In this document: positions 1 through 64,000 of the stretch, piece by piece
How positions within the stretch are numbered: the stretch's first letter is position 1
How the letters are laid out: the number at the start of each line of letters is the position of its first letter
Source of the DNA: Escherichia phage vB_EcoM_G5211
Reading direction: 5' to 3' (one strand)
Length of the DNA stretch: 64,000 bases
Sequence record: MK327947.1
Made by a program: the position numbers and the translations under genes
The notes under the pieces: model-generated
The model's database searches: none
What the model was told of the DNA's origin: nothing
The model's input: the letters and a program-made list of their open reading frames with translations, nothing else

Positions 1-1233
1 ACTCCGACTAGCCAGATCTTTGCAATCCGTTCTGTATACGGTGGCGATCCGCTGAAATCCGATGCTCGCGAAGCATTCCACCCGATGTTTGCGCCGGATG
101 TATATCATAGCTCTCTTGCCGCTAAAGACGCAACCGCAAGCTCTCCGACTGGTACTGCATTCCAGAAACTGCAAAACAGCCAAGCAATCAACGAAGGTGA
201 TATTGTATATCACGTATTCGAACAGACTGGTATTGCATATCTGCAAAACGTTAAAGGTTCTACCGTAACACCTACTCAGGCGGGAGATACCCTTGATGAA
301 TGCGTAATGAAGCTGATCGAAAAAGGCGAACTGGCTGAAATTGCTGCTGGTATGGCTACTTCCATCGCTGAATTGCAGCAAGGGTTTAATGGTTCTCAGA
401 ATAACCCGTGGAACGAAATGTCAATGCGTATTGACAAACAGGTTGTTGAAGCGAAATCTCGCCAACTGAAAGCCCGTTACTCTATCGAAGTTGCGCAGGA
501 TCTGCGTGCTGTACACGGTATGGATGCTGACGCTGAACTGAATGCTATCCTGGCTAACGAAGTTCTGCTGGAAATCAACCGTGAAATCGTTGACGTCATC
601 AACTTTACCGCTCAGGTTGGTAAGACTGGTATGACTCAGACCGTTGGTTCTAAAGCTGGTGTATTTGACCTGCAAGACCCGATCGATACTCGCGGTGCTC
701 GTTGGGCTGGTGAATCCTTCAAATCTCTGATCTATCAGATCGACAAAGAAGCTGCTGAAATCGCTCGTCAGACTGGTCGCGGTGCTGGTAACTTTATTAT
801 CGCTTCCCGTAACGTTGTAAACATTCTGGCTTCTGCTGATCAGGGTATCAGTCTTGCTATGCAGGGTGCTGCACAGGGTCTGAACACCGACACCACTAAA
901 GCTGTTTTCGCTGGTGTTCTGGCTGGTAAGTATAAAGTATTCATCGACCAGTATGCTCGTCAGGACTACTTCACCGTAGGTTACAAAGGCGACAACGAAA
1001 TGGATGCTGGTATCTACTATGCTCCGTATGTTGCTCTGACTCCGCTGCGTGCAACTGATCCGCAGTCTTTCCACCCGGTTCTGGGCTTCAAGACTCGCTA
1101 CGGCATCGGTATTAACCCGTTTGCAGACAGCAAATCCCAGGCACCGTCCGCTCGCATCACCTCCGGTATGTTGAGCAAAGACAGCGTAGGTAAAAACGCA
1201 TACTTCCGTCGTGTATGGGTTAAAGGTTGCTAA
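1..1233 (+). CDS. 23: major capsid protein gp23, C-terminal ~410 codons (5' end lies upstream of the window)
   Basis: Frame 1 is open from base 1; translation (..GARWAGESFKSLIYQIDKEA..GYKGDNEMDAGIYYAPYVALTPLR..FRRVWVKGC) matches the T4 gp23 C-terminal region as recalled. Confidence 0.95.
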   Translation, partial: TPTSQIFAIRSVYGGDPLKSDAREAFHPMFAPDVYHSSLAAKDATASSPTGTAFQKLQNSQAINEGDIVYHVFEQTGIAYLQNVKGSTVTPTQAGDTLDECVMKLIEKGELAEIAAGMATSIAELQQGFNGSQNNPWNEMSMRIDKQVVEAKSRQLKARYSIEVAQDLRAVHGMDADAELNAILANEVLLEINREIVDVINFTAQVGKTGMTQTVGSKAGVFDLQDPIDTRGARWAGESFKSLIYQIDKEAAEIARQTGRGAGNFIIASRNVVNILASADQGISLAMQGAAQGLNTDTTKAVFAGVLAGKYKVFIDQYARQDYFTVGYKGDNEMDAGIYYAPYVALTPLRATDPQSFHPVLGFKTRYGIGINPFADSKSQAPSARITSGMLSKDSVGKNAYFRRVWVKGC

Positions 1234-1318
1234 TATAAGCCAATTCCTGAAAACTCCGGTCGGGTGCAATACCCGACTTATCATAAACCTTATGACAGTG
1301 TAAAGTGTTAATTCCAAA

Positions 1319-1348
1319 GGGAAGACTCGAAAGGGTCTTCCCTTTTTG
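1319..1348 (+). terminator. intrinsic terminator downstream of gene 23
   Basis: Stem GGGAAGAC/GTCTTCCC followed by TTTTT; a second hairpin GTCGGGT/ACCCGAC lies at ~1259-1277. Confidence 0.6.
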
Positions 1349-1363
1349 CGTATTATATCCCGT

Positions 1364-1371
1364 TATAAATA
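1364..1371 (+). promoter_or_regulatory. T4-type late promoter motif TATAAATA
   Basis: Exact TATAAATA octamer in the 23-24 intergenic region. Confidence 0.35.
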
Positions 1372-1732
1372 AGGTTGCAAGCCTATATTCTATTGGGAGC
1401 GAAAATAGATACACACAACAAAGACAGGAAGATGCAGAACATCGGTGGGTTGCTAGCCTAAATCCGGTGGCTATAATATGTGATTTCTTTTGATGCTGGA
1501 TTTATTAAAACACAACAAACAATTCCACCAATTTTCGTAGTAACTGCATGGCAAAGGGACAAATGAATGAAATGAGCGTTCATGTTGATATTGGGTCGGA
1601 TAGATTTTGTAGATATACAGATCTGGTGTATGCCGACCTTGTTATGACATTCCAGCGTGACGCTAGCGGTAATTTTTGGTTTTGGTACGCTGTTCCCTGA
1701 ATTAACCCAAAATTCTCCATAAGGAGGAATGC

Positions 1733-1885
1733 ATGAGTAAGAAAGAAAACAGCTATGTTATGACTCGTAAGGAATACAACGAATTGATGTTAGCATTAGC
1801 TTATGCAATTATTCGTTCTGATCATGCAATTAATCTGGTAAACAAAGTTAACCGTAGCGTTGATAATGTTTCTAGGAAGAAGTAA
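1733..1885 (+). CDS. small hypothetical protein (50 aa), not in the ORF track
   Basis: ATG preceded by AGGAGG at 1723-1728; translation MSKKENSYVMTRKEYNELMLALAYAIIRSDHAINLVNKVNRSVDNVSRKK. Confidence 0.5.
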   Translation: MSKKENSYVMTRKEYNELMLALAYAIIRSDHAINLVNKVNRSVDNVSRKK

Positions 1886-1894
1886 GTTTATTTT

Positions 1895-1922
1895 GGAATC
1901 CTTCGGATTCCTTTTTCTTTTT
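1895..1922 (+). terminator. hairpin plus T-run terminator
   Basis: GGAATC-cttcg-GATTCC followed by TTTTTCTTTTT. Confidence 0.5.
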
Positions 1923-1923
1923 G

Positions 1924-1931
1924 TATAAATA
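1924..1931 (+). promoter_or_regulatory. late promoter TATAAATA upstream of gene 24
   Basis: Exact TATAAATA about 40 nt upstream of the gene 24 ATG. Confidence 0.6.
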
Positions 1932-1968
1932 TGATATATCCATTAAGGCAAATACAGGATTCATAAAC

Positions 1969-3210
1969 ATGACTCATATTTTTACTGAACTGTTGCGGGA
2001 ATCTACTTCCTCAGTAGCTAACCAGACAGCGCGACCGCAACTATTATCATTAACTCGCGCGGTAAACAACCTGATTTTCTCTGATCTGGTAGCAATCCAG
2101 CCAACGGATCAACCAGTATCTGCATTGTACGGCCTACGTTATCTTAATCGTGATGGTCAGATGACTTTCCGAACTGCTGCGACCTACGGTGGCGCGGCTG
2201 GTGATCGCACAGAGATTGAAGAGTTTTCAAAAGAAAAATCTTATGACGAAGGCGCACTGTTCAAATCAGGCGATGTTGTATACGAAGTTGTGACCGCTGG
2301 TACAGTCGGTGAAGATGCCGAAACTCCAGAATCTGCAATCTTTAAAGGCGTAATGACAAACAAAATTCGTTTCTATAGCGATTGTGCATCGGTAGAATAC
2401 TTTGAAGATAAAAACACCGAAATTGCGTCTACCTCTATGCAGTTTGACAAGTGGCAAGTTAATGTAGGTTCTCGTAAACTGAAAACCTCGTTCACCACTG
2501 AATTAATGCAGGATCTTGAGGCAAGCCAAATCAACTCTGAAAACTCTGTAATTGATCTTCTGGCTACTGTTGCTTCCGAAGAGATCAACAAAGATATTAT
2601 TCAGAAGTTGATCACTGTATCATCTCGCTATAAAATTAAAGGGATCACCCCTGATGGCGTACTTTCTCTCGTTAGCGTTCAGGATGCACCAACACAATCG
2701 CGTGAACTTTACCGCTATGCTTGCGAGATGAGCAATCAAATGTTGCGGACTTCCTCCTTTGCTGGTACATACGTTTTGGCGTCTTCTCGCGTGGTTGGCC
2801 TCCTGCAATCATCCGGTTGGATGGAAGAAACCGACAATGCTCTAAGCGAAGGTCGTCTACGTTGCGGTCTGGAAGTGTACGCAGACACGACAACACCTTT
2901 CGATTATATGCTCGTTGGTTGTAAGCACATGATCGGTGATATGGAGAGTGTCGGTTCTCTGTTCTACTCCCCATATACAGAAGCCGACGGCGCTGGCGCG
3001 TATAAGAGCGTAATTGACCCTAATAGCTTCCAGCATCATGTAGCTATTATGAATCGTTATTCACTCTCTGTCAACCCATACACATCAAAAGTTGATCAGG
3101 AAGAACACCAGGTCATCAAGGGTGACGATTGGGGTAAAATGGCTGGACGTTCAGAAATGTCCTACATTTTAGGAATCGAACTGCCACCACTTGAGATTGA
3201 CAACGCTTAA
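1969..3210 (+). CDS. 24: capsid vertex protein gp24
   Basis: Translation from the internal ATG (MTHIFTELLREST..) parallels T4 gp24 in length and motifs (NPYT, YSPYTE); the track ORF starts at an upstream TTG. Confidence 0.9.
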   Translation: MTHIFTELLRESTSSVANQTARPQLLSLTRAVNNLIFSDLVAIQPTDQPVSALYGLRYLNRDGQMTFRTAATYGGAAGDRTEIEEFSKEKSYDEGALFKSGDVVYEVVTAGTVGEDAETPESAIFKGVMTNKIRFYSDCASVEYFEDKNTEIASTSMQFDKWQVNVGSRKLKTSFTTELMQDLEASQINSENSVIDLLATVASEEINKDIIQKLITVSSRYKIKGITPDGVLSLVSVQDAPTQSRELYRYACEMSNQMLRTSSFAGTYVLASSRVVGLLQSSGWMEETDNALSEGRLRCGLEVYADTTTPFDYMLVGCKHMIGDMESVGSLFYSPYTEADGAGAYKSVIDPNSFQHHVAIMNRYSLSVNPYTSKVDQEEHQVIKGDDWGKMAGRSEMSYILGIELPPLEIDNA

Positions 3211-3798
3211 CTAAATATCTAACCAAGACAAGTCAGATCCGCCAAAGATTTTTTCGACGGCGGATCTATTTTCTTGATGATATAAGTTAAAACATGGTAT
3301 CCCATGTCTACGGGCAACATAAACAGCAATTCTAGTTCCTCCCGAAACGATTCCATTAACTTCTTTCGCCCAAAATATCACACAATCTACAGGGTCATCA
3401 AGTGTCTCACCTAAGACTTGAGCAACATTTCTAGAAAACAGATTTTGCATGTATAACGGTATAGAACGAGGATTATCATAAACGTGTTCTAATTCATCCA
3501 TCGCCAGATTTTTTTGTTCTAAGGTTTGCCATGCAATCACATCATGACCGTTATGCTTGTGGTCATAAAACTTCCAATTTGGAATGAAAATTTTTCTATA
3601 ATCTGGATCGTAATACTTCATGAAAGCATTGTCCATACCGTAAGCCCCTCCAGAATGCGCTACAACGCGATTTTCTGACAATACCCTCCCAATGGTACTA
3701 GCCATTATCAAAATGTCGCTAGGCGCTTTTCTAGAGCCTATTAAAGCACATCTACGAAGTGGTTTTACTCCAAATAGATCTTGTAACTGGTCAAACAT
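3211..3798 (-). CDS. hypothetical protein, SLOG/DprA-like Rossmann motif
   Basis: 195-aa ORF with GGAGGA RBS; motif ALIGSRK..VVAHSGGAYGMD resembles the DprA/LOG-type Rossmann signature. Confidence 0.6.
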   Translation of the reverse strand: MFDQLQDLFGVKPLRRCALIGSRKAPSDILIMASTIGRVLSENRVVAHSGGAYGMDNAFMKYYDPDYRKIFIPNWKFYDHKHNGHDVIAWQTLEQKNLAMDELEHVYDNPRSIPLYMQNLFSRNVAQVLGETLDDPVDCVIFWAKEVNGIVSGGTRIAVYVARRHGIPCFNLYHQENRSAVEKIFGGSDLSWLDI

Positions 3799-3951
3799 AA
3801 TATTTCCTCCATAGAAAGCAATATCATACTACAAGTTAATAACAAATACAAGTATCCGCGTAGCGGAAGCGAGCACAGCGAGCAATAAAAACACTTCCAG
3901 TAATTGATTAATAAATGTTCGAAACAAATTTTTATTATTCTATAAGATAAG

Positions 3952-3977
3952 TCTTCGTTTTGATCATAATTTAATCA
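3952..3977. repeat. 26-bp perfect direct repeat, copy 1
   Basis: tcttcgttttgatcataatttaatca; identical copy ~150 bp downstream with similar flanks. Confidence 0.7.
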
Positions 3978-4100
3978 CACATGTAAAAACTACACAAAAG
4001 GATATCGCTTCGCGAACTCCTACGGAGTATAACATTTGTGTTACAATATGTAGTGATTAATAATTAACCAAAGATACATTTTCTATGTTCTAAAGATCTT

Positions 4101-4126
4101 TCTTCGTTTTGATCATAATTTAATCA
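4101..4126. repeat. 26-bp perfect direct repeat, copy 2
   Basis: Identical to 3952-3977; both lie in a ~400-bp non-coding gap. Confidence 0.7.
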
Positions 4127-4180
4127 AACAGTATTAATATTGTGCACATGTAAACTAAAATTATGTTAATAACATATACA

Positions 4181-4205
4181 AAAAAAGCCGCCCCGAAGGA
4201 CGGCT
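4181..4205 (-). terminator. intrinsic terminator (UUCG tetraloop) on the - strand
   Basis: Minus-strand RNA AGCCGUCC-UUCG-GGGCGGCU followed by U6, just after the stop of 4214..4651. Confidence 0.6.
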
Positions 4206-4213
4206 AATGTTAA

Positions 4214-4651
4214 TTATTTGTTGATAACGATCTGATTTCGGCGAATGGTAACATTACTCTTAGAGATGATCAGATCATCCGGCACTACGTTAGTTTTGTA
4301 TGGTTGGAAGCGAACAAGCATCTGATTGCGTTTAGACCCTTCCTTAATCTTGATTTCCATCTGGATATTGTTGCCTACGTGAGCAACCGCAATTTCACCT
4401 TTATTCTCATAGACCCACTTGCTGGTAACGTCTCCAGCAAAAGCCTTAATAACTTGCAATGCTTCGTCGTATGCGGTAGAGCTGTGAACTTTCAGAAGGC
4501 CAGCCGTAGCAAGACGGGAGCAGGTGATCGCCGGAGATTGCCAAACATCAACATTAATTTGCTCAATCAGAGTAACACCGCCCTGATCAACTGCTTTGAA
4601 TGCTTCGAACATTGCCTTTTTCATTGCTACGTGGTTTTTACGGAATTTCAT
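4214..4651 (-). CDS. hypothetical protein (145 aa)
   Basis: ATG start with GAGGTGA RBS; no motif recognised. Confidence 0.7.
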   Translation of the reverse strand: MKFRKNHVAMKKAMFEAFKAVDQGGVTLIEQINVDVWQSPAITCSRLATAGLLKVHSSTAYDEALQVIKAFAGDVTSKWVYENKGEIAVAHVGNNIQMEIKIKEGSKRNQMLVRFQPYKTNVVPDDLIISKSNVTIRRNQIVINK

Positions 4652-4697
4652 AATTAGTCACCTCTATTGATTAGTTATTCAGAATATTAATTACAAA

Positions 4698-4973
4698 TCA
4701 GGACATTGCCCGTTTGAATGCGTCCATTATAACAGTGTTATTTGGCTTGTCAACACGTTTTTGAACTTTATTTTTAAATTTTTTGTTGATGTGGTGTTTA
4801 CGATAAACAACCTTTTCACGGTTGGCGTAAGCCTCGCGTGCATCTTTTACCATCAACCATGCCTTAGCCGCATCTTGTCCGCTGATCCCGCCAATCTTTT
4901 TAGCAATATCAACAAAATTAAGACCGTGGTCTTCTCGTAGCATGTAAACCATTAACGCTGTTTTCTTGTCCAT
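4698..4973 (-). CDS. hypothetical protein with helix-turn-helix-like segment (92 aa from internal ATG)
   Basis: The internal ATG overlaps the stop of the upstream ORF (TGATG), suggesting translational coupling; the track ORF extends to 5081. Confidence 0.55.
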   Translation of the reverse strand: MDKKTALMVYMLREDHGLNFVDIAKKIGGISGQDAAKAWLMVKDAREAYANREKVVYRKHHINKKFKNKVQKRVDKPNNTVIMDAFKRAMS

Positions 4974-5170
4974 CACTTCGCCCCATTGACGATTAACAGG
5001 ATAGTGATCAGCACCGGAAACTGGATCATGATAGTGCCAATAAACCGGATAAACGCATTTTCTGACTTCCACACATGACATGCGACTAGCTGATATACCA
5101 TTGTTGCCACCAAAGCCAGAAAATACATCTCGATTGGTGTTTCTTTGATCAATCGTACAATCTCATTCAT
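4973..5170 (-). CDS. small hydrophobic membrane protein (65 aa)
   Basis: ATG with GAGGTGA RBS; mostly hydrophobic sequence. Confidence 0.6.
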   Translation of the reverse strand: MNEIVRLIKETPIEMYFLALVATMVYQLVACHVWKSENAFIRFIGTIMIQFPVLITILLIVNGAK

Positions 5171-5297
5171 ACTTCACCTCATACATTCATAAACACAACA
5201 ACGAATAATACAGTAACAGTTATCAACGCCATTTTCAACCCCACATTCATAATATTTTCTTCGCCTCACTATGGACAGTAGCATGTCGATGTGTGCC

Positions 5298-5325
5298 ATT
5301 ATAGGCATCTAAATCGCTCTGTCAA
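5298..5325 (-). promoter_or_regulatory. sigma70-type early promoter, TTGACA-16-TATAAT
   Basis: Perfect -35 and -10 hexamers on the - strand, immediately downstream of the hoc terminator. Confidence 0.5.
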
Positions 5326-5334
5326 GCACAAAAA

Positions 5335-5360
5335 CAAAAAAGCCACCCCGAAGGATGGCT
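5335..5360 (-). terminator. intrinsic terminator (UUCG tetraloop) after hoc
   Basis: Minus-strand RNA AGCCAUCC-UUCG-GGGUGGCU followed by a U-run. Confidence 0.6.
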
Positions 5361-5371
5361 GATATATTTCA

Positions 5372-6586
5372 TTAAGCAGGATGCATTTCACGAATGCGTA
5401 GAACTCGCTCTAACGTCTCTCGGTCCAGTTTATGTAACTCTTTGGAATGATACATGAAACCATTGCGAGATTCCATGCAAGTGCAATCACTATATTTTTC
5501 TTCCGCTGCCGCGATTGTCTCCAGATCTTTGGCGTACTTGCTGGTTGAATAAACTTCTCGATCACGCCACTCTAACCCAGCCTCATTGAATTTAACAATC
5601 TCGTCAAATACCCACCATCCAATGTAGATAAATGAAGTTTTGCGCCACGGGATCGGGTGTACGTAACGAAACATTTTAACAACTTCCATTGAACATTTTC
5701 GGCTTGTACTTGCTGCAACTTCTACTGTTTCATCTTCGATCTGTTGATATAGTTTAGCAACACACCAGAATTTGGCTGTGTCATCGTAAGTAGCACTCTC
5801 TTTGAACAGATGACCGTCTGGCATGATAGAAAATCCTTCCAGTGCTTCGCCGGCCTCACTACCGATTAGAGTCGGTGACGGTTGCCCTTCGCGCTGCAAA
5901 TACCAGTTATATTTGATCGTCAAATTAGGCATACCGCTAGAATCGCCTACAATGTCCTCTGACACAACATAATTAAGTGATATCTCATTACCTAGTGCCA
6001 CGGTCTTTGATTCCACCACATCCTGATCTACGTTCATTGTTGCCAGCATGATTTTAGTCGATGCGCTAGCGGCTGAATCTTCCGACTCACCCCACACTTT
6101 TACAGTATACAAGCCGTTTTTATCTGCTGTAAATTCTCGGATTGTAATATCCTGTTTTGTGTCTATAACGTCTTCGCCCTTACTCCAACTATAATGTAGT
6201 TCATAGTCGTCTGCTGGAGTCTTCCCACCAGAAAATTTTACTGTTGCATGTAATTCTACGTCTTTTTGTGATGATACGTAAAAATGCTGCGGTTCGGTGA
6301 TATTTACGATTAATTCAGCTTCTTCCATGAGGAAAACTTCAGATTCTACTGATTCCGTCGTATCGGTATCTTGTACCGTTACTTTATAGCTACCCGCATT
6401 TTCACTTGTTGCGTCTGCTACAGTTAGCGTAGCTGTGTTATTTTCATGCGGTTGGTCGTCTTTTGTCCATGTATATGTCAAATTGCTGGGTAATGGTTCG
6501 TCACCCGCTACAGTCGCCGTTAAGGTGAAACCATCTCCAGCAAGAAAACATCTTTTGTTAGATTGTATTGATACTGTGAAAGCCAT
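5372..6586 (-). CDS. hoc: Hoc, highly immunogenic outer capsid protein (Ig-like repeats plus capsid-binding C-terminus)
   Basis: 404 aa; repeated Ig-like segments (..YTWTKDD.., ..YSWSKGED..) and C-terminal GWWVFDEI..ESRNG motif as in T4 Hoc. Confidence 0.85.
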   Translation of the reverse strand: MAFTVSIQSNKRCFLAGDGFTLTATVAGDEPLPSNLTYTWTKDDQPHENNTATLTVADATSENAGSYKVTVQDTDTTESVESEVFLMEEAELIVNITEPQHFYVSSQKDVELHATVKFSGGKTPADDYELHYSWSKGEDVIDTKQDITIREFTADKNGLYTVKVWGESEDSAASASTKIMLATMNVDQDVVESKTVALGNEISLNYVVSEDIVGDSSGMPNLTIKYNWYLQREGQPSPTLIGSEAGEALEGFSIMPDGHLFKESATYDDTAKFWCVAKLYQQIEDETVEVAASTSRKCSMEVVKMFRYVHPIPWRKTSFIYIGWWVFDEIVKFNEAGLEWRDREVYSTSKYAKDLETIAAAEEKYSDCTCMESRNGFMYHSKELHKLDRETLERVLRIREMHPA

Positions 6587-6755
6587 ATAAAGCCACTCCC
6601 ATCGAAAATCCGAATTTAATTAATTGAAATAGTTGATTGTCATCAACCAGATAACCATTGCGAGATTCCAATACATGAGTATTAGAATAGTGATGCAACG
6701 AGGCCGAAATAGTATCGATCTCGTCTGGGTATTTGTTCTGTTTGATGTAATACAT
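6558..6755 (-). CDS. 65-aa ORF resembling the extreme C-terminal tail of Hoc; probable gene remnant
   Basis: YPDEID..HVLESRNGYLVDD parallels the T4 Hoc tail YPEVDVQESRNGYIIHK; no RBS before this ATG; starts with YYIK as at the end of 6852..7580. Confidence 0.3.
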   Translation of the reverse strand: MYYIKQNKYPDEIDTISASLHHYSNTHVLESRNGYLVDDNQLFQLIKFGFSMGVALYGFHSINTI

Positions 6756-6851
6756 TGATTTTGTTAGACATGTAGTATCCTCTTTTTAATTGCATAACGG
6801 AACTACAATTAAAATTATAACAAATATTTCACAACTTTTATCACCCAAAAA

Positions 6852-7580
6852 TTACTTGAGTGTGTGGAATTGGCTATGTTTAGTCTCTCGCACCTTGACA
6901 GACCCATCGCGTTTGATATAATAGATCAGTGACTTGAGGGTGTCGTGTACATACGCGTGCGGGAAACGCTCTGGATACTTCTTCCAATCTGGAGTATTAA
7001 CGATCCAGTCGAAAATCCACCACGGGCAGGAGTAGTAACCACGACCGCCACCGATCAAGCAAATGGTTGGACGGAAGCCGGTAAGATCGCAAAATGAATC
7101 AGTGTCATGTGCTGGGGAACGATGTTCTGCTTCGTCAGATAAAATGTTGGCTACCTGAGATTCCACTTTAACTTCCGGTACAACCACAATTTCAACTGGT
7201 ACTGTGTGTGGTTTGGCTTCTTCTACAACTGTAACTGTAACTGTAATTGGTTCTTCTTTTTGTTCTGGTTCTTTCATTGCTTCAACCAGAGACGGATCAA
7301 CTTCGTCGAATACTACTTTATCATCTGCGGTATCTGCTGCCAGAATAAGATCGTTAATACTGGTTCCTTCTGCCGGAGTTTCTTCTTCCATTTCGGATGC
7401 CAGTTTAGTTAATTCTGTTTCTACGAACTCGATCATGTTCTCTAGTGATAGCGTCTTTTTGACCTTGATGTCAAATTGTTTTGCGTAGTCCGCTAATTCT
7501 GTTTTAGCGGCTTTCTGTGCTTCTTTGTCGTCGGACGCCGCAATAGCGCGGAGTTCTTCGAAATATTCTTTATCAAACAT
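6852..7580 (-). CDS. Hoc-family capsid-binding-domain protein with acidic, TV-rich N-terminal region (occupies the inh position)
   Basis: C-terminal SCPWWIFDWI..DWKKYPERFPHAYVHDTLKSL parallels the Hoc module (GWWVFDEI..DW..Y.H..L); AGGAGAA RBS. Confidence 0.7.
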   Translation of the reverse strand: MFDKEYFEELRAIAASDDKEAQKAAKTELADYAKQFDIKVKKTLSLENMIEFVETELTKLASEMEEETPAEGTSINDLILAADTADDKVVFDEVDPSLVEAMKEPEQKEEPITVTVTVVEEAKPHTVPVEIVVVPEVKVESQVANILSDEAEHRSPAHDTDSFCDLTGFRPTICLIGGGRGYYSCPWWIFDWIVNTPDWKKYPERFPHAYVHDTLKSLIYYIKRDGSVKVRETKHSQFHTLK

Positions 7581-7606
7581 GTTATTCTCCTGATTGGGGG
7601 TGTTTG

Positions 7607-7614
7607 TATAAATA
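7607..7614 (+). promoter_or_regulatory. late promoter motif TATAAATA upstream of the segD-like gene and uvsW
   Basis: Exact octamer in the divergent intergenic region. Confidence 0.4.
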
Positions 7615-7652
7615 TTTGTATACTGTATTTATTGCATACGGAGATTTTTACT

Positions 7653-8384
7653 ATGGCTAAAAGATTTCATTATGTTTATGAGATAAAGAATCTTGTAAAC
7701 GGCAAGCTGTATATAGGTAAACATTCTACTAACAATATGCATGATGGATATATGGGGTCTGGTGACCTTCTTCGTGCTGCATTTGAAAAATATGGCATTG
7801 AGAACTTCGAGAAGCGCATATTAAAAATGTTTGATACCGAGCAGGATGCTTACCTATACGAGAAAGAACTTGTCACTGTTGACATTGTAAAAGATCCCAA
7901 TTATTATAATGTAGTTACTGGCGGTCGTTATGACGGAGACCAGGTATACTCAGACTCTGTACGCGCTAAAATGTCTTCTTCTGCCAAAGAGCGCGTAGAA
8001 CGTGATATGAAAACTGGAAAACTAAAAAAAGCAATAGTAGGTATGCGAGAGAGTGTTTCCGGTAGCTCATGGTATAATGACGGTGTTAAATCTATACGAG
8101 TTCGAGATGGAGAAACTCCACCTGACGGATTCGTCAAGGGTAATTTACATGCTGGGTGGGACCATATAGAATGGACGGAGGAACGCAAAGCCGCTAACAG
8201 GGAAATATGTCTAAGACAAGTCCAAAAGGATCGTGAGTCCGGTGCTCTCGCCGAGCGTGTAGCAAGGCTTAACGATTTTCATACTGGCAGTAAGTGGTAT
8301 AACAACGGGGTAGTTAATAAGGTCGTGAAACGCGGTGACACCCCTCCTGATGGTTTTGTTCTTGGAAAACTTGTTAAAAGGTGA
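7653..8384 (+). CDS. segD: GIY-YIG homing endonuclease, Seg-like (segD position)
   Basis: N-terminal HYVYEIKNLVNGKLYIGKHS GIY-YIG motif; GGAG RBS; duplicated GDTPPDGFV segments near the C-terminus. Confidence 0.75.
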   Translation: MAKRFHYVYEIKNLVNGKLYIGKHSTNNMHDGYMGSGDLLRAAFEKYGIENFEKRILKMFDTEQDAYLYEKELVTVDIVKDPNYYNVVTGGRYDGDQVYSDSVRAKMSSSAKERVERDMKTGKLKKAIVGMRESVSGSSWYNDGVKSIRVRDGETPPDGFVKGNLHAGWDHIEWTEERKAANREICLRQVQKDRESGALAERVARLNDFHTGSKWYNNGVVNKVVKRGDTPPDGFVLGKLVKR

Positions 8385-8388
8385 TGTG

Positions 8389-9891
8389 ATGCAAGATATT
8401 CATGTGCATTTTATGAATTATAGTTTTGTTAAAATTGAATGTTCTGATTCAATATCTATGGAATTACGAGACTATTTTTCTTTTGAGATTGAAGGTGCAA
8501 GATTTAATCCTCGTTATCGCTACGGGCAATGGGATGGGCGAATCCGGCTATTTACCTATGAAAACACTCTTCCTATCGGACTGATCAAAACTTTGGGTAT
8601 CTTTGCTAAGAATATGAGCTATTCTGTTTGGATTGATCCCCGTCTTCTGGAAAAGGAGAAAATCACTAAAGAAGATATTGATAGTTGGATCGGTTCGTTG
8701 GCGATATATTCTGGCGCTAATAAGATCACCCCTCATTGGTATCAAAGTGAAGCTGTATTTCAGGGTATACATAATCGTCGTAGAATGTTAGTTTTGCCTA
8801 CTTCTGCTGGTAAAAGTTTGATTGCTTGTTTATTATCTCGATGGTATCTGGAAAACTACGAGGGAAAGGTACTAATCATCGTTCCAACTACTTCTCTTGT
8901 TCTCCAGATGCGTGATGACTTTATTGATTATAGGCTATTCCCTTTTGAGGCTATCCATACAATGATGAGTGGTAGCCAAAAACATCCAGGGGAACGATTG
9001 ATAACTGTTTCAACTTGGCAATCTGCGTGTAAGATGCCTAAAGAGTGGTTCCAGCAATACGGAATGGTTATTGTCGATGAATGTCACAAAGCAACCGCCA
9101 AAAACCTTCAAAATATTGTAAATGATATGACTCATTGCCAATTTAAGATTGGTATGACTGGTTCACCTCGTGACGGTAAGTGTAATGCTTTACAATATGT
9201 TGGATTATTTGGCGATATATCTAGGATCGTAAGTATTGATCGTCTTATGGATGAAGGACAAGTTACAAAACTGAAAATTAACTGTCTATTCCTAAAATAT
9301 ACTGACGATGAATGTACGTCGATTAAGGGGAAAGAATACGCGGAAGAGATCAAATATATAACTTCACACGGTAGACGGAATAAGTTTGTGTGTAATTTGG
9401 CACTAAAACTAGCTAAGAAGGGCGAAAACGTATTCCTGATGTTCCGCAATACTAAGCACGGAAAACTTATGTATGACGCGTTACAGAAGGTACACGACAA
9501 GGTTTATTATATTGACGGTGGAGTTAAGACAGAAGAACGTGATGAATTTAAGAAATTAGCGGAAGGGGAAACAGGGATCATTTGTGTTGCTTCCTATGGT
9601 GTTTTCTCTACTGGTGTTTCAATTAAGAATTTGCACCATGTTATTTTCGGTCATCCCGTGAAGGAATCAACTATCGTTCGTCAGAGTATCGGTCGTGCAT
9701 TGCGTAAACATGGTTCTAAGGATATTGCAACGGTCTGGGATCTTATAGATCATCTGGCGGTGAAGACAAAGAGCAATAATGCTAAGAAACAGTTTAGCCA
9801 CCTTAATTATGCTCTTAAACATGCGCTTGAAAGAATAAAAATTTACAACACCGATCGATTCGAATATGTCACGAAAACAATCGAGATTTAA
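8389..9891 (+). CDS. uvsW: UvsW helicase
   Basis: From the internal ATG (MQDIHVHF..) the sequence parallels T4 UvsW with helicase motifs (LPTSAGKS, DECH); AGGTGA RBS. Confidence 0.9.
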   Translation: MQDIHVHFMNYSFVKIECSDSISMELRDYFSFEIEGARFNPRYRYGQWDGRIRLFTYENTLPIGLIKTLGIFAKNMSYSVWIDPRLLEKEKITKEDIDSWIGSLAIYSGANKITPHWYQSEAVFQGIHNRRRMLVLPTSAGKSLIACLLSRWYLENYEGKVLIIVPTTSLVLQMRDDFIDYRLFPFEAIHTMMSGSQKHPGERLITVSTWQSACKMPKEWFQQYGMVIVDECHKATAKNLQNIVNDMTHCQFKIGMTGSPRDGKCNALQYVGLFGDISRIVSIDRLMDEGQVTKLKINCLFLKYTDDECTSIKGKEYAEEIKYITSHGRRNKFVCNLALKLAKKGENVFLMFRNTKHGKLMYDALQKVHDKVYYIDGGVKTEERDEFKKLAEGETGIICVASYGVFSTGVSIKNLHHVIFGHPVKESTIVRQSIGRALRKHGSKDIATVWDLIDHLAVKTKSNNAKKQFSHLNYALKHALERIKIYNTDRFEYVTKTIEI

Positions 9892-9896
9892 TAAAT

Positions 9897-9920
9897 AGGG
9901 GCTTTAATGCCCCTTTATTC
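9897..9920 (+). terminator. intrinsic terminator after uvsW
   Basis: AGGGGC-tttaat-GCCCCT followed by TTATTCT. Confidence 0.55.
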
Positions 9921-9934
9921 TACGGAGATTAAAA

Positions 9935-10171
9935 ATGATTAGCTTTAAACGTTTTTTGGTTGAGGCCGCTATTGACGGTTTCATGCGTAAGATTTATTCT
10001 TGTAATACTATCGAGGGATTAAATGAACTTGAGGCATATTATGAGAAGCGCAAGAAAGAAACAGAATTGAAACCTGCTGATGATATTTCGATCCGTGATG
10101 CCATCGCTGGACGCCGTAAGCAATTGGAAGCGGACAACGAGCCAGAAGAGGAGCCGGAAGAGGATTTTTAA
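9935..10171 (+). CDS. uvsW.1: UvsW.1-like small acidic protein
   Basis: 78-aa ORF directly after uvsW with GGAG RBS and acidic C-terminus. Confidence 0.7.
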   Translation: MISFKRFLVEAAIDGFMRKIYSCNTIEGLNELEAYYEKRKKETELKPADDISIRDAIAGRRKQLEADNEPEEEPEEDF

Positions 10172-10174
10172 GAT

Positions 10175-10201
10175 ATAAAAAAGCCCCATCAATGATGGGG
10201 C
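10175..10201 (-). terminator. intrinsic terminator on the - strand
   Basis: Hairpin GCCCCATC-aat-GATGGGGC followed by a U-run on the - strand. Confidence 0.55.
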
Positions 10202-10234
10202 AAAATAAACCAATTAAAATCGGTTATCAACAAA

Positions 10235-10411
10235 TTACATTAACAGCATTGTTTGCTCTACGAGTTGTTCTTGTTCTTCGCCGTTCGCATCTTCACTAAT
10301 CGAACGTTCTGTTACTAGCTGTAAGCAGTAGCCAGTGTGAACAACGCCGTTTTCTGTCTGGACGGATAACGCATCCTCGACAGGTTGTTTACAACAAATA
10401 CAGATTTTCAT
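10235..10411 (-). CDS. small Cys-rich protein (58 aa), not in the ORF track
   Basis: ATG preceded by AGGAGG; translation MKICICCKQPVEDALSVQTENGVVHTGYCLQ... Confidence 0.55.
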   Translation of the reverse strand: MKICICCKQPVEDALSVQTENGVVHTGYCLQLVTERSISEDANGEEQEQLVEQTMLLM

Positions 10412-10432
10412 AAAAATTCCTCCTGCATGTAT

Positions 10433-10840
10433 TTAGCGACCAGATTCCAGCATACGCAATTCTATAGCATTCTTGATCGCAAATCCACGAGATTTAACGA
10501 TATCAAGTGCGCGACCAGCGAAATCCATTACCATCTGGTAATATGCAATTTTCGTATCAAGCGGTAAGATCTCGTCGTCTGCTGCCATGACAACTTTCAA
10601 TTCTGATTTCTCATATTCAGCACGACACCAGTCATCACTACGGTTAGTGTAAAAGTCAAGACGATTTTTCATAGCCTTTTTCTTTTTAGCCTCAAGAGCA
10701 ATCGTCTCTCTTTTCGCCTCGCTGTAAATCCTTAACCACTTTGAGTATACTACCGGATTATTCAGCGCCTCCCATTGCAACTTAGTCGCATCGATCTTCA
10801 TGTCAGCTTCTAATTGTTCTTTCAAATCGTTTAGGTCCAT
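10433..10840 (-). CDS. uvsY: UvsY recombination mediator
   Basis: 135 aa; parallels T4 UvsY (..KSRGFAIK.. C-terminal motif). Confidence 0.9.
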   Translation of the reverse strand: MDLNDLKEQLEADMKIDATKLQWEALNNPVVYSKWLRIYSEAKRETIALEAKKKKAMKNRLDFYTNRSDDWCRAEYEKSELKVVMAADDEILPLDTKIAYYQMVMDFAGRALDIVKSRGFAIKNAIELRMLESGR

Positions 10841-10869
10841 AATATCCCCTTATTCACACTAAGACCTAT

Positions 10870-10898
10870 ATCATATCACACACAAAATCACTTTGCAA
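10870..10898 (-). promoter_or_regulatory. putative sigma70-like promoter TTGCAA-17-TATGAT upstream of uvsY
   Basis: Hexamers with 17-bp spacer on the - strand; overlaps the 3' end of gene 25. Confidence 0.3.
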
Positions 10899-11274
10899 GT
10901 CTTATGCGTAGTTGTTCAAGATCATCTGGGTTATCTATTACTGAAAAGTAGATTGATACTATGATTGAGTTATCGTCGTACTGCGGGGTTACTTCTACTG
11001 TCAGGTTTCGGACCCGTGGTTCATAGTTTCGGATCGCCTCATTGATGTTTTTTGATAAGGTATCCACTGTCAGTGGGTTCATGTTCTCAAACAGTGATTT
11101 ATTGAGATCGCATCCAAACAGTGGATCAAATGGACGAGATCCCTTGCGAGTAGTCACGATCAGTAGAATAGAATCCTTAACCGCTTTAATCCCTATGTTC
11201 TTTTTAACGTCGTTATTCCACGATCTGGATATATTGAGATCCAAATCAGTATACATCTGATTAATAGTTGCCAT
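10888..11274 (-). CDS. 25: baseplate wedge subunit gp25
   Basis: From the internal ATG (MATINQMYTD..); TRKGSRPFDP.FGCDL and VIDNPDD motifs as in T4 gp25; the track ORF begins at an upstream TTG. Confidence 0.9.
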   Translation of the reverse strand: MATINQMYTDLDLNISRSWNNDVKKNIGIKAVKDSILLIVTTRKGSRPFDPLFGCDLNKSLFENMNPLTVDTLSKNINEAIRNYEPRVRNLTVEVTPQYDDNSIIVSIYFSVIDNPDDLEQLRIRLAK

Positions 11275-11282
11275 GTTATACC

Positions 11283-11912
11283 TCAAAGAATTTTAAGGAA
11301 ACTGGATAGACCTGATAATGAATATACACCAGATTCCCCGCATTCGCACTTGATCGGTACTGCCAGTGTGATTTGATTTCTTGTTAGCTCGTCGATCACT
11401 TCTTCCACTTTATCCGTGGTAAGCATATCCAGCACGCGGTCAAAGTCCTGTGCGTTCAGGTCGTCTATATTGAATTGCTGATCGCCTATCACGATATATT
11501 CGATACATGCAATTACCATCTGCATAATATCAACATCTTCTGTAAACTTAGGTTGACGAAATTTGATTTTTACTTGCCCTAAGTCCAGAATATACGGTTC
11601 AACTTCTGGTATCTGTGTGCGTGAAACATCAAGAGAGTATACTTTCTCTTTATTGCATACACCACACACCCAAGTAGCATCAATTTTCATCTTATTGAGG
11701 CTGTGACACCATAAGAGAAGAAAAATATATTCTGCTTCGCATTTCTCTAGCTCTAATGCATTGATCCCCGTACATTCATGTATGATCTCTATAACAACCT
11801 CTGACAGCTTGCCAGTCTCTTTTGCTGCTACCAGTTTTTGAAATTCGCCGAAGGTGAAAGCACGGGCGTGTATCAACTTTTCGCCTAATTGGATCTTGAA
11901 AAAGTATTGCAT
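11283..11912 (-). CDS. 26: baseplate hub subunit gp26
   Basis: 209 aa at the T4 gene 26 position, between 25 and 51. Confidence 0.85.
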   Translation of the reverse strand: MQYFFKIQLGEKLIHARAFTFGEFQKLVAAKETGKLSEVVIEIIHECTGINALELEKCEAEYIFLLLWCHSLNKMKIDATWVCGVCNKEKVYSLDVSRTQIPEVEPYILDLGQVKIKFRQPKFTEDVDIMQMVIACIEYIVIGDQQFNIDDLNAQDFDRVLDMLTTDKVEEVIDELTRNQITLAVPIKCECGESGVYSLSGLSSFLKIL

Positions 11913-11954
11913 AATAAAACACCCTTTATAAACACATAGAATTATTTAGTATTT

Positions 11955-11962
11955 TATAAATA
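11955..11962 (+). promoter_or_regulatory. late promoter TATAAATA upstream of gene 51
   Basis: Exact octamer ~20 nt upstream of the gene 51 RBS. Confidence 0.55.
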
Positions 11963-11982
11963 CCCGAAAGGGGGATTATACC

Positions 11983-12753
11983 ATGAATATTATCAGAATA
12001 AAACTACCGGAAGGTGTGCAGAGATTTAAACCATTCACGGTAAAAGATTATAGAGATTTCCTTCTGGTGTCAACTGAAATTAAGATGAATCCAGAAGAAG
12101 AACAAACGATTCTTGATGAGCTATTAGAAGAAATATATCCAGACGTAGATCCGGCATTTCGTGAATATATTTTCCTGAATGTCTTTACTAGTTCAATTGG
12201 TAAAACTAAAATACCTCTTTGTTTTACTTGCCCGACTTGCAACAAAGAAAGAAAAATGTTGCTTAACTTACAGGTTGAAGCACTAAAACCAATCGTTCTA
12301 GAGGCCGCAGGGCTTAAAATAACTTTCCGGTATGTTAAACCATCAACCGACTATGCAAAAACGTTTCTGGATGCGATAGAGCGTGTATCTGATGGTATTA
12401 ATGATTATCTATGGACTGAATTACCGGAAGAAGTTAGAGAACAGGTTATCGATTCAATCTCATTTGCTGAATTTGAAGAAGTTGTTAAGCAGATGCACAC
12501 AATCAAGATCGAACAAAAGATATCTTGTTGTGAAAGTCATGACCTGAAATACATAGGTCTTCTTCCATTATTCAAATTGTTGTTGAATCCAGATGAGTTA
12601 TTCATCTTTTATCGAATAAACCATCTATTGGCAAAATCAAATTATTCTATCAGTGATCTTATGGATATGTTACCGGTCGAGAGAAACATTGCACTGACAC
12701 TGGTCGAGAAAGACGTAAAAGAGGCAAATAATGCAAAGAACGGGGTTTCCTAA
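11983..12753 (+). CDS. 51: baseplate hub assembly catalyst gp51
   Basis: 256 aa, CxxC pairs, at the T4 gene 51 position. Confidence 0.8.
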   Translation: MNIIRIKLPEGVQRFKPFTVKDYRDFLLVSTEIKMNPEEEQTILDELLEEIYPDVDPAFREYIFLNVFTSSIGKTKIPLCFTCPTCNKERKMLLNLQVEALKPIVLEAAGLKITFRYVKPSTDYAKTFLDAIERVSDGINDYLWTELPEEVREQVIDSISFAEFEEVVKQMHTIKIEQKISCCESHDLKYIGLLPLFKLLLNPDELFIFYRINHLLAKSNYSISDLMDMLPVERNIALTLVEKDVKEANNAKNGVS

Positions 12754-13840
12754 TGTCTCAATAAAACTTTATCAGGATTATGAGGCATTTCTAAATCATC
12801 GCTTTATAGAATTGGGTGCTACCTTTGTTACAATGACTCTGCGTGATTCGATTCGTGGGGTGAACGAAGGATTGTTGCAATTCTATGATAATAAGGCGAT
12901 GCATACAAAATTAAACGGGAGAGAGATCATTCAGATTTCGCTATCAACTGCTAATACAGATGAAGTGTTTAACCGAATCTATGGGATCTCTCATAGTAAT
13001 GTAACAATTGACCAAAAATCCGACAACATTTTAACATTCCAGTTAAAGAGCTATCACGAAACACTAAACCTTAAATTTTCCCGCTCATTGACAAATAACG
13101 CTGTTAATAACGTAACTAGCATGATTGATGCCATCTATAAGGAAGTTCCTTTATGGAAACCTACTATAAAGGGTGATAACGTTGTTATTCCTCGTTGTCC
13201 GTGGGTTAGTACCATAAATGACTATATGGATTTTGTGAGGGCATACGGGCAAAGCGTAGAAACAGAGTCTTTCGTGTATTGCTGGGAAGATTTTGATGGT
13301 ATAACGATCGCTGGACACGATACAATATTAAAAAATGAGCCAATACCAGCTATAATCTGTGAGCCTAGACTCATGGGGCAATTTATTGATATGTCGCCTA
13401 ATCTGATGGTTTTTAATTTCGAGTGGAAGACTAAGAGCAATGCTAAAGTTAAAAATTCATTTAGCAATGTGACATACACAACTATTGATTTTGTTACTAA
13501 GCAGTATAATAAAATTATTGTTGGTAATGGGGATAATATTGCACACTTTGCTCATGGTGGCGCTTATGGCGATTTAACTTATAAGAATGCGTTTTTGGAA
13601 GGTTCTAAACTTGCCACAATAGAACAATATGATTCATATGCTACCGCCGTGTGTCACGGTAATTTTTCGTTGCGCCCCGGTATGGTTATTCGATTCTTTG
13701 ATGAGAAGCAACAAGCACGCAATGATTTTATTGTTGACGAAGTGGTGCATGAAATTAGCCGAGAGCAATCATTAACTCACCTGTATATGATCGGTAACAG
13801 CGAAGAATTACAGGAAGTCAAATTTGAAGGTAAGATATAA
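12731..13840 (+). CDS. 27: baseplate hub subunit gp27
   Basis: 369 aa; N-terminus MQRTGFPNVSIKLYQDY.. parallels T4 gp27. Confidence 0.9.
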   Translation: MQRTGFPNVSIKLYQDYEAFLNHRFIELGATFVTMTLRDSIRGVNEGLLQFYDNKAMHTKLNGREIIQISLSTANTDEVFNRIYGISHSNVTIDQKSDNILTFQLKSYHETLNLKFSRSLTNNAVNNVTSMIDAIYKEVPLWKPTIKGDNVVIPRCPWVSTINDYMDFVRAYGQSVETESFVYCWEDFDGITIAGHDTILKNEPIPAIICEPRLMGQFIDMSPNLMVFNFEWKTKSNAKVKNSFSNVTYTTIDFVTKQYNKIIVGNGDNIAHFAHGGAYGDLTYKNAFLEGSKLATIEQYDSYATAVCHGNFSLRPGMVIRFFDEKQQARNDFIVDEVVHEISREQSLTHLYMIGNSEELQEVKFEGKI

Positions 13841-14358
13841 TGACAGAAACTAAACCTATGTTAAAATTTGTTGTTCCTGTAAAAAAATTAGAGATAAACG
13901 GGAAACATATCAAGATCCCAAAAATGGGGATTAAGCAACATCGATTATTAAAAGATGTTCGTAGCTGTGATGAAACATTAAAGATTCTTCTTGATTCAAT
14001 CTGTCCTGGGTTAAACGCTGCCGAGTCTGAATTGGTTATGCTTAACCTTTGTGCGTTTAATGGTAAGTGTCTGGAAGAAAAAGATGGTCTTAAGCTGTCT
14101 GATGTGTATATTTGTACAGAGACTGAATTTACTTTAAATGGTAAAGTCTTTAAATTTAAAAATCCAATGTACACTTCTGACCCCATTATCGATGACGCTG
14201 ATTTCTTGAGTCATCATTATCACGATCCTAGTGTAGACTTCCATGATTTCCCAGCTTTTATTATGGATTGGGCTACAGGATTAAGAAAAACTATTGCGCT
14301 GGATACACCGGAAGGTACTATCTATGGTGGAATTAACATATTGGATCGCCTATCATGA
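13840..14358 (+). CDS. 28: baseplate hub distal subunit gp28
   Basis: 172 aa; start overlaps gp27 stop (TAATG). Confidence 0.8.
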   Translation: MTETKPMLKFVVPVKKLEINGKHIKIPKMGIKQHRLLKDVRSCDETLKILLDSICPGLNAAESELVMLNLCAFNGKCLEEKDGLKLSDVYICTETEFTLNGKVFKFKNPMYTSDPIIDDADFLSHHYHDPSVDFHDFPAFIMDWATGLRKTIALDTPEGTIYGGINILDRLS

Positions 14359-16088
14359 ATGACGCATTAACATCATTTCGCGGGATGCGCAAGGAAGCGG
14401 AAGAAAACCCGATTGATAAACTTAACAAATTAGATAAACTTGATTCTATTGATAATTTGCAAGCCGCTACCGAATTGGTGGCAGAGACAGTAGAACAAAA
14501 ATCTAATGAAGTTGTTGGTGCGGTAGAGGATAACACCGCAGCCAATGAATTGACGGCAGAAAATACACAATCTACCGCTGGCAATACCCAAAAAACTTAT
14601 GAAGAATTGCAAAAACTCAATAATTTCTCTTCTCAGATGAATGAGAAATTACGTGGTTTTGGTGTTATGATGGAACGTAGATTTGGTGTTGTCAGTAAAA
14701 TGGCTAGCGGTATTGGTGCGATTGAAGAAGCACTGAAAAAACCGGAACAACCGCAAACAATGCCATCACCTCAGCCAGTTTTGCCTACTGTACCGGAACA
14801 GCCTAATAATGACAACTATCAAGGTCTTCCAAAGAAAAAACCGGATGTTGAGGAACGGAAGAAAAAGAACGCCGCAGATAAGCGCAATGCAGATTCTATG
14901 GAAAATCTTCTTAAAGTTGTTCGTGGAGGATTTAAAGAAACCATAGGTATCTCTAATAAGGTCTTAGGGATGTTATTTAAGATCACCTTGACCGCTATGG
15001 CAGAAGCCGCAAAATGGGGCGCTATTTTGATGGGTATTGTTTTTGCCATTGATACCCTTATGATTCATTTCAGATATTGGAGTGATTTATTCGAAACAAA
15101 ATTTGATGAATTTATGGATAAAGCCGGAGAATGGGCTGGACCAATTAGTGATATTCTAACAACTATTCGTCAAGTTCGAGATTATTGGTCTAAAGGCGAA
15201 TATGGAGAGTTAATTAAATCTCTTGTTATGGGTATTGGTGATGCATTCTATAAAACCTTTATCCAACTTGATCGAATTATCACTACTGGTATTGCTAAAA
15301 TTCTTCGCATGATCCCTGGTATGGGTGATTATGCCGATAAGTTAGAATATGGTGCTTTAAAATCTGCTGTCGCTCAAGGCTATACGCCAAATGAAAGAGA
15401 ACTCGAATTAATGGATAAGGTCGAGTCTGAACACGAAGAGGACAAATACGGGGAGCGTACTGGTTGGACCGGAAAAGCCCGTGATATTGGTGAGGCTATC
15501 GGTGACTCCATTAAAGATAAAGTTAACGAGGGTCTTGTTAGTCTGGGTTGGAGAGATCAAAAGGATGTTGACGCAGAGAAACGACAAGAAGAATTAAAAC
15601 GCGGGGAATATAAGTCTGTTTCTGCTGAACAACGATCTGCTAGTCGTAAACTTAGAATTAAAAGCGAGGGCGCGATCAATAATATTAATGAAGTTATGGA
15701 GAATTTGAGCGGTGACTATGACAAAGAAAGAATGGAAGAGTTGAAAAAGGATATTGATGTTTACCGTGAGCAAGTTCAAGATCCTACATTAGTTGAAAGT
15801 GATCGTTCTCAGTTAGAGCGTCTTATTGAAAAATTTGATGAGATGTATGCTGATAAAACTAAGGGTGCGGTTCCAACTAATCCTGTTCCTGCAACTGAAA
15901 CGGAAACAGCAAAACAAGCGGAACGTACTGAACAAATGCAGAAACAAGCTGCAATCCAGCAACAAACGACAAATCAGACCTCAAACGTAAATAATACACA
16001 AATTGTAACAAACAATAGAACTATTAAACAGGGTGCACCAACAACTAGAATTGATGCCCCCGGTACAATTAATATGGGGAACTTTTAA
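14355..16088 (+). CDS. 29: baseplate hub / tail length determinator gp29
   Basis: 577 aa; start overlaps gp28 stop (ATGA); position and size as T4 gp29. Confidence 0.85.
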   Translation: MNDALTSFRGMRKEAEENPIDKLNKLDKLDSIDNLQAATELVAETVEQKSNEVVGAVEDNTAANELTAENTQSTAGNTQKTYEELQKLNNFSSQMNEKLRGFGVMMERRFGVVSKMASGIGAIEEALKKPEQPQTMPSPQPVLPTVPEQPNNDNYQGLPKKKPDVEERKKKNAADKRNADSMENLLKVVRGGFKETIGISNKVLGMLFKITLTAMAEAAKWGAILMGIVFAIDTLMIHFRYWSDLFETKFDEFMDKAGEWAGPISDILTTIRQVRDYWSKGEYGELIKSLVMGIGDAFYKTFIQLDRIITTGIAKILRMIPGMGDYADKLEYGALKSAVAQGYTPNERELELMDKVESEHEEDKYGERTGWTGKARDIGEAIGDSIKDKVNEGLVSLGWRDQKDVDAEKRQEELKRGEYKSVSAEQRSASRKLRIKSEGAINNINEVMENLSGDYDKERMEELKKDIDVYREQVQDPTLVESDRSQLERLIEKFDEMYADKTKGAVPTNPVPATETETAKQAERTEQMQKQAAIQQQTTNQTSNVNNTQIVTNNRTIKQGAPTTRIDAPGTINMGNF

Positions 16089-17146
16089 TGAAAATTAGTG
16101 TTATCAATGATGCCGTTGATAGCTTTAAAGCGGGGGTTAAAACCTCCGCTGGTTTTACCTCAAAAAATAAAGGGAAAACATTAACCGCTCAATTCCCCGC
16201 TGAACGTGCTAGCGGTAATGATGCTAGCGGTTATTATATCAACGACTTATATAATAATGGTCTGTTATTCACTGCATACGATTATACATCTCGTACTACC
16301 GGATCGTTGCGTGATTTCAGGAAAAAGAAAAATGTTGCTAGCGGTTTTGGTGGTAGCGTTAATATCGCTGGTTTTGATTTAAATTTGGGTGGGAGAAATG
16401 CTGCATTTGACCGAGAGGCAATTGCTAATATTCTTCTTCCTCGTAGTCAATCTGACGTTGACGCTGCTAGCCATAAGTTTAATGATGTTGGTGAATCTGT
16501 CATTTCTCGCGGCGGTGGTACTTTAGGCGGTGCTCTTTCTAATATGGCATCTACTGCCGTTTTTGGTGGTATCGAAAGTATTACTGGTGGATACCTTGCC
16601 GACCACGGTGAACAGATTTATAATACTGCGCGAAGCATGTATGCGGGTGCTGACGCACGAACTAAAAACTACGTATGGCATTTAACCCCACGTAGTATTG
16701 AAGACCTTCGCAATATTCTGATCATATACGAAACGTTTTTAGAATTGTCTTATGGATCTAGTGGTATTTCCAGCACCGCAAAAGAATTAAAAGCGGAAGT
16801 TGATGCGTGGTATAAAAATACACTATTGAGAAAATCCACCCCAGAGGAAGCGAAGAGAAATGATACTCTGTTTGAAGGGATCACCGATTTTCTATCAAAC
16901 GCAATTACTGTATCTAACCCGACAATATGGATGATCTCTAACTTCGGTAAGCGTACATCGTTTGAAGGGCGTAGCGATGCATTTGGTCCCGCTCAGATCT
17001 CAAGTGTACGTCTGGACAAGTCGCCTGATGGTAAGTTTAATGGTCTTGCTATTTCTCCTAACTTGCCTAGTACATTTGTTCTGGAAGTATCATTTAGAGA
17101 GATCTTGACACTTTCCCGTGGTACTATATTTGGGAGTGCGGCATAA
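16088..17146 (+). CDS. 48: baseplate tail-tube junction protein gp48
   Basis: 352 aa, translationally coupled to gp29. Confidence 0.85.
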   Translation: MKISVINDAVDSFKAGVKTSAGFTSKNKGKTLTAQFPAERASGNDASGYYINDLYNNGLLFTAYDYTSRTTGSLRDFRKKKNVASGFGGSVNIAGFDLNLGGRNAAFDREAIANILLPRSQSDVDAASHKFNDVGESVISRGGGTLGGALSNMASTAVFGGIESITGGYLADHGEQIYNTARSMYAGADARTKNYVWHLTPRSIEDLRNILIIYETFLELSYGSSGISSTAKELKAEVDAWYKNTLLRKSTPEEAKRNDTLFEGITDFLSNAITVSNPTIWMISNFGKRTSFEGRSDAFGPAQISSVRLDKSPDGKFNGLAISPNLPSTFVLEVSFREILTLSRGTIFGSAA

Positions 17147-18078
17147 TGTTTGATTTAAATGACTTTAACGAACAAGCCGCTAACCTTGACTTTCAGCGAT
17201 CTAACTTATTCAGCGTGGCATTTGCCACCACTCCAAGTAATAAGACACAAGCGATCCTAGAAAGTATGGGCGGTGCGGTATATGATATTATACCAAATGC
17301 ATTAAATGACTATTTCGGGATTACTCGTGGTGATTATACTGACGCATTAACAAATCTTGCTGTACAGGGTGTTAGGCGTGCTGTTGATTCATCCGGTGTC
17401 AAAAAGTATCTTTTAGGTGCAATGTCATCCCGCGTAGTTCAATCTCTTCTGGGGCAATTTGATGTTGGTACATATGCGCTTGACTGGTTCAATATGGCAT
17501 ATAAGACAAGCGGTCTTCTGGTGTATGCTGTTAAGGTTCCAGAAAACAGATTGAATTATGAAATGGACCGTAACCACAATGCGCCAAACATTCGAATTAC
17601 CGGACGTGATTTTGATCCGCTTGTATTGAGCTTTAGAATGGACTCTAGCGCATCAAACTATAGAGCAATGCAGGATTGGGTTAACTCAGTAGAAGACCCC
17701 GTGACAGGGCTTCGTGCGCTTCCTGTTGACGTTGAAGCAGATATTCAGGTTAACTTACATAACCGAATGGGAGTTCCTCACACAATCATGATGTTTAATG
17801 GTTGTGTTCCTGTTGGTGTGAGTGCACCGGAATTAACCTATGAAAACAACAACGAAATTACAACATTCGATGTTACTTTTGCGTATAGGACTATGCAAAC
17901 TGGTGCTGTAGGAGAGCAAGCCGCGCGAGAATGGATTGAGGATAAGGCAATAAACGCAATAACAAACACTTTCGGCAATAATTTACTTGATAGTGGGTTA
18001 TCTGCTGCTGGTAATGCTTTATCGCGTCTAAATGGCGTTGGTGGGCGTGTGGTGAATACTGTCACTAACTGGTTCTGA
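17146..18078 (+). CDS. 54: baseplate tail-tube initiator gp54
   Basis: 310 aa, translationally coupled to gp48. Confidence 0.85.
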   Translation: MFDLNDFNEQAANLDFQRSNLFSVAFATTPSNKTQAILESMGGAVYDIIPNALNDYFGITRGDYTDALTNLAVQGVRRAVDSSGVKKYLLGAMSSRVVQSLLGQFDVGTYALDWFNMAYKTSGLLVYAVKVPENRLNYEMDRNHNAPNIRITGRDFDPLVLSFRMDSSASNYRAMQDWVNSVEDPVTGLRALPVDVEADIQVNLHNRMGVPHTIMMFNGCVPVGVSAPELTYENNNEITTFDVTFAYRTMQTGAVGEQAAREWIEDKAINAITNTFGNNLLDSGLSAAGNALSRLNGVGGRVVNTVTNWF

Positions 18079-18087
18079 TAAGCGAAA

Positions 18088-18116
18088 GGCGGGGATTATC
18101 CCCGCCTTTTTATTTT
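18088..18116 (+). terminator. intrinsic terminator after gene 54 (probably bidirectional)
   Basis: GGCGGGG-attat-CCCCGCC followed by TTTTTATTTT. Confidence 0.6.
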
Positions 18117-18595
18117 GCTAAATCATTGCAATATTTTAGTGCCTTAGTTTGAAATTCTGCGCTGTTAAGTTCTTCATAACGGTCATAATCACCGTTTAAT
18201 GCTGCTTTTCTTGCTTCTTGCTCTATCTGCATGTCAGACATGATAATACAGCGATCCCGCGCTTTCATCTTCTCAAGTTGTATAGACTCTTCTTTCTGCT
18301 TGCGCAATTCTTCTTGACGCTTCTTTTCTTCTTGTGCTTTCTCTTCCCGCGCTTCTTTGATTGCATCCTTGAACATCTGCGTTTGTGGTGCTAAACCAAC
18401 TTTAACTCGATCTACGTCTCGACGTTCCATTTTAGAAATAAAGCATGATTCGATCTGATCATCACTTGCATATGCTGCTTTACATTCACGAAGCAAGAAA
18501 ACCGGATCTGATTTAGCATTCATCATAGCTTCCATGTTGGCACAACCAGTAAGCATGAATGCAGCCGCAAGACCAATCAGTTTAATCATTTTCAT
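18110..18595 (-). CDS. predicted lipoprotein (161 aa)
   Basis: N-terminus MKMIKLIGLAAAFMLTGC has a signal peptide and lipobox; start overlaps the upstream stop (ATGA). Confidence 0.65.
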   Translation of the reverse strand: MKMIKLIGLAAAFMLTGCANMEAMMNAKSDPVFLLRECKAAYASDDQIESCFISKMERRDVDRVKVGLAPQTQMFKDAIKEAREEKAQEEKKRQEELRKQKEESIQLEKMKARDRCIIMSDMQIEQEARKAALNGDYDRYEELNSAEFQTKALKYCNDLAK

Positions 18596-19416
18596 TTAGT
18601 CACCTCACCGAAAATTGTAAATTGTCTACGATTCTCATCGCCGAAAGATTCTACTACGTCGTTTACCTTGACGCAAGTCCCGCGCGGTAAAATTACTTCA
18701 CATTCGCAAGGGTTCCATGCAATGGACCCAACAACAAAACCTTTATGATCTTTTACATCAATCACCCATGATACATTACAAGAATGTTGCATCTTTCCGG
18801 TCATGGATTCATATCGATTCTCACAATAAAGGCTAGTGCTGTTTGATAGCCAGCCTCCAAAGATGATCGGTGTCATGCTGGTCGATACAAAGTTTTTAAA
18901 GGTAAACTCCTTATCTTCAATGATACGCTCTATTGTCTGAATGTCAAGATGTTGACCGCGATAAAGAGTACCGTTTAACTTTTCGGTTTTATCCATGACG
19001 CAATCCATCAAATCGACAATCTCTGATATCTCATCGGTCATGTCTTCTTCCCCTAAGAGAGCACCATTTACCCATTCGTATTGCTCAGACACATAATCAC
19101 AGATTGCATTATATTCTGCTGGGGTTATGTTGTTATGTTTGTAATGTTTGAATACATTATCTCCAAAGTCTTCGGAGTGTACTTCATACATCACATTAAT
19201 GATTTTCTTGACAAATCCATAATCTTGTGTCTCACGCTCAAGGAAGCGGATAACCTTCACATAATCATCAAAGTTAATCTGATCGCTGATCATCTCAGTG
19301 ATCATGTAACCATTAATACCCTCAATGTCATATGTTTCGATGTAATTATCCATACGTTCCATCATTGATTCGCGTGATTCTTCTGAAAGACGAAAATCCT
19401 GTAATTTCTTGAACAT
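18592..19416 (-). CDS. ADP-ribosyltransferase, Alt paralog (274 aa)
   Basis: C-terminal FVSTS..IFGGW..ECEVILPRG parallels the Alt catalytic region (YVSTS..IFGGW..ECEILLPRG); GGGAGG RBS. Confidence 0.7.
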   Translation of the reverse strand: MFKKLQDFRLSEESRESMMERMDNYIETYDIEGINGYMITEMISDQINFDDYVKVIRFLERETQDYGFVKKIINVMYEVHSEDFGDNVFKHYKHNNITPAEYNAICDYVSEQYEWVNGALLGEEDMTDEISEIVDLMDCVMDKTEKLNGTLYRGQHLDIQTIERIIEDKEFTFKNFVSTSMTPIIFGGWLSNSTSLYCENRYESMTGKMQHSCNVSWVIDVKDHKGFVVGSIAWNPCECEVILPRGTCVKVNDVVESFGDENRRQFTIFGEVTK

Positions 19417-19430
19417 TTTAAACCTCCCAT

Positions 19431-19468
19431 ATAACAGAAAACGGGGCTAGTATAAAACTAGTCCCCGT
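19431..19468 (-). terminator. hairpin with U-run downstream of alt
   Basis: ACGGGGCTAGT..ACTAGTCCCCGT inverted repeat followed by a U-rich run on the - strand. Confidence 0.5.
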
Positions 19469-19494
19469 TTGAGTCAACCATTATTTCTTAAAAA

Positions 19495-21546
19495 TTACAT
19501 TTTAAATTTATCTGGCATTGCGTCTACAGATACCAGATCAGCGATAAGCTGACGTAGAGTTGCCTTATCTGCTTTCTTACGTTCGGTTTTAGCTTCGCTA
19601 ATGAAGCTGGAGAAAGACAGGTCAGAAGCAGGTTTAATAACACCTTCACGGATGAATGCATCACCGTCCGCGATCATCTCGCCAGATTCTTGTAATGCTG
19701 CCAGTTCATTTTTGTTCATAATATGTGCCTCAATGTAATAAGTTTCTTGTGAATCCGTCGATGCCGTAGCACGAGTTACCGTATCAAAGGATAACACAAC
19801 ACCGCGAGGAAGTAAAATCTCGCATTCTTTGTAAGCAAATGCTTTGTTACCTACTGGCAATACAGGGATGTTTTCCGCGCCAGCAATGGAGAAAGCAACA
19901 TTAGCGCCACCTTCACCGCGAGAGCCAGCCATAGAATCAACACCAGCAACGGCACTAGCCACGTTTGCATTCCAGCCGCCAAAAATGTTAGGTGCAAGGG
20001 AAGTGCTCACATAGTTTTTAAAGTAAAACGCTTTTTGCTTACGTGCAGTTTCCCACATTTGCGACCGGAAGTCCATACCACGATACAGAATAGTACCCGG
20101 ATCAAGTTTAACGCCATAGTTGGAGAAGGCATTATCCAGTGCATCGCACATCTTGACCAATTCTTCTGGATCTGCGATGCCTTCAAACTCTTCCAGCTTA
20201 CGGTCGGTTAGGAAGTTGTTCATATTGATGTATGCTGCATCGGCATATTCGCTCAACACAAAACCTTCCGCGCCCGGCAGATCAAGATCAATATCTGCCA
20301 TCATTTCACCCATGTTGCTAGCAATTGCTTCAAACATACCGGAAGCAACATTACGTAGGGCATCGGTTTTAATCTGGGTGATGTGACTACGCAGCATTTC
20401 AGCTTTTACATCTGCTGGCATAGACTGGTCTACTCGATCCATTGCCAGGGCGGTGATCTTGTTTTCGAATACTTCCTCGCTCATGATTTCTTTTAAGCGT
20501 TTGATTGATGCTGCGATAACTTCCGCAGACAATGGATCATATTGATCCTGAACTTTTACCAGTTCGCTTACTGCGTATTTTGCATCGGCTTCGCTTTCAA
20601 AAATAGTACGCATGAAACCATAGCGAGTGATAATATCACTTGTCCAGTCATTCAGAGAACGGGCGGTTGAACGTTCTAAGGCTTGACGATCAATCAGAGT
20701 ATTAAACTGTTTCTTAGGTTCGGCTTCGGTGATATCTTCTTCCGGTTTAAGATTAATTTTTTCTGGATGATTCACATAGTCGCTGTTATAGGTCGCTTGA
20801 GTTTTCAGCATTTCTTCTTTAGTCAAACGAGATTTAGCCGCTACGCGTTGTTCTGCTTCCGCGTTTCGTTCTTCTTCTGACACAAGACTAGCCGCATATG
20901 CCTCATCTTTAGTCAGAGATTCACCAGTAGCCTTAGATACCCAGCGATCACCTAAATCACTTTCTACTTTAGTGAACAAGGATTCATCAAGTTTAATCCC
21001 TTTAATCTTATCAATCGCCATCCCGCGACGCTTGACAACAACTAAAGCGATCTTTTTGCTGGTCATTACTTCCTGCTGGAATACTTCAAACTTCGGTGTA
21101 CGACGCACCAAACGCTCTATAACGCGCTTAACCAGTTCGGTCTTACCTTTCATGCGGGATACGTTAAAACGGAACATAACAGCGTCTAATTGCGCTTTAC
21201 GGGCTGTTTCCATAACCACATCAAAAGCACTTGACATAACTGCAATCGGGTTATCGCCTAGACCATTTTTAAGCTGTACAATACGACCGCTTTTGTTCAT
21301 TTCGCACAGTACAACATGTGCGGTCTTGTCACCCATACGAATGATTTTAGGTGTTTTGTTGGTGAAGTTACAAAGACGGACAATCACATCTTTATCGCGT
21401 GTCTGTACTGCAAAAAGCTGTTTAGGATTCTGCTTAGGCTTTAAGCACTGTACCGGAGCAATACTGCCAAAGTTTTCTTCCTCTTCCGTCAACAGCCATT
21501 TCTCGAAAGATTCAATCATTAGATCGTCGATTTCTAAGTTAAACAT
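19495..21546 (-). CDS. alt: Alt ADP-ribosyltransferase
   Basis: 683 aa (T4 Alt is ~682 aa); C-terminal ART motifs; AGAGGA RBS. Confidence 0.9.
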   Translation of the reverse strand: MFNLEIDDLMIESFEKWLLTEEEENFGSIAPVQCLKPKQNPKQLFAVQTRDKDVIVRLCNFTNKTPKIIRMGDKTAHVVLCEMNKSGRIVQLKNGLGDNPIAVMSSAFDVVMETARKAQLDAVMFRFNVSRMKGKTELVKRVIERLVRRTPKFEVFQQEVMTSKKIALVVVKRRGMAIDKIKGIKLDESLFTKVESDLGDRWVSKATGESLTKDEAYAASLVSEEERNAEAEQRVAAKSRLTKEEMLKTQATYNSDYVNHPEKINLKPEEDITEAEPKKQFNTLIDRQALERSTARSLNDWTSDIITRYGFMRTIFESEADAKYAVSELVKVQDQYDPLSAEVIAASIKRLKEIMSEEVFENKITALAMDRVDQSMPADVKAEMLRSHITQIKTDALRNVASGMFEAIASNMGEMMADIDLDLPGAEGFVLSEYADAAYINMNNFLTDRKLEEFEGIADPEELVKMCDALDNAFSNYGVKLDPGTILYRGMDFRSQMWETARKQKAFYFKNYVSTSLAPNIFGGWNANVASAVAGVDSMAGSRGEGGANVAFSIAGAENIPVLPVGNKAFAYKECEILLPRGVVLSFDTVTRATASTDSQETYYIEAHIMNKNELAALQESGEMIADGDAFIREGVIKPASDLSFSSFISEAKTERKKADKATLRQLIADLVSVDAMPDKFKM

Positions 21547-21579
21547 TTTATATCCTCTAGTTGATAACCTATAAACCTA

Positions 21580-21607
21580 TATTTATGAAAAGGGGGCTTA
21601 ACGCCCC
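21580..21607 (-). terminator. hairpin GGGGC-guuaa-GCCCC with U-run (- strand)
   Basis: Sits between the stop of 21613..21825 and the alt RBS; same hairpin recurs at 25614. Confidence 0.5.
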
Positions 21608-21612
21608 ATTTA

Positions 21613-21825
21613 TTATAATGCACCATCGAGCAATTGCTCTAAGGTGTATCCTGAATAGTCTTTTTCAATCAGGATATATTTTCCTACTCGTTTAATACAA
21701 CCACGCATTTCAACGTATTCTGCGTAGTTGATGGTACGAGTTGTTCCATCTTCCAGTAATGCAGTACCGATTTCGTTAATGCGGTCATAAGTTACGTCGG
21801 TAATGATGATTTCGATGTTAGCCAT
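21613..21825 (-). CDS. small early hypothetical protein (70 aa)
   Basis: AAGGAG RBS; preceded by a promoter/stem-loop cassette. Confidence 0.6.
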   Translation of the reverse strand: MANIEIIITDVTYDRINEIGTALLEDGTTRTINYAEYVEMRGCIKRVGKYILIEKDYSGYTLEQLLDGAL

Positions 21826-21893
21826 TTGATACTCCTTAGTAGTTCGTTTCGGTATGGGTGTATTATGATATACACCCTCTGTTATGTCAACAA
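21826..21893 (-). promoter_or_regulatory. early promoter plus stem-loop cassette (PeSL-like)
   Basis: On the - strand: A-tract, TTGACA, palindrome GGGTGTAT..ATACACCC over a CATAAT -10, conserved leader CAUACCGAAACGA, then GGAG RBS. Confidence 0.6.
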
Positions 21894-21896
21894 CTT

Positions 21897-22076
21897 TTAG
21901 AACATTTTTGAAATTAATTCTGCTTTGATTTCGCAGAGAACATCTAAAGATTTCTCGTCACCCGCTTTTGCTGCTTCTGCTTGCATTTTTGAAATGGCTT
22001 CAATGTCAGTGCAATTATAAGCCGCTTGAACTTTAGCGATTGCGATGATTGCCGATTCGATGGTTAAGTGTTTCAT
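21897..22076 (-). CDS. small early hypothetical protein (59 aa), not in the ORF track
   Basis: ATG directly follows a cassette leader; translation MKHLTIESAIIAIAKVQAAYNCTDIEAISKMQ... Confidence 0.5.
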   Translation of the reverse strand: MKHLTIESAIIAIAKVQAAYNCTDIEAISKMQAEAAKAGDEKSLDVLCEIKAELISKMF

Positions 22077-22138
22077 GTTTGATTCTCCTTTCGTTTCGGT
22101 ATGTGTGCATTATAGGGGATCTCCGACCCCCCTGTCAA
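22077..22138 (-). promoter_or_regulatory. early promoter plus stem-loop cassette (PeSL-like)
   Basis: TTGACA-18-TATAAT with GGGGATC..GACCCC stem in the spacer. Confidence 0.6.
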
Positions 22139-22145
22139 CAACTTT

Positions 22146-22664
22146 TTAGTTATTTTTTAATTGCTCATCTTGCAATAGGGCAATCACATGCTGGCGATGT
22201 TCTTCCGATTGAGGAACACCGAAAAAGTTTGTTTTGTAGAAATACTCTAATCGGTCTTCTCGTGTGCTCTCTTCCATCATGATCGCGGGTAGTCCGAGAT
22301 TTCGGAAACGTCGCTTTTCTGCTGGCGTAAAATCACTGTAATACAACATAGAATCATCATTACCAGCAATGCTAAACTCATCATTCATGAAGGAGAATAT
22401 TGCGTTTAAACGCTGTTTACCGTCCACGATTTCGATCTCATAGCGAGAGCCATCATCAATCTTAGCCATTGCGATAGCACCAACCGGAAAATCATTAATC
22501 AGGTTTTCGATAAACATACGTTTGTTTTCGGTGTCCCATACCAAAGGACGCTGATAATCTGGGTTCATGTTGATATAGCCATCTTCTAACCATGCATCAT
22601 AAACAGAGATGACAAAGTTTTTAGTATTGGTATAGTAACGGCGTTTAGGCGTTAAACGGTTCAT
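22146..22664 (-). CDS. DUF262 / ParB-like (DGQQR-type) domain protein
   Basis: PDYQRPLVWD ... IVDGKQRLNAI matches the DUF262 N-terminal signature; internal ATG abuts the stop of the upstream ORF. Confidence 0.7.
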   Translation of the reverse strand: MNRLTPKRRYYTNTKNFVISVYDAWLEDGYINMNPDYQRPLVWDTENKRMFIENLINDFPVGAIAMAKIDDGSRYEIEIVDGKQRLNAIFSFMNDEFSIAGNDDSMLYYSDFTPAEKRRFRNLGLPAIMMEESTREDRLEYFYKTNFFGVPQSEEHRQHVIALLQDEQLKNN

Positions 22665-22665
22665 G

Positions 22666-22995
22666 TTATAGTCTCCTGAATGGATCATCACGTAAATCAA
22701 TATCTTTTAAGAACTCATCCCATGAATGGCGGATATTGTTCTTAATTCTCCAGATAAGCGCAGGGATTGAACGCTCTCCCATCTGGAAGTAAGGATCATA
22801 TGATCCGTATGCCCAATATGCTACTACAATTCCACAGTCAGCGCAATAGTATTCTATTTCACTTGCTGGCGACCAAAGTCCATCAATATGATCAGTGATC
22901 TTGCTTTCGATGTTATGACTATGACAATCAGGGCAACGGATGCAATGACCTTGTTTATCGTAATTTGACGTTAGAGAATACTTAAACAATCTCAT
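22666..22995 (-). CDS. zinc-ribbon (CxxC..CxxC) protein
   Basis: CIRCPDC .. CADCG cysteine pairs; start overlaps the stop of the methyltransferase-like gene by 1 nt. Confidence 0.65.
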   Translation of the reverse strand: MRLFKYSLTSNYDKQGHCIRCPDCHSHNIESKITDHIDGLWSPASEIEYYCADCGIVVAYWAYGSYDPYFQMGERSIPALIWRIKNNIRHSWDEFLKDIDLRDDPFRRL

Positions 22996-23711
22996 TATAG
23001 ATCCTTATTGGCTTCAAATACTGCCTTTGCGAATCCTCGCGGGGTAAGTGACCTGATAGTCTTTGTTCTGGTTCCTTTCCCGCCTAGCTTAGAATGCTGT
23101 TTACTGTACCCTTTATTAATCTGCAACGGTTTCTTTTCTGGCATTATAAAGCCTTGTCCGGTCCATAAGCAAGTCTTTTTCGGGTACATATCACGGGCGG
23201 CAATATACTCAGGAAACGTAGGATGCTTATCATCTTCCGGCAAATAACCGCCATATTCCCACGGATGGAACATGTAATCAGGCTTACGCCACATACTAGA
23301 GATAACGCTTACAGGATTCTCTATCATGTAGGGAACTCCTAGCCATTCACCCAAATAAGCGGTTATTTTAGCTGTCCGTACATCATGAACTTGAATCAAT
23401 GGTCCTTGTTCTCGTTTCTTTCGTTCAAAGTGTGCAGCGCCACTAACAGCTAAATTGGTGCACGGTGGGAATGCAAAGATAATATCCGGTTTCCCCCATT
23501 CAAGGTCCATTGCTCTTTCCAGCCAGTTCAAATCAATCCAGGTGTTTACATAAGTAATGTTTGGATGTTCAAATCTGGTATTATACTTTTTGTATGTACC
23601 GTGGTCGGCGTCATCCGCATTAAAGCAGACTACCTTATGACCTGCTTTAGCCCATTCTAGCCCCATTATCCCCGATCCGTCAAAGTTGCAGAATATTAAT
23701 TTTTGTTTCAT
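22995..23711 (-). CDS. SAM-dependent C5-cytosine-methyltransferase-like protein (238 aa)
   Basis: FDGSGIMG (motif I-like), FPPCTNLAVSG (PC motif IV-like), MIENPVS (ENV-like), SLTPRGFAKAV; AGGGTGG RBS. Confidence 0.6.
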   Translation of the reverse strand: MKQKLIFCNFDGSGIMGLEWAKAGHKVVCFNADDADHGTYKKYNTRFEHPNITYVNTWIDLNWLERAMDLEWGKPDIIFAFPPCTNLAVSGAAHFERKKREQGPLIQVHDVRTAKITAYLGEWLGVPYMIENPVSVISSMWRKPDYMFHPWEYGGYLPEDDKHPTFPEYIAARDMYPKKTCLWTGQGFIMPEKKPLQINKGYSKQHSKLGGKGTRTKTIRSLTPRGFAKAVFEANKDL

Positions 23712-23949
23712 ATACCACCCTTTAACCCAGCACAGATTTTAGTCGGTTCTTTACCGTGCCACATTAAGTAAAGTCCGTTAATGCGACCTTGTTTTGTGTG
23801 TGATTCTTTTCTAATCTTCTTATAGTGTCGTGCTTCCTCAACTTATTGTTTAGAATACCAATCATAAAGGAAGAGGCACAAAGGCCAACCATTAGCGGCC
23901 TTAATGCAGTTATTAAGAAATTCCTTATTGCGTTTAATTAATTTTCTTT

Positions 23950-24201
23950 TCACGCTACCCCCATTGGTTTGATAGTAACAGAATCTAAAAGACCTTTGTT
24001 AGCCAGTTCGCGGCAAGTTTTCAGATCCGCAACTTCCCAGCCAGCCGCAATCAGGTTATCAATCAGGCTGTTAGCAACTTCTTCGCTCATGAAAGAGCAC
24101 TGTTTGCCGATGGTGTAGCGCACACGCTGTAATTTCAGTTTACGGAAGCCTTTAACGTTCAGGTCTTTAGCGATTTTCTTTGCGGTTTCGATGTTAGCCA
24201 T
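23950..24201 (-). CDS. small early hypothetical protein (83 aa)
   Basis: AGGAGAA RBS behind a cassette. Confidence 0.6.
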   Translation of the reverse strand: MANIETAKKIAKDLNVKGFRKLKLQRVRYTIGKQCSFMSEEVANSLIDNLIAAGWEVADLKTCRELANKGLLDSVTIKPMGVA

Positions 24202-24270
24202 TGTTTGATTCTCCTAAGTGGTATCTCGTCTTGATGGTTGTATTGTAGGGGAGTTATCCTCCCCTGTCAA
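24202..24270 (-). promoter_or_regulatory. early promoter plus stem-loop cassette (PeSL-like)
   Basis: TTGACA; stem GGGGAG-ttatc-CTCCCC in the spacer. Confidence 0.55.
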
Positions 24271-24284
24271 CACTTTTTATAAAA

Positions 24285-24452
24285 TTATTTGTTAATTTCT
24301 GGTGCGTTGCTAGGATAGTAACCTTCTTTAACTCCGAGGTATTTCGCAACCATCCCTACAATCTTCTGTGCTACTACAATGTCAAATTTCAGATAATCTT
24401 CGCCGTGGGTTTCAATGATATATGCTTCACATGCTGCTTTAGTCTCGAACAT
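24285..24452 (-). CDS. small early protein (55 aa), paralog A of 27551..27718
   Basis: MFETKAACEAYIIETHGEDYLKFDIVVAQKIVGMVAKYLGVKEGYYPSNAPEINK; nearly identical to the 27551 copy. Confidence 0.5.
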   Translation of the reverse strand: MFETKAACEAYIIETHGEDYLKFDIVVAQKIVGMVAKYLGVKEGYYPSNAPEINK

Positions 24453-24514
24453 TTTGATTCTCCTATTTCGTTTCGGTATGTGTGTAGTATAGGGGATCTC
24501 CCGATCCCCGTCAA
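24453..24514 (-). promoter_or_regulatory. early promoter plus stem-loop cassette (PeSL-like)
   Basis: TTGACG-17-TATACT with GGGGATC-tccc-GATCCCC palindrome in the spacer. Confidence 0.6.
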
Positions 24515-24528
24515 CAACTTTTTTAAAA

Positions 24529-24810
24529 TTATTCGTGATTAGTTTCGATATTGTGCATTTTGCACCAGTTCAGCCAATCGCCCAGATCTTTATAGTTGAT
24601 GCTTTTATCTGCTGCCATCGTTTTTGTCTTGATACCCATATGTGCGTTATGAGTAAGCATTTTTACAGTGAACTCAATTTTATCGCCTTTAGCTTTAACA
24701 TCAACCAGTTTGGTCCACTGGCTACCAGCGCCGCGAATGTTCATACCAACGATGTTTCCGATGTATGCTTCTTTGTTTTTCAGGATTTCGGTTGCTTTGA
24801 TGAATTTCAT
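24529..24810 (-). CDS. small early hypothetical protein (93 aa)
   Basis: ATG behind a cassette. Confidence 0.6.
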   Translation of the reverse strand: MKFIKATEILKNKEAYIGNIVGMNIRGAGSQWTKLVDVKAKGDKIEFTVKMLTHNAHMGIKTKTMAADKSINYKDLGDWLNWCKMHNIETNHE

Positions 24811-24872
24811 TTTTGATTCTCCAGTTCGTTTCGGTATGGGTGTATTATGCTATGTTCTTACTTTGGTGTCAA
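24811..24872 (-). promoter_or_regulatory. early promoter cassette (PeSL-like)
   Basis: TTGACA-17-CATAAT plus conserved leader. Confidence 0.55.
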
Positions 24873-24880
24873 CAACTTTT

Positions 24881-25150
24881 TTAGATATTTTCAGAAATAA
24901 ATTTTAAAACTTGACGTAAATGTTTCTCATCTTTGATAGTCGCCGGAAGTTCTTCTTTTACTTCCTGTGCAAGATAGATATTTCCGTTCCAAGTGAAAGA
25001 TCCGTCTTTGTTTACGCGATAGCTGAACATCCACTCGCAATCATTTTCGATTTCATATACACACAGAAGGGTGTAATCGTTAAAGCTATTGATTTCAAGG
25101 TCGAAGCCGTGACGTTTTGCAAAGTTGGTAGTGGTTTTAGTCAGTGCCAT
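24881..25150 (-). CDS. small early hypothetical protein (89 aa)
   Basis: ATG behind a cassette. Confidence 0.6.
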   Translation of the reverse strand: MALTKTTTNFAKRHGFDLEINSFNDYTLLCVYEIENDCEWMFSYRVNKDGSFTWNGNIYLAQEVKEELPATIKDEKHLRQVLKFISENI

Positions 25151-25219
25151 TGTTTGATTCTCCTAAGTGGTATCTCGTTTCGATGGGTGTATTATGCTAT
25201 AGGCTAGATCAGGTGTCAA
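25151..25219 (-). promoter_or_regulatory. early promoter cassette (PeSL-like)
   Basis: TTGACA-17-CATAAT plus conserved leader. Confidence 0.55.
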
Positions 25220-25243
25220 CAACTTTTTTAATTTTTTGGAAAT

Positions 25244-25269
25244 AAAAAAAGCCGACACTAAGGTCGGCT
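25244..25269 (-). terminator. intrinsic terminator (- strand)
   Basis: AGCCGAC-cuuagu-GUCGGCU followed by U7. Confidence 0.55.
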
Positions 25270-25276
25270 AATAAAA

Positions 25277-25585
25277 TCATTTAGACAAATAATCATTCTG
25301 TGCAATCCGGTCGGCGTATGCTGGTGTTATGTCAATCGCCAGCACTTTAACGCGTGCTTTCTTGCGACCTGTGTTTTCTCGTAACCAGTGCTCATGACCG
25401 TGAACATTTTTATACTGCGATGCTTCTTCGAAGGTACGGATCGGACCTGGATAATCTGCGTAAAGGATCTCTAGGTCTTCGGTGATGTAAAAATATACAT
25501 CATAATTACTGTTCTCTAGTTTAAGCAGAGACTTTCGGAACATTGGGAGATTTTCGCGGGTAAATTCAAAGATATTATCTTTCAT
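25277..25585 (-). CDS. small early protein (102 aa), member 1 of an H-x-H-W paralog family
   Basis: ..YFYITEDLEILYADY..HGHEHW..VKVLAIDI.. pattern shared with 26005, 26298 and 27016. Confidence 0.6.
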   Translation of the reverse strand: MKDNIFEFTRENLPMFRKSLLKLENSNYDVYFYITEDLEILYADYPGPIRTFEEASQYKNVHGHEHWLRENTGRKKARVKVLAIDITPAYADRIAQNDYLSK

Positions 25586-25607
25586 AGTATTATCCTCAAT
25601 AGTTGGA

Positions 25608-25630
25608 TGAAAAGGGGGCTTAACGCCCCC
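25608..25630 (-). terminator. hairpin GGGGGC-guuaa-GCCCCC with U-run (- strand)
   Basis: Between 25636..25923 and the RBS of 25277..25585. Confidence 0.5.
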
Positions 25631-25635
25631 ATATA

Positions 25636-25923
25636 TTAAAACAGACCTTCCTGTACACCGTAGTAGAGTTCATCGCTGATAATTTCATTAATGCGACGGT
25701 GTGCATATTCCTGATTTGCGAAGTTGTCAGCAAGTTCTACTTTAGTTTCGCCGTCATGAGTCCATTTAGTGATAACTTTACCATCTGCAAATTTGAAGTT
25801 GAACTCTTTAGCTACCGCATCGCGTACCAGACGTGCAAACTTATTGTTGCGGATTGCATTGTCGGTTTCGTGTGCAGCGTGAGCGAATTTGTTAACTTTC
25901 AGAGTGATAGTAATGTATGCCAT
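25636..25923 (-). CDS. small early hypothetical protein (95 aa)
   Basis: ATG behind a cassette. Confidence 0.6.
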   Translation of the reverse strand: MAYITITLKVNKFAHAAHETDNAIRNNKFARLVRDAVAKEFNFKFADGKVITKWTHDGETKVELADNFANQEYAHRRINEIISDELYYGVQEGLF

Positions 25924-25998
25924 AATTTGATTCTCCTAGTTAGAAAGTGTATCTCGTTTCGATGGGTGTATTATGCTATACACCCAACCTCATGTCAA
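25924..25998 (-). promoter_or_regulatory. early promoter plus stem-loop cassette (PeSL-like)
   Basis: TTGACA-17-CATAAT with GGGTGTAT..ATACACCC palindrome. Confidence 0.6.
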
Positions 25999-26004
25999 CA
26001 CTTT

Positions 26005-26283
26005 TTATAAAATAATTTTTTGATATTTTTCTATGATGTTCGTGTAATTCACATCAACCGCTAGCACCGTTGCTTCGAATCCACCGTTTAGCCAATGGCT
26101 ATGATCGTGATCGTGAAAGAAACCTAGACCAGTACGAAGACCTTCTTTATATTCGGCGCGTACATTTAGATCATCATCGATAAACAGATAAAACCATGAA
26201 TTTTTACTAGGATTGATGATACAACCTTTCAGATTCGGGAGAATATCACGACTAAGAATAAACTTATCACCTACTTTGAACAT
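26005..26283 (-). CDS. small early protein (92 aa), member 2 of the H-x-H-W paralog family
   Basis: ..FYLFIDDDLNVRAEY..HDHDHSHW..VLAVDV.. Confidence 0.6.
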   Translation of the reverse strand: MFKVGDKFILSRDILPNLKGCIINPSKNSWFYLFIDDDLNVRAEYKEGLRTGLGFFHDHDHSHWLNGGFEATVLAVDVNYTNIIEKYQKIIL

Positions 26284-26297
26284 AATATTTTCCTCAC

Positions 26298-26606
26298 TTA
26301 TAAAGTTTGACCGTTGTTTTTCGCATAATGCTTAATGCGTGCTTGATCTGCTTCCGCTGGTGATAGATTCCATGCAACCACTACAACTTCTGACGCATCG
26401 TCATCCGTTTCTGATACCCAATGGTTGTGATTCATACAGTTATTTGCTATCGAGTGAGCAAATGATTTCATCACTGGAGACGTATAATCATAGTAACGGA
26501 TTTTCAGATTTTCATCAACATACAAGTAGATCGTATAAGGTTTATATTCAGTAACCAGTAACAGACAGTTACGCAATTCTGGGAAAATCTTTTTAGTTAA
26601 TTTCAT
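26298..26606 (-). CDS. small early protein (103 aa from internal ATG), member 3 of the H-x-H-W family
   Basis: ..IYLYVDENLKIRYYDY..NHNHW..VVVVAW..; the ATG lies 1 nt from the stop of the upstream ORF. Confidence 0.6.
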   Translation of the reverse strand: MKLTKKIFPELRNCLLLVTEYKPYTIYLYVDENLKIRYYDYTSPVMKSFAHSIANNCMNHNHWVSETDDDASEVVVVAWNLSPAEADQARIKHYAKNNGQTL

Positions 26607-26607
26607 T

Positions 26608-26817
26608 TTATAATCCTCGGTCGCGGCTATAGTACACGGTACGCCATACAATTTCATGTTTCGTGTCGCTCCAGCACACGATCTCATTTACTCTTAAATC
26701 TTTGTTATCAACAAAAGATGAACATTGTGACGCTTCTTTCATCATTTTATCTGCTGTTTTCTCATCAAATACAGCACAGATTTCTTTATACACTCGATAA
26801 TCTTTAAACTTGCTCAT
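26608..26817 (-). CDS. small early protein (~70 aa), MSKFKDY paralog 1
   Basis: MSKFKDYRVYKEICAVFDEKTADKMMKEASQCSSF..; tandem paralog of 26820..27029. Confidence 0.55.
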   Translation of the reverse strand: MSKFKDYRVYKEICAVFDEKTADKMMKEASQCSSFVDNKDLRVNEIVCWSDTKHEIVWRTVYYSRDRGL

Positions 26818-26819
26818 AA

Positions 26820-27029
26820 TTAACACCAATCAAGAGTTTTTGAGAAAACCTCTATCCATTGTTGAGTATATGCGGTTTCTTTCCATGATACAATACCAGT
26901 AGAATAATGGTTTTTGTTTCCAGAAAATGACGGGCATTTTGATGCATCTTCCATCATCTTTTCGGCGAACTCTGGTTCGTATACTCGCAAGATCTGTTGA
27001 TATGCTTTATAATCTTTAAATTTGCTCAT
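26820..27029 (-). CDS. small early protein (~70 aa), MSKFKDY paralog 2
   Basis: MSKFKDYKAYQQILRVYEPEFAEKMMEDASKCPSF.. Confidence 0.55.
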   Translation of the reverse strand: MSKFKDYKAYQQILRVYEPEFAEKMMEDASKCPSFSGNKNHYSTGIVSWKETAYTQQWIEVFSKTLDWC

Positions 27030-27294
27030 AATCATTCACTACCTTATCAGCTTCTTTTGTTGTTTTTACATCAACTGCGATAACCCGTAAAGGTTCGTCA
27101 TGGTTCCACCAATGATCGTGAATATCGGCTTGTGATTTATCACCAAAGGAATCACGAATATCATTTTTACTTTTATAGCTAATGTGACCGTCATAGTCAA
27201 CATAAAGGTAATTATCGAAAATCGGCGTTTTTAAGATCATGCCGAAAAATCTTTCTTTGTGTGTCTTATCCAGCGTTGCAGTAATTCGCATCAT
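27016..27294 (-). CDS. small early protein (92 aa), member 4 of the H-x-H-W paralog family
   Basis: ..YLYVDYDGHISY..HDHWW..VIAVDV.. Confidence 0.6.
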   Translation of the reverse strand: MMRITATLDKTHKERFFGMILKTPIFDNYLYVDYDGHISYKSKNDIRDSFGDKSQADIHDHWWNHDEPLRVIAVDVKTTKEADKVVNDYEQI

Positions 27295-27306
27295 AATATA
27301 TTCCTC

Positions 27307-27486
27307 TTAGAAAGGGATGGTCATTTCTTGAGCTTGTACATTCTCGTTAGGATTAAACTTCATCCAACCAATATTGTCTACCAGCATATGCACATTTTTA
27401 TCATATCCTACGTGAGTAGTCAACACTAAATGTGATTTACCTTCAACGATGATTTCCATGTACTTCTGAACTTCGATAGCTTTCAT
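27307..27486 (-). CDS. small early hypothetical protein (59 aa), not in the ORF track
   Basis: ATG directly after a cassette leader; translation MKAIEVQKYMEIIVEGKSHLVLTTHVGYDKNVHMLVDNIGWMKFNPNENVQAQEMTIPF. Confidence 0.5.
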   Translation of the reverse strand: MKAIEVQKYMEIIVEGKSHLVLTTHVGYDKNVHMLVDNIGWMKFNPNENVQAQEMTIPF

Positions 27487-27547
27487 TTTGATTCTCCGTT
27501 TGTTGTCTTGATGGGAGTATCTTACTACTCCCTTTAATCATTGTCAA
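27487..27547 (-). promoter_or_regulatory. early promoter plus stem-loop cassette (PeSL-like)
   Basis: TTGACA; stem GGGAGTA-tcttac-TACTCCC. Confidence 0.55.
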
Positions 27548-27550
27548 CTA

Positions 27551-27718
27551 TTATTTGTTAATTTCTGGTGCGTTGCTTGGATAGTAACCTTCTTTAACAC
27601 CCAGATATTTTGCAACCATTCCGGTGATCTTCTGTGCTACTACGATATCGAATTTCAGGTAGTCTTCACCGTGTTTTGCTACAATGTATGCTTCGCATTC
27701 TGCTTTAGTCTGGAACAT
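27551..27718 (-). CDS. small early protein (55 aa), paralog B of 24285..24452
   Basis: MFQTKAECEAYIVAKHGEDYLKFDIVVAQKITGMVAKYLGVKEGYYPSNAPEINK. Confidence 0.5.
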   Translation of the reverse strand: MFQTKAECEAYIVAKHGEDYLKFDIVVAQKITGMVAKYLGVKEGYYPSNAPEINK

Positions 27719-27782
27719 TTTTGATTCTCCTATATCTCGTTGGTATGTGTGTATTATAGGGGATCTCCCGATCCCCTGTCAA
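27719..27782 (-). promoter_or_regulatory. early promoter plus stem-loop cassette (PeSL-like)
   Basis: TTGACA-18-TATAAT with GGGGATC-tccc-GATCCCC palindrome. Confidence 0.6.
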
Positions 27783-27795
27783 CAACTTTTTTGAA

Positions 27796-28272
27796 TTATT
27801 TTTCTTGATGCTCGCGCTCGTACTTTTCGAAATAAAATTCTACTGGCTGGTCATGAATTGACAGCAAGCCAAAGCGTTTAGCCGCTCGCAATCCCATATT
27901 GCGCTGAATGTACTTCTGGAAGTTCTCGCGTATACACTTACGCCAGTATTCTAAGCCCATACAGCTTTTATAAAGATTGCATTGTACACACGCCGGATTC
28001 ATGTTATCAAGTATATCATGTTCCGGTTTATGCATTCCTACAACCTTATACTTCCACGACCCATCATCATTACGGGCAATTCGTCCATTTTCATCATAGA
28101 CTACCTTTGAGCGTCGCAATACTGGTTTGATATGGTCTGCGTGCCAGCGATCCCCTAGTTCCTCGCCACAATAGGCACAACGCCCACCGTATTTCATTTT
28201 CAGGATCTGGCGTTGCTCTTTCTTTGACAATTTTTTAGGTTTAGGGGCTTTCGCCCCTTCATTATCACACAT
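27796..28272 (-). CDS. HNH endonuclease (free-standing, abutting the DNA ligase gene)
   Basis: CAYCGEEL..WHADHIKP..NMNPACVQCN matches the HNH Cys/His pattern; start overlaps the 3' end of gene 30. Confidence 0.75.
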   Translation of the reverse strand: MCDNEGAKAPKPKKLSKKEQRQILKMKYGGRCAYCGEELGDRWHADHIKPVLRRSKVVYDENGRIARNDDGSWKYKVVGMHKPEHDILDNMNPACVQCNLYKSCMGLEYWRKCIRENFQKYIQRNMGLRAAKRFGLLSIHDQPVEFYFEKYEREHQEK

Positions 28273-29761
28273 CGAATACCTCTTTTACTGTATTTGCCGT
28301 GGTCTTGTCGTAGCGAATACGTTTGATGATTGGGAGAAATAAAGAGAACTCCGGTTCATCTTCTTTACGTGATTTGCTGCGGATATACCCGTTGCATGTC
28401 ATCTCAATGACTTTTCCAATCAGGTTATGACGGTCAGCCCATAACATTTCTCGGTCGAGTTCATTTCGACGATCGAACGGAATTACACGTTCGATACCAT
28501 CATCACCTTTTTCGGTTGTGGTGTCGGTTAATCCCGATCCGGTGTTAGTCATCATTCGTCCGCACGCACTACGGACAGTAAAACCGCCTACCTTATTGGG
28601 GTCTTTACTATGCGGATATACATCAACAATTTCCGCGTCGAAGTCAATAACTTCTTTAAATTTAACCTGATCTTTACTGCGACGATCTTCAAATACACCA
28701 TGTAAATTTTTAAGGATAATACCTTCTAAGCCCATGTTTACATAGCGATGATATACTTCGCGAGCTTCATCGATATTGTTAACTACAGTGTTTTCGATTA
28801 TCTGAACACGAGGATCGTTAAGTTCTTCAACAATCTGTTTTAGTTCTTCGAATCGATCTTTATATTGCTTCGTTGCTTTCTCGTTTCCGTAATACACATC
28901 ACGGTCGATAACATCCCAGACAGTGTAAACAATACATTGGGCTTCTTCTTTTGGAATAGTTCCTTTCAGTGATTTGTTGAGGATACCATTTCCGGTCTGA
29001 CGATCTGCAACAACGGATTCTTTCACTGCTTCCGCTACTGGCGTTAATGGCATTTCATCTTCTTCAAATATCCATGACAGAGTACCATCATAAACGCTCT
29101 CAACGAAGTTCTGCGCTGGTGTTTGCGAAAGGGTAGGCATATATACCAATTCGCCATCTAGAACAATTCCACGGCCTCGTAGACGCTCTAAAACCACAAA
29201 CAAATCATCAAGCCCTTGATAGGTATTACCTGAACGGGTATAGATTGCTAATGTTTCCCCGTCAATATCAGCCATCCCACGAGCGCCATCGCTTTTAAGT
29301 TGTGCATACGCCGGATATTTGATATTGGCAATGGTCTTATCAGAACATGACGATGCAAGGTGGCACGGCTGCTGAGGAATCAGTTTCTTCCATACCTTGT
29401 TTGCGGTGGTAGCGGAACAACCGCATTCTAGGTCTCGATTCAGGACCATCATTGCAACTTTAGCATCGTCTTCCGACAAGCAAGTCAGAGTATCGGTAAC
29501 TAGCTGTAATGCTGCATTACCAGTTATTTGACGCGTGGCAAGTTTATTTTTAAAGACCTGTAATGCGCCAGATAAAGACAATACAGATGAATAACGCGAC
29601 GGTTTATCGTATTTCTTTACGCCAAACGTAACCTGTTTGCAATATGCCAGATAAAAGCATTCTTTCAGCGTTTCATTGCTTGCAGATTCTTTCAGGATCT
29701 TTTCTTTCAGCGATGTTTTGTCTGTTGCTGCAAGCTGATTAATGATATTAAGAATTGACAT
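28265..29761 (-). CDS. 30: ATP-dependent DNA ligase gp30
   Basis: From the internal ATG (MSILNIINQ..); KSDGAR adenylation motif region and overall parallel to T4 ligase; the track ORF starts at GTG 29767. Confidence 0.9.
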   Translation of the reverse strand: MSILNIINQLAATDKTSLKEKILKESASNETLKECFYLAYCKQVTFGVKKYDKPSRYSSVLSLSGALQVFKNKLATRQITGNAALQLVTDTLTCLSEDDAKVAMMVLNRDLECGCSATTANKVWKKLIPQQPCHLASSCSDKTIANIKYPAYAQLKSDGARGMADIDGETLAIYTRSGNTYQGLDDLFVVLERLRGRGIVLDGELVYMPTLSQTPAQNFVESVYDGTLSWIFEEDEMPLTPVAEAVKESVVADRQTGNGILNKSLKGTIPKEEAQCIVYTVWDVIDRDVYYGNEKATKQYKDRFEELKQIVEELNDPRVQIIENTVVNNIDEAREVYHRYVNMGLEGIILKNLHGVFEDRRSKDQVKFKEVIDFDAEIVDVYPHSKDPNKVGGFTVRSACGRMMTNTGSGLTDTTTEKGDDGIERVIPFDRRNELDREMLWADRHNLIGKVIEMTCNGYIRSKSRKEDEPEFSLFLPIIKRIRYDKTTANTVKEVFDV

Positions 29762-30227
29762 TTTCACCTCGTTTTGTTAAACGTTCACGAATATCATTGA
29801 GGATACTACAAAATTCCGATTCAGTCAATATAGTCTTTAACGGATCAGTTCCACCTATGCTATGACGTAATTTCTTATTTCCGGTAGCGAGTAATGCTTT
29901 ACAAAATTCTGGGTTATTCCGTGCCATCGTAACAAATGCCAGATGTACCAGTCTGTAATAATGCTCACTCATTCGATGAATAGGGCGACCCTGAAAATAT
30001 AACATGTGATTCTCAATCTTTTCAGTTCTTCCGGTTCTTTTTGCTTTGCCACCGTGCATCAAAAAGATTTCTCTTTGTCTCTGAGGGTTCTTAAATCTTA
30101 GCCCCTGTAAAAATCCTTCTGTGCTGTTAATATCGCAACCAAATAGACGGAATGGTCTTTTATTGAAATTGCTCAATTCACCCGATGGATAAGGTCCACC
30201 CGCATAGATATCAATTTCAGAAGTCAT
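29748..30227 (-). CDS. NADAR/YbiA-like (DUF1768) protein
   Basis: PSGELSNFNKRPF..EGFLQGLRF and ALLATGNKKL resemble the NADAR family signature. Confidence 0.6.
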   Translation of the reverse strand: MTSEIDIYAGGPYPSGELSNFNKRPFRLFGCDINSTEGFLQGLRFKNPQRQREIFLMHGGKAKRTGRTEKIENHMLYFQGRPIHRMSEHYYRLVHLAFVTMARNNPEFCKALLATGNKKLRHSIGGTDPLKTILTESEFCSILNDIRERLTKRGENVNS

Positions 30228-30381
30228 TGAAACTAATCTCGCTAATCAGAGAGAACGGATCATAATCGTCATTAGGAATATCGATAGTAATCGAATGAGG
30301 ATTTACCCATACACCAAACTGGCCTTCTTCGGTGAATACTTCGGTATGGATTTCGTGGATGTTTACATTCATAGTTTTCAT
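30217..30381 (-). CDS. small hypothetical protein (55 aa from internal ATG)
   Basis: ATG with AAGGAA RBS; the track ORF starts at an upstream TTG. Confidence 0.45.
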   Translation of the reverse strand: MKTMNVNIHEIHTEVFTEEGQFGVWVNPHSITIDIPNDDYDPFSLISEISFNDF

Positions 30382-30420
30382 AATAAATTCCTTAATAATC
30401 AATAACTTACAAAATCATAT

Positions 30421-30451
30421 AGCCAAAATATAGGCGGGATTATTTCCCGCC
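30421..30451 (-). terminator. hairpin GGCGGGA..TCCCGCC with U-rich tail downstream of gene 31
   Basis: Inverted repeat immediately after the gp31 stop. Confidence 0.4.
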
Positions 30452-30462
30452 GTTTAAAATCA

Positions 30463-30786
30463 TTAACCGTAAACTACCACAATATTCTGTTTGTGTGTTA
30501 CAGTCCATTTCAGGTCGATCTCTTCTTCCTTCTTAACGCCATTAATAACGTCTGGATGAGGAACTTTATTCATCTTGCCATGTGGCAGTAAAACAGTTTT
30601 ACCCAGCAATTCTTTATCTACCGTTTCACCAATATCAATAATCTTACCTACCAGCGGAATCTCACCCATAGTGCGCTTTTGCTCAATAATGATCCCCATA
30701 GAGCTTTTTACTTCGGTCCCTGCGCTTTCTGCTTTAGCTTCGATAATTACATAATCACCAAGTGCTTTAGGAGTTTTAACGGTCAT
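30463..30786 (-). CDS. 31: co-chaperonin gp31 (GroES-like)
   Basis: 107 aa; ..LGDYVIIEA.. and ..KVPHP.. parallel T4 gp31. Confidence 0.75.
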   Translation of the reverse strand: MTVKTPKALGDYVIIEAKAESAGTEVKSSMGIIIEQKRTMGEIPLVGKIIDIGETVDKELLGKTVLLPHGKMNKVPHPDVINGVKKEEEIDLKWTVTHKQNIVVVYG

Positions 30787-30827
30787 AATTTTATTACCTC
30801 TTCAAATCAATACAGTTTAATGATGAA

Positions 30828-31142
30828 TTATTTATAAATTTCGACGATCTGCTCTGTAGTCAGCCCGTCTACATTAATCAGACTATCAAGCCCAAAACTA
30901 CGGAAACCTTCAACTGCAATTTCATATACTGGCAAAGATGTTTCTGATTCTTTACGCGGTTTTTCAACATTCGGAACTAACCACTTTTCGTATGTTTCAA
31001 ACGGCATCAGTGCCGGATCTCGCGTGGCGATCATCTCACAGACAGTACCATCTTTCTTAGTAAACTGCAAAGAGTGAGTACCGACCGAAAACATTTTCTT
31101 TAGTGCTTCACGAAGTGCGATATTATCAACTTGTTCAGTCAT
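30828..31142 (-). CDS. hypothetical protein (31.1/31.2 position)
   Basis: ORF from the internal ATG; the track start is TTG. Confidence 0.55.
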   Translation of the reverse strand: MTEQVDNIALREALKKMFSVGTHSLQFTKKDGTVCEMIATRDPALMPFETYEKWLVPNVEKPRKESETSLPVYEIAVEGFRSFGLDSLINVDGLTTEQIVEIYK

Positions 31143-31641
31143 TATCAATACCCTTCAAATCAGTCAATAATGCTTTTGGAATACGCGTGATCGTAATATC
31201 TGCATTATTCAGAATATCAGCCCAATCACGCCCACCATTTCGATCATATGTGTCGCAATAGTATAGATGTTTAATACCACTGTTTGCAATTGCTTTAGCG
31301 CAATCTGGACACGGTGAAGCAGTACACCACATACTAGCGCCTTCAATCGATACACCGCTACGGGCAGCAAACAAAATAGCATTTAATTCAGCATGGATCT
31401 CGTTTTTCTGTGACCATGCACTATGCTCTGGTCGTTTTTCTGGGATCATTTTGCCGTCATCATCCAGCCAACCGTTTTTATGTGCATGACAGCTACAATT
31501 TACTTGCCCTGCTGGAGTTCCGTTAAATCCAGTAGAAATGATTCGCCCGTCTTTTTCGATCAGTGCGCCTACCTTCCACGAAACACATTTAGAGTTCTTT
31601 GCGATCAGATAGGCGATCTGCATGTAAGTTTGTGACAACAT
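31135..31641 (-). CDS. cd: dCMP deaminase
   Basis: HAELNAI and PCPDCAKAI zinc-binding deaminase motifs. Confidence 0.85.
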   Translation of the reverse strand: MLSQTYMQIAYLIAKNSKCVSWKVGALIEKDGRIISTGFNGTPAGQVNCSCHAHKNGWLDDDGKMIPEKRPEHSAWSQKNEIHAELNAILFAARSGVSIEGASMWCTASPCPDCAKAIANSGIKHLYYCDTYDRNGGRDWADILNNADITITRIPKALLTDLKGIDND

Positions 31642-31662
31642 AATATAATCCTCACATAGTAA

Positions 31663-31866
31663 TTAACCGTATACGCGAAAGTATTCTACTGATCCGTCGC
31701 TATACTGTTTTACATTGAATGTATTCACACCATGATTATTTCTCATGATGACATATACACTGCGACGTTCATCGCTAAACGGCATAACTGGCGCTGGTTC
31801 AATATCAACACTAAAACCACGTTTAGCAAGTGCTTCGCCTAATTGCTTGAGTTTATCGGTAAACAT
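31663..31866 (-). CDS. small hypothetical protein (67 aa)
   Basis: ATG overlaps the pseT stop region. Confidence 0.5.
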   Translation of the reverse strand: MFTDKLKQLGEALAKRGFSVDIEPAPVMPFSDERRSVYVIMRNNHGVNTFNVKQYSDGSVEYFRVYG

Positions 31867-32744
31867 TAAAATTCTCCGTAGTTAACCTGAAAACATTCTA
31901 CACCAATTGAGCGGTACATGTCAACCACTTGATCACGGTCATCTACCGCCAAAACAACATGATAACGCGGTGCAATTTCAGAGAAGAAGATCTCTTTCTT
32001 CACTTCATGATCAGGACGACGATCATTAGTTTCACGTTGAAAGTGATCACTAGGTTCAATACCCTGTTCACGCAACCATTGCAGAGTATCTTCTTCGCAA
32101 ACATCCTCACGCCCTGAGCATGTGATGATACGATAGCCATTATCACGATACAGTTTAAGCATTTCGACCACTTGCGGACGCGGTTTATCTTCTTTGACCT
32201 TTGTCCAGTCAAACGGATGACGACCGCCCTTATCCGCTAATGTCCCATCAATATCAAAGATCACTGCCTTTGGCAGCATGGTATTCGGTTTGTATACTTC
32301 TTGACCCATATATTCCTGCATCAGATAAAATTGGTTGCGCAAATGAGAAAGTGGAATTGCTTTCTCGCCGCGATAGAAATTACGTTTCTTTAGTGTCTCA
32401 AATGATTCATTGAACACTTGTTCAGTATACACCGCGTTAAATTCTTTTGCAAGTTCTTTGTAGAATACACGATGTTTTTCTTTCAGGTTGGTATCGGAGA
32501 TAATGATACTCAATCCGCGTGATAGAGTCTCACGAGCAATCATTCTCTGAATAGACTCTACCAGCTTTTCTTTTTCCTTAGTATACTTGTATTTCAAATG
32601 TGAGTCAACACCAAACAACATAAGACGAAGATCATCACGATTCACATTACGATAATTACTAAACCGTTTACACGTTTCCATAGCCCATGTAGTTTTACCG
32701 GACCCAGAACAACCAACGGTTAAAATCACTTCACATTTCGGCAT
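31866..32744 (-). CDS. pseT: polynucleotide 5'-kinase/3'-phosphatase
   Basis: From the internal ATG with AAGGAGAA RBS; P-loop GCSGSGKTT and HAD motif VIFDIDGTLAD. Confidence 0.85.
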   Translation of the reverse strand: MPKCEVILTVGCSGSGKTTWAMETCKRFSNYRNVNRDDLRLMLFGVDSHLKYKYTKEKEKLVESIQRMIARETLSRGLSIIISDTNLKEKHRVFYKELAKEFNAVYTEQVFNESFETLKKRNFYRGEKAIPLSHLRNQFYLMQEYMGQEVYKPNTMLPKAVIFDIDGTLADKGGRHPFDWTKVKEDKPRPQVVEMLKLYRDNGYRIITCSGREDVCEEDTLQWLREQGIEPSDHFQRETNDRRPDHEVKKEIFFSEIAPRYHVVLAVDDRDQVVDMYRSIGVECFQVNYGEF

Positions 32745-33196
32745 TATTTCTCCTTCGGTTTGCACCGTTCCTCATTAAGTTCTTTTCGATAATAACACAT
32801 GATCAACTTACTTTCAAGTGTATATCTCTTAATATCCGCAAGCCAGACTCTGAATTTTTGGGAGTCCTCCCACGACATAGAAACTCTAGGTTTACCGTCT
32901 ATTGTATCCACTTTCAGGTCAATGTCAACTTTTTCTATTGGTGCTGGTAGTTGAGGATGTAATTTCGGTTCCTGTGAATACTGGTCCATTGTACACGAAG
33001 AAAGAGCAAATACAATAGGTACAGCGAAGACATGGATTATGGCGGTCTGAAAATTCTTATGTGCTTTCTTAAACATCCAGTGTATCACGAAAATTGAAAA
33101 CACCATCAGGATAATAATGCTTGCACCTATCCCCAGATAATCAACCAGATTAAAATTGCTTATCTGCTCTTGCGTAGGCAATATTTCTATGCTCAT
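32744..33196 (-). CDS. membrane protein with internal lipoprotein signal; candidate o-spanin (pseT.2-like)
   Basis: AAGGAGG RBS at 33196; internal MFKKAHKNFQTAIIHVFAVPIVFALSSC has a lipobox; start overlaps the upstream stop (ATGA). Confidence 0.45.
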   Translation of the reverse strand: MSIEILPTQEQISNFNLVDYLGIGASIIILMVFSIFVIHWMFKKAHKNFQTAIIHVFAVPIVFALSSCTMDQYSQEPKLHPQLPAPIEKVDIDLKVDTIDGKPRVSMSWEDSQKFRVWLADIKRYTLESKLIMCYYRKELNEERCKPKEK

Positions 33197-33516
33197 TTAG
33201 TAGCCTCCTTTAATTCTTCGGTAAACTCCTTAAATGAATCATTAAGCTGTTTCTCTACCAACTTGGGTTTTTGTGCTACTACATAGCCTCGTGTAGCGTC
33301 TTTCATTGCTTTGTTTTGTTCTTCTGCAAACTTAGTTCTTATTCCGTACATATCCTTTTGTAGTGAGTCTACGACCTTCATCTTTTCATCTGTCTTTTTC
33401 TTATACTCTGTAAATTCCTGATTCAGTCGGTCTACCTCCTTTTTATTTTCCCACCACATATTACCACCTACCCCTAGCAACACAGAGATGATAACAATGT
33501 ATATCAGCTTTGACAT
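33193..33516 (-). CDS. candidate i-spanin (N-terminal TM plus coiled coil; pseT.3-like)
   Basis: From the internal ATG: MSKLIYIVIISVLLGVGG then a charged helical region; the track ORF starts at an upstream TTG. Confidence 0.45.
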   Translation of the reverse strand: MSKLIYIVIISVLLGVGGNMWWENKKEVDRLNQEFTEYKKKTDEKMKVVDSLQKDMYGIRTKFAEEQNKAMKDATRGYVVAQKPKLVEKQLNDSFKEFTEELKEATK

Positions 33517-33531
33517 ATTACCCCCAACGAC

Positions 33532-33554
33532 AAAAGGCGGGGAACTAGCCCCGC
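33532..33554 (-). terminator. hairpin plus U-run downstream of rnlA
   Basis: GCGGGG-cuaguu-CCCCGC followed by UUUUG on the - strand. Confidence 0.5.
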
Positions 33555-33560
33555 TTATTA

Positions 33561-34730
33561 TTACCAATCAATCTTATCAGCCGGAATAAGTTTCTTATAA
33601 TTCCGTAGATAGTAAGTTTTCATTGAATCCAGAATACGGTCATAATCAAGACCATCAAATGCAATCATCAGACACATGAAAATATATGCTTGTGCATCAC
33701 CATGTTTACTTGATTCGATAGTCGCATTTGATGCATATGTCTTTCTGTCTTCTCCCGCGTGTGCGTTATAAAATTCTGTTGCTGTCGTGAAGGCATTGCG
33801 AAGAATAGACCTGAATGCTTCCTCGAATAGCTCGATTCGTTCCAGTGCTTCCGGTTCGCCTTCATATGCAGCACGCAAATCATCGGTTTCGCTTTCTACG
33901 ACATAGTAGATCAGGTTATTAGGAAACATCGATGTGTTTTTAATGTTATGCACACCAATATACCATTCACTCTTCACTTTGAACATTTGACCGTCTTTAG
34001 TGCGTGCAACAATTCCTTCGATACCTTCTGCGGTCCGAACTTCATCAAGAATATTGCTAAAACGCGCTGAATCAACCTGTAACGCATTTACCAGATGAGG
34101 ACGTAGGATTGCGTCCGCAAATAGCATTTGATGCGGTACGTACTCTCCTGTGACGTTATGACGTACATTCAGAAGTGTTAGCGACGGTTCAGAATATTCT
34201 ACAACAATTCGGTTGCTGGGCGCTGTATATTCAAAGTTGAAAGTATAATCAGACCCAATATCAGCAATCTTAGCGCGTAGATCCGCATACTTCTCTGAAT
34301 ACAGAAGACCGTTTGCTCTCTCTGCCTGGCTTGAGTACAAGGCCGCTTTAGACTTCAACTGAACATAGCCGTTATCAATGTAGGTGCTTACTAGACTACC
34401 GTCCATTTTGTCCATGACCATTTCCACATCTTCCGGCTTAAAGCGAGCGCGATCATTCTCGCCTAAATTAAAAAACTTCTCCATAGGACGAGATGCAATG
34501 CGGACCGGACGACCTTTATCGTCAATTTCAAACATGATCCCGCGACACTCTAACGCATCTGGTTTATTCCACATTTCAGGTTTGCTCAAGTACAGATAAC
34601 TAAAAATGCGCATACGGGTTTGCATCGCCGTAATTTCATCTTTGTAATAGAACGTATCAGATCCGTCACATAGTGCCATCAGATTTTTGAACAATGCTAA
34701 AACTTTTTTGTTGTTTTCTTTTGTTGACAT
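33561..34730 (-). CDS. rnlA: RNA ligase 1
   Basis: KMDGSL nucleotidyltransferase motif; IFSY..DALECRGIMFE..VRIASRPMEKFFNL parallels T4 RnlA. Confidence 0.85.
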   Translation of the reverse strand: MSTKENNKKVLALFKNLMALCDGSDTFYYKDEITAMQTRMRIFSYLYLSKPEMWNKPDALECRGIMFEIDDKGRPVRIASRPMEKFFNLGENDRARFKPEDVEMVMDKMDGSLVSTYIDNGYVQLKSKAALYSSQAERANGLLYSEKYADLRAKIADIGSDYTFNFEYTAPSNRIVVEYSEPSLTLLNVRHNVTGEYVPHQMLFADAILRPHLVNALQVDSARFSNILDEVRTAEGIEGIVARTKDGQMFKVKSEWYIGVHNIKNTSMFPNNLIYYVVESETDDLRAAYEGEPEALERIELFEEAFRSILRNAFTTATEFYNAHAGEDRKTYASNATIESSKHGDAQAYIFMCLMIAFDGLDYDRILDSMKTYYLRNYKKLIPADKIDW

Positions 34731-35127
34731 AATTTGTGTTCCATTCTGGTTTAAATTTGGTGATCAAAACAGGTTCTTCGATATCGGCAGTGCTTATAAT
34801 ATCTTTACCCGTTGGATTCTCAATATATAACTCAAAGCACTGGCGGTAATAGAATGTTACTGTCTTACCTTCCTCTAGCGCCTTATGAATATTCTTACTC
34901 TTGCGAGTATCCGCTGTTGGTGTTTGTCTGTTAATGCTAGTCCGGTAATAATTGATCCGCTTTCTGAGATTGACAGTCTGACCAATGTATACCAGTTCAT
35001 CATCAACAACAATAGCGTAAAGAACATTTAAACGGTTCTTCTGAGGCGGCAGAATCACATCACCATCTTTACACTCTAAACATGAATATTTAACGAATCC
35101 ATAGTTTTCTATTAGCTCATTAATCAT
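34666..35127 (-). CDS. denA: GIY-YIG endonuclease II
   Basis: VLYAIVVDDELVYIGQT..RKRINYY GIY-YIG motif; position between rnlA and nrdB as in T4; 65-nt overlap with rnlA. Confidence 0.75.
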   Translation of the reverse strand: MINELIENYGFVKYSCLECKDGDVILPPQKNRLNVLYAIVVDDELVYIGQTVNLRKRINYYRTSINRQTPTADTRKSKNIHKALEEGKTVTFYYRQCFELYIENPTGKDIISTADIEEPVLITKFKPEWNTNYVNKRKQQKSFSIVQKSDGTM

Positions 35128-35152
35128 TATCCTTTCCTCACGTCACAACAAA

Positions 35153-35170
35153 GGCGGGATTTCTCCCGCC
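35153..35170 (-). terminator. hairpin GGCGGGA-gaaa-UCCCGCC (attenuator-like)
   Basis: Inverted repeat between the stop of 35178..35576 and the denA RBS. Confidence 0.35.
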
Positions 35171-35177
35171 CACCTTA

Positions 35178-35576
35178 TTAACTTTCCAGAATATCGCGAG
35201 CTTCGTTACGCTCCTTGATGATTTTCAGGACAAATTCCAGTTTTTCTTTGTTTAGTGTTCCGTTTTCCATTGCTTCTTTGACGGTAAACACTCCGCCACC
35301 TTGCCCGTATACAGTGACAGTGATTTCACCTAACATCGTGGTGTGAAAACCGCCAATTTTCGGTGATTCGAAAGAAACAATTACCTCGCGGACAGTATTA
35401 CCGTCGTTGATTTCTGAGAGGGTAATGTCGTTTTTGTAGGCGGTTGCTTTAACCATACGGATCAGCATAGTCTGATCTGGGGAGATGGTCATTTTGTCCA
35501 TTGCATGTTGCAATGCAGCGTAACCGAAAACTTTAACGAAGTCCAGAACGTCTTTGCGAGTTTGAAATTTAATCAT
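35178..35576 (-). CDS. early hypothetical protein (132 aa)
   Basis: ATG behind a cassette. Confidence 0.6.
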   Translation of the reverse strand: MIKFQTRKDVLDFVKVFGYAALQHAMDKMTISPDQTMLIRMVKATAYKNDITLSEINDGNTVREVIVSFESPKIGGFHTTMLGEITVTVYGQGGGVFTVKEAMENGTLNKEKLEFVLKIIKERNEARDILES

Positions 35577-35638
35577 CTTGATACTCCTTAGTTGTTTTGG
35601 TATGGGAGTATCTTACTACTCCCGTGATATGCTGTCAA
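35577..35638 (-). promoter_or_regulatory. early promoter plus stem-loop cassette (PeSL-like)
   Basis: TTGACA; stem GGGAGTA-tcttac-TACTCCC. Confidence 0.55.
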
Positions 35639-35646
35639 CTGCTTTT

Positions 35647-35796
35647 TTATGCAACCGCAAACATCAACATTTGAACATTCTTGGCTGTCTGGCTTTCAAA
35701 GTTCTGACATTCTTTGATAATGTCCTCTACTTTCTCGCCGGAGATCTCCGCGTAAGTTTCGATTGCCATTTTCAGTACCGCGTCAAAGTTGTTCAT
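35647..35796 (-). CDS. small early hypothetical protein (49 aa), not in the ORF track
   Basis: ATG after a cassette leader; translation MNNFDAVLKMAIETYAEISGEKVEDIIKECQNFESQTAKNVQMLMFAVA. Confidence 0.45.
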   Translation of the reverse strand: MNNFDAVLKMAIETYAEISGEKVEDIIKECQNFESQTAKNVQMLMFAVA

Positions 35797-35863
35797 TTGA
35801 TTCTCCTTAAAGTGTATTTCGTTTCGATGGGGGTATATTACTACCCCCGTTTCATGCTGTCAA
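35797..35863 (-). promoter_or_regulatory. early promoter plus stem-loop cassette (PeSL-like)
   Basis: TTGACA; stem GGGGGTA-tattac-TACCCCC. Confidence 0.55.
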
Positions 35864-36082
35864 CTACTTTTTAATGACAAGTTCGAATTTTGCTACCTTG
35901 CGTCCTCGTTTATTGAAAGCAACCCACGGACGGTTTTCAATGTAGAACAATTCTTCGCCAATAATGAATACTGGCTGATTGTAAAGGCGACCCATCAGGT
36001 CACGCTGGCGAATGGTAGTAGATTCGTATACTTCGCCTACTACAAAGTGCTTGCTGATAGAGTCGGTGCAAGTAAATTTCAT
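35864..36082 (-). CDS. small early hypothetical protein (72 aa)
   Basis: ATG behind a cassette. Confidence 0.55.
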   Translation of the reverse strand: MKFTCTDSISKHFVVGEVYESTTIRQRDLMGRLYNQPVFIIGEELFYIENRPWVAFNKRGRKVAKFELVIKK

Positions 36083-36146
36083 TTTGATTCTCCTTTGTTT
36101 CGTTTCGATGGGGGTATATTACTACCCCCCCGTTATTCAGTGTCAA
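36083..36146 (-). promoter_or_regulatory. early promoter plus stem-loop cassette (PeSL-like)
   Basis: TTGACA; stem GGGGGTA-tattac-TACCCCC. Confidence 0.55.
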
Positions 36147-36153
36147 CTACTTT

Positions 36154-36372
36154 TTACTTGTTGTATTCATTCCACCATTGGGTTAGCTTATCAATTATTT
36201 TTGTGTTTCTATCCAACTTCTCCCACCGTTTTCTAGGGTTTATCAACCGGAATAGGTAAGGTGTACTTGTTAAGTGAACTCGGTCAATGTAGTGATTGAT
36301 GTACTGCTTTTCGATTCTAAGTTTCATCTTTTTACGATGAAAATATGCAATGACTTGTTCTTCTGTTTCCAT
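36154..36372 (-). CDS. small early hypothetical protein (72 aa)
   Basis: ATG behind a cassette. Confidence 0.55.
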   Translation of the reverse strand: METEEQVIAYFHRKKMKLRIEKQYINHYIDRVHLTSTPYLFRLINPRKRWEKLDRNTKIIDKLTQWWNEYNK

Positions 36373-36425
36373 ATGTTCCTCCGTTTCGATGTGCGTATTA
36401 TGCTATGGCAAGATCAGATTGTCAA
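36373..36425 (-). promoter_or_regulatory. early promoter cassette (PeSL-like)
   Basis: TTGACA-17-CATAAT plus conserved leader. Confidence 0.55.
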
Positions 36426-36435
36426 CACCCAATAA

Positions 36436-36461
36436 CAAAAAAGTCGCCACTATGGGCGACT
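36436..36461 (-). terminator. intrinsic terminator (- strand)
   Basis: GUCGCC-cauagug-GGCGAC followed by U6. Confidence 0.5.
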
Positions 36462-36472
36462 TTGAACAAACA

Positions 36473-36949
36473 TTAATCATGACCGTGATTTGCAATATCC
36501 GCTCGCGTCTTATCTTTGTGATTTCCTACGTCAAAGACACGATAACCATTTTCACGCAAAACTTTAATCACTTCTGGGTTATCCTCAAAGACTCCGACAA
36601 CTTCATCTTTATCAAAGGATTTAATTACCTCTAATTTGATGTGATAGTCTTTACGGGAATCGGTACGGCCTCTCATAAAGATTTTATCAAAACACACCCC
36701 GTTAGAAATTAACCAATCAATTGTTTCCATGTAAGCATGTGAACTTCGTCCGGTGAGGATGTAAATCAAATGCCCGTTGTCGGAAAGAGCATTAATAACA
36801 CGAATTACATCGTAAATGGGGGAATCTCCCCCACATGCCTTGTTATATTCGATCCATGACTCGACTTTATCAAGATTTTCGGTTGGCATCTTTGCTAGTC
36901 GATGCGTTGGATCTGTGATCGTAAAATCTAAATCGACAAAATATATCAT
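36473..36949 (-). CDS. HAD-superfamily phosphatase (nucleotidase-like)
   Basis: FVDLDFTIT (DxDxT), ILTGRS and FEDN motifs; start overlaps the nrdB stop (ATGA). Confidence 0.65.
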   Translation of the reverse strand: MIYFVDLDFTITDPTHRLAKMPTENLDKVESWIEYNKACGGDSPIYDVIRVINALSDNGHLIYILTGRSSHAYMETIDWLISNGVCFDKIFMRGRTDSRKDYHIKLEVIKSFDKDEVVGVFEDNPEVIKVLRENGYRVFDVGNHKDKTRADIANHGHD

Positions 36950-38133
36950 AGATATTTCCCGAATCGGTTGTAGTCTTCGTCTGTTAAATCGGTATTAACC
37001 TGAGATACCAGATACATGATCTCTACTTCTTGCGCCGCGTTTTGAACTTCGTCAGAGTTTAACCACTTACGCATCCACGGTAAAGGATGACGACGAACAC
37101 TAAACGGGCTTTTCAGTCCGGCAGCACGCATACGGGAATCTGCCAGGTATTCTACATAGGTTTTCAGAATTTCCGGTGACAGGTTAGGAATTGCCCCCAT
37201 TGCGAATAGGTGGTCTACCCATTCTTTTTCTTGCTCGACAACATCCAGAAAGATTTTCGTTGCTTCGCCTTCAAGTTCTTCCGCAATCTGTTTCCACTCA
37301 TCACCATCAGCCCCCGTTTGCCATTGACGAATAATGTATTGTGTGCCTTTTAAGTGAAGTTGTTCATCACGCGCAATAAATTTCATGATCTTCGCGTTAC
37401 CTTCCAGTAAACCACGTTCGGCAAAGCTGAAAGTACATGCAAAGGACACATAAAAACGGATTGCTTCCAGTGCATTGACGCAGTGTACACACAGATAAAT
37501 CGAAGCCATCAGATCTCGTTTTGTATCTTCAAAAAATCTTCTTGCATCATCTAATTCTGTCTGATCGTCTCGTTCTTCCCAATAGTGGTGGAGAACTTCT
37601 TCTTCCCAATAGCGGAGATCTTCTTTTGCATTCTCATACTTACGAATCCAATAGAGAACATCATCATAATATTGCCCGATAGATTCCGCTCGCTTCATGA
37701 TAGCAGGGTTATCGATGATCTGGTCAAACTCACTAGCCGGATCAATAAAACAGTTACGCATAATGTGTGTATAGCTTCTGCTATGAATCGTTTCGCTGAA
37801 TGTCCATGTTTGCAACCATGTATCAAGAGTTGGATCAGATACAATTGGACCAAATACACGGGCTGGCGCTCTGCCTTGAATCGAATCTAGCAAAGTTTGA
37901 TAACGTAAGTTCTCGGTGAAGAAACGCTTTTCAACATCGCTCATATTCAGATATTGAATGCGGTCAGTTGCAAGTGAAATCTCTTCTGGACGCCAGAAAA
38001 ATGACAACTGCTTCTCGATCAACTCTTCAAATACTTGATGACGCTGAATATCATAACGGGCAATCCCTAAATCACTACCAAAAAACATCGGTTCGGTCAT
38101 AATATCAACATGTTCACGATTAAATACGCTCAT
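36946..38133 (-). CDS. nrdB: ribonucleotide reductase small subunit
   Basis: From the second codon ATG (MSVFNREH..); di-iron/tyrosyl-radical region ..FSFAERG..; continuous ORF with no intron. Confidence 0.9.
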   Translation of the reverse strand: MSVFNREHVDIMTEPMFFGSDLGIARYDIQRHQVFEELIEKQLSFFWRPEEISLATDRIQYLNMSDVEKRFFTENLRYQTLLDSIQGRAPARVFGPIVSDPTLDTWLQTWTFSETIHSRSYTHIMRNCFIDPASEFDQIIDNPAIMKRAESIGQYYDDVLYWIRKYENAKEDLRYWEEEVLHHYWEERDDQTELDDARRFFEDTKRDLMASIYLCVHCVNALEAIRFYVSFACTFSFAERGLLEGNAKIMKFIARDEQLHLKGTQYIIRQWQTGADGDEWKQIAEELEGEATKIFLDVVEQEKEWVDHLFAMGAIPNLSPEILKTYVEYLADSRMRAAGLKSPFSVRRHPLPWMRKWLNSDEVQNAAQEVEIMYLVSQVNTDLTDEDYNRFGKYL

Positions 38134-38135
38134 CA

Positions 38136-38675
38136 CTATTCTCCATCAATTTTGTTTATATTGTAGCCCATGTTGCCTTTTTCTATTTCTCTCAACGCAA
38201 CTGAATTAAACGCTCTTGCCGCATCTTGTTCGCTATCAAATCTCCCTATATGAACACTCTTTCCTTGTATATTAATATGAACTAGCCATCTATTTGTGTA
38301 CTTACACCAACTTACCCCGTTATATTTTGATGATGCACCTTTAAATTTAGTTCTGTTTCTATTATTGACAGAATAATCAGTACCTCGTAAATTTTCTATA
38401 TGATTGTTCAGCTTGTTTCGGTCGATGTGATCTATAACTTTAGGCTTATGCCCGTGAAACATATGATAAATCACATGATGTATTAACTTCTTTCTATTGT
38501 CTACTGTTAGTTGAAGATATCCCCCATTATGTGGACTTCCAACCTCATCACCAACTTTAACTTTATTGCTTGTTGAAACCTTTCTGAAAAGTTTACCATC
38601 TTCGTATTTAAATAGATAATGATACCTTTCGTAAAGTATTCGGTCCTCTTCCGTATAATGTATTACCTCATACAT
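38136..38675 (-). CDS. HNH homing endonuclease with AP2-like DNA-binding domain (mobE-like position between nrdA and nrdB)
   Basis: HNH motif ..IDHIDRNKLNNHIENLR..; AP2-like SSKYNGVSW..KSVHIGRFDSEQDAARAF. Confidence 0.75.
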   Translation of the reverse strand: MYEVIHYTEEDRILYERYHYLFKYEDGKLFRKVSTSNKVKVGDEVGSPHNGGYLQLTVDNRKKLIHHVIYHMFHGHKPKVIDHIDRNKLNNHIENLRGTDYSVNNRNRTKFKGASSKYNGVSWCKYTNRWLVHINIQGKSVHIGRFDSEQDAARAFNSVALREIEKGNMGYNINKIDGE

Positions 38676-38685
38676 AATATTTTAC

Positions 38686-38853
38686 TCACTTTTTAACACA
38701 AAATAACTTAGTATTTCTGTTTACTTCGCTATCCCGCTGCAATTCCTGCACAGCTTCAAAACAATTTTGATATGATGAAAACTCTACGCTGGTAACAGTT
38801 CCTTTATTATATACGCCTACGCTAACGGAAAGCAATAACCATAATGTAGCCAT
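38686..38853 (-). CDS. small protein with hydrophobic N-terminus (55 aa), tandem paralog 1; not in the ORF track
   Basis: MATLWLLLSVSVGVYNKGTVTSVEFSSYQNCFEAVQELQRDSEVNRNTKLFCVKK; start overlaps the paralog stop (TAATG). Confidence 0.45.
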   Translation of the reverse strand: MATLWLLLSVSVGVYNKGTVTSVEFSSYQNCFEAVQELQRDSEVNRNTKLFCVKK

Positions 38854-39026
38854 TAGTTCACCTTTTGTTTTTCAACGCAATATAGATTCATAAAGCGTTT
38901 ATTGTCTTCGCTGATAATCTCGCGAGCTTTAACGCAATCCTGCTTTGTTGCAAACTCAATGCTTGACATATTTCCGTAATTATACATTGAATTGCTTATT
39001 GCAATCAATAACCATACAGTAGCCAT
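38853..39026 (-). CDS. small protein with hydrophobic N-terminus (57 aa), tandem paralog 2; not in the ORF track
   Basis: MATVWLLIAISNSMYNYGNMSSIEFATKQDCVKAREIISEDNKRFMNLYCVEKQKVN. Confidence 0.45.
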   Translation of the reverse strand: MATVWLLIAISNSMYNYGNMSSIEFATKQDCVKAREIISEDNKRFMNLYCVEKQKVN

Positions 39027-39193
39027 TATCCGACAACCTCAAAACATTTATCATCAGGAAGAATCGCCCATTCTACACCGTATTCATCCTCGACGTAGTA
39101 GCAAGTCCCATCATGTCGAGCATCATATTCATCACCAACAACAAAGCTATCAGCTAGTTCAAAATCTACAGCAACACATTTTAATTTGGTCAT
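39026..39193 (-). CDS. small early hypothetical protein (55 aa from internal ATG)
   Basis: ATG directly after a cassette leader; CxxxxC-rich. Confidence 0.5.
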   Translation of the reverse strand: MTKLKCVAVDFELADSFVVGDEYDARHDGTCYYVEDEYGVEWAILPDDKCFEVVG

Positions 39194-39253
39194 AATAAAA
39201 TCCTCACTTGTTTTTGATGGTTGTATTATAGCGGGGATTTCTCCCCGCGTCAA
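39194..39253 (-). promoter_or_regulatory. early promoter plus stem-loop cassette (PeSL-like)
   Basis: TTGACG-17-TATAAT with GCGGGGA-tttc-TCCCCGC palindrome. Confidence 0.6.
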
Positions 39254-39261
39254 CACTTATT

Positions 39262-41505
39262 TTACAGCTTGCAAGATGAGCACTCGCTAGCGTCTTCCGT
39301 ACCATCTGCACCGTCGCGAACGTTCGCATAATACAGGGTTTTCAGACCGTAATATTGAGCAAACAACATATCATCTAATACATCAGCAATATCGACTTTA
39401 CCAGTCTTATAAGTGCTTGGATCGTAGGATGTGTTGGAACTAATCGCCTGATCTACAAACTTCTGCATGATCGCTGCCAGTGTCAGATAAGGCTTGTTAC
39501 CTTTCTTGATCAGTGTCCAAAGCAGGTCAATAACATCAGCATTATTCTCTACGTTCGGAATAACCTGATTAAATTGCCCTTCTTTCGATCCTTTAACCGA
39601 TACAATACCGCGAGGCGGTTCAATACCGTTTGTGCTGTTAGATACCTGAGAAGACGACTCACAAGGCATCAGCGCCGACAGTGTACTGTTACGAATGCCA
39701 TATTTTTTCAGGTCTTCGCGCAGTTCTTCCCAATCCATCTCATACACCGGATCAACCAGTTCATCTACTGTCTTTTTGTACCAGTCGATAGGAAGTTCAC
39801 CGCGACCATAGCGTGTTTCGTGCATCAGTTCGCAAGCACCCTTCTCTTTAGCCAGTCGCACACTAGCCTTAATCAGAGCATATTGCAAGCGTTCAAACGT
39901 TTTATGCGTAAACTCGTTAGCGTCTTCATATGTGAAGAAATTATCTGCTAGATATGATGCAAAGTTAGTAACACCAACACCCAGAGAGCGACGTTTTTTG
40001 GCTGTCAGAGCTTGTTCTACAGGATAATCCTGATAATCTAACAGGTTGTCAAGTGCACGCACCATAACCATAGCAATGCGTTCTACTTCTTCCATATTTT
40101 CGATATCGAAATTACCTAAAACATATGCTGCCAAAGTACATAGGCTAATTTCTGAATCATCACGCCCCATCGGTTTTGTTGGCAGAGCAATTTCACAACA
40201 CAAGTTAGATTGTTTAATCGGTGCTACATTACGAATAAACGCCCCGTGATTGTTCATGTTGTCTGTGAACGTTGGGTAGATTCGACCAGTGTTAAAACGT
40301 TCAATTGCCACCGCTAAAAACAGGTCTTCGGCTTTAACACGAGTTTTACGAACACTCGGATCTTTTTCCAGTTTTTCGTAAAGCTGGCGGAAACCTTCCT
40401 CATCTCGGAAGTATAGATCCCACAACAAGCCACCCGCAACATCTGGACTAAACAGAGTAATGTAATCCCGTTTAAGGAATCGCTCTACCATCAGGTTATT
40501 AATCTGTACGCCGTAGTCAAGATGGCGAATGCGGTTATCTTCCACGCCCTTATTGTTCTTTAACACAATCAGACTTTCAAACTCTAAATGCCACATTGGG
40601 TAATAGAGAGTCGCCGCCCCGCCACGAATGCCGCCTTGTGAGCATGACTTAACGGCAGTCTGAAAATGTTTCCAGAATGGGATAACGCCAGTATGACGAA
40701 CTTCACCATGCCCGATCTTAGATCCTTCCGCGCGAATCATGCCAGCGTTGATACCGATACCAGCACGCTTGCTAATATACTTGATGATTGCATTTGCTGT
40801 TTCGTTGATGCCCTGCAATGAGTCATCACTTTCAATCACCACACACGAACTAAATTGGCGTGTTGGGGTACGCACACCTGCCATAATCGGAGTAGGCAGA
40901 GAGATTTGCTTATTCGCAACAGCATTATAAAAATCAATCACATGTTCAAGTCGATTTTCTGTCTCTTCTTGATGCAAGCACATACCGATCAGCATATACG
41001 CAAATTGCGGTGTTTCGATGATTTTCTTAGTGCTGCGATCCTGAACAAGATATTTCTCTTTTAACTGCATCGCACCAGCATAGGTCATTTTAAAATCAAG
41101 TTTATGGTCGATGAATTTCTCCAGATATTCCACTTCTTCACGGGAATACTTTTGCAGAATTTCGCGATCATATTTTCCGGTTGCAATATTACGCTCAATA
41201 TGGCTGTAAAAATCAATCGGTTGGAATTGACCGTATACTGATTTGCGAAGCGCGAACATTGCAAGGTTACTTGCTACATATTGATAATCGGGCGTTTCTA
41301 CCGTGATGTTATCTGCGGCGACCTTAATCAATACTTTCTGGATATCATTGGTAGACATACCTTCTGTCAGAAGTGGTTCAACCATATCAAACAATTCATA
41401 TGGATCAACGTTATGACCTTCGGCTGCCGCTTCCAGAATTTTCATTACTTTTTCTTTTTCAAACGGAACAGTCAGACCGGAAGACTTAACAACATTTTTA
41501 ATCAT
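39262..41505 (-). CDS. nrdA: ribonucleotide reductase large subunit
   Basis: 747 aa; ATP-cone N-terminus; catalytic-site motifs (..NLCCEI.., ..CESSSQV..); C-terminal CSSCKL. Confidence 0.9.
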   Translation of the reverse strand: MIKNVVKSSGLTVPFEKEKVMKILEAAAEGHNVDPYELFDMVEPLLTEGMSTNDIQKVLIKVAADNITVETPDYQYVASNLAMFALRKSVYGQFQPIDFYSHIERNIATGKYDREILQKYSREEVEYLEKFIDHKLDFKMTYAGAMQLKEKYLVQDRSTKKIIETPQFAYMLIGMCLHQEETENRLEHVIDFYNAVANKQISLPTPIMAGVRTPTRQFSSCVVIESDDSLQGINETANAIIKYISKRAGIGINAGMIRAEGSKIGHGEVRHTGVIPFWKHFQTAVKSCSQGGIRGGAATLYYPMWHLEFESLIVLKNNKGVEDNRIRHLDYGVQINNLMVERFLKRDYITLFSPDVAGGLLWDLYFRDEEGFRQLYEKLEKDPSVRKTRVKAEDLFLAVAIERFNTGRIYPTFTDNMNNHGAFIRNVAPIKQSNLCCEIALPTKPMGRDDSEISLCTLAAYVLGNFDIENMEEVERIAMVMVRALDNLLDYQDYPVEQALTAKKRRSLGVGVTNFASYLADNFFTYEDANEFTHKTFERLQYALIKASVRLAKEKGACELMHETRYGRGELPIDWYKKTVDELVDPVYEMDWEELREDLKKYGIRNSTLSALMPCESSSQVSNSTNGIEPPRGIVSVKGSKEGQFNQVIPNVENNADVIDLLWTLIKKGNKPYLTLAAIMQKFVDQAISSNTSYDPSTYKTGKVDIADVLDDMLFAQYYGLKTLYYANVRDGADGTEDASECSSCKL

Positions 41506-41552
41506 ATTACCTCACTTCATATTTTAGCAGGAACAAGTTTATCCTCCATATT

Positions 41553-41577
41553 GGGGGCTTTCGCCCCCCTTTTTTTT
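41553..41577 (+). terminator. antisense-oriented intrinsic terminator (GNRA-type hairpin plus T9) between td and nrdA
   Basis: On the + strand GGGGGC-tttc-GCCCCC followed by nine T; local genes are on the - strand. Confidence 0.45.
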
Positions 41578-42796
41578 ATACTGCCATTTGAGCGGTGATC
41601 GCTGGATGGCTTTGATAGTTGTGAATTTTAAAGTCTTTAGGAGTTTTTGTCAATACCTCATCTAAAGATTTAAATTCCGGCAACTCAATTGTTGGTTTAT
41701 CAAACGGAACACGGCTTAACTGTTCCATAACTTGGTCAAAATGGTTTTTGTAAATGTGAGTATCTCCACCAGAGAAAATCAGTTCTCCTACCTCAAGATC
41801 ACACATTTTCGCTATGATGTGAGTTAACAGCGCATAGCTGGCGACGTTAAAGGGCAAGCCCAAAAAGCTGTCTACGCTTCGCTGAAACCACATACAAGAC
41901 AATTTACCTTCATTGACATAGAATTGCACGAAAGGATGACATACACCTAATACAGCATTATGTGTTCCTTGTACGTTCCATGAGTCAATAATGATCCGGC
42001 GATCCGTTGGATTGTTTTTAATTTGTTCAATCACGTTTTGTAACTGGTCTTCCCAAATCTTCGGGCGATAGACATATTCTTCATCGTCTTTAGTGCTTGA
42101 TGTGTCTACGTCCATACTAACAAACATCGTGGTATCCGGTGCTATAATATCCCCACCCAGATAATCACTATCAAGCAGATAACCGAAATAACCATCATCT
42201 ACCCATTCCTGGAATCCCCACAAGCAATATGCATCATTAACAAAATTAGATTGAGTCTTCCAGTGGTCTGCTACCAGAATATAATCAAACTCTTCATAAC
42301 GCATACCACGCCAGATAGCACATAAACGGTCTTCTGTGTCATTGGTTGGCGTAAAGTCTTCTACCCACGGGTGCTTAAATGTATGTGTATATTTGCTCTT
42401 AACGCGCTTAATTTTGATTTCACCATGTGGATGAATCGGTTTGCGTCGCCACGCCATACCATACATATTGCCGACATTATAACCATTGAATCGCAAGGGA
42501 TTCTTTTCTTTCATATCAAGACAGTTGCCGCGCCAAATATCAAAGGCTTCCTCGTCAAACTTGCCTCGTGTAATTTCCTGTAAGCGACGGCGGTCAAGTG
42601 ATCCCTCCATAAACCATAGCAATTCGCCAATTACAGAGGCTGTAGCCATCTTTTTAGTGGTAAGTAAGGGGAAACCCTTGCTTAAGTCAATTCGCATCTC
42701 TGCGCCGAATTTAGATAGCGTACCTACCCCCGTGCGGTCTTCACGAGGCCAGCCATTATCAAGAACATCATGCAACAGTTTCAAATATTCTTTCAT
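41576..42796 (-). CDS. td: thymidylate synthase with ~120-aa in-frame insertion
   Basis: TS hallmarks DRTGVGT, CHPFVQFYV..GKLSC..FQRSVDSFLGLPFNVASYALL; 406 aa versus ~265-286 aa for typical TS; continuous ORF with no intron. Confidence 0.85.
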   Translation of the reverse strand: MKEYLKLLHDVLDNGWPREDRTGVGTLSKFGAEMRIDLSKGFPLLTTKKMATASVIGELLWFMEGSLDRRRLQEITRGKFDEEAFDIWRGNCLDMKEKNPLRFNGYNVGNMYGMAWRRKPIHPHGEIKIKRVKSKYTHTFKHPWVEDFTPTNDTEDRLCAIWRGMRYEEFDYILVADHWKTQSNFVNDAYCLWGFQEWVDDGYFGYLLDSDYLGGDIIAPDTTMFVSMDVDTSSTKDDEEYVYRPKIWEDQLQNVIEQIKNNPTDRRIIIDSWNVQGTHNAVLGVCHPFVQFYVNEGKLSCMWFQRSVDSFLGLPFNVASYALLTHIIAKMCDLEVGELIFSGGDTHIYKNHFDQVMEQLSRVPFDKPTIELPEFKSLDEVLTKTPKDFKIHNYQSHPAITAQMAV

Positions 42797-43037
42797 CCCA
42801 CATCACCTTTTTCTTATTGATTGCTTTCTTACGCAGTTTTGCTACTGTCTCGTCAATATCGATAAAGACAACTCCACGGTCGAATATAGTAGCAGGTCTT
42901 GAGATATCGCTATTTTCCTGTACTGGAAGCCATGATGCGCTCGCTTCATCATAGAGATATTGTAAACCGTAATAATCTACGGCTACTGCGTAGTTTTCAC
43001 TGGTAGCTGACCATAATTGAATAATACCGACTTTCAT
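42768..43037 (-). CDS. hypothetical protein (89 aa from internal ATG) between frd and td
   Basis: The track ORF starts at GTG 43064; the internal ATG overlaps the stop of a 30-aa mini-ORF. Confidence 0.5.
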   Translation of the reverse strand: MKVGIIQLWSATSENYAVAVDYYGLQYLYDEASASWLPVQENSDISRPATIFDRGVVFIDIDETVAKLRKKAINKKKVMWDERIFETVA

Positions 43038-43129
43038 TATTGTTCCCGTCCGCAATGTAAACACCGACTACCAGCAAACATCAAAGATTCACCACAATGT
43101 TTGCACTCATAATCTGTCAGAATTTTCAT
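43037..43129 (-). CDS. 30-aa zinc-ribbon mini-ORF
   Basis: MKILTDYECKHCGESLMFAGSRCLHCGREQ; sits between the frd stop and the next ATG with 1-nt overlaps. Confidence 0.3.
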   Translation of the reverse strand: MKILTDYECKHCGESLMFAGSRCLHCGREQ

Positions 43130-43130
43130 G

Positions 43131-43700
43131 TTACGCCTTCTTACGTTCTAAAATTTGTTCGCTGATCAGGTAATCATCAAGGAAGTAATTATGTTCTTCT
43201 TTTGTTGCAAAGTCAAAATATAATTCCTGAATCATTTCCTTAGAGATGCCAACATCATATTCAAACGGATCATTAATTCCTGATCGTTGAACATACGTTA
43301 ACACAATACGGTCCGCAAAGTCAACTGCTTTTTCAATCAGGGAAGGTCCGCCAATAACGCTTACCAAACCTTGCGTTTTCTCTAGGGCTTTTAACAGATC
43401 CTTCAATTCAATTCCAGTATACACATCAGGTTGGTCGCCGTTTTTAGCTTTCGGTTCTGGCTTGCTGGTATCGGTGCTAATAACCACATTCAAACGTCCC
43501 CAAAGTGCTTTAGGCAGACTTTCAAAGGTATTACGTCCCATTACTACCGCAGCAAAATCAACCTCGCCAATAGTGCGGATTTTAAAGTTTTCCATATCTT
43601 TTTTGATTGGACGCCCCCACGGTAAACCGCCTTTAAAACCAAAAGCCCAATTTTCATCCGACATTTTAGTGTCACCAATCGCAAATACACATTGAATCAT
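43131..43700 (-). CDS. frd: dihydrofolate reductase
   Basis: 189 aa; ..GLPWGRPIKKD.. and ..VIGGPSLIE.. DHFR motifs; TAGGAGA RBS. Confidence 0.85.
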   Translation of the reverse strand: MIQCVFAIGDTKMSDENWAFGFKGGLPWGRPIKKDMENFKIRTIGEVDFAAVVMGRNTFESLPKALWGRLNVVISTDTSKPEPKAKNGDQPDVYTGIELKDLLKALEKTQGLVSVIGGPSLIEKAVDFADRIVLTYVQRSGINDPFEYDVGISKEMIQELYFDFATKEEHNYFLDDYLISEQILERKKA

Positions 43701-43715
43701 AATATAAATCTCCTA

Positions 43716-44045
43716 TCAAATCAGTTTAAAGAAGTTTTCGTTTACATTTTCTTCTGTGATTGCTGTCTTAAATTCTTGACCGTTATCCGGTGTGATGAAA
43801 TAACGGTCAGAATAATCACGAAAACGTTTTAAGTGAGATACCCCAACATTAACACCATTTTCCCAAAAACGAAAGGTAATCATTTTTGGTTCATATCGAT
43901 AGTCGCTGGTTAACACAGTACCATCACCACGACGGGCTTCATAAACCGTAATACATTCACGATTAGCGGCTTTAAGGCATTCTTCAATAGTGCCGCACGA
44001 GATAATACTTACTTTTTCATCTACGATTTGTTCTACAGTCCACAT
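43716..44045 (-). CDS. early hypothetical protein (109 aa; frd.1 position)
   Basis: ATG behind a cassette. Confidence 0.6.
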   Translation of the reverse strand: MWTVEQIVDEKVSIISCGTIEECLKAANRECITVYEARRGDGTVLTSDYRYEPKMITFRFWENGVNVGVSHLKRFRDYSDRYFITPDNGQEFKTAITEENVNENFFKLI

Positions 44046-44104
44046 AATATAATCCTCTCTTTGTTTTGATGTTTGTATTATACACTATTGCGTTACGCTG
44101 TCAA
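44046..44104 (-). promoter_or_regulatory. early promoter cassette (PeSL-like)
   Basis: TTGACA-16-TATAAT on the - strand. Confidence 0.5.
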
Positions 44105-44430
44105 CCTTTTTGTTCCATGAAAAGCGGTGCTGTTTCTTCTTTCAGTTTAATAACTAGCGCGGAAACTTCATCAAGAAAATCTTTTTCCATATGAGCAAGC
44201 ATTGATTTAGAATCTTTGATGACTTTCAAAGAATATTCACTTAGATTTCCTTGTCCTAACAATAATGCAGGATACACACTATGTGGGATCTCGATTTCAT
44301 GATATTCGCTCATATTATAATATTTGTGAATTTTTAAATCTATATTTCTTCGTTGTACGTCCACATCAGCAATGACATACAGAAGTTCGATTTTATCACT
44401 TTTCTGGGAAAGGGTAGCATTCAAAAACAT
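44101..44430 (-). CDS. early hypothetical protein (109 aa)
   Basis: ATG behind a cassette. Confidence 0.6.
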   Translation of the reverse strand: MFLNATLSQKSDKIELLYVIADVDVQRRNIDLKIHKYYNMSEYHEIEIPHSVYPALLLGQGNLSEYSLKVIKDSKSMLAHMEKDFLDEVSALVIKLKEETAPLFMEQKG

Positions 44431-44488
44431 TGTTAATCCTCCGTTGTTTCGATGAGTTCATTATACATTACCTCGCCAACATGTCAAT
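44431..44488 (-). promoter_or_regulatory. early promoter ATTGACA-17-TATAAT
   Basis: Consensus hexamers on the - strand followed by GGAGG RBS. Confidence 0.55.
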
Positions 44489-44513
44489 ACATTTTCATAA
44501 AATTTTAGGCAAT

Positions 44514-44537
44514 AAAAAAGCCTCCCCGAAGGAAGGC
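44514..44537 (-). terminator. intrinsic terminator (UUCG tetraloop) after gene 32
   Basis: GCCUUCC-UUCG-GGGAGGC followed by U6 on the - strand. Confidence 0.6.
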
Positions 44538-44548
44538 TTTAAAATTCA

Positions 44549-45517
44549 TTACATCCCTAACAGAGCGTCAAGATCATCCAGATCAGAAGCGGAGGAAGTA
44601 CCGCCACCCAGATCCAGCGATGCCATCAGGTCATCAGCGGAAGAATCTAACGCCGTGCTAGCTGCGTTAATACCAACTACAGTGCTAGCTGCGTTAATAC
44701 CAGAATCGAATGCATTCATCTGTGCGTCAAAATCGTCAAGCTGGCTGTTAATCGCTGCCGCAGCACTGGAAGCCGCAGCACCAGCTACCATAGAAACGCC
44801 CATAGTTTTCTTAAATTTGGTTTCCAGTTCATCGAACGGTTTAAACTGGCTAGGCGCTACAATCTCACTCAGGTCAACCATGTTTTCCATCAGATATTTC
44901 TGATATGCTTCGTCTTCAATTTTCGGAAGCTGTGATTGCTGCATGAAACGAGAATCATCATAGTTCTGGTGTTTATCAACCTTCTTAGCTTTCAGGAGGA
45001 AGTTAGCACCGGAGAACACACAAGTTACATCTACCGGAACTTCGCCCATGTCGGTATTCACGTTCACCATTGCAACGATCTTATCATAAATTTTCTGACC
45101 GAAGCGGAATTTGAATACCTTACCTTCATTTTCTGGTGATTGAGGATCTTTCAGTACCAGAATATTTGCGTAGTAAGACGCTTTACGCTTAATCAGTTGC
45201 CATTCGGTTTTATCGGTATTGTACAGGTCTTTTTCGTTAATATATTTGCACACAGGGCAAGAATCAAAATCACCGTGGGTGCTGGAGCAGTTTTCCCAAT
45301 ACCATTTGCCATTAACTTTGAAGGAATGGTTTACCAGTTTCACAATCGGCAGACCGTCTTCTGTCTTAGACGGCAGGAAGCGAATCAGGGCTTCACCGTT
45401 ACCTGCTGCATCAGTCTTAATCTTCCACTCTTTTGGATCTTCTTTGGAGAAACCGTTGCCACCTTTCAGTGCGGCCAGTTGAGCTTGCAGTTTGGAAGAA
45501 TCTTGGCGTTTAAACAT
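44549..45517 (-). CDS. 32: single-stranded DNA-binding protein gp32
   Basis: From the internal ATG (MFKRQ..); ..[27 protein letters not shown].. parallels T4 gp32; acidic C-terminus. Confidence 0.9.
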
Positions 45518-45553
45518 ATTCACTATTCCTTCTTTTGATTAATTTACTAGACT

Positions 45554-45581
45554 ATTATACAGATTTAAGTTTACTTGTCAA
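45554..45581 (-). promoter_or_regulatory. sigma70-type promoter TTGACA-16-TATAAT upstream of gene 32
   Basis: Perfect hexamers on the - strand; -35 overlaps the gene 59 stop; AU-rich leader precedes the gp32 start. Confidence 0.55.
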
Positions 45582-46258
45582 CTATTTGTTTCGGATTTTA
45601 ATTGAGATATTTCTTTACACTCTTTAACTACTTTAACAAATAATGCTCTTGCTTTTGCGGCGTCAATAACAAGTAGTTTCTTGTACGCCTTCATTTTAAC
45701 ACTATAAGTTTGCCAAATCAAGTCTTTGGCTACCTTGTCGTGTTCGTCGATTATATTTAGAAAGCTATCTAACAACATAAACGACTCAAACGATATAATC
45801 CGATTTTGCAGTAGTTTAAAGATACCGCTAGTTTCGGTTGCGGGATTGTATGTAATTAGCTCTTTAAGAGTAACCCCGCGTTTCTCGGAGAAGTATACCA
45901 GACTTTTAATGTCATCGTCAAATCTTGTTGCTGCATCGGTTATCTTTCCTATGTATTCCATATAAAAGCCGTATGCGTCAACATCAGTGATTTCACCTAC
46001 CCATGCATCGGTATTAGCTACCAGATTGCTTAGGAATAGGAAGTATAGTTCTCTTAGATTGTACTTTTCCGCTAATTTTGCGAAATAATACTTATCTCTG
46101 CGTTTATTGAATGCGGCATCAGACAACCGCATCCTCCAATTGTATTTTACGCAATCATAACGCCCGTTCATATGAGCTTTCATCATGCAATATAACATAT
46201 ACACAGATTTAGCATTAATTCGCATATCTGGATCTGGAGGAAGACGGTTTCTGATCAT
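45578..46258 (-). CDS. 59: helicase loader gp59
   Basis: 226 aa; ..GKSVYMLYCMMKAHMNGRYD.. parallels the T4 gp59 N-terminus. Confidence 0.85.
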   Translation of the reverse strand: MIRNRLPPDPDMRINAKSVYMLYCMMKAHMNGRYDCVKYNWRMRLSDAAFNKRRDKYYFAKLAEKYNLRELYFLFLSNLVANTDAWVGEITDVDAYGFYMEYIGKITDAATRFDDDIKSLVYFSEKRGVTLKELITYNPATETSGIFKLLQNRIISFESFMLLDSFLNIIDEHDKVAKDLIWQTYSVKMKAYKKLLVIDAAKARALFVKVVKECKEISQLKSETNS

Positions 46259-46267
46259 ACATACCCC

Positions 46268-46537
46268 TTAAATATCGAGAGTGTTGGTCGGTTCGTCGAT
46301 CACTCCCTTCCTGAGCGTTCTATTTACTATACATTCTTGTGTGATCTTGTCAATAATGGACACCGGAATATACTTCTGATAGTGACCATATTCGATAGAG
46401 TTTTCCTCTACAAACTGCGTTGTCGCTTCAAGATAAGTCAATCCCTCTTCAACAACCAGTTTTTCGATTGCAAGACCGTTTGCTGTTTTGTTCGCGGCTT
46501 TTACCGCATGTTCATTAAGCATTGAACACCCGATCAT
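46268..46537 (-). CDS. 33: late transcription co-activator gp33
   Basis: ..GLTYLEATTQFVEENSI.. parallels T4 gp33; the true start may be the ATG at 46522. Confidence 0.7.
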   Translation of the reverse strand: MIGCSMLNEHAVKAANKTANGLAIEKLVVEEGLTYLEATTQFVEENSIEYGHYQKYIPVSIIDKITQECIVNRTLRKGVIDEPTNTLDI

Positions 46538-46790
46538 AGAGTTCTACCGCTTCATCGCGTTCTGCTTCGAAGGTTTCGCGCTGTTGCTGGTGATACAGTT
46601 TAAACAGAATGCCCCACATTTTACCATCTACGCCTAATTCTTCTTTAGCACGCTGTTTGATCTCTTTGATCTTATCGCCATATGCTTCTTGAATGGTTTT
46701 CTGATCGCTGGCTTCTTTAATCAGTTGTGCCAGGGTATTTCCGTGTACATTTTCGTCAAATACTACTTTTTCTTTTTTCTGTTCAGTCAT
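46515..46790 (-). CDS. dsbA: small basic protein at the dsbA position
   Basis: 91 aa between gene 33 and rnh; called by position. Confidence 0.55.
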   Translation of the reverse strand: MTEQKKEKVVFDENVHGNTLAQLIKEASDQKTIQEAYGDKIKEIKQRAKEELGVDGKMWGILFKLYHQQQRETFEAERDEAVELYDRVFNA

Positions 46791-46794
46791 AATA

Positions 46795-47391
46795 TTAACC
46801 CTCTTTCGTCATTAATTGAAAACCACGTTCAGCTTTTGAAATTTCGCTAGGACTTAAATCGTCACCCACATATTCTAGCATCATTTCTCGGATAATGTCA
46901 AGTGCTTTTTCATCACCTGATTTTAACTCGAACTCAAGTTCATAGTGAGCATCTCCCATGACTTTGCCGACTTTGCAATAATAGAAAGTGTCTTTGCACA
47001 TTTCCACTATAGCACCCTCAAGGTCAAGTGTCAATGACTTGCGGTATGTCATTACTTGCAATAAAGGAACGATAAGGTCGGAGTTTACGCCTAGACTATC
47101 AACATAGTGATAGAAATCATCCATTGTTGAAAAAGTAATTTCTTCTCGGTTGAATAGTCCAGATTCACCATCACCTATTTTGACCATGATCAATGATCTA
47201 TTAACGTCAAGTCGAGCATAAATTCCTTTTCGACGCAGTGCATGATCTTCGGTATCATAATAAAATTCGTGTTTTAGAATGTTATCTCGGTCTACGAGAT
47301 TGTACCCGTCATACATTGCTACCCACAAATCACAGATGGTTTCGACGCCAATTTGTGAGTGTGCATAGTATTTTAATTCAAGTTCTTTCAT
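46795..47391 (-). CDS. CYTH-like (triphosphate tunnel metalloenzyme) domain protein
   Basis: N-terminal ELELK (ExExK) and later ELEFELK acidic motifs typical of CYTH/CyaB-ThTPase domains. Confidence 0.5.
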   Translation of the reverse strand: MKELELKYYAHSQIGVETICDLWVAMYDGYNLVDRDNILKHEFYYDTEDHALRRKGIYARLDVNRSLIMVKIGDGESGLFNREEITFSTMDDFYHYVDSLGVNSDLIVPLLQVMTYRKSLTLDLEGAIVEMCKDTFYYCKVGKVMGDAHYELEFELKSGDEKALDIIREMMLEYVGDDLSPSEISKAERGFQLMTKEG

Positions 47392-47401
47392 ATGTCAACC
47401 C

Positions 47402-48349
47402 TTAGAACTCACCAATTTTCTGCAACATTTTAACTAACGCATTTGTTACAAAATAGTTATAAATTTTACCGCGTGGTGCTGGTTTAGATTTTTCCCATGA
47501 CGCCAGAATCTGATTCTGAATATTGTCTGGGATGTAATCGAAATCAATAAGTTCGCGGTTTTCGTCAAAACGTCGTGCTTCTTCCTCTGTCATCAAAGAC
47601 TTTGGATCTTCGGCATCGAAAATTTGCTCTAACCATTTGGTTGCAATTGGTTTAGCTCGTTCCCCTTCCAGTCGAGAGATAATGAAATCACTACGACACT
47701 TGACAGAAGCCACACCGTCTTTTGCGTCACCCTTAACACATTTTACCATAAGGTCTTTGTAAGGGCTACCATATTTGCATTTCTTCCATGCTTTCTGTAC
47801 TGGCGCCCACTGTTTCACATTTTTGTATTTGTGTAACTGTGTGTAGTCACCATCGCCGGAGTTGATTAGCACCTGACGACCTTCTACAGAAAACTTTTTA
47901 GTTAACACAGCGATTATATCATCTGCCTCAACTTTGTCAACCTTAATAACGTGATAAGGCATGTTCTCTTTAAACTCTTCGGTGATCTTATTGATCGCAG
48001 CAAAGATCATCTCCCAATCACGCGGATCTGCGTCTCGTTTTTCCTTACGGTTGCGTTTATAGTAAGGGGCGATATCACGTCGCCAGTAACCTTTGCTTGA
48101 ATCGAATGCAAGTACCGTTATTGGGTATTGCTCTTTGAATTTTGTCATATTATAACGCATGGTGTCAAGAATAAGATGACGGATCATGCCTTCATTAATA
48201 GGATCTTCCGGTTTAAATGTATGAGAGATAGTAGCAATCATAAGCTGTGACATATCAATCAAATGCACACCTTCCGGTAGTTTATCTTCTGGATCATCGA
48301 AGAAATCATTAAGTGTAGCGGTAGTTTTTGTAAACGGGTTATACGTCAT
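47402..48349 (-). CDS. rnh: RNase H / 5'-3' flap exonuclease
   Basis: 315 aa with acidic metal-binding clusters (..VLAFDSS.., ..EADDII.., ..SGDGDY..), as in T4 RNase H. Confidence 0.85.
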   Translation of the reverse strand: MTYNPFTKTTATLNDFFDDPEDKLPEGVHLIDMSQLMIATISHTFKPEDPINEGMIRHLILDTMRYNMTKFKEQYPITVLAFDSSKGYWRRDIAPYYKRNRKEKRDADPRDWEMIFAAINKITEEFKENMPYHVIKVDKVEADDIIAVLTKKFSVEGRQVLINSGDGDYTQLHKYKNVKQWAPVQKAWKKCKYGSPYKDLMVKCVKGDAKDGVASVKCRSDFIISRLEGERAKPIATKWLEQIFDAEDPKSLMTEEEARRFDENRELIDFDYIPDNIQNQILASWEKSKPAPRGKIYNYFVTNALVKMLQKIGEF

Positions 48350-48351
48350 AA

Positions 48352-48537
48352 TTAAGTTCTCTCCACTCTCACAACAACATATTCGCCAAACGAGTTAGAT
48401 ACTTCACGATCATACCCGTATTTCTCCATAACTCGCAGAATTGCATTGTTTAATTCGGCACGGAAATAATTGTAATCCTTATCAGGGATTCTGTCAACTA
48501 CCCATTTTGCACCATCTGACAAATCAAATTTAACCAT
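48352..48537 (-). CDS. small hypothetical protein (61 aa)
   Basis: ATG-initiated ORF directly downstream of rnh. Confidence 0.5.
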   Translation of the reverse strand: MVKFDLSDGAKWVVDRIPDKDYNYFRAELNNAILRVMEKYGYDREVSNSFGEYVVVRVERT

Positions 48538-48575
48538 AATATATCATCCTCTTTTGTTTCTATCAAGCCTTATTT

Positions 48576-48583
48576 TATAAATA
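48576..48583 (+). promoter_or_regulatory. late promoter TATAAATA upstream of gene 34
   Basis: Exact octamer ~30 nt upstream of the gene 34 ATG. Confidence 0.55.
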
Positions 48584-48611
48584 TGAACATACTATAAAAG
48601 GAGACCCAATA

Positions 48612-51600
48612 ATGGCAGATTTTTCTCAACATTTCAAGGCCACATTTGGCTTTGACGCTGGTAATGAAAAGGTCGTCAATGTAGCATTGGCTGATAAGAA
48701 TGTCAACACCGATGCGGTCAACGTTGAATTTTTCAATTACCATAATGGTATTACTCAGTATGACGCAACTCGCGGTTATGATCAATACGGCACTACAATC
48801 TATCAAAACCGTCCGTATTATGCAAAAGAAGATATCACAAAACCAGCAGGTGATTTTGACCCGACTAAATGGCAAGCACTGCGCACGGACCCACGTTGGG
48901 ATTATGTTGCAGCAACTTCCGGCGATACTCCTTTAAAGTCCGGTGATTATATCGCAGCGGACTGTCAGTTTGCAAACTTGACATTCTCAATGCCTACAAA
49001 TCCGGTAGAGGGCGACAATATAACAGTAAAAGATATCGGTGGCAAGTGCGGTGTTAATGAGTTATCGTTCCTTTCGGTTGGTCATGAGTTCTATCATAAT
49101 GGTGTGGTAAACAACCGCAAATGGTACTGTACTACCCCTTATGCAATGAACTACTTCATTTTTGTTCGCAATCGCTGGCACGTTTACCAGACGGGAACGG
49201 AGCCACGCGGGGTATATGCACAACCATCTATCGACCCGATCCAGATGCAAAACGGTGATCAGGTATTCCGCCGTAGTTCTTTGGGTAACATTGTTTTGAT
49301 GCTTCCTAAGTTTGCTAATAACGGTGATATGATCCAGACTACCGATCTTGACGGATTGACTGCAACCAACCATGTTACGGTAAAAGTGCATGAAGGTGCG
49401 CAAGAACAATCGATCGGTACTTTCGGGGTAAAAGAAATTGTTGGTAAGCGTAGCGGTCATGGTGTATTCATATTTGACAAACCGGAAAACTTATGGCGTT
49501 TGTGGGATGGTGATCAGTCTGTTCGCTTGAATCCTATCATTAGTGATACTCGCTTGTCCCCCAATAGCTATGTTGCAGTATTTGGTGATCGTGATGTTAC
49601 CTTGACTTTACCGACCAGCGTCGAGCATGGTGATCGTATCCAAATTTCTATGCAGTATATGCACGGAAACCAGAATTGCCGAATCGTTACCGCAGAAGAG
49701 GATACAAAAATCCTTATGCAGAAAAACATGGTTCAGTTTCCTAAGCGTAGCGAGTACCCGTTCAATGGGACCGATACATGGAAGGAAGTGTCTGAATTGT
49801 CTTTCAACGCTGCAAATGATTATGTACCTTATCTGGAGTTCTCTTATTCAGAAGGTGATGATGGTAAGAAACACTGGTTGGTAGCACATGCTCACCCGAT
49901 CGTAGAACGAGTAGATCCGACTCGTAAAGAGCGTGTTGGTGTTATTGCGCTTGCAACACAGGACGAAACCAACAAAAACCATGAAGATAATCCTAGCGAC
50001 GAAGTTGCAGTAACGCCAAAAATGCTTGCCAATAAGACTGCAAACGAAACGCGTCGAGGTATTGCTAGAATCGCTACTCAAGAAGAAACGCACCAACATA
50101 CAGGGGCAAATTTTCTTGATGATGTGATCGTAACTCCTAAAAAACTAAATGCGTGTGTTGCTTCCGAAGAACATCGAGGCGTGTTGGAGATTGCAACTCA
50201 GGAAGAAACCAACGTAGGTTTAGACGATACACGCGCAATCACCCCTAAGAAATTAGAGGAACGTCGCGCGTCGGAAGACCTTGCTGGTATCGCTGAAATT
50301 GTTCAGATGGGTGGTAGTGCTGCCGCTCGACGTGGCGAAGCTGGTACAGGGGTCTATAACATCAATGACCATGCTAAAATCGTTACACCACAAAACATCA
50401 ACGAAGTTAAGGCGACCGAAACTTCCCGTGGTGTTGGTTATCTGGCAACTGACGCGGAAGTGCAAGGGGCTACAGAAGCAACCCCGCAAGATGCAATGCT
50501 GATCACTACTCGCACGTTAACCAAGCGTACTGCTACCGAATCGCGTACTGGTATCGCTGAAATTGCTACGCAGGAAGAAACTAACTTAGGCCAGAGTGAT
50601 AACCATATCATCACGCCTAAAAAGCTGCATACTCGCCGCGCAACTGAAACTTTACATGGTTTAGCAGAAATTGCAACTCAGCCGGAATTTGACGCAGGTC
50701 GTGACGATGCTCGCATTTCTACTCCATTGAAGATTAAAACCTTCTTTGAGAAAGCACAGCGTTTGAGAGTAGATCCGAATCAGGGGCTTAACCTTACGGG
50801 TGATTTATGGCAAGGTATCACGATCAGCGGTCTTGATGCAACCGAAGATACAAAAGGTGTCGCGAAAGTTGCTACTAGTCAGCTTACCGATGTGGGAGAA
50901 GATGACGCCACGATCATTACTCCTAAAAAGCTGCAAGGCAAAAAGGCCACCGAAGATAAAGAAGGTATTATCAGAGTTGGTACTCAAGCCGAAACCGTCG
51001 CTGGTGCACTGGACAATGTAGCAATTTCTCCGAAGAATTTCAAATATGTTGTCCAGACAGAGGATACATGGAAAGCAACCGAAGCGCGTCGTGGATTCTT
51101 GAAAGTTGCTACTCAGGAAAACTGTTTTGTTGGCGATAATCTGCAAGGTTCTACTCAAGAGCTTGATGAATATCAGCATGATGGGATTGCGGTAACTCCG
51201 AAAGGATTAAACTACGCACTTGCTAATTTCTTACCTAAAATGGCAACCGCTCAGAATAGTTTGAAATTGGGTAACGTAGAGGCCGCTAAATGGGCGCGCA
51301 GAGACATTGACCAGACCATTGAGAGCAATTACACGTTTAATAAAAACGTTAACGTGAAGGGCGATTTAGAGTGCTTAAAATCCGGTTCCTTTGAAACTCT
51401 GTTTGTGACTAAGAACTCGACTGACGATCCGAGTAATGGTCATCTGGTATTGGGTGAGCGTGGAGTTGACGGTCACACCGGAATTACTCTGCATGGCACA
51501 ACCTTGTCAGAAGGTATGGAAAACTCATGGTCTATTATCGTTGGTGGCACTGGAACGGCGCAAGCAGTTAATAGTGATGCTATCGCTTTCTGTAAGATTG

Positions 51601-52352
51601 ACGATTCTGGATCTGTTGAACATTATGCCTTTGCTATGGAACGTGACGGCGATGCGTTAGCATATAGAGACTTCATAGCAGGTCGTAACCTGTATGCGAA
51701 GCAAGGCGGTTTATATATTGTAGACCACTCCAATCCGGCAATGACTCGCTCTCCAGACGGTATGTTGAATATCGGTCACGGTGGAAGTGTTAACATCAAA
51801 GCAGGTTATCAGAATCTGACTACAGAGATCGCTGGGCAGAAATATCAGATCGTACACGCAGGAAACGCTGACGAAGTTCTTAACCGTCAGTTTGTTAAGA
51901 ATGCTGGCGATACAATGGTCGGTAAGCTGATTATGGATAATGCGCCTATTGTTTCTGTTAAGCATGAAGCTAGCGCGGCAACCGCTCCGGCAATCGGTAA
52001 CATCGGTTTCTGGAACATGCGAGTAACTACCCAAAACATCAAAGAAACCTATCCAGAGAAGAAAAACGGCACATTGATGCAATGGGGTACTGATGAAAAC
52101 GGCCTTACCCAAATCTGGTCACCTGATGGTACTCATAAGCATTATATCCGTTCCGGTACAGATGGTCAATGGACCGCATGGGGCGAAATTTACACCAAAC
52201 AGAACAAGCCTACCGCTCAGGAAATCGGGGCAGTGGTTGCCGAAGGTGGTTTGATGAACTCTATGACGGTTCGTGACTGGATCAAGGTTGGTAATGTTAA
52301 AATTATTGCCAATAATCTGACTCGTACCGTAGATTTTATCTGGGAAGACTAA
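48612..52352 (+). CDS. 34: long tail fibre proximal subunit gp34
   Basis: 1246 aa; N-terminus and the repeated ..GIAxIATQEET..ITPKKL.. units parallel T4 gp34. Confidence 0.9.
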   Translation: MADFSQHFKATFGFDAGNEKVVNVALADKNVNTDAVNVEFFNYHNGITQYDATRGYDQYGTTIYQNRPYYAKEDITKPAGDFDPTKWQALRTDPRWDYVAATSGDTPLKSGDYIAADCQFANLTFSMPTNPVEGDNITVKDIGGKCGVNELSFLSVGHEFYHNGVVNNRKWYCTTPYAMNYFIFVRNRWHVYQTGTEPRGVYAQPSIDPIQMQNGDQVFRRSSLGNIVLMLPKFANNGDMIQTTDLDGLTATNHVTVKVHEGAQEQSIGTFGVKEIVGKRSGHGVFIFDKPENLWRLWDGDQSVRLNPIISDTRLSPNSYVAVFGDRDVTLTLPTSVEHGDRIQISMQYMHGNQNCRIVTAEEDTKILMQKNMVQFPKRSEYPFNGTDTWKEVSELSFNAANDYVPYLEFSYSEGDDGKKHWLVAHAHPIVERVDPTRKERVGVIALATQDETNKNHEDNPSDEVAVTPKMLANKTANETRRGIARIATQEETHQHTGANFLDDVIVTPKKLNACVASEEHRGVLEIATQEETNVGLDDTRAITPKKLEERRASEDLAGIAEIVQMGGSAAARRGEAGTGVYNINDHAKIVTPQNINEVKATETSRGVGYLATDAEVQGATEATPQDAMLITTRTLTKRTATESRTGIAEIATQEETNLGQSDNHIITPKKLHTRRATETLHGLAEIATQPEFDAGRDDARISTPLKIKTFFEKAQRLRVDPNQGLNLTGDLWQGITISGLDATEDTKGVAKVATSQLTDVGEDDATIITPKKLQGKKATEDKEGIIRVGTQAETVAGALDNVAISPKNFKYVVQTEDTWKATEARRGFLKVATQENCFVGDNLQGSTQELDEYQHDGIAVTPKGLNYALANFLPKMATAQNSLKLGNVEAAKWARRDIDQTIESNYTFNKNVNVKGDLECLKSGSFETLFVTKNSTDDPSNGHLVLGERGVDGHTGITLHGTTLSEGMENSWSIIVGGTGTAQAVNSDAIAFCKIDDSGSVEHYAFAMERDGDALAYRDFIAGRNLYAKQGGLYIVDHSNPAMTRSPDGMLNIGHGGSVNIKAGYQNLTTEIAGQKYQIVHAGNADEVLNRQFVKNAGDTMVGKLIMDNAPIVSVKHEASAATAPAIGNIGFWNMRVTTQNIKETYPEKKNGTLMQWGTDENGLTQIWSPDGTHKHYIRSGTDGQWTAWGEIYTKQNKPTAQEIGAVVAEGGLMNSMTVRDWIKVGNVKIIANNLTRTVDFIWED

Positions 52353-52359
52353 TTAAAAG

Positions 52360-52377
52360 GGGGGCGAAAGCCCCCTA
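52360..52377 (-). terminator. antisense-oriented hairpin terminator between genes 34 and 35
   Basis: GGGGGC-uuuc-GCCCCCC followed by UUUUAAUU on the - strand; reverse complement of the element at 41553. Confidence 0.4.
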
Positions 52378-52387
52378 TGGGGTTATT

Positions 52388-53527
52388 ATGACACAAGAAA
52401 TAGAATTACGCAATACTGGAATTAAGTTTGCGCATTTCGACGAAGACTCCGCGACATTTACAAGCATTTCAGAAAACAACTCTGTGATGTATAAGCTGGA
52501 AGTGCGCGGATCTAATGCGGATTCTTCCAAACCAGCAAGGATTAGATTTAATGGAGTGGAGATCGTCGGGACTGGCTATGAGACTGGCCTAAACTTTAAA
52601 GTTTTTACTCCAACTGGACAATTGCACGAAGAAAAGGTATTCTATGGTCGTGGTGCTGTATTGGCAATGCGTGATTATCTTTATTTGCTGAAAGGCGACT
52701 ATATCATTGCGATGGCAACGCATGGAGAATTGTTTGCAGATCCGATAAGTGATGATATATTTTCTAAGCTGGGATCTGTATCATTCCCGAATCACATTTT
52801 GTTACAGCAAATGCCTCGTGTGTCATATGCTGCAATTTATTCTACTAAAATGGGTAAAATTGTGTGCGAAGGGATGCAAGCAACGCACGGAGAAGGTCAA
52901 GATTCGTCTATACAAATTGAGAAGGTTTATGATACTATAGATGATCTTGCGGTCACAGGAACACCACAACGATTTTTAGATTATCCGGTTGAGTATGTTA
53001 GCGAAGATGCCGAACATTTCGAGCTAATACAATGGCCTCATGATGAGATCAGCGCACCACTTGAATATTTTAACATAAAGGCAGGTGACAAACTATCAAT
53101 ATCCTTTGAATTGTTCCGTGATAGTGCCGCAGCCGCAGCCAACGTAACAGCGCGTTTCTATCACAACTACTTCACTGATGGACAATATCAAACTGGCGTT
53201 CGTTATAATGCCAGCCAGAAAGATCAATGGGAAAAGTTTGAAGCCGTCTATACCGTACCGGAAGGAGTTGATAGTGTAGTAACTGGTTGTATCAGATATC
53301 CAACCAACTCCAATGAAGGTGTTGTTAAGGTTAGAAACATACTAATAACGCCGATCAGTGGAGTCGTCAAAACTACTGGTCCTACTTCATTTGGTGTTAA
53401 TGGTGTTAGAACAACTCATATTCAGGATAACGGTGATTTTACTAACCCTGTAATGAGTCTTCTTAAACTGCCTAGAGATAATAAACACATCACATCCAAC
53501 AACTTTAAAGAGTTCGATGTTGATTAA
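52388..53527 (+). CDS. 35: long tail fibre hinge connector gp35
   Basis: 379 aa at the T4 gene 35 position. Confidence 0.85.
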   Translation: MTQEIELRNTGIKFAHFDEDSATFTSISENNSVMYKLEVRGSNADSSKPARIRFNGVEIVGTGYETGLNFKVFTPTGQLHEEKVFYGRGAVLAMRDYLYLLKGDYIIAMATHGELFADPISDDIFSKLGSVSFPNHILLQQMPRVSYAAIYSTKMGKIVCEGMQATHGEGQDSSIQIEKVYDTIDDLAVTGTPQRFLDYPVEYVSEDAEHFELIQWPHDEISAPLEYFNIKAGDKLSISFELFRDSAAAAANVTARFYHNYFTDGQYQTGVRYNASQKDQWEKFEAVYTVPEGVDSVVTGCIRYPTNSNEGVVKVRNILITPISGVVKTTGPTSFGVNGVRTTHIQDNGDFTNPVMSLLKLPRDNKHITSNNFKEFDVD

Positions 53528-53538
53528 CATTTTTAACA

Positions 53539-53570
53539 AGCCGATCCATGTGGTCGGCTTTATTTTTATA
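53539..53570 (+). terminator. intrinsic terminator after gene 35
   Basis: AGCCGA-uccaugugg-UCGGCU followed by a U-rich run. Confidence 0.6.
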
Positions 53571-53688
53571 CAGTTGGTTAAAACATAACCAAAACGAAGA
53601 AAGATCTTTAGAATAATAGAAAATTTGTTTCGGCTAAAAAATAGTCAGTGCCTACGGCACGTCGCGAAGCGATATTTTGTTAACATTC

Positions 53689-53696
53689 TATAAATA
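53689..53696 (+). promoter_or_regulatory. late promoter TATAAATA upstream of gene 36
   Basis: Exact octamer ~35 nt upstream of the gene 36 ATG. Confidence 0.55.
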
Positions 53697-53729
53697 CTCG
53701 GAACTATAACTAATTTTTGAGGTTACTTT

Positions 53730-55220
53730 ATGGCAGATTTGAAACATGGATCTACTGTAGGCGGATCTCCCATTTGGACGCAAGGAAACTTGACGATCCA
53801 GCCAGCGGGTGATCAGCTTTTCTACAAAGGTCATAAAATCTATACCGCTTTTGATAAACCTTCGGCTGCCGATTTTGATGCTGTTAGTGCATCCGAAGGG
53901 GGTACATTTCAGAAACTGGTCCATTTTGAGGAAGGTTTAAGCGTAGGTAGCGCATCCGGTGGAGAAACCAAAAAGAACGGGATCTTTAAAGGCAATAGTG
54001 ATGCGGCTAACTTTGACGGTGTAAGTTGGGGTTTGCATTCGTGGAAATCTATTGGTTTTGTTAATGCTCGTGATGATGTTATCATGGCTTATATTGACAC
54101 TACCACAGGTGATTTTAAAACTAAAGGGACCATCGAAGGGACAACCATTAAAGACACAGGTCAACGCGTCTATAGCCCTGTTAATAAACCAACGAATAAT
54201 GATTTAGATTTGGTGTCTCGTCGCGGTGATACCCTCACAGGAACATATAATTTAAACACTGTCACTGTTAAACTATCGGTTGATTCGAAATTAATTGCAA
54301 GGGAACGTGATTTAATTAATTTTGATGCGACTAAGATCTATTATGGTAACGTTCTTGATACGTTGGTCTTCCGAAGTAAAGATGAGCCTACCATTTTTGT
54401 TAATGGCAGAGAAGGTCGTTTTTATCACACCAACAATAAACCAACTAAAGCCGATGTTGGGCTAGGCAATGTCACCAATGATGCACAGGTTAAACGTGCT
54501 GGTGATATTATGGAAGGTAACTTGCAAGCGCCTAGAATGTTGGCGACAAACGATCCGGCTGGTCCTAATGAATTGGTTCGTTTGAGCTACTTTGAGAAAA
54601 AATCAATGGTAGCAAATCCAACCATCATAGGAAACGTTGATTGGAACACTCTTATTAATCGCGGTATCTATCGTGTGGAAAATGCTGGGTCAGGTACTAA
54701 TAAACCGTCTGATAGCTATTATAACGGCGTTTTGATGGTATATCGCCCAGAAGATGCGGTCGGTACTCGTCGAATTGTTCAGGTATACTATCCTGAATCT
54801 ATTGATCATCCGATGTGCTGGCGTTCTTGTTCTAATGAATCATGGACTGCATGGAACTATGTAGATCACCGTAAATTGGCTGATATTCGCTATGTTAACG
54901 TCACTGGCGATACCATGACAGGACCGTTAACTGTTCCGGCGGCAAATGGCGTTCATACCGCAGAAGCTAACTATAATGGTGATAATTGCTACGCTGGACT
55001 TAATAGCTTAAATGGCACAGCAATGATTCATCGTGTTAGTGATATTAAAGCGCACGAGAAACTAGGCATCACACATGATTCTAAAATTATTTTCGTTAAA
55101 TCACGCAACAATACTCAGGACACCGATACATTTGAATTATACCACGAAGGACACAAACCAACTCCTGATGATGTTGGCGCTGTTCCGCTTAATGCGGTAA
55201 TTGATTTTGGTACTTTCTAA
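53730..55220 (+). CDS. 36: long tail fibre subunit gp36 (enlarged, 496 aa)
   Basis: N-terminus MADLKHGSTVGGSPIWTQGN.. parallels T4 gp36, which is only ~221 aa. Confidence 0.8.
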   Translation: MADLKHGSTVGGSPIWTQGNLTIQPAGDQLFYKGHKIYTAFDKPSAADFDAVSASEGGTFQKLVHFEEGLSVGSASGGETKKNGIFKGNSDAANFDGVSWGLHSWKSIGFVNARDDVIMAYIDTTTGDFKTKGTIEGTTIKDTGQRVYSPVNKPTNNDLDLVSRRGDTLTGTYNLNTVTVKLSVDSKLIARERDLINFDATKIYYGNVLDTLVFRSKDEPTIFVNGREGRFYHTNNKPTKADVGLGNVTNDAQVKRAGDIMEGNLQAPRMLATNDPAGPNELVRLSYFEKKSMVANPTIIGNVDWNTLINRGIYRVENAGSGTNKPSDSYYNGVLMVYRPEDAVGTRRIVQVYYPESIDHPMCWRSCSNESWTAWNYVDHRKLADIRYVNVTGDTMTGPLTVPAANGVHTAEANYNGDNCYAGLNSLNGTAMIHRVSDIKAHEKLGITHDSKIIFVKSRNNTQDTDTFELYHEGHKPTPDDVGAVPLNAVIDFGTF

Positions 55221-55224
55221 TTCT

Positions 55225-55250
55225 AGCGGGGATTATCCCCGCTTTTCTAA
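55225..55250 (+). terminator. hairpin plus T-run after gene 36
   Basis: AGCGGGG-auua-UCCCCGCU followed by UUUUC. Confidence 0.5.
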
Positions 55251-55287
55251 ATAATATTATTCTAACAACCGTTAAGGATTTTATAAA

Positions 55288-58068
55288 ATGGCAGATTTAC
55301 AGAGAATCCAATTTAAAAGAACAAGTACGGCAGGTCGCAAGCCGGATGCGAATATTCTAACTCCGGGTGAACTTGCTATTAACCTAGCGGATCGAGAACT
55401 ATATACAAAAGATGACAGCAATAATGTAATTACTTTGGGACACTTTCGCGGTGAGTTGCCATCTGATGCAAATTTAGATAATTATGGACCTACTGGTAAA
55501 TTTACTGGCGTTTGGTCTAAATCAACTTCAACAAATGCGCAGCCAGCAAATAAATTCCCAGAAGAGAATGCTGTAGGTGTATTAGAAGTATTTGTGGCTG
55601 GTCAATTTGCTGGCACTCAGCGTTATACTGTTCGGTCTGGTAACGTTTATATCCGTTCTTTGTCTGCGAAATGGAATGGCGTAGATGGTCCATGGGGTCC
55701 GTGGCGCAATATTCAAACTGGCACACGTCCACTATCAACTACACTAGACTTGAATACTTTAGGTGATGCTTCTCATTTTGGGTTATGGCGAAATAGTTCA
55801 AGTTCCATTGCATCATTTTCTCGAAATTACCCAGAAGAAGGTGGTCTCGCGCAAGGTCTTTTAGAAATTTATGAAGGTGGTAACTATTCTCGCACGCAAC
55901 GTTATACTACCCGAATGGGTGTTGTATATGTTCGTTGTCTTGCTGGTGCATGGGATCCAGAAGCTCCGAATTGGGGACCGTGGCAACAAGTAGGTATGGT
56001 TACTCCCAACACATTCTATGACGGGGATCTTAATAATTTTCGTTCTCCTGGCTTATATAATATTTTAGGCACTGATGCCGTTATTAACCGTCCAGTTGCA
56101 GAAGGTGTTCCGGTTGAGATGACCGGATTGCTTGAGGTTAAACAGCGTGCTTCCGGTGGCGCTATTTTCCAACGTTTCACTACCGCAGGAACGGGATCTA
56201 CTACCCGTGGTCGTGTTTTTGAACGTGCAATGACAAATAATATCTGGGGAAATTGGCATGAAGTATATACATCTTATTCTCTGCCAATTACTTTGGGTAT
56301 GGGTGGTATTAAAACTCAATTAGCGGAGCTAGATTGGCAAACATTTGATTTTGTTCCTGGTAGTATGTTTAGCGTTCCTTTGAACAAAATAAAGAACATG
56401 CCAGCAAATATGGATTGGGGTGCGATTGACGGAAACTTGGTTATGTTTTCTGTCGGTCCTAGCGAACACACTAGCACAGGGCGTACTGTTCAGGTTTGGC
56501 GTGGTACTGTATCCCAGACAAACTACCGTTATTTTGTCGTTCGTGTGTTCGGTAATTCTGGAAATAGAACTTGTACAGTTCGCCGTGTTGTTCTTGAAGA
56601 CGGATCACATACTTGGACTGCTAAACAAGATTTTAATGGTGCTGTCAACTTTGGTGGTTCGACAACTTTTAAGTCCACTACAACTTTTAACACAGAAGTT
56701 AAATTCCGTTCATCCAATGCATTTAAAATGTATGGCGGTAATTTTGGCACAATTTTCCGTAATGATGGTGAAAGTCTTTATATTCTTTCCACCGACGAAA
56801 ATGATCAAGATGGAAACTTTAATACAAATAGACCTTTCCGCTATCAATTAAAAACTGGCGATGTTACTTTGGGTGGCACTAGCGGTGCTAACGCTTTAGT
56901 ATTAAAAGGCGGTTCTCTTGCTGCTACCTTTAGCGGTGATGTTAATTTAAGTAAAGGTACGCTGACGTTTGAAGCGGGTGGTAAGCAATCACGCGATTAT
57001 TTCCGGTTTAATCATTGGGGTGATAGCAATAACGCTCGTGATAACATTATTCAGTTAGAAGATAGTAAAGGCGCTCATTTTTCCACTGAACGTACTTTAG
57101 CGACTGGTGCAATTAAAACTAAATTCTTTGGTGAAGTTGAATCAACTGGTCGATTGACTATTAAACGTCCGGGTGGTGCTATTGTATTATCGACTACAGC
57201 CAGCAACGCTTTGCATATTCGCGGTGACGTAGACGGGAATGGTAACTGGTATATTGGTAAAGGTGGTGCTGATAATTCGCTAGCATTTTATAGCTATGCT
57301 ACTCAGGCGGCAGTACATATAACAAACAATGGTGAGATTGCGTTAAACCCGCAAAATACCTTAATGGTTAACGTTAACCGCGATCGTATGTATATCAATG
57401 GTGCAAGTTGGGTTGCCAGACAACCAGGTGATTGGGGCAACCAATGGCGAGTAGAAGCTCCATTATTCGTTGATCATGGTTATGTTGGTCAAGATAGTTA
57501 TTATCCTATTCTTAAAGCAAGAAGCGTTATAACCAATCAAGGATATAGCACCGCTGTTGACTTTGGTATGCGTCGTATTCCATCACAGTGGGGGCAAGCA
57601 ATCATTCGTGTCGGATCCACGGAGGCTTCTCCTGATGCTGGACACCCACAAGCTGTGTTTGAATTCCATCATGATGGGTTCTTTTATACACCAGGAAATG
57701 GTAGCTTTAGCGATGTGTATATTCGTTCTGACTCCCGTCTTAAGATTAATAAAGAAGAGTTAGAAAACGGAGCACTTGAAAAAGTATGCCGTCTGAAAGT
57801 TTATACTTACGATAAAGTTAAGTCTATTAAAGATCGTAGTGTGATTAAACGTGAAGCTGGTATTATTGCTCAGGATCTTGAAAAAGAATTGCCGGAAGCT
57901 GTATCTAAAGTTGAAGTTGATGGATCTGATGTTCTGACAATTTCTAACTCGGCAGTGAATGCTCTTTTAATTAAGGCTATTCAGGAAATGAGTGAAGAAA
58001 TTAAAGAATTGAAAACTCCTTTCTTTACTAAAATTGCTCGCAAAATTAGTAAATATTTTAAATTCTAA
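55288..58068 (+). CDS. 37: long tail fibre distal subunit gp37 with C-terminal intramolecular-chaperone (S74-like) domain
   Basis: N-terminus MADLQRIQFKRTSTAGRKPD.. parallels T4/T2 gp37; C-terminal SDSRLKINKEELENGALEKV..GIIAQDLEKELPEAV matches the auto-cleaving chaperone signature. Confidence 0.85.
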   Translation: MADLQRIQFKRTSTAGRKPDANILTPGELAINLADRELYTKDDSNNVITLGHFRGELPSDANLDNYGPTGKFTGVWSKSTSTNAQPANKFPEENAVGVLEVFVAGQFAGTQRYTVRSGNVYIRSLSAKWNGVDGPWGPWRNIQTGTRPLSTTLDLNTLGDASHFGLWRNSSSSIASFSRNYPEEGGLAQGLLEIYEGGNYSRTQRYTTRMGVVYVRCLAGAWDPEAPNWGPWQQVGMVTPNTFYDGDLNNFRSPGLYNILGTDAVINRPVAEGVPVEMTGLLEVKQRASGGAIFQRFTTAGTGSTTRGRVFERAMTNNIWGNWHEVYTSYSLPITLGMGGIKTQLAELDWQTFDFVPGSMFSVPLNKIKNMPANMDWGAIDGNLVMFSVGPSEHTSTGRTVQVWRGTVSQTNYRYFVVRVFGNSGNRTCTVRRVVLEDGSHTWTAKQDFNGAVNFGGSTTFKSTTTFNTEVKFRSSNAFKMYGGNFGTIFRNDGESLYILSTDENDQDGNFNTNRPFRYQLKTGDVTLGGTSGANALVLKGGSLAATFSGDVNLSKGTLTFEAGGKQSRDYFRFNHWGDSNNARDNIIQLEDSKGAHFSTERTLATGAIKTKFFGEVESTGRLTIKRPGGAIVLSTTASNALHIRGDVDGNGNWYIGKGGADNSLAFYSYATQAAVHITNNGEIALNPQNTLMVNVNRDRMYINGASWVARQPGDWGNQWRVEAPLFVDHGYVGQDSYYPILKARSVITNQGYSTAVDFGMRRIPSQWGQAIIRVGSTEASPDAGHPQAVFEFHHDGFFYTPGNGSFSDVYIRSDSRLKINKEELENGALEKVCRLKVYTYDKVKSIKDRSVIKREAGIIAQDLEKELPEAVSKVEVDGSDVLTISNSAVNALLIKAIQEMSEEIKELKTPFFTKIARKISKYFKF

Positions 58069-58104
58069 CAACAAGGGGGCGTTGCCCCCTTTGGAGTATA
58101 AATT

Positions 58105-58218
58105 ATGGCAGTAGTTGGTGTTCCTGGTTGGATTGGAAGTTCAGCCGCAAATGAAACAGGACAACGATGGATGAGTCAAGCGGCTGGTCAATTAAGATTG
58201 GTGTTCCTTGCTGGATGA
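58105..58218 (+). pseudogene. 38: gp38 adhesin N-terminal segment (37 codons) in a different frame from the gp38 body
   Basis: GGAG RBS then [32 protein letters not shown] (conserved gp38 N-terminus), running into a TGA at 58216; the body continues in the -1 frame. Confidence 0.6.
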
Positions 58219-58904
58219 GTCAATTTGCAGGTCGCTCGCGAGAAATTATTCATACTGTAGGAGCAAACCACAATTTTAATGGTCAGTGGTTCCGTGATAG
58301 ATGCTTTGAAGCTGGCGGTGCACCTATTGTATTCAATATTGTTGGTGATATCGTTTCTTATTCTAAAGATGTACCGCTTTTCTTTATGTATGGTGACACT
58401 CCTAACGAATACGTTGTCCTTAATATTCATGGTGGTGTCCATATGTGGGGTCGAGGTGGTAATGGTGGATACACTCACTCAGGTGGAGATGGTAACGGTA
58501 CACAAGGCGGTCATGTTATTCAAAATGATATCGGTGGACGGCTTCGTATTTGGAACTACGGTGTTATAGCTGCTGGCGGTGGTGGCGGTGGTGGTATTGC
58601 ATATCGTCCACACTCAGGGGCAAACTGGCAAGATATCGGTGGCGGTGGCGGTCGACCTTTCGGTGGTGCTGGCGGTGGCGGTTATTCCGGTGGTGCTGCT
58701 TCTTATGAAGGTCCGGGTGGTGGTTACAACTATGGTAACGCACACTCCGGCGCGGGTGGTAATGCTGGCGCTGCTGGTCAGAATGCATGGTCTGATGGCG
58801 GTAAAGTTCTTAAAGTTGGTGTTGGTGGTGCTTCTGGTCATGCCGTGTTTGGATCTTCTCCAACTTGGGGCGCTGTAGGGACAATTTATGGACCTTACAT
58901 TTAA
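58167..58904 (+). CDS. 38: gp38 receptor-recognising adhesin, body with glycine-rich motifs (T2-type)
   Basis: ..[41 protein letters not shown].. plus poly-Gly motifs; no RBS before this in-frame ATG. Confidence 0.8.
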
Positions 58905-58963
58905 CCGTTAAAAAAGAATTAAGGAAAAATCCCAGGGAAGGGAACTACTAAGGAGAAACGGCT

Positions 58964-59203
58964 ATGGTCTATAATATCGTCATTGGTGCTTTGTCTAATT
59001 TCGGAATGAAATTATTGTCAAAGTTAATTAGTGAAAAGATGCTCACTAAAATTTTCTTCTATTGCGCTCGTCGTCTTGCGGCTTATACCAATACGCCAAT
59101 TGATGATCGTTTTGTGGAAGAACTTTATAAGGAGTTTAATAAAGATCAGTCAGAAGATAGTAACGAGCAAGATAAACCTAGTGATAGTCAACTACCTAAA
59201 TAA
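58964..59203 (+). CDS. small protein with hydrophobic N-terminus (79 aa) between genes 38 and t
   Basis: AAGGAGAA RBS; N-terminal MVYNIVIGALSNFGMKLLSKLI; acidic C-terminus. Confidence 0.55.
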   Translation: MVYNIVIGALSNFGMKLLSKLISEKMLTKIFFYCARRLAAYTNTPIDDRFVEELYKEFNKDQSEDSNEQDKPSDSQLPK

Positions 59204-59236
59204 GAGTACACTGTCATAGTTATCTTAGGGCATTAT

Positions 59237-59893
59237 ATGCAAGTTTCTGAAAAAGGGAAAGACTTTGCTATCTCAAATGTCCTGCGCGCTATTTTCACAA
59301 CTAAAAGCACGGAGTTGCTCGTACTTCGTGTTTTTGCTGCCGTCGTGTTGTCCATATTAGCATTTGTCGTTTATAGTAAAAACGAGTTATTTGCGCTTTA
59401 TAAAGAGACTCGTTATGAGACTTATGCTCACATTCTCCAGGTAGAGAAAGACCGCAATTTTGATAATGCAGCACAGGAGCAGTTACAGATAGTTCATGTG
59501 TCGGCTGATGCCGATTTTTCTGCTGTTTTTAGTTTTCGTCCGAAAAACCTAAACTATTTTGTTGATTTGGTGGCATATGAAGGAAAGTTACCGCATACAA
59601 TCGATGAAAAAAATTTAGGCGGATTCCCTATCAATAAAACGAGTGAAGAATATCGTAGGCATCTTTTAGGTAAATCATATTTTACCGATAAAGATTTCCA
59701 GTATATTCCATCAAGAGAAAAGAAATTAGAGAATATCGATATAGGGTTTATGTATTCTTGCCCTATATTCAATCTCGATAATGTCTATTCTGGTAGTATC
59801 GCCATTGCATGGAAGAATAAACCGGATATTGACATTGAGAATTTAGATACTCTTTGCAATCAATCTGCCAGAATCCTCGGAAGGATTAGATAA
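59237..59893 (+). CDS. t: holin T
   Basis: 218 aa; ..LEQLQIVHVSADADFSAVFSFRPKNLNYFVDLVAYEGKLP.. parallels T4 holin; N-terminal TM; C-terminal ..ARILGR.. Confidence 0.9.
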   Translation: MQVSEKGKDFAISNVLRAIFTTKSTELLVLRVFAAVVLSILAFVVYSKNELFALYKETRYETYAHILQVEKDRNFDNAAQEQLQIVHVSADADFSAVFSFRPKNLNYFVDLVAYEGKLPHTIDEKNLGGFPINKTSEEYRRHLLGKSYFTDKDFQYIPSREKKLENIDIGFMYSCPIFNLDNVYSGSIAIAWKNKPDIDIENLDTLCNQSARILGRIR

Positions 59894-59898
59894 CTTAA

Positions 59899-59930
59899 AG
59901 GGGAAGCCTTTCGGCCTCCCCTTCTTTTTA
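59899..59930. terminator. bidirectional terminator between convergent genes
   Basis: GGGGAAGCC-tttc-GGCCTCCCC with T-rich runs on both sides. Confidence 0.55.
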
Positions 59931-60176
59931 TTGGCGCATAGAAGCCCCTGAATCACATTTTGACGCTGTATGATGAAAACAGGTAGCGTACCAGTCATCG
60001 GCTTGTTTGTCTTCGTCAGAAAACGCGTAATTGCGTTGTATGCCGTTTTCTACTTTGACCAGTGCAATAGCTGTTTCTGGAAGATCAATCAATCGGACAA
60101 AATCACCATCTTCCCACTCTACACGAGCAATATCATAGCCCATCTCAACGTATACAATCGCTTGTTCTAATTTCAT
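59928..60176 (-). CDS. hypothetical protein (82 aa)
   Basis: ORF convergent with t; no motif recognised. Confidence 0.5.
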   Translation of the reverse strand: MKLEQAIVYVEMGYDIARVEWEDGDFVRLIDLPETAIALVKVENGIQRNYAFSDEDKQADDWYATCFHHTASKCDSGASMRQ

Positions 60177-60496
60177 TCTGGAAACTTCCCGTAAACATTC
60201 TCTGCCAGCTTACGTGCATCTTTTACAATATCTTTCATGTAATGACTATAATTTTTAGCTAGATCAATGATACAATCAACAAAGAAGTAATAGCGTCGCA
60301 GTGCTACCAGCCCAACATCTTCAAGATGACCATTTTCTCCAATCGCTGAAATGTGTTTAAATTCCTTTCGGATCGCGTCCATCGCTACATTAACTTCTTT
60401 TATAATATCTTTAGTATTATATGCACCTCGACTAATCAAAATTTTGGTTAGGTCTTCTGCTTTTTCGTGAAAGTTGTCAATTTCAAACTCGATCAT
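60173..60496 (-). CDS. hypothetical protein (~107 aa), paralog of 60611..60943
   Basis: From the internal ATG with GAGAGGTGA RBS; C-terminus ..ENVYGKFPE resembles ..ENIFGKF of the neighbour. Confidence 0.55.
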   Translation of the reverse strand: MIEFEIDNFHEKAEDLTKILISRGAYNTKDIIKEVNVAMDAIRKEFKHISAIGENGHLEDVGLVALRRYYFFVDCIIDLAKNYSHYMKDIVKDARKLAENVYGKFPE

Positions 60497-60610
60497 AATC
60501 ACCTCTCATAATTTCACGCTGTTGTTTCAACATTTTTTCGTGGTTTGCTAATTCTATACCTTGTAATAGCATAACCAGTGCAATTTTCAATGATTCATCA
60601 TCTTTCATAA

Positions 60611-60943
60611 TCAAAATTTACCGAAAATATTCTCTGTCATAATTCTTGCTTCGTCGATTATTTTCGTCATGTTCATGGTGTAGTTATGATCATTTAGTGC
60701 CTTAATGACAACGAGCAAGGAATCTAAAAACACTCGATACCGTGTATATTCTACGCTATTTGTGAATACCGATGTTTTCTCTACTTTATCGATCAGATAG
60801 CCTAAAACCGATAGCGCCTCGTTGACTTCCCTTGTTACTTTATCGGCGCTAAACAGCACCGGATAAAGACGCGGTGTGATTAACCGCGCTGCCTCTTTCA
60901 ATTCGGTCGCTTTCCATGATTCATATTTGTCATAGTTAAACAT
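60611..60943 (-). CDS. hypothetical protein (110 aa), paralog of 60173..60496
   Basis: Shared length and C-terminal motif. Confidence 0.55.
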   Translation of the reverse strand: MFNYDKYESWKATELKEAARLITPRLYPVLFSADKVTREVNEALSVLGYLIDKVEKTSVFTNSVEYTRYRVFLDSLLVVIKALNDHNYTMNMTKIIDEARIMTENIFGKF

Positions 60944-60955
60944 TGTATAATCTCC

Positions 60956-61288
60956 TTACAGATGAAAACCTGTTACAATAACCGCATCGATCATACCGCT
61001 AGGAATAAACGGTTCGCCCTCTTTTATTTCAACTTTGAATTGATGCCATTTCGCTAATACTTCTTCCGGTACACCCAGCGATTCGGCGTCTGCTTTAGTT
61101 TCATCCATAATCCAACTAGGCTGCATGAGAGCATAGTTTACATAGTCCATTTCTGGGGTCATGTCATCAATGTTAATATATTTGCAGTTGACGCGTTTCA
61201 GAATTTCAAATTCTTTATTATCAACCTGTACCATGTATAATTCAGTAGTTTCTGGAATCAGTTCCCACACAATCAGTACATTTTTCAT
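60956..61288 (-). CDS. hypothetical protein (110 aa)
   Basis: ATG-initiated ORF in a tightly packed - strand array. Confidence 0.55.
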   Translation of the reverse strand: MKNVLIVWELIPETTELYMVQVDNKEFEILKRVNCKYINIDDMTPEMDYVNYALMQPSWIMDETKADAESLGVPEEVLAKWHQFKVEIKEGEPFIPSGMIDAVIVTGFHL

Positions 61289-61296
61289 AGTTCACC

Positions 61297-61665
61297 TCAC
61301 TTAACAAAGATTTTCTTTAATGCTTTCAGGATCGTTGCTTCCGGCGCTTCTTCCGGTGGAGGGAGCAATTCTACCACTTCCTCTTCCAACTCGATATAGT
61401 CTACCAGATATTCTACATAGAATGCAAGTGCTTCCATGAAATTAGATGCTACATCCGATTCACCACACGCGCCTACATGCATTGTATAAACATCACTGCG
61501 ATCAAGTTTGTGGATGCTTCCCAGATAGTTCCGGTTATACCAGACTTCCCACACTTTCAGCTTTCCGGTTTTGGTTGATGTTTTATAATCGGTTTCGTAA
61601 TGATGCAATTGACGTTGCAGATCATTGATAATAACACATTTTTCGTAATTGTTTTGAATTTCCAT
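61297..61665 (-). CDS. hypothetical protein (122 aa)
   Basis: ATG-initiated ORF. Confidence 0.55.
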   Translation of the reverse strand: MEIQNNYEKCVIINDLQRQLHHYETDYKTSTKTGKLKVWEVWYNRNYLGSIHKLDRSDVYTMHVGACGESDVASNFMEALAFYVEYLVDYIELEEEVVELLPPPEEAPEATILKALKKIFVK

Positions 61666-61675
61666 GATGCAATCC

Positions 61676-61867
61676 TCACTTATCGTTCAGAAGTTCTAAA
61701 ACTTTCTGTCGTACTTTGTCAATATTAGTTGATTCAAAAACTGTACGGTATCCCCAGCTTTGACCGTATGAGCGGTTGCAATCTCCATATCCCCATTGTT
61801 CAACCTGATAGTATTCAAGGAATGGATGCTGTCGAACTATGATACCATCGCGATTAAAAATTACCAT
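61676..61867 (-). CDS. small hypothetical protein (63 aa)
   Basis: ATG-initiated ORF. Confidence 0.5.
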   Translation of the reverse strand: MVIFNRDGIIVRQHPFLEYYQVEQWGYGDCNRSYGQSWGYRTVFESTNIDKVRQKVLELLNDK

Positions 61868-61890
61868 AATATAATCCTCACGTCAACAAC

Positions 61891-62178
61891 TTATTTTCGG
61901 TTGTGGTCACGATATGTTTTAAAATATCCCTCGTACCACGGTAAAACATCTGGATTTTTACCACTATACAGACCTTTAACCATCATGTCAATAAGGCCAT
62001 CCGGTGTTTGATAGTTTCCAGCTTTTATAAGCTCTCTGATTAAAATCTCTCTGTATATGTCTTTCGGATCTTCGTAATCAACTTGTATTGTGGTTGTGGT
62101 CTCATTCAATTTGGTTTCTGGAGTATCTCGCATCACATCCCACCAATCTTTTGTGATCTTCATGTTATTGAATTGCAT
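61891..62178 (-). CDS. hypothetical protein (95 aa)
   Basis: ATG-initiated ORF. Confidence 0.55.
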   Translation of the reverse strand: MQFNNMKITKDWWDVMRDTPETKLNETTTTIQVDYEDPKDIYREILIRELIKAGNYQTPDGLIDMMVKGLYSGKNPDVLPWYEGYFKTYRDHNRK

Positions 62179-62189
62179 AATTTAACCTC

Positions 62190-62948
62190 TTACTTGCAAA
62201 CGTATTGATCTACATCAATTGCGCCACCGAATGTAGGATGACGTTTTTCAAATCTAATAGTTCCGTCGTTTGGTTCGAAAACGGAGTATTCATATAGATC
62301 TTTCTTGCCAACATTCTTATAAAACCCGCCTTTAGTCATAACGGTTTCTTGTACGTTTGCTTTGTGTACGTTGTATTCGTCAATGTATACAAAATCAACC
62401 ATCTTCCCATTTTTAATGGTTACTTTAAGATCTCCTGGTTGATTTCCATATTTTGCATACAGTGGCGCTTCTTTAATTTTTGTGGAAATTCCATCTTTCA
62501 TACTCCACTCATAACGAACGGTGCATTGATAGGTAAAAGTTTCGACCTTCGGTTCTTCTACCACTTTTGCTTCCTGTTTCGGTTGTTCTTCTTCAACCTT
62601 CGCAGAAGTCTCTGAATCGCTTTCTGACGCGGTTTCTTCTTTAGGTAATACGTTCATCAAGTTTTGGATTTGAGCGTTGTATACAGCCTCCAGTGGCTGA
62701 ATCTGCCCGATATTGATCATTGTATCACGAACAGTTTTATTCCAGTTTCGTTGCTCTTGTTTCAGAGACGGATCAATCTTAACAGCCTTAACATACACCT
62801 CATGAAGTTTAGAGTCCAGTGCGGAGATAGACTCATTAGCACAAATAAACTTCTCTGATTTGGTAGTAGCTTTAGCGCAATCAAAGGACGCAGCGTTAGC
62901 ACCGAAAGCAGTAGCAGAAAGAACGATAGCAGCGATAATGTTTTTCAT
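62190..62948 (-). CDS. secreted/periplasmic early protein (252 aa) with Sec-type signal peptide
   Basis: N-terminus MKNIIAAIVLSATAFGANAAS; acidic linker; preceded by a cassette. Confidence 0.65.
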   Translation of the reverse strand: MKNIIAAIVLSATAFGANAASFDCAKATTKSEKFICANESISALDSKLHEVYVKAVKIDPSLKQEQRNWNKTVRDTMINIGQIQPLEAVYNAQIQNLMNVLPKEETASESDSETSAKVEEEQPKQEAKVVEEPKVETFTYQCTVRYEWSMKDGISTKIKEAPLYAKYGNQPGDLKVTIKNGKMVDFVYIDEYNVHKANVQETVMTKGGFYKNVGKKDLYEYSVFEPNDGTIRFEKRHPTFGGAIDVDQYVCK

Positions 62949-63011
62949 AATATATTCCTCAGTGTTTTGTCTTGATGGGAGTATCTTACTACTCCCTTAA
63001 TCCGGTGTCAA
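62949..63011 (-). promoter_or_regulatory. early promoter plus stem-loop cassette (PeSL-like)
   Basis: TTGACA; stem GGGAGTA-tcttac-TACTCCC. Confidence 0.55.
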
Positions 63012-63018
63012 CTACTTT

Positions 63019-63174
63019 TTAAATTTCTTCTACAGTAAAGTCTTCAATGTTGTTGTGCTCGGCGAACGTTGCCAGACCAGCATTCCATGCATCATCCTCA
63101 GAGAAGAATACACCGTAACGTTCATATCCTTTAGCGCCTTCAAATTTAACCATTAATTTGTGAGTATGTTTCAT
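63019..63174 (-). CDS. small early hypothetical protein (51 aa from internal ATG)
   Basis: ATG directly after a cassette leader. Confidence 0.45.
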   Translation of the reverse strand: MKHTHKLMVKFEGAKGYERYGVFFSEDDAWNAGLATFAEHNNIEDFTVEEI

Positions 63175-63234
63175 TTTGATTCTCCTTCGTTGTCTTGATG
63201 AGTTTAGTATAGGGGATCGCCGATCCCCTGTCAA
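63175..63234 (-). promoter_or_regulatory. early promoter plus stem-loop cassette (PeSL-like)
   Basis: TTGACA-17-TATACT with GGGGATC-gcc-GATCCCC palindrome. Confidence 0.6.
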
Positions 63235-63244
63235 CAACTATTTT

Positions 63245-63457
63245 TTAATTTTTACCCGCTCGTGCATTAATACGCATTTTCTGCATAGCCATGATCTGGC
63301 TTACTGCTTCTTCTTTACGTTCTTGCGTGATAACGTGACCAGATTCCGCAAACTCTCCCGCAACTTCTTCTACGATCTCGCGAATTTGAGAACGTCCAAA
63401 GATGCGGTTTCCTTCGTAGCCCATAAACTCGGTTACTACTTGCTCGATAGATTTCAT
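63245..63457 (-). CDS. small early hypothetical protein (70 aa from internal ATG)
   Basis: ATG directly after a cassette leader. Confidence 0.5.
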   Translation of the reverse strand: MKSIEQVVTEFMGYEGNRIFGRSQIREIVEEVAGEFAESGHVITQERKEEAVSQIMAMQKMRINARAGKN

Positions 63458-63515
63458 GTGATTCTCCTTTCGTTTGGTATGGGAGTATGTTACTACTCCC
63501 ATTTCTTTACGTCAA
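63458..63515 (-). promoter_or_regulatory. early promoter plus stem-loop cassette (PeSL-like)
   Basis: TTGACG; stem GGGAGTA-tgttac-TACTCCC. Confidence 0.55.
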
Positions 63516-63518
63516 CAA

Positions 63519-63680
63519 CTATTTTAAATTATTTTCGACCTTCATCCATTCCGCGTATTCTTGCGCGGCTACTTTCGGATTTAGTCCATCTTCGTACATT
63601 GCTTCAAGTAATTCTTTGTCGGTGGGCTTATACCCTAGATAAGCCTCCACCTGATTTTTCCAAATTTTATACCAGTTCAT
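63519..63680 (-). CDS. small early hypothetical protein (53 aa from internal ATG)
   Basis: The internal ATG follows the stop of the upstream ORF. Confidence 0.45.
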   Translation of the reverse strand: MNWYKIWKNQVEAYLGYKPTDKELLEAMYEDGLNPKVAAQEYAEWMKVENNLK

Positions 63681-63684
63681 ATTA

Positions 63685-63957
63685 TCACCAATCAAGAGCG
63701 CGTGTCTCTGCGTCTTCCCATGCTTGACCCATAACAGCCTTGAAAACATATTCTAGAGTATCATCTTTAGAGAATCCGAAGACCTTAGACGGGATATCTT
63801 CAATTGCTACTCCCGCAACTTCTGCATTGCGCGCTTGGCAGTAATGCAACTCTAAGTTATCGAGATAGCGACCGCCTAATTTCTCCATATCATCCCAGCA
63901 TTTCCAGTAACCTACTTTATCTGCAATTGCTAACACTTTGCTGTTTTTGTTGCTCAT
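63685..63957 (-). CDS. early hypothetical protein (90 aa)
   Basis: ATG behind a cassette leader. Confidence 0.55.
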   Translation of the reverse strand: MSNKNSKVLAIADKVGYWKCWDDMEKLGGRYLDNLELHYCQARNAEVAGVAIEDIPSKVFGFSKDDTLEYVFKAVMGQAWEDAETRALDW

Positions 63958-64000
63958 CTTTGATTCTCCTTTTGTTTGGTATGTGTGTATTATGCAATGA
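63958..64000 (-). promoter_or_regulatory. partial early promoter cassette (leader and -10; -35 lies beyond the window)
   Basis: Conserved leader GGAG..CAAACAAA..CATACC and CATAAT at the window edge. Confidence 0.4.

Follow-up and report, generated by a model that had tools for sequence, protein, structure and literature searches.

Introduction

The best described relatives of the locus studied here are the cassettes of the T4-type coliphages RB49 and Phi1, in which small ORFans are accompanied by promoter-early stem-loops (PeSLs) (Arbiol 2010, PMC2839356; Comeau 2014, PMC4122927). PeSLs are strong sigma-70 promoters combined with stem-loops, and they mediate insertions and deletions and form mini-circles (PMC2839356). 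A lacZ fusion of PeSL206/205 gave about 13,000 Miller units, terminator activity was reported only for the stem-loop of PeSL211/210, and one RB49 mini-circle (band H) held ORFans 191-194 (PMC2839356). The type of recombinase behind PeSL exchange was left open and an integrase for PeSLs was not identified in RB49/Phi1 (PMC2839356). Paralogous cassettes, conversion, and deletions between duplicated cassettes are not mentioned in the PeSL papers (PMC2839356, PMC4122927).

We analysed a 64,000-nucleotide stretch of Escherichia phage vB_EcoM_G5211 (MK327947.1; hereafter the window), in which an initial annotation had described a recent duplication of a cassette together with a 55-aa ORF. The window belongs to Krischvirus, i.e., the RB49/Phi1-like T4-type coliphages, and the cassettes noted there are the PeSLs of RB49/Phi1, with the same genus, hyperplastic region and anatomy as the published PeSL and ORFan cassettes (PMC2839356, PMC4122927). 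Both copies lie in the hyperplastic region from alt to gene 30 (ligase), which is packed with hypothetical ORFs. We consider it likely that they are old paralogous PeSL and ORFan cassettes of this region that have since been reshaped by conversion and crossover.

The two ORFs and their PeSLs

The features of the locus, all on the minus strand, are as follows.

24285..24452, minus strand: copy A, a 55-aa ORF orthologous to RB49/Phi1 ORF191 (ORF list; position and sequence)
27551..27718, minus strand: copy B, a 55-aa ORF orthologous to RB49/Phi1 ORF205 (ORF list; position and sequence)
24453..24528, minus strand: PeSL193/191, the promoter cassette of copy A (sequence, promoter scan), with -35 box TTGACG (24514..24509), 17-nt spacer, -10 box TATACT (24491..24486) and SD AGGAG (24464..24460)
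24492..24509, minus strand: hairpin of PeSL193/191, GGGGATC-GGGA-GATCCCC
27719..27795, minus strand: chimeric PeSL before copy B (promoter scan, comparison with relatives), with -35 box TTGACA (27782..27777), -10 box TATAAT (27758..27753) and SD AGGAG (27731..27727)
27759..27776, minus strand: hairpin of the copy B PeSL, GGGGATC-GGGA-GATCCCC, which is its 18-nt spacer
24202..24284, minus strand: PeSL191/190, downstream border of unit A, with a different hairpin (GGGGAG-GATAA-CTCCCC)
27487..27550, minus strand: PeSL205/204, downstream border of unit B, with -35 box TTGACA (27547..27542)
24529..27486, minus strand: ORF193-204 block, 11 small ORFs between copies A and B (gene order, junction typing)
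22074..22138, minus strand: PeSL before the unrelated ORF186, sharing the hairpin subfamily (GGGGGGTCGGAGATCCCC) (pairwise identity, blastn)
63172..63234, minus strand: PeSL before an unrelated ORF, GGGGATC-GGC-GATCCCC, of the hairpin subfamily of copies A and B (blastn)

The orthologues of copy A by position and sequence are RB49p191 and phi1p191. As the initial annotation had claimed, the two 55-aa proteins are nearly identical, and more so than its estimate of about 45 residues: 49 of 55 agree (89%), with the six differences at residues 3, 7, 13-15 and 32, which makes them the closest paralogue pair in the region. Copy A matched PHROG 8009 (unknown function; E = 7e-38), a Pfam search with the 55-aa protein gave no match, and a search of 5.8 billion proteins returned only four clusters. 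The best database match of copy B agrees at 54 of 55 residues, and K15 has so far been seen in the window alone. The AlphaFold2 model of the protein, which is of low confidence (pLDDT 67.7, pTM 0.37), has two helices and a disordered tail. At the nucleotide level the ORFs are 84.5% identical (26 differences in 168 nt), with a pS of 0.55 and a dS of about 0.99, near saturation. The dN/dS of 0.06 against copy B indicates that copy A codes for a protein under selection.

Both loci have the anatomy of PeSLs, namely sigma-70 boxes with a 16-18 nt spacer, an AT-rich tract, a stem-loop and an SD followed by a small ORFan, and the chimeric PeSLs found among related phages mark them as sites of recombination (insertion, deletion or replacement). 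PeSL193/191 takes in the ORF193 stop codon and the AT-rich tract TAATTTTAAAAAAGTTG that follows it, and it scored 10 of 12 consensus positions in the promoter scan (TTGACG-17-TATACT). The copy B PeSL has the AT-rich tract TAATTCAAAAAAGTTG after the stop codon of the HNH gene and a B-type 5'UTR; it scored 12 of 12, yet has an 18-nt spacer (TTGACA-18-TATAAT). In both cassettes the hairpin has a 7-bp stem (dG -12.5 kcal/mol) and fills the promoter spacer, and the AGGAG SD is separated from the ATG by 7-8 nt. The stem-loop of PeSL205/204 (GGGAGTA...TACTCCC) overlaps its -10 box TAAGAT, and the spacer of this PeSL is stable in 11 of 12 relatives. The published PeSL206/205 is the orthologue of the copy B cassette, but in the RB49 and Phi1 records its loop is GGT or ACC and its spacer has 17 nt, which sets them apart from the window.

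The hairpins of both copies are stable, but they are followed by UAUA(A/C)U with no U-run and were not called by the terminator scan, which thus lent no support to a classical intrinsic terminator. No significance was attached to the two Dam (GATC) sites of the hairpin, since the window shows no excess of GATC (347 observed vs. 332 expected from second-order composition).

Extent of the duplicated unit

The same cassette variant does precede both ORFs in the window, as first described. The exact 18-mer GGGGATCTCCCGATCCCC occurs exactly twice in the 64 kb, at 24492-24509 and 27759-27776 (0.01 occurrences expected by chance), and in each case the start codon of one of the two ORFs follows 39-40 nt downstream. 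A nucleotide alignment of cassette and ORF, as proposed at the outset, gave 85.7% identity over 236/238 nt when 24285-24520 was set against 27551-27788, and the homology runs from the AT-rich/-35 region through the stop codon and then ends. The A and B cassettes are the most similar of the 253 cassette pairs in the window (0.908; median 0.62). The duplication was to be doubted if the two copies were no closer than unrelated cassette/ORF pairs; the A/B pair ranks first, but the cassette of the unrelated ORF186 reaches an identity of 0.874 to the B cassette and 0.859 to the A cassette.

The genes flanking copies A and B are not paralogous, which rules out a segmental duplication, and blastn detected no third or degenerate copy of the unit in the 64-kb window. 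These results support ORF191 and ORF205 as a true paralogous pair in which the unit is a single ORF with promoter cassettes on both sides. A single-ORF unit between PeSLs with non-paralogous neighbours fits PeSL-mediated recombination.

Age and relationships of the copies

The copy-number comparison with related phages, suggested together with the claim of duplication, revealed both copies in 51 of 58 Krischvirus records. In the tree, 11 A-site and 13 B-site copies were reciprocally monophyletic, with two outgroups outside; outgroups are few, comprising the four clusters in 5.8 billion proteins and a few siphovirus homologues. Copies of one clade differed by a median of 3-4 nt, and copies of different clades by a median of 24 nt. 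Together with the dS of about 0.99 and the dN/dS of 0.06, the separate clades and the presence of both copies across the records contradict the description of the duplication as recent. The duplication is old and common to the genus, and the dS value is only a rough lower bound on its age because gene conversion blurs dating.

A rival account is that of two independent acquisitions, with homologous cassettes of two related donor phages entering separately at two PeSLs; the high dS could then have built up in other genomes before the cassettes arrived. PeSL mini-circles have been proposed as vectors of horizontal transfer (PMC2839356), and homologues of the 55-aa protein occur in unrelated siphoviruses such as swi2, SeSz-2 and Pu29. 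Copies A and B are, however, each other's closest relatives (84.5% nucleotide identity, compared with 72-76% to the nearest outside homologue, L016, and 65-67% to swi2), the search of 5.8 billion proteins gave no donor lineage nearer to one copy than to the other, and outside Krischvirus the ORF is without PeSL linkage. We therefore regard separate acquisition as unlikely.

Conversion, deletion and loss among relatives

Comparison of nucleotide states between genomes shows that gene conversion has joined the two paralogues in patches, a detail reported here as new. The B copies of Brandy and PTE-Eco09 carry A-type states at ORF nt 45-75, the A copies of kaaroe, Cognac and phiS have B-type 3' ends, and in the A copy of PTE-Eco09 the -10 box, the 5'UTR and the first 24 nt are B-type. 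A 3' conversion tract within the window's own pair was not significant (longest identical run 27 nt; permutation P = 0.12). The pair could in principle be very ancient and homogenised by conversion, so that its 89% identity understates its age. At least four distinct conversion tracts among 15 genomes and the lower divergence of the 3' third of the ORF (pS 0.36 vs. 0.64) are in keeping with such concerted evolution. The 5'/3' contrast is not significant, however (permutation P = 0.12), and in most genomes the A and B clades are cleanly apart at 20 or more diagnostic sites, which shows conversion to be patchy rather than homogenising. Concerted evolution is thus quite unlikely as the main account; it refines the reading of an old paralogous pair and does not replace it.

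Crossovers between the copies were also detected. In Cognac and FL04 the approximately 3.3 kb between the copies (ORF193-204) has been lost through A×B crossovers that occurred independently, with the crossover point in the SD region in Cognac and between the -35 box and the early 5'UTR in FL04. Both are viable isolates, so growth requires neither ORF193-204 nor more than one of the two copies. UPWr_E1, Brandy and JK32 have cleanly lost the ORF191 cassette, leaving one 84-nt chimeric PeSL in which the front half of PeSL193/191 is fused to the 5'UTR and SD of PeSL191/190, the partner in a crossover between the -10 box and the SD. Formation of an ORF191-only mini-circle would be expected to leave just such an empty-site chimera as its reciprocal product.

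ORF206-210 was deleted independently in the window and in phiS, in each case with chimeric PeSLs. The upstream part of the window's copy B PeSL matches the HNH-proximal PeSL of relatives, and from TTGACA on it equals PeSL206/205 of E26; the exact HNH/PeSL/ORF205 junction of the window was absent from phage records and IMG/VR contigs. The positions of natural crossovers are spread out over the PeSL. The shuffling mechanism that the ORF191/ORF205 pair illustrates has been described before and the system is already known, whereas the A×B deletions, the clean loss of the ORF191 cassette and the scattered crossover points are new details of this analysis; the article that describes Cognac and Brandy (PMC9569957) is silent on these deletions.

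Hairpin loops and ORFs have separate histories

Hairpins were typed in 15 of about 58 available Krischvirus genomes. The GGGA loop at the copy A site was kept in nine of nine intact relatives and in the three empty-site chimeras. The loop before copy B differs (GGT or ACC) in 10 of 13 relatives, and the A-type GGGA loop was detected there only in the window, E26 and FL15; the hairpin loop varies between close relatives at one and the same orthologous site. The GGGGATC...GATCCCC hairpin class stands ahead of at least six unrelated ORFs, and Phi1 has the identical 18-mer ahead of its unrelated ORF209. In its 5'UTR, copy A resembles the ORF186 cassette more closely than it resembles copy B. The variable loops, the occurrence of the hairpin class before unrelated ORFs and the affinity of the copy A 5'UTR indicate that promoter cassette and ORF have separate histories, and the ORF186 PeSL, as a control, shows that similar cassettes need not have related ORFs behind them.

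The claim of direct evidence for cassette-mediated duplication consequently holds in part: the unit fits PeSL-mediated recombination, but the shared hairpin variant is not evidence for a joint copying of promoter and ORF, as loops vary and the hairpin class also precedes unrelated ORFs. A recent, lineage-specific copying of promoter cassette and ORF as one piece, as initially read from the identical 18-mer, the first-ranking cassette pair and the region's closest paralogous proteins, is extremely unlikely in view of the 26 mostly synonymous differences (dS about 0.99), the 51 of 58 records with both copies, the separation of the A and B clades across 15 genomes, the other loop before copy B in most relatives and the 18-mer before Phi1 ORF209.

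The loops of the GGGGATC...GATCCCC hairpins flip, GGT and ACC being reverse complements, and PeSLs swap them far more quickly than other promoter spacers change.

Proposed origin of the paralogous cassettes

For the old paralogous pair favoured here, a single-ORF unit would have been duplicated once, before the sampled genus radiated, most likely by homologous recombination within conserved PeSLs. The unit may have been excised as a PeSL mini-circle and re-inserted at another PeSL, or it may have arisen by unequal crossover between PeSLs; the two routes are indistinguishable, and the upstream end of the unit is undefined, because PeSLs are alike and have been repeatedly overwritten. Both copies would then have been held by strong purifying selection as early-expressed genes, each driven by its own predicted sigma-70-type promoter with a G/C stem-loop as spacer. 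The direct repeats of approximately 236 bp probably still interact, giving short conversion tracts and occasional crossovers that delete the intervening 3.3 kb or so. The AT-rich tract, hairpin loop and 5'UTR would be swapped among many PeSLs independently of the ORFs. Given this independent exchange of parts, the exact hairpin identity in the window, which among the relatives typed only E26 and FL15 share, would be a secondary homogenisation, combined in the window with a PeSL-PeSL crossover that removed ORF206-210.

Two further ideas are, taken together, improbable: that the GGGGATC-loop-GATCCCC hairpins are active recombination hot spots and not passive homology, and that the paralogues, whose six amino-acid differences are clustered, are retained through diverged specificity. 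Were the hairpins hot spots, the flipping and rapid swapping of their loops could result from cruciform extrusion and cleavage, for example by the phage's Holliday-junction resolvase, that direct conversion and crossover to the cassettes.

Comparison with known systems

Copy A lies inside the published RB49 mini-circle of ORFs 191-194, and the natural crossovers map to those parts of the PeSL (AT-rich/-35, -10 to SD, and SD to ATG) in which mini-circle junctions have been published. The PeSL ahead of ORF205 in the window differs from those published: it is a new chimera that joins an upstream part of HNH-proximal type to a GGGA loop and a spacer of 18 nt. From natural populations, the relatives lend support to a mechanism whose experimental demonstration was limited to two phages, and they show that PeSL cassettes can be duplicated, cleanly lost, converted and used as deletion end-points. 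Beyond this evidence on recombination, the locus is typical of a system that is already well described.

Integron cassette arrays, an analogy drawn by the PeSL authors (PMC2839356), likewise string together small ORF cassettes, each of them mobile by itself and with a circular intermediate. Unlike integron cassettes, each PeSL cassette has its own promoter and is without attC/attI. PeSL crossovers are scattered, as in general homologous recombination and unlike the site-specific recombination of integrons; they are spread over the whole cassette of about 70 nt, a pattern that speaks for general homologous recombination rather than a site-specific recombinase. Phage morons (Hendrix et al., 2000) resemble PeSL cassettes in being single accessory genes with their own promoter and stem-loop, placed between genes. 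The movement of morons is attributed to illegitimate recombination, whereas in PeSLs the conserved regulatory sequences supply the homology (PMC2839356).

Paralogous cassettes in the window

The initial annotation described two nearly identical 55-aa proteins, each preceded by the same cassette variant, and both observations were borne out. The encoded proteins are identical at 49 of 55 residues, above the approximately 45 of 55 estimated there.

24285..24452, minus strand: copy A, 55-residue ORF, ORF191 in RB49/Phi1 numbering
27551..27718, minus strand: copy B, 55-residue ORF, ORF205 in RB49/Phi1 numbering

The 18-mer GGGGATCTCCCGATCCCC at both elements occurs exactly twice in the window (24492-24509 and 27759-27776; chance expectation, 0.01). 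Nucleotide alignment of the promoter element plus ORF gave 85.7% identity with 236/238 nt aligned, and the homology begins in the AT-rich/-35 region and ends at the stop codon. Genes flanking copy A are not paralogous to those flanking copy B, so the duplicated unit is a single ORF; no third copy of the unit was found in the 64-kb window. Copies A and B are the closest paralogue pair of the region, where other pairs have 27-44% protein identity.

Krischvirus phages, among them RB49, Phi1, JSE and GEC-3S, match the window at 94-97%. Arbiol et al. (2010; PMC2839356) defined promoter-early stem-loops (PeSLs) in RB49 and Phi1, and Comeau et al. (2014; PMC4122927) later extended the description. 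PeSLs are strong sigma-70 promoters with stem-loops, are concentrated in hyperplastic regions, and mediate ORFan insertion, deletion and replacement; they also give rise to mini-circles (PMC2839356; PMC4122927). Both elements have the same layout in gene direction. An AT-rich tract next to the stop codon of the preceding gene is followed by the -35 box TTGAC(G/A) and the -10 box TATA(C/A)T, between which the palindrome GGGGATC-GGGA-GATCCCC makes up the 17- or 18-nt spacer; a short 5'UTR comes next, then the Shine-Dalgarno sequence AGGAG and ATG. The promoter scan scored 12/12 with an 18-nt spacer for the B element and 10/12 with a 17-nt spacer for the A element. The hairpin has a predicted folding energy of -12.5 kcal/mol, lacks a U-run and was not called as an intrinsic terminator by the scan at either copy. 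As judged by sequence, the A and B elements are PeSLs, with every defining feature that sequence can address, and copies A and B are true paralogous PeSL cassettes, belonging to the very group of phages for which PeSLs were originally defined. PeSL206/205, the orthologue of copy B's promoter, gave approximately 13,000 Miller units in a lacZ fusion, and a sequenced mini-circle held ORFans 191-194 (PMC2839356).

Age of the duplication

There are 26 differences between the two 168-nt ORFs, mainly at third codon positions. Nei-Gojobori analysis gave a pS of 0.55, a dS of approximately 0.99, a dN of 0.059 and a dN/dS of 0.06; synonymous sites are near saturation, and these values indicate that both copies are functional genes under purifying selection. 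By tblastn, 51 of 58 Krischvirus records contained both copies and none contained three. Fifteen genomes were typed at these 26 diagnostic sites, and the A-site (n = 11) and B-site (n = 13) copies formed reciprocally monophyletic clades; the siphovirus swi2 and the metagenomic contig L016, used as outgroups, branched outside both. Copies differed by a median of 3-4 nt within clades and 24 nt between them. The dS, the presence of both copies in most records and the separate clades show that the duplication predates the radiation of the sampled genus. The two copies are thus a real pair, but their initial description as a recent duplication is not supported.

Hairpin exchange independent of the ORFs

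The shared cassette variant had also been taken as direct evidence of cassette-mediated duplication, a reading that the distribution of hairpin loops does not sustain. The hairpin common to both sites is no proof that the promoter was duplicated along with its ORF. The A-site loop was GGGA in all nine intact relatives. At the B site, GGGA was present only in the window, E26 and FL15, while four genomes had GGT and six had ACC. The GGGGATC-loop-GATCCCC module lies upstream of at least six unrelated ORFs (186, 191, 205, 209, 210 and, in some genomes, 185), and its loop varies among close relatives at a single orthologous site (GGT, ACC, GGGA, ATC, ACGTA); Phi1 has the identical 18-mer upstream of the unrelated ORF209. 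Other spacer types were stable (before ORF193 in 12 of 13 genomes and before ORF204 in 11 of 12). The cassette of ORF186, an unrelated ORF in the window, shared 86-87% identity with the cassettes of copies A and B, against 91% between those two, and its 5'UTR was closer to copy A's than was copy B's. The loop variation and the occurrence of the module at unrelated ORFs indicate that PeSL sub-parts are exchanged separately from the ORFs. At a dS so close to 1, the 18/18 hairpin match cannot have survived from the original duplication; it is a secondary homogenisation.

The GGT and ACC loops are reverse complements, and close relatives differ in which of the two they carry at a given orthologous PeSL (window 27759-27776 and L001-L014, the compared phage sequences; PeSLs before ORF205, ORF209, ORF210 and ORF186), a pattern suggestive of small inversions that flip the hairpin or of PeSLs being swapped very often. 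In Phi1, MIZ4, JK32, Brandy and UPWr_E1, the loop orientation before ORF205 is opposite to that in the HNH-proximal PeSL.

Conversion tracts, deletions and a recombinant PeSL

The A and B repeats still interact, as seen in conversion tracts and PeSL-ended deletions. B copies of Brandy and PTE-Eco09 have A-type states at ORF nt 45-75; A copies of kaaroe, Cognac and phiS have B-type 3' ends; and in the A copy of PTE-Eco09 the -10, the 5'UTR and the first ~24 nt are B-type. Approximately 3.3 kb with ORF193-204 is gone from Cognac and FL04. Cognac has B's upstream gene and PeSL (GGT loop, B-type 5'UTR) followed by an A-type ORF and A's downstream ORF190, with the A×B crossover within the Shine-Dalgarno region. 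In FL04, the upstream context and -35 are those of B and the 5'UTR and ORF that follow are A-type; the crossover lies between the -35 and early 5'UTR. Copy A is missing from UPWr_E1, Brandy and JK32, where a single 84-nt chimeric PeSL lies between ORF193 and ORF190; A's front half is fused to the 5'UTR of PeSL191/190 at the junction of ACACACAT and CAAGACGAG. This chimera would be the reciprocal product expected from a single-cassette mini-circle. MIZ4 (L006, 9405-9978) has a bigger deletion that joins ORF193 to ORF185 via a chimeric PeSL with a GGT hairpin; it lacks ORF186-191, including the DNA methyltransferase ORF189. Crossover points were scattered over the PeSL, the pattern that general homologous recombination acting at short homology patches should give.

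The window lacks ORF206-210, and ORF205 directly follows two genes:

27796..28272: HNH endonuclease gene, adjoining the PeSL of copy B
28265..29767: DNA ligase gene, next to the HNH gene

The AT-rich part of copy B's PeSL (27719-27798) matches the HNH-proximal PeSL of relatives, and the remainder, from TTGACA onward, is that of E26's PeSL206/205; the cassette is itself a recombinant. Its exact HNH/PeSL/ORF205 junction was found in no phage record or IMG/VR contig searched. phiS (L010) has the window's gene order but retains the other PeSL's 5'UTR up to the ATG, and this different crossover point indicates that the ORF206-210 deletion was independent and arose at least twice.

Origin of the pair

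Independent acquisition of two xenologues is unlikely, since A and B are mutual closest relatives (84.5% nt identity vs. 72-76% to L016), although sampling of homologues outside Krischvirus is thin. The original duplication would instead have occurred by PeSL-PeSL homologous recombination, either by mini-circle re-insertion or by unequal crossover, routes that are indistinguishable because the PeSLs have since been overwritten.

Other features of the region are as follows:

25277-25585, 26005-26283, 26298-26687 and 27016-27294, minus strand: four distant paralogues (RB49 ORF197/199/200/203), 27-34% identical
26608-26817 and 26820-27035, minus strand: tandem paralogues ORF201/202, 44% identical, both beginning MSKFKDY
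21613-21825 and 23950-24201, minus strand: ORF185 and ORF190, otherwise unrelated, both starting MANIE
25250-25269 and 25614-25630, minus strand: two canonical intrinsic terminators (GC stem and T-run) flanking ORF197 (25277-25585)

The four distant paralogues have a common His-x-His-Trp-like motif, with ORF206/208 also related, and point to older duplication rounds in the same region. ORF201 and ORF202 are directly adjacent with no intervening PeSL. The first 16 nt, ATGGCTAACATCGAAA, are common to MIZ4's ORF185 and the window's ORF190, and may reflect PeSL-type homology reaching into the first codons or, alternatively, a recombination scar. The terminators, one after ORF198 and one after ORF197, differ from PeSL hairpins, which have no T-runs.

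The 55-aa protein

The protein belongs to a very narrow family, PHROG 8009 ("unknown function"), and had no match in a Pfam search. A low-confidence AlphaFold2 model predicted a hairpin of two helices and a disordered tail at the C terminus; our best guess, by inference, is a small early accessory protein. Copy B has Lys15 (codon at 27674-27676), a position occupied by Asn or Thr in the remaining B copies examined, and its exact protein was in no database record searched (best match, 54/55). A 77-aa protein from a 1.7-kb contig (P0004) is a copy B variant with a 12-residue N-terminal extension and, after AKYLG, 25 unrelated C-terminal residues; it is probably a frameshift, recombinant or assembly artefact. 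Weaker homologues (44-72% identical) were detected in small E. coli and Salmonella siphoviruses (swi2, SeSz-2, Pu29, Sasha and PDP46; database hits H122-H125), in which the gene lacks a PeSL. The swi2 gene (L015, 2501-2656) is preceded by an ordinary sigma-70-like promoter lacking a G/C hairpin, which indicates that the ORF spread horizontally without its PeSL.

Relation to the known PeSL system

Neither PeSL paper mentions the paralogy, conversion tracts or A×B deletions (PMC2839356; PMC4122927). The PeSL system itself is already known, and these are modest new details.

What the first reader, a model, noticed from the sequence alone, without database searches (positions are those of the whole stretch)
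25277..27294. Family of four small paralogous early proteins with a conserved histidine cluster (H-x-H-W)
The ORFs at 25277, 26005, 26298 and 27016 (92-103 aa) share ..Y.Y(V/I)D..L.(I/V)..Y.. then H(D/E/N)H(S)HW then (V/I)(L/V)A(V/I)D(V/I). Tandem diversification of a putative metal-binding fold suggests a rapidly evolving set of host-targeting or anti-defence effectors. A second tandem pair (MSKFKDY.., 26608 and 26820) is interleaved.
Basis: seen in the sequence. Interest (0 to 1): 0.5.

Follow-up and report, generated by a model that had tools for sequence, protein, structure and literature searches.

The report
Four-copy early phage protein family, HxHW
Four small neighbouring genes of an RB49-like (Krischvirus) E. 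coli phage are real, ancient copies of one uncharacterised early-gene family that always keeps a His-x-His-Trp motif; its function is unknown and it resembles nothing characterised.

Summary
The window is a Krischvirus (RB49-like T4-type coliphage); the four proteins match phage vB_EcoM_G5211 exactly. Minus-strand genes A (25277-25585), B (26005-26283), C (26298-26606) and D (27016-27294) are significant paralogs: five of six pairs score z 7.8-20.7 against shuffles, and all four hit phrog_9345. Across 20 diverse members only H, H and W of an H-x-H-W motif are invariant. The interleaved MSKFKDY pair is also real.

- Early expression is well supported. The genes lie in the ligase-alt hyperplastic region behind sigma-70 promoter/stem-loop cassettes (PeSLs) that have been shown to work in RB49/phi1.
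- "Rapidly evolving tandem diversification" is not supported. The subfamilies are old and are already separate in a far more divergent phage contig. Orthologs of B, C and D are under strong purifying selection (dN/dS 0-0.15). Only A is relaxed (0.19-0.53).
- Copy number varies from 4 to 6-7 between genomes.

The parts
27016..27294 (-). Paralog D (92 aa; RB49 ORF203 ortholog; phrog_15972). HDHW motif at 27109-27120.
   Evidence: dN/dS 0.04-0.15 against close orthologs
26298..26606 (-). Paralog C (102 aa from MKLTKK; RB49 ORF200 ortholog; phrog_9345). HNHW motif at 26418-26429.
   Evidence: dN/dS 0-0.10
26005..26283 (-). Paralog B (92 aa; RB49 ORF199 ortholog; phrog_17255). HSHW motif at 26092-26103, inside HDHDHSHW. 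This is the protein used for the best structure model.
   Evidence: dN/dS 0.04-0.12
25277..25585 (-). Paralog A (102 aa; RB49 ORF197 ortholog; phrog_9345). HEHW motif at 25385-25396. It is the fastest-evolving member and is truncated or frameshifted in phages JSE and kvi.
26820..27029 (-). F, the first member of the interleaved MSKFKDY pair (69 aa; phrog_8471; RB49 ORF202). Its start overlaps the stop of D.
26608..26817 (-). E, the second member of the MSKFKDY pair (69 aa; phrog_8471; RB49 ORF201). Its stop lies 1 nt before the start of C. An E/F homolog also sits directly upstream of a family member in the divergent contig L012.
27307..27486 (-). 59-aa leader gene of the operon (phrog_15082; RB49 ORF204). 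A homolog also precedes the HxHW array in the divergent contig L011.
27519..27547 (-). Sigma-70-type promoter (TTGACA-17-TAAGAT) with a 7-bp stem-loop overlapping the -10 box (PeSL-type). It is the likely promoter of the six-gene operon g59-D-F-E-C-B.
   Evidence: hairpin -12.6 kcal/mol, z -3.55; cassette type described in PMC2839356
25970..25998 (-). PeSL-type promoter (TTGACA-17-CATAAT plus a 9-bp stem-loop) that starts the g95-A unit.
25636..25923 (-). 95-aa gene (phrog_7474; RB49 ORF198) between B and A. It is unrelated to the family and its protein sequence is almost invariant.
25614..25630 (-). GC-rich hairpin followed by a T-run between g95 and A (terminator- or attenuator-like).
   Evidence: -14.4 kcal/mol
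25250..25269 (-). Intrinsic-terminator-like hairpin followed by T7, directly after A.
   Evidence: z -4.09
27550..27800 (-). Upstream copy of a ~250-bp direct repeat made of a 55-aa gene (H, 27551-27718, RB49 ORF205) and its PeSL promoter. It brackets the cluster.
24284..24533 (-). Downstream copy of the same ~250-bp direct repeat, made of a 55-aa gene (G, 24285-24452, RB49 ORF191) and its PeSL. It is 80-85% identical to the upstream copy, 3266 bp away.

Best explanation
A, B, C and D are four long-separated, individually conserved paralogs of a small (about 90-105 aa) soluble cytoplasmic protein family. The family is confined to RB49-like (Krischvirus) and a few related T4-type phages.

Shown or strongly supported:
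- They are transcribed immediately after infection by host sigma-70 RNA polymerase from PeSL promoter/stem-loop cassettes.
- D, C and B lie in one tightly packed, probably translationally coupled operon (g59-D-F-E-C-B). A lies in a second unit (g95-A).

Inferred mechanism:
- Each paralog is a non-enzymatic binding or inhibitor protein built on a shared beta-sheet-plus-helix scaffold.
- The invariant H-x-H-W element sits at the start of a short helix after a long, paralog-specific loop. I take it to be the common functional site for a ligand, a metal or a partner.
- The variable loop would give each paralog its own specificity.
- The unit probably works as a dimer or higher oligomer, homo- or heteromeric. 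With only two invariant His, a metal site could only be completed across such an interface.
- The targets are most likely host or host-defence components met early in infection.
For: Identity and context:
- The region is 93-97% identical to Krischvirus genomes and lies between DNA ligase and alt. The proteins match phage vB_EcoM_G5211 exactly.
- Paralogy is shown.

Coding and constraint:
- dN/dS is 0-0.15 for B, C and D and 0.19-0.53 for A.
- Among 49 unique A orthologs, 44 of 102 positions vary, yet H64, H66 and W67 never do.
- H, H and W are the only invariant residues across 20 diverse members.

Early expression:
- Consensus sigma-70 promoters with embedded hairpins lie at 27547-27519 and 25998-25970.
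- The same cassette class has been shown experimentally to act as strong promoters and terminators in RB49/phi1 (PMC2839356).

Operon packing: the stop of D overlaps the start of F, the stop of E is 1 nt from the start of C, and C and B are 14 nt apart.

Structure:
- The AF2 model of B has pLDDT 86.7 and pTM 0.81. HxHW sits at the N-cap of helix 62-67, after loop 46-61.
- The independent model of A has the same order of secondary-structure elements.
- The family's own members superpose at TM 0.66-0.75.

Oligomer hint: a natural 203-aa tandem fusion of two family domains exists (P0055).

Ancient subfunctionalisation: the B-, C-, D- and ORF208-type subfamilies plus a g59 homolog co-occur on the divergent contig L011.

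Physical properties: no signal peptide or transmembrane segment is apparent in the sequences. pI is 5.6-6.4 and GRAVY is negative (-0.14 to -0.75), so these look like soluble proteins and are not extreme acidic DNA mimics.
Against: - No experiment or homology links the family to any target, ligand or metal.
- A conserved His-His pair would fit a small enzyme equally well.
- Strong purifying selection and stable subfamilies are not the signature usually expected of arms-race effectors.
- Oligomerisation is inferred from a single fusion protein and was not modelled.
- Two invariant His alone do not make a metal site. The acidic residues on neighbouring strands are not invariant.
Confidence: 0.4

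Rival explanations
1. Small-molecule sponges. The paralogs sequester different nucleotide-derived immune signals or other small ligands, in the way Tad2 (DUF2829), Tad1 or Acb2 do. Trp would stack on a base and the two His would contact phosphates at an oligomer interface.
For: - A phage DUF2829 protein appears in the BFVD list at E 0.32, TM(target) 0.60.
- The small size, early expression, oligomer hint (P0055 fusion) and several specialised paralogs all fit a sponge set.
Against: - No Pfam DUF2829 hit was found, even at E <= 10, for any of 20 members.
- No PDB sequence hit was found.
Confidence: 0.1
2. Miniature enzymes. The invariant His-x-His would be a catalytic dyad or a metal-dependent active site, for example a phosphoesterase, RNase or deamidase acting on a host molecule, and the paralogs would differ in substrate.
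For: - The two His and the Trp are absolutely invariant while nearly everything else varies, which is typical of catalytic residues.
Against: - No match to any enzyme family in Pfam or PDB.
- The Cif-type and C39 papain-like hits would be expected to need a catalytic Cys, and no Cys is conserved in the family.
- RB49 ORF206 has lost the first His (SNHW) yet is retained.
- 90 residues with a single conserved triad is small for a stand-alone enzyme.
Confidence: 0.12
3. Subunits of one hetero-oligomeric early complex. D, C and B, together with E, F and g59, would assemble into a single multi-subunit machine rather than acting as independent effectors. The paralogs would be structurally differentiated subunits.
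For: - Six genes are packed with overlapping or 1-14-nt junctions behind one promoter.
- The neighbourhood of g59 plus HxHW genes plus E/F recurs in divergent contigs L011 and L012.
- A natural fusion of two different family domains exists.
- Each subfamily is stable and under purifying selection.
Against: - Membership is not fixed. JSE-type genomes lack B and one copy of E/F and carry two C-like genes instead.
- This window lacks the ORF206 and ORF208 members.
- A lies in a separate transcription unit.
- Tight packing is the norm for T4-type early genes in general (established knowledge of these genomes).
Confidence: 0.15
4. Functionless passenger ORFs of mobile PeSL cassettes, with the motif being a chance or compositional feature.
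For: - The region is a hyperplastic zone in which ORFans come and go by recombination between PeSLs (PMC2839356).
- Copy number varies.
- A is disrupted in JSE and kvi.
Against: - dN/dS is far below 1 for B, C and D.
- A was found in all 56 matching Krischvirus records.
- The subfamilies are conserved in a divergent phage.
- The motif is invariant against a highly variable background.
- Pairwise z-scores are 7.8-20.7 for five of the six pairs.
Confidence: 0.05

Closest known systems
PHROG families phrog_9345, phrog_17255 and phrog_15972 (unknown function); RB49 ORF197, ORF199, ORF200 and ORF203
   Same: Direct membership. A and C score E 1e-48 and 2e-51 to phrog_9345. B and D match their own PHROGs full-length and also hit phrog_9345. 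They are orthologous to RB49p197, p199, p200 and p203 by position and sequence.
   Different: PHROG splits the family into three unrelated-looking groups with no annotation. This work links them, together with RB49 ORF206 and ORF208, into one family defined by H-x-H-W.
PeSL-flanked early ORFan cassettes of RB49/phi1 hyperplastic regions (Arbiol et al. 2010, PMC2839356; Comeau et al. 2014, PMC4122927)
   Same: Same genome region; ORF192 and PeSL206/205 studied in that paper are immediate neighbours. Same promoter/stem-loop architecture, small genes of unknown function, and module gain and loss between closely related phages.
   Different: No mention of 'paralog' or 'gene family' was found in either paper, so the paralogy does not appear to be described there. 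D, C and B are not single-gene cassettes; they sit inside a six-gene operon with one PeSL. They are conserved core-like genes of the genus rather than sporadic ORFans.
Tad2 / DUF2829 anti-Thoeris sponges (e.g. ModTad2, PDB 9eib)
   Different: No sequence or profile similarity. The structural scores are not significant. Ligand binding was not tested.
[not shown]
   Same: Compact alpha/beta proteins of 76-145 aa. 57-66 residues superpose at 2.7-3.2 A.

Membership tests
HxHW family (phrog_9345 and relatives) | Significant profile match over the full length | tested here: met
   (E 1e-48 to 8.6e-4 to phrog_9345 for all four). (family HMM E 5e-33 to 9e-26 for the four window ORFs; the next ORF has E = 0.31).
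HxHW family (phrog_9345 and relatives) | Invariant H-x-H-W followed by a hydrophobic beta-strand (V-x-A-x-D/N-V) | tested here: met
   The motif is present in A, B, C and D. The strand reads VVAWNL in C.
PeSL-driven early gene cassette (Arbiol 2010) | Sigma-70 consensus promoter with AT-rich upstream tract and an associated stable stem-loop, in a hyperplastic region | tested here: met
   sites at 27782, 27547, 25998, 25219, 24872, 24514 and 24270. Hairpins were folded for 27547, 25998 and 27782 (-12.6 to -16.1 kcal/mol, z -2.5 to -3.6). Definition taken from PMC2839356.
PeSL-driven early gene cassette (Arbiol 2010) | Each gene individually flanked by PeSLs (a mobile single-gene module) | tested here: not met
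   D, F, E, C and B follow one promoter with no intergenic PeSL. A follows g95 after a plain hairpin.
PeSL-driven early gene cassette (Arbiol 2010) | Transcription in the first minutes of infection | not testable with these tools
   Needs RNA-seq or primer extension. Promoter activity has been shown only for the neighbouring PeSL206/205 and PeSL193/192 in RB49/phi1.
Tad2 / DUF2829 sponge | Pfam DUF2829 profile match | tested here: not met
   no hit at E <= 10 for any of 20 members.
Tad2 / DUF2829 sponge | Significant fold match to a solved Tad2 structure | tested here: inconclusive
   [not shown]
Tad2 / DUF2829 sponge | Binding of gcADPR or His-ADPR | not testable with these tools
   Biochemical assay needed.
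HIT-type or other histidine-motif metal/nucleotide-binding families | H-phi-H-phi-H-phi-phi motif (phi = hydrophobic) and a Pfam match | tested here: not met
   The sequence shows polar residues at the x positions (HDHDHSHW, HGHEHW) and only two invariant His. No Pfam hit. The motif definition is from general knowledge.
KOW / SH3-like domain (one database record names a B-type homolog 'KOW2-KOW3 domains of Spt5') | KOW profile match or SH3-barrel fold match | tested here: not met
   [not shown]
Pfam T4_Y03C (PF25721) | Score above the gathering threshold | tested here: not met
   only P0052 hits, at 13.4 bits against a cutoff of 27, E 0.1; no T4 ORF matches the family HMM (best E 0.31) in about 148 kb of the T4 genome.

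The most novel reading that the evidence does not exclude
The HxHW proteins are a previously unrecognised fold class of phage counter-defence or host-takeover factors. They would act as metal- or ligand-bridged oligomers, and the 4-7 stable paralogs per genome would each neutralise a different host system or signal. In effect this would be a conserved multi-target inhibitor array in Krischvirus.
Probability: 0.15. Interest if true: 0.7.

Novelty: new member of a known kind. Interest (0 to 1): 0.35.

Why it matters
If the function were found, it would assign a role to a conserved block of six or more early genes in a phage genus that is widely isolated and considered for therapy against E. coli and Shigella. 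It could also add a new small-protein scaffold to the list of phage host-takeover or anti-defence tools.

As it stands, the practical gains are these:
- Three PHROGs and two further RB49 ORFs are merged into one family.
- A three-residue signature (H-x-H-W) is defined for mutagenesis.
- A natural two-domain fusion points to oligomerisation.
- These are anciently specialised genes under purifying selection rather than fast-evolving arms-race genes, which changes how one would screen them.

Tried and rejected
- Pfam scans of the four proteins, their neighbours and 20 family members at E up to 10 gave only sub-threshold, inconsistent hits (PROCT, TTL, T4_Y03C and others).
- A profile search of PDB sequences found nothing below E 0.66.
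- Foldseek against BFVD returned only the family itself, plus one motif-less neighbour gene.
- An exhaustive HMM search of 1.84 billion representative proteins gave 15 hits. All are small proteins with no annotation; those whose contigs were read lie on ~170-kb Krischvirus-like contigs or on short arrays of the same family. One further hit is a spurious repeat protein, P0061.
- A family HMM run against six-frame ORFs of about 148 kb of T4 found no homolog, and the only H.HW string lies in a non-coding frame.
- Literature searches for PHROG ids, RB49 locus tags, and Krischvirus with anti-defence or accessory genes found nothing on these proteins.
- The DNA-mimic idea (Ocr/Arn-like) is rejected: pI is 5.6-6.4 and net charge only -1 to -4.
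- Recent tandem duplication is rejected: no DNA-level repeat links the four genes and the subfamilies predate the genus.
- Positive selection is rejected for B, C and D.
Full report
WHAT THE WINDOW IS. The 4.1-kb stretch around the finding is 93-97% identical to 58 phage records. All are Escherichia, Shigella or Enterobacteria phages of the genus Krischvirus, the RB49-like T4-type myoviruses. The four proteins are exact matches to hypothetical proteins G5211_00198, 00200, 00201 and 00204 of Escherichia phage vB_EcoM_G5211. In annotated relatives the cluster lies on the early-gene strand between DNA ligase (gene 30) and the RNA-polymerase ADP-ribosylase alt. In T4 the same interval holds a single small gene, alt.1. 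This interval is therefore one of the hyperplastic regions of the RB49 group.

THE OBSERVATION. All four ORFs are present on the minus strand:
- A, 25277-25585, 102 aa
- B, 26005-26283, 92 aa
- C, 26298-26606, 102 aa from the MKLTKK start; the open frame extends to 26687
- D, 27016-27294, 92 aa

Each is preceded by a GAGGA ribosome-binding site. Pairwise identity is only 25-34%, but local alignment scores are far above those of shuffled sequences. The z-scores are 10.1, 20.7, 7.8, 8.8 and 11.0 for A-B, A-C, A-D, B-C and B-D, and none of 1000 shuffles reached the observed score. C-D alone is marginal (z 3.0). A and C are members of phrog_9345. B (phrog_17255) and D (phrog_15972) also match phrog_9345, at 2.7e-5 and 8.6e-4. 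An HMM of the family detects exactly these four ORFs in the 64-kb window, with E of 5e-33 to 9e-26 against 0.31 for the next best. The interleaved MSKFKDY pair (E 26608-26817, F 26820-27029) is real as well: z 25.9, both in phrog_8471. The similarity is homology, not composition.

THE MOTIF. In a 20-sequence alignment that includes the most distant members found, the only invariant columns are H, H and W of an H-x-H-W element. Among 49 distinct orthologs of A, 44 of 102 positions vary. H64, H66 and W67 (and L68, R69, E70) never change, while the third upstream histidine, H62, is replaced by Y, Q or F. The 'histidine cluster' therefore reduces to two His and one Trp. RB49 ORF206, a further family member, has even lost the first His (SNHW), although its orthologs in other genomes keep THNHW.

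SIZE AND AGE OF THE FAMILY. A word-indexed search of 5.8 billion proteins and an exhaustive HMM search of 1.84 billion representatives returned 54 and 15 hits respectively. All are small proteins with no informative annotation. The hits whose contigs were read lie either on ~170-kb Krischvirus-like contigs or on short contigs that carry arrays of the same family. T4 has no homolog; the best E is 0.31 over about 148 kb of six-frame ORFs.

RB49 itself has six members: ORF197, 199, 200, 203, 206 and 208. Two metagenomic Krischvirus-like genomes also have six. JSE-type genomes replace B with a second C-like gene. They also carry an 88-aa neighbour with the same predicted fold but no motif. The window has four members because an HNH endonuclease gene (27796-28272) sits where RB49 has ORF206-210.

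Score clustering defines five subfamilies: A/C, B, D, 206 and 208. A 2.1-kb contig from a much more divergent phage (L011) has a g59 homolog scoring 193 against a self-level score of 306. It already carries a 208-type gene, a 203-aa natural tandem fusion of two B-like domains, a D-type gene and a C-type gene, all behind homologs of the same small leader genes. A second divergent contig (L012) has an E/F homolog directly upstream of an A/C-type gene. The paralogs and their neighbourhood are therefore old.

SELECTION. Nei-Gojobori comparison of the window genes with orthologs in nine loci gives:
- D: dN/dS 0.04-0.15
- C: 0-0.10
- B: 0.04-0.12
- ligase and HNH, for comparison: 0.02-0.04
- A: 0.19-0.53, the fastest gene in the cluster

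A is also split or truncated in the JSE and kvi records. These are real coding genes under purifying selection, and 'rapidly evolving' applies at most to A.

REGULATION. Seven near-consensus sigma-70 promoters point along the minus strand in this 4-kb stretch. Each has an upstream A/T tract and a stem-loop between or over the hexamers. This is the PeSL cassette of Arbiol et al. 2010 (PMC2839356). They showed strong promoter activity for PeSL206/205 and PeSL193/192, and terminator activity for the stem-loop of PeSL211/210, in RB49/phi1. Those are the immediate neighbours of this cluster.

The promoter at 27547-27519 heads a six-gene unit, g59-D-F-E-C-B, with overlapping or 1-14-nt junctions. 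The promoter at 25998-25970 heads g95-A. In that unit a GC hairpin (25630-25614) precedes A and a terminator (25269-25250) follows it. Early expression is thus well supported by architecture and by published experiments on sister cassettes, but it was not measured for these genes.

STRUCTURE AND COMPARISON.
- AlphaFold2 with the 20-sequence alignment gives a confident model of B (pLDDT 86.7, pTM 0.81). The order of elements is beta-alpha-beta-beta-beta, a long loop (46-61), a short helix beginning at S62-H63-W64, then beta and a C-terminal helix.
- An earlier model of A (pLDDT 75.9) has the same order of elements, with a low-confidence His loop.
- Foldseek against BFVD finds only the family's own members at E <= 1e-3, followed by a DUF2829 protein at E 0.32.
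- Pfam, PDB-sequence and literature searches are empty.
- The proteins are mildly acidic and look soluble, and they are not DNA-mimic-like.

INTERPRETATION. Shown:
- a genuine, ancient, genus-restricted family with a three-residue signature;
- purifying selection on its members;
- variable copy number between genomes;
- placement in sigma-70/PeSL-driven early transcription units.

Inferred: the HxHW element is the functional site, the paralog-specific loop in front of it sets specificity, and the unit works as an oligomer. The oligomer inference rests on the natural two-domain fusion and on the fact that two His cannot complete a metal site alone. I favour small binding or inhibitor proteins aimed at host or defence components. 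This is because of size, timing, genomic context and the lack of any enzyme-like signature, and my confidence is low. A sponge, a mini-enzyme, or subunits of one complex with E, F and g59 remain open. The 'functionless ORFan' reading is contradicted by the selection data.

VERDICT. The finding is real but ordinary in kind: another uncharacterised early accessory family of a T4-type hyperplastic region. It is already present in databases as hypothetical proteins. The useful new points are the unification of the family, the exact motif, the fusion protein and the evidence against rapid evolution.

Noticed in passing
window 24284-24533 and 27550-27800: A 55-aa gene (phrog_8009) together with its PeSL promoter is present twice as a ~250-bp direct repeat. 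The copies are 80-85% identical at the DNA level, the proteins score z 50.7, and the spacing is 3266 bp. The repeat brackets the whole HxHW cluster. Under the PeSL mini-circle model of Arbiol et al., recombination between the copies could excise or transfer the entire 3.3-kb block.
   Followed up: partly
window 27753-27807 (PeSL) and 27796-28272 (HNH gene): Homology to most Krischvirus genomes (RB49 type) stops at about 27790-27807, inside the PeSL upstream of the 55-aa gene. Beyond that point this phage has an HNH endonuclease next to DNA ligase, where RB49 has ORF206-210 (including two more HxHW-family genes). The module breakpoint therefore falls exactly at a PeSL.
   Followed up: partly
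window 25636-25923: The 95-aa gene between B and A (phrog_7474, RB49 ORF198) has dN = 0 against 6 of the 9 relatives in which it was found, despite dS of 0.05-0.21. It is by far the most constrained small gene of the cluster, and its function is unknown.
   Followed up: no
L007 (JSE) 3501-3808; L008 (kvi) 3501-3758: The ortholog of A is annotated as two fragments in JSE and as an 85-aa truncated protein in kvi. This is either sequencing error or natural loss of this member.
   Followed up: no
L007 301-567 (JSE EpJSE_00215); L002 3581-3847: An 88-aa protein sits next to the ORF208-type member. It is not detected by the family HMM (E = 6) and lacks HxHW, but it matches the model of B structurally (BFVD C4MZ33, E 7.8e-3, TM 0.65-0.67). 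It may be a very divergent, motif-less paralog.
   Followed up: partly
L011 823-1434 (P0055): A natural 203-aa tandem fusion of two HxHW domains, each keeping HNHW. It lies in a 2.1-kb metagenomic contig that carries five family domains in four genes.
   Followed up: partly
window 24453-24528 (between G and the 93-aa gene): RB49's ORF192, the PeSL-flanked ORFan used by Arbiol et al. to demonstrate mini-circles, is absent here. The window has the phi1-type topology, with a single PeSL between the ORF191 and ORF193 orthologs.
   Followed up: partly
window 22995-23711: A 238-aa minus-strand ORF just downstream of the cluster lines up with the 238-aa gene annotated as DNA methyltransferase in RB49 (RB49p189) and SFHK24. 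I did not examine it.
   Followed up: no

Follow-up and report, generated by a model that had tools for sequence, protein, structure and literature searches.

The HNH endonuclease gene behind DNA ligase in Krischvirus phages is fixed in the genus and under purifying selection

Is a small HNH endonuclease gene that starts within the 3' end of a phage DNA ligase gene a homing endonuclease, or has it become a resident of the genome that carries it? The question arose from an earlier note on the window, i.e. the whole stretch of 64,000 nucleotides analysed here, in which a full HNH Cys/His pattern in a 158-aa ORF abutting an essential gene was taken as the typical arrangement of a homing endonuclease. 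The window belongs to the Krischvirus group (RB49/Phi1/JSE/GEC-3S/ECD7 type). The gene is already known and is annotated as 'HNH endonuclease' in RefSeq (RB49p212, phi1p212). A literature search yielded no paper pairing 'Krischvirus' with 'HNH endonuclease'. Among the putative homing endonuclease genes that a 2010 review tallied for RB49, phi-1 and JSE is one 'other HNH' (PMC2993671), which is probably the gene behind ligase. The locus comprises the following features:

27796..28272, minus strand: HNH nuclease ORF, 158 aa, ATG at 28272; orthologue of RB49p212 / phi1p212
27967..28179, minus strand: catalytic core of the HNH nuclease, residues 32-102, with the invariant columns of a 75-sequence family alignment
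28265..28282, minus strand: ligase/HNH junction, consisting of a GAGG Shine-Dalgarno sequence, a 6-nt spacer and then ATGTGTGA
28265..29761, minus strand: DNA ligase, gene 30, 498 aa from the annotated ATG; PF01068 5e-22; annotated in RB49, Phi1 and others
29748..30227, minus strand: gp30.3 homologue upstream of ligase; PF08010 1e-38; synteny in 12 relatives
27753..27782, minus strand: early promoter of the sigma-70 type, TTGACA-18-TATAAT, 12/12 match, 14 nt 3' of the HNH stop

The 158-aa ORF proved to be real, and its start overlaps the 3' end of a gene whose PF01068 match identifies it as a genuine ATP-dependent DNA ligase. Both genes lie in a co-oriented series with the order 31 - ORF - 30.3 - 30 - HNH. 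The 8-nt overlap ATGTGTGA contains the ligase TGA stop (28265-28267) and the HNH ATG (28270-28272), and the GAGG Shine-Dalgarno sequence (28279-28282) is located 6 nt 5' of this ATG. A Shine-Dalgarno sequence combined with a start that overlaps the ligase stop implies that the HNH protein is translationally coupled to ligase and made together with it. Between both genes neither a terminator-like nor a strong promoter-like site was detected. Taken together with the overlap and with the promoter that follows the HNH stop, this makes the HNH gene the final cistron, coupled in translation, of the early 31-30.3-30 block. The ORF listing extended the ligase to a GTG at 29767 (500 aa); all annotated relatives start at the ATG at 29761. 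From either start the ligase gene overlaps the end of the gp30.3 gene at 29748, so that the string 30.3-30-HNH is composed of overlapping cistrons throughout. The ligases of 13 Krischvirus sequences ended in the same 13 residues, and every HNH ORF began in register at the junction. Base composition was considered as a sign of recent transfer and discarded, as the GC content of the HNH gene (43.6% vs 40.4% in the window) is not distinctive.

The promoter at 27753..27782 is the beginning of a hyperplastic region of small ORFs, which the HNH gene borders. Its 18-nt spacer folds as a GGGGATC-GGGA-GATCCCC stem-loop, and the element resembles the cassette boundaries reported from RB49 and phi1 under the name PeSL (promoter-early stem-loop), where the hyperplastic region lies by ORF210/211 (Arbiol et al., PMC2839356). 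Two haplotypes of the HNH 3' end were found (27796..27811 in the window vs 2488..2500 in the RB49 locus L007). The 158-aa form ends in EREHQEK and is present in the window, Phi1, GEC-3S and others; the 157-aa form ends in ERENKE and is present in RB49, JSE, Cognac and others. Since the two differ at the very 3' end, a recombination breakpoint is placed within the last 5 codons. In 4/4 inspected loci of the RB49 type (RB49, Cognac, KMB43, GoldenSnicker) the 157-aa form is accompanied by a 345-nt ORF that abuts the HNH stop. This ORF, RB49 ORF211, has been reported as an integron-ORF homologue. When translations were compared by eye, the hyperplastic region 3' of the HNH gene (25277..27294, minus strand) appeared to contain tandem paralogues. 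A His-rich '..H(D/E/N)H..W..' motif occurs at a similar relative position in the ORFs 25277..25585, 26005..26283, 26298..26687 and 27016..27294, and the ORFs 26608..26829 and 26820..27035 both open with MSKFKDY.

The full HNH Cys/His pattern was confirmed by profile searches and by family-wide conservation. The protein matched Pfam PF01844 (HNH) with 27 bits against a cutoff of 21.4 and the PHROG 2118 'HNH endonuclease' profile with an E value of 8e-55. In the 75-sequence alignment the residues C32, C35, D46, H47, N90, C95, C98, N99, K102 and R111 were invariant, as was a C-terminal FYFE motif. The core is laid out as CxxC (C32, C35), D46-H47, N90, CxxC (C95, C98), N99 and K102. The HNH signature is thus represented by D46 and H47, N90 and N99 (Asp-His general base, structural Asn and metal-binding Asn), and the two CxxC pairs are predicted to form a structural zinc site. 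AlphaFold2 returned one confident compact domain (pLDDT 93.2, pTM 0.78), and the predicted structure has the beta-beta-alpha fold of the HNH superfamily. Residues ~52-81 form a lineage-specific long beta-hairpin insert, the Krischvirus proteins carry an extra Lys-rich N-terminal extension of 12 aa, and the C-terminal helices are conserved throughout the family. No NUMOD, AP2 or HTH module was detected by Pfam, PF01844 being the sole domain matched, and the single compact domain leaves the protein without a DNA-binding module of the homing type. The intact core and the lack of extra modules suggest an active nuclease without extended modules for reading a long target, predicted from sequence and model to be of the compact, Cys4-zinc-stabilised beta-beta-alpha-metal type. 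Searching 5.8 billion proteins yielded 179 homologues, most of them 120-145 aa long and labelled at most 'HNH endonuclease'; the window protein is 100% identical to the copies of GEC-3S, ECD7, Skers and others. An assignment to the defence-type HNH proteins (PtuB/retron, Cas9) was rejected, since the PADLOC and NCBIfam matches were sub-threshold and at motif level only.

The DNA of the HNH ORF was found in 58 phage records, all of them Krischvirus and all with the gene adjacent to ligase, at 95.8-100% identity. A query of the HNH gene plus 729 nt of ligase matched 58/58 of these records in one contiguous piece (at least 99% coverage, 96.6-99.3% nucleotide identity); the set includes six GenBank/RefSeq duplicate pairs and several near-identical isolates. 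The ligase region was present in 59 records, compared with 58 for the ligase 3' end plus HNH. The 59th has no match to the 729-nt ligase 3' segment, and therefore probably represents an incomplete entry rather than an empty site. The HNH gene was also present in 5/5 IMG/VR and metagenome contigs with a 99-100% identical ligase. Thus neither an empty site nor an insertion scar was observed behind ligase in the 58 records or the five contigs, and the presence/absence polymorphism by which homing genes are recognised is missing from this set. The divergence of flanks that accompanies co-conversion is likewise missing, the ligase 3' end and the HNH gene being 96.6-99.3% identical everywhere.

The situation is different outside the genus. 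In Slopekvirus KP27, Tequatrovirus G28 and Lasallevirus Acj61 (an Acinetobacter phage) only small unrelated ORFs follow gene 30, and this HNH gene was found within 3 kb of ligase in 0 of 81 more distant ligase loci. The gene abuts a conserved gene behind which other lineages lack it, as expected of a homing gene. Its absence behind the ligase of other T4-type genera indicates that it was acquired at some point, and its distribution as a whole that it is specific to, and fixed within, this lineage. The comparison with T4, T2 and T6 that had been proposed for defining the insertion boundaries cannot do so, because their ligases are only about 41% identical to that of the window. Ligase identities were at least 95% within the genus and then dropped to at most 45% in phage records and at most 51% in IMG/VR contigs. 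Scans of IMG/VR and metagenomes with the C-terminal half of ligase (99-100% or at most 51% identity) gave no intermediate lineages.

The one intermediate lineage came to light in a protein search, which revealed a 70% identical HNH protein (P0003) on two short contigs, L019 and L020 (Logan SRR8048111 / SRR8048117). There it lies directly behind the C-terminal half of a ligase with 71% amino acid identity. In L019 the two genes share a TAATG stop/start overlap analogous to the junction of the window, and a terminator-like hairpin and a promoter follow. No phage record falls between this lineage and the genus; it is Krischvirus-like and unsampled. Between the window and the L019/L020 lineage dN was 0.228 for HNH and 0.216 for ligase, with dS saturated. 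To judge from these sequences, both genes have evidently been inherited jointly and have diverged in step over a long period. The earlier note had stated that homing would be refuted if every relative had the ORF conserved at the site and no insertion scar were seen. This pattern was obtained, with contiguous matches in 58/58 records and the same layout in the 71%/70% lineage, where 'all relatives' stands for one tight clade plus one short metagenomic lineage and unsampled relatives without the HNH gene may exist.

Selection was assessed by Nei-Gojobori dN/dS in 12 diverse Krischvirus genomes and the window. All 13 HNH ORFs were intact. The values for the three genes, from pairs that are not independent and with recombination ignored, were as follows:

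HNH: dN/dS 0.036; 38 synonymous-only vs 7 replacement codon columns; mean dS 0.14
Ligase: dN/dS 0.037, in the same 13 Krischvirus sequences
gp30.3: dN/dS 0.056, in the same 13 Krischvirus sequences

Purifying selection on the HNH gene is as strong as on ligase. A homing gene without remaining empty sites is expected to drift to inactivation. Two disrupted copies were encountered in metagenomic data. In a 26.6-kb Krischvirus contig (L021 4001..4330; Logan ERR14656784) a TGG to TAG change at W110 results in a 109-aa product that forms a protein cluster of three members (P0002), with the rest of the ORF still well conserved. This may be a natural truncated allele or an error and, if real, shows that the phage can dispense with the C-terminal third, at least for some time. 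A 1-kb metagenome contig (L041 435..1029; MAVA01000210.1) contains the HNH gene with three 1-nt deletions, all in short homopolymer runs, and with the last ~10 codons replaced by other sequence. The deletions resemble sequencing errors, and the contig is probably a low-quality or chimeric assembly; it could also represent a third downstream haplotype.

Two other free-standing endonuclease genes had been pointed out in the window, and both were recovered at the positions given. They serve as comparators, together with the flanks of the second:

7653..8384, plus strand: GIY-YIG Seg-like free-standing endonuclease between inh and uvsW, directly before uvsW; SegE_GIY-YIG 5e-8
38136..38675, minus strand: free-standing endonuclease with HNH_3 (1e-9) and AP2 (4e-7; 30.8 bits, slightly below the Pfam cutoff of 33.3), between nrdA and nrdB
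39262..41505: nrdA, flank of the HNH-AP2 gene
36946..38136: nrdB, flank of the HNH-AP2 gene

The GIY-YIG gene occurred in 3 of 58 Krischvirus records (PTE-Eco09, AV108, FL20), each with a match of only 93-94%. Across the examined region (6852..9891) the inh/uvsW flanks were 86-90% identical in the 55 records without the gene, compared with the usual 96-97%. Such a low flank identity in genomes lacking the gene reads as a classic signature of homing or marker exclusion. The HNH-AP2 gene was complete in a single record out of 58 (G2494) and covered to 97% in two pieces in G37-3. At this site about 40 records showed 88% query coverage, which is consistent with an empty site (~565 bp absent), and most of the remaining records had a different annotated insert, either a 'homing endonuclease' (JSE, AV108, FL15, phiS, SSG23, PTE-Eco09) or a DNA methyltransferase (Delraymugoa, Aragogtheria, KMB43). 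The intergenic site between nrdA and nrdB is a hotspot, located at the position of T4 mobE. Both comparators show the sporadic spread expected of mobile endonucleases. Their opposite behaviour in the same window and the same set of genomes constitutes the strongest argument against current homing of the HNH gene next to ligase. It also shows that an HNH gene beside an essential gene is not sufficient for calling homing.

Homologues of the HNH protein with 33-49% identity were located in unrelated contexts, i.e. in siphoviruses, prophages and one T4-like phage of Morganella. Nine homologue neighbourhoods were heterogeneous and had no conserved partner gene in common; they included primase, methylase and ParB genes, the nin region, Pol I plus helicase, an integrative element and a position upstream of terminase. 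In the Morganella phage vB_Mm5 a 49% homologue (L001 3986..4414) occupies another locus, directly behind a vs.6/grcA homologue. Its start abuts the preceding gene (3333-3986), the 3' end of which matches the vs.6/grcA region of T4-like phages, and DNA homology to ~1500 T4-like genomes stops at the HNH start codon. This locus fits a family that has inserted independently in T4-like genomes. Sporadic occurrence within the Morganella/Proteus T4-like clade was considered and set aside, since the DNA of these genomes has diverged too far for an empty site to be delimited.

On balance, we consider it moderately probable that the Krischvirus lineage inherits the gene vertically, as a resident gene for an accessory nuclease, and that no homing takes place at present. 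The Krischvirus ancestor would long ago have acquired a free-standing HNH gene of the PHROG 2118 family, probably once, from a source family that appears scattered through the early or replication regions of siphoviruses and prophages. The acquired gene would have landed immediately 3' of ligase, and the phage may have retained it since the enzyme was useful, a benefit suggested by its conservation. Its activity is probably the nicking or cutting of DNA, with a sequence specificity that is short or low, and catalysis would involve one metal ion, with His47 serving as the general base. A partner may be required, and the enzyme may function in DNA transactions early in infection or in competing with other DNA that is present in the cell. 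What stands of the initial homing proposal is a free-standing, acquired nuclease gene next to gene 30, abutting an essential gene behind which other T4-type genera have no such gene. What found no support is the role of a homing endonuclease in the working sense, given the fixation in 58/58 records, the dN/dS of 0.036, the lack of flank divergence and the lack of a DNA-recognition module.

The main alternative, possible if rather unlikely, is a still-active free-standing homing endonuclease (intronless homing, like T4 SegF/SegG/MobE) that swept through the sampled Krischvirus genomes. Selection would then be maintained by encounters with unsampled relatives lacking the HNH gene, whose ligase region is cut and converted. 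The position right behind a conserved essential gene, at a site where other genera lack the gene, is typical of such enzymes. The scatter of the family among unrelated phages agrees with mobility, as does the vB_Mm5 locus, where the same protein family sits elsewhere and DNA homology ends at the HNH start. The gene also borders a recombination-active hyperplastic region with two haplotypes that split within the last 5 codons, and it has probably been counted among the putative homing endonuclease genes (PMC2993671). Against continued homing stand the absence of an empty site in the 58 records and five metagenomic contigs and the codivergence with ligase down to 70% identity. Fixed homing genes would be expected to decay, but this one has the same dN/dS as ligase. 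Furthermore, the ligase flank is 96.6-99.3% identical everywhere, compared with the 86-90% of the flanks at the sporadic seg-like gene, and the protein has no DNA-binding extension for recognising a long target.

Domestication represents another, doubtful possibility, in which the HNH protein would be an ex-mobile nuclease in functional partnership with the translationally coupled ligase. Early in infection, the two could work as a pair that nicks and seals phage or host DNA or processes breaks in it. Alternatively, the nuclease could serve as a weapon against the DNA of co-infecting phages or host elements, with the co-expressed ligase repairing collateral nicks. The ligase-HNH linkage down to ~70% identity and the equal non-synonymous rates are compatible with such a partnership. 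If a host-beneficial role linked to ligase were true, the gene would count as a modest case of a domesticated nuclease among T4-type phages.

A packaging-associated HNH protein of the HK97 gp74 / GVE2 type, i.e. one that promotes the cleavage of concatemers by terminase, is very unlikely. It is suggested by the location of some homologues, in Bas79 and HC6, at genome ends or immediately 5' of the large terminase gene. However, most homologues occur in replication, nin or methylase neighbourhoods and not beside terminase. The Krischvirus gene belongs to the early ligase operon, with gp30.3, ligase and small ORFs of the hyperplastic region as neighbours and neither a portal gene adjacent nor a terminase gene within 2.5 kb. 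T4-type phages use headful packaging by gp16/gp17 with gp49 (PMC2993671), which also counts against a terminase-helper role.

A junction-resolving role in the manner of endonuclease VII, in which the protein would replace gp49 or serve as its backup, is highly improbable. Two PHROGs labelled 'endonuclease VII' gave weak profile matches (1e-9, 6e-7), and T4 endonuclease VII also belongs to the beta-beta-alpha-metal superfamily. The dimerisation domain of endonuclease VII is absent, however, and a full-length canonical gp49 is encoded elsewhere in Krischvirus genomes (GEC-3S 38775-39245; 44.6% identity to T4 gp49, E 3e-40), so that a role as substitute was rejected. A tblastn search of the window with T4 gp49 matched nothing except the CxxC stretch of the HNH ORF.

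A decaying or non-functional remnant that merely persists, as the two disrupted metagenomic copies L021 (W110 nonsense) and L041 (three 1-nt deletions, which in the short homopolymer runs of a 1-kb contig look like sequencing errors) might suggest, is effectively refuted by the selection analysis (dN/dS 0.036 over a dS of about 0.14, 13/13 isolate ORFs intact), and also opposed by the contiguous matches in 58/58 records, the full length of the tblastn matches listed, the invariance of all catalytic residues and the 70% amino acid conservation in a lineage with saturated synonymous sites.

The resident-gene reading has a corrective value, as distribution and selection mark the gene as fixed and selectively maintained, in contrast to its probable listing as a putative homing gene (PMC2993671).

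Comparison with known systems places the gene among the small phage HNH nucleases. The T4 genes MobA-E are likewise small HNH genes lodged between or behind conserved genes of T4-type phages and missing at the equivalent site in other genera. T4 Mob proteins are of the HNH_3 type with extra DNA-binding modules, and their genes are sporadic even among close relatives, with MobE located between nrdA and nrdB. In contrast, the HNH protein encoded behind ligase has PF01844 as its only domain, and its gene is fixed in the genus and under ligase-like purifying selection. The real analogue of MobE in the window is the HNH-AP2 gene between nrdA and nrdB, and not the HNH gene behind ligase.

The small HNH proteins of PHROG 2118 (Sasha gp76, HK225 gp55, Bcep176 gp50) belong to the same family with 33-49% identity. 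They share the CxxC...DH...N...CxxCN core and the C-terminal AKRFGL...FYFE helical region, and the start of their genes often overlaps the stop of the upstream gene, as it does here. The Krischvirus protein differs by its Lys-rich N-terminus of 12 aa and a longer hairpin insert at residues ~55-80, and its gene by other neighbours; no other PHROG 2118 member examined adjoins a ligase. The HNH domain of type II-C Cas9 (G. stearothermophilus, A. naeslundii, N. meningitidis) matches the fold with only 14-22% identity. Unlike Cas9, the phage protein is a stand-alone enzyme without guide or recognition lobes, and the likeness is one of fold and not of membership. The small nicking HNH proteins (Geobacter Gmet_0936; GVE2 / HK97 gp74-type) differ from the Krischvirus protein, which has an extra C-terminal helical region and whose gene is not in a terminase neighbourhood. 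The 'HNH endonuclease' of RB49p212, phi1p212, JSE, GEC-3S and ECD7 is the same gene, with 97.5-100% protein identity and with the same position and overlap with gene 30 as in the window. RB49 carries the 157-aa variant with ORF211 directly next to it and the window the 158-aa variant; nothing material differs between them.
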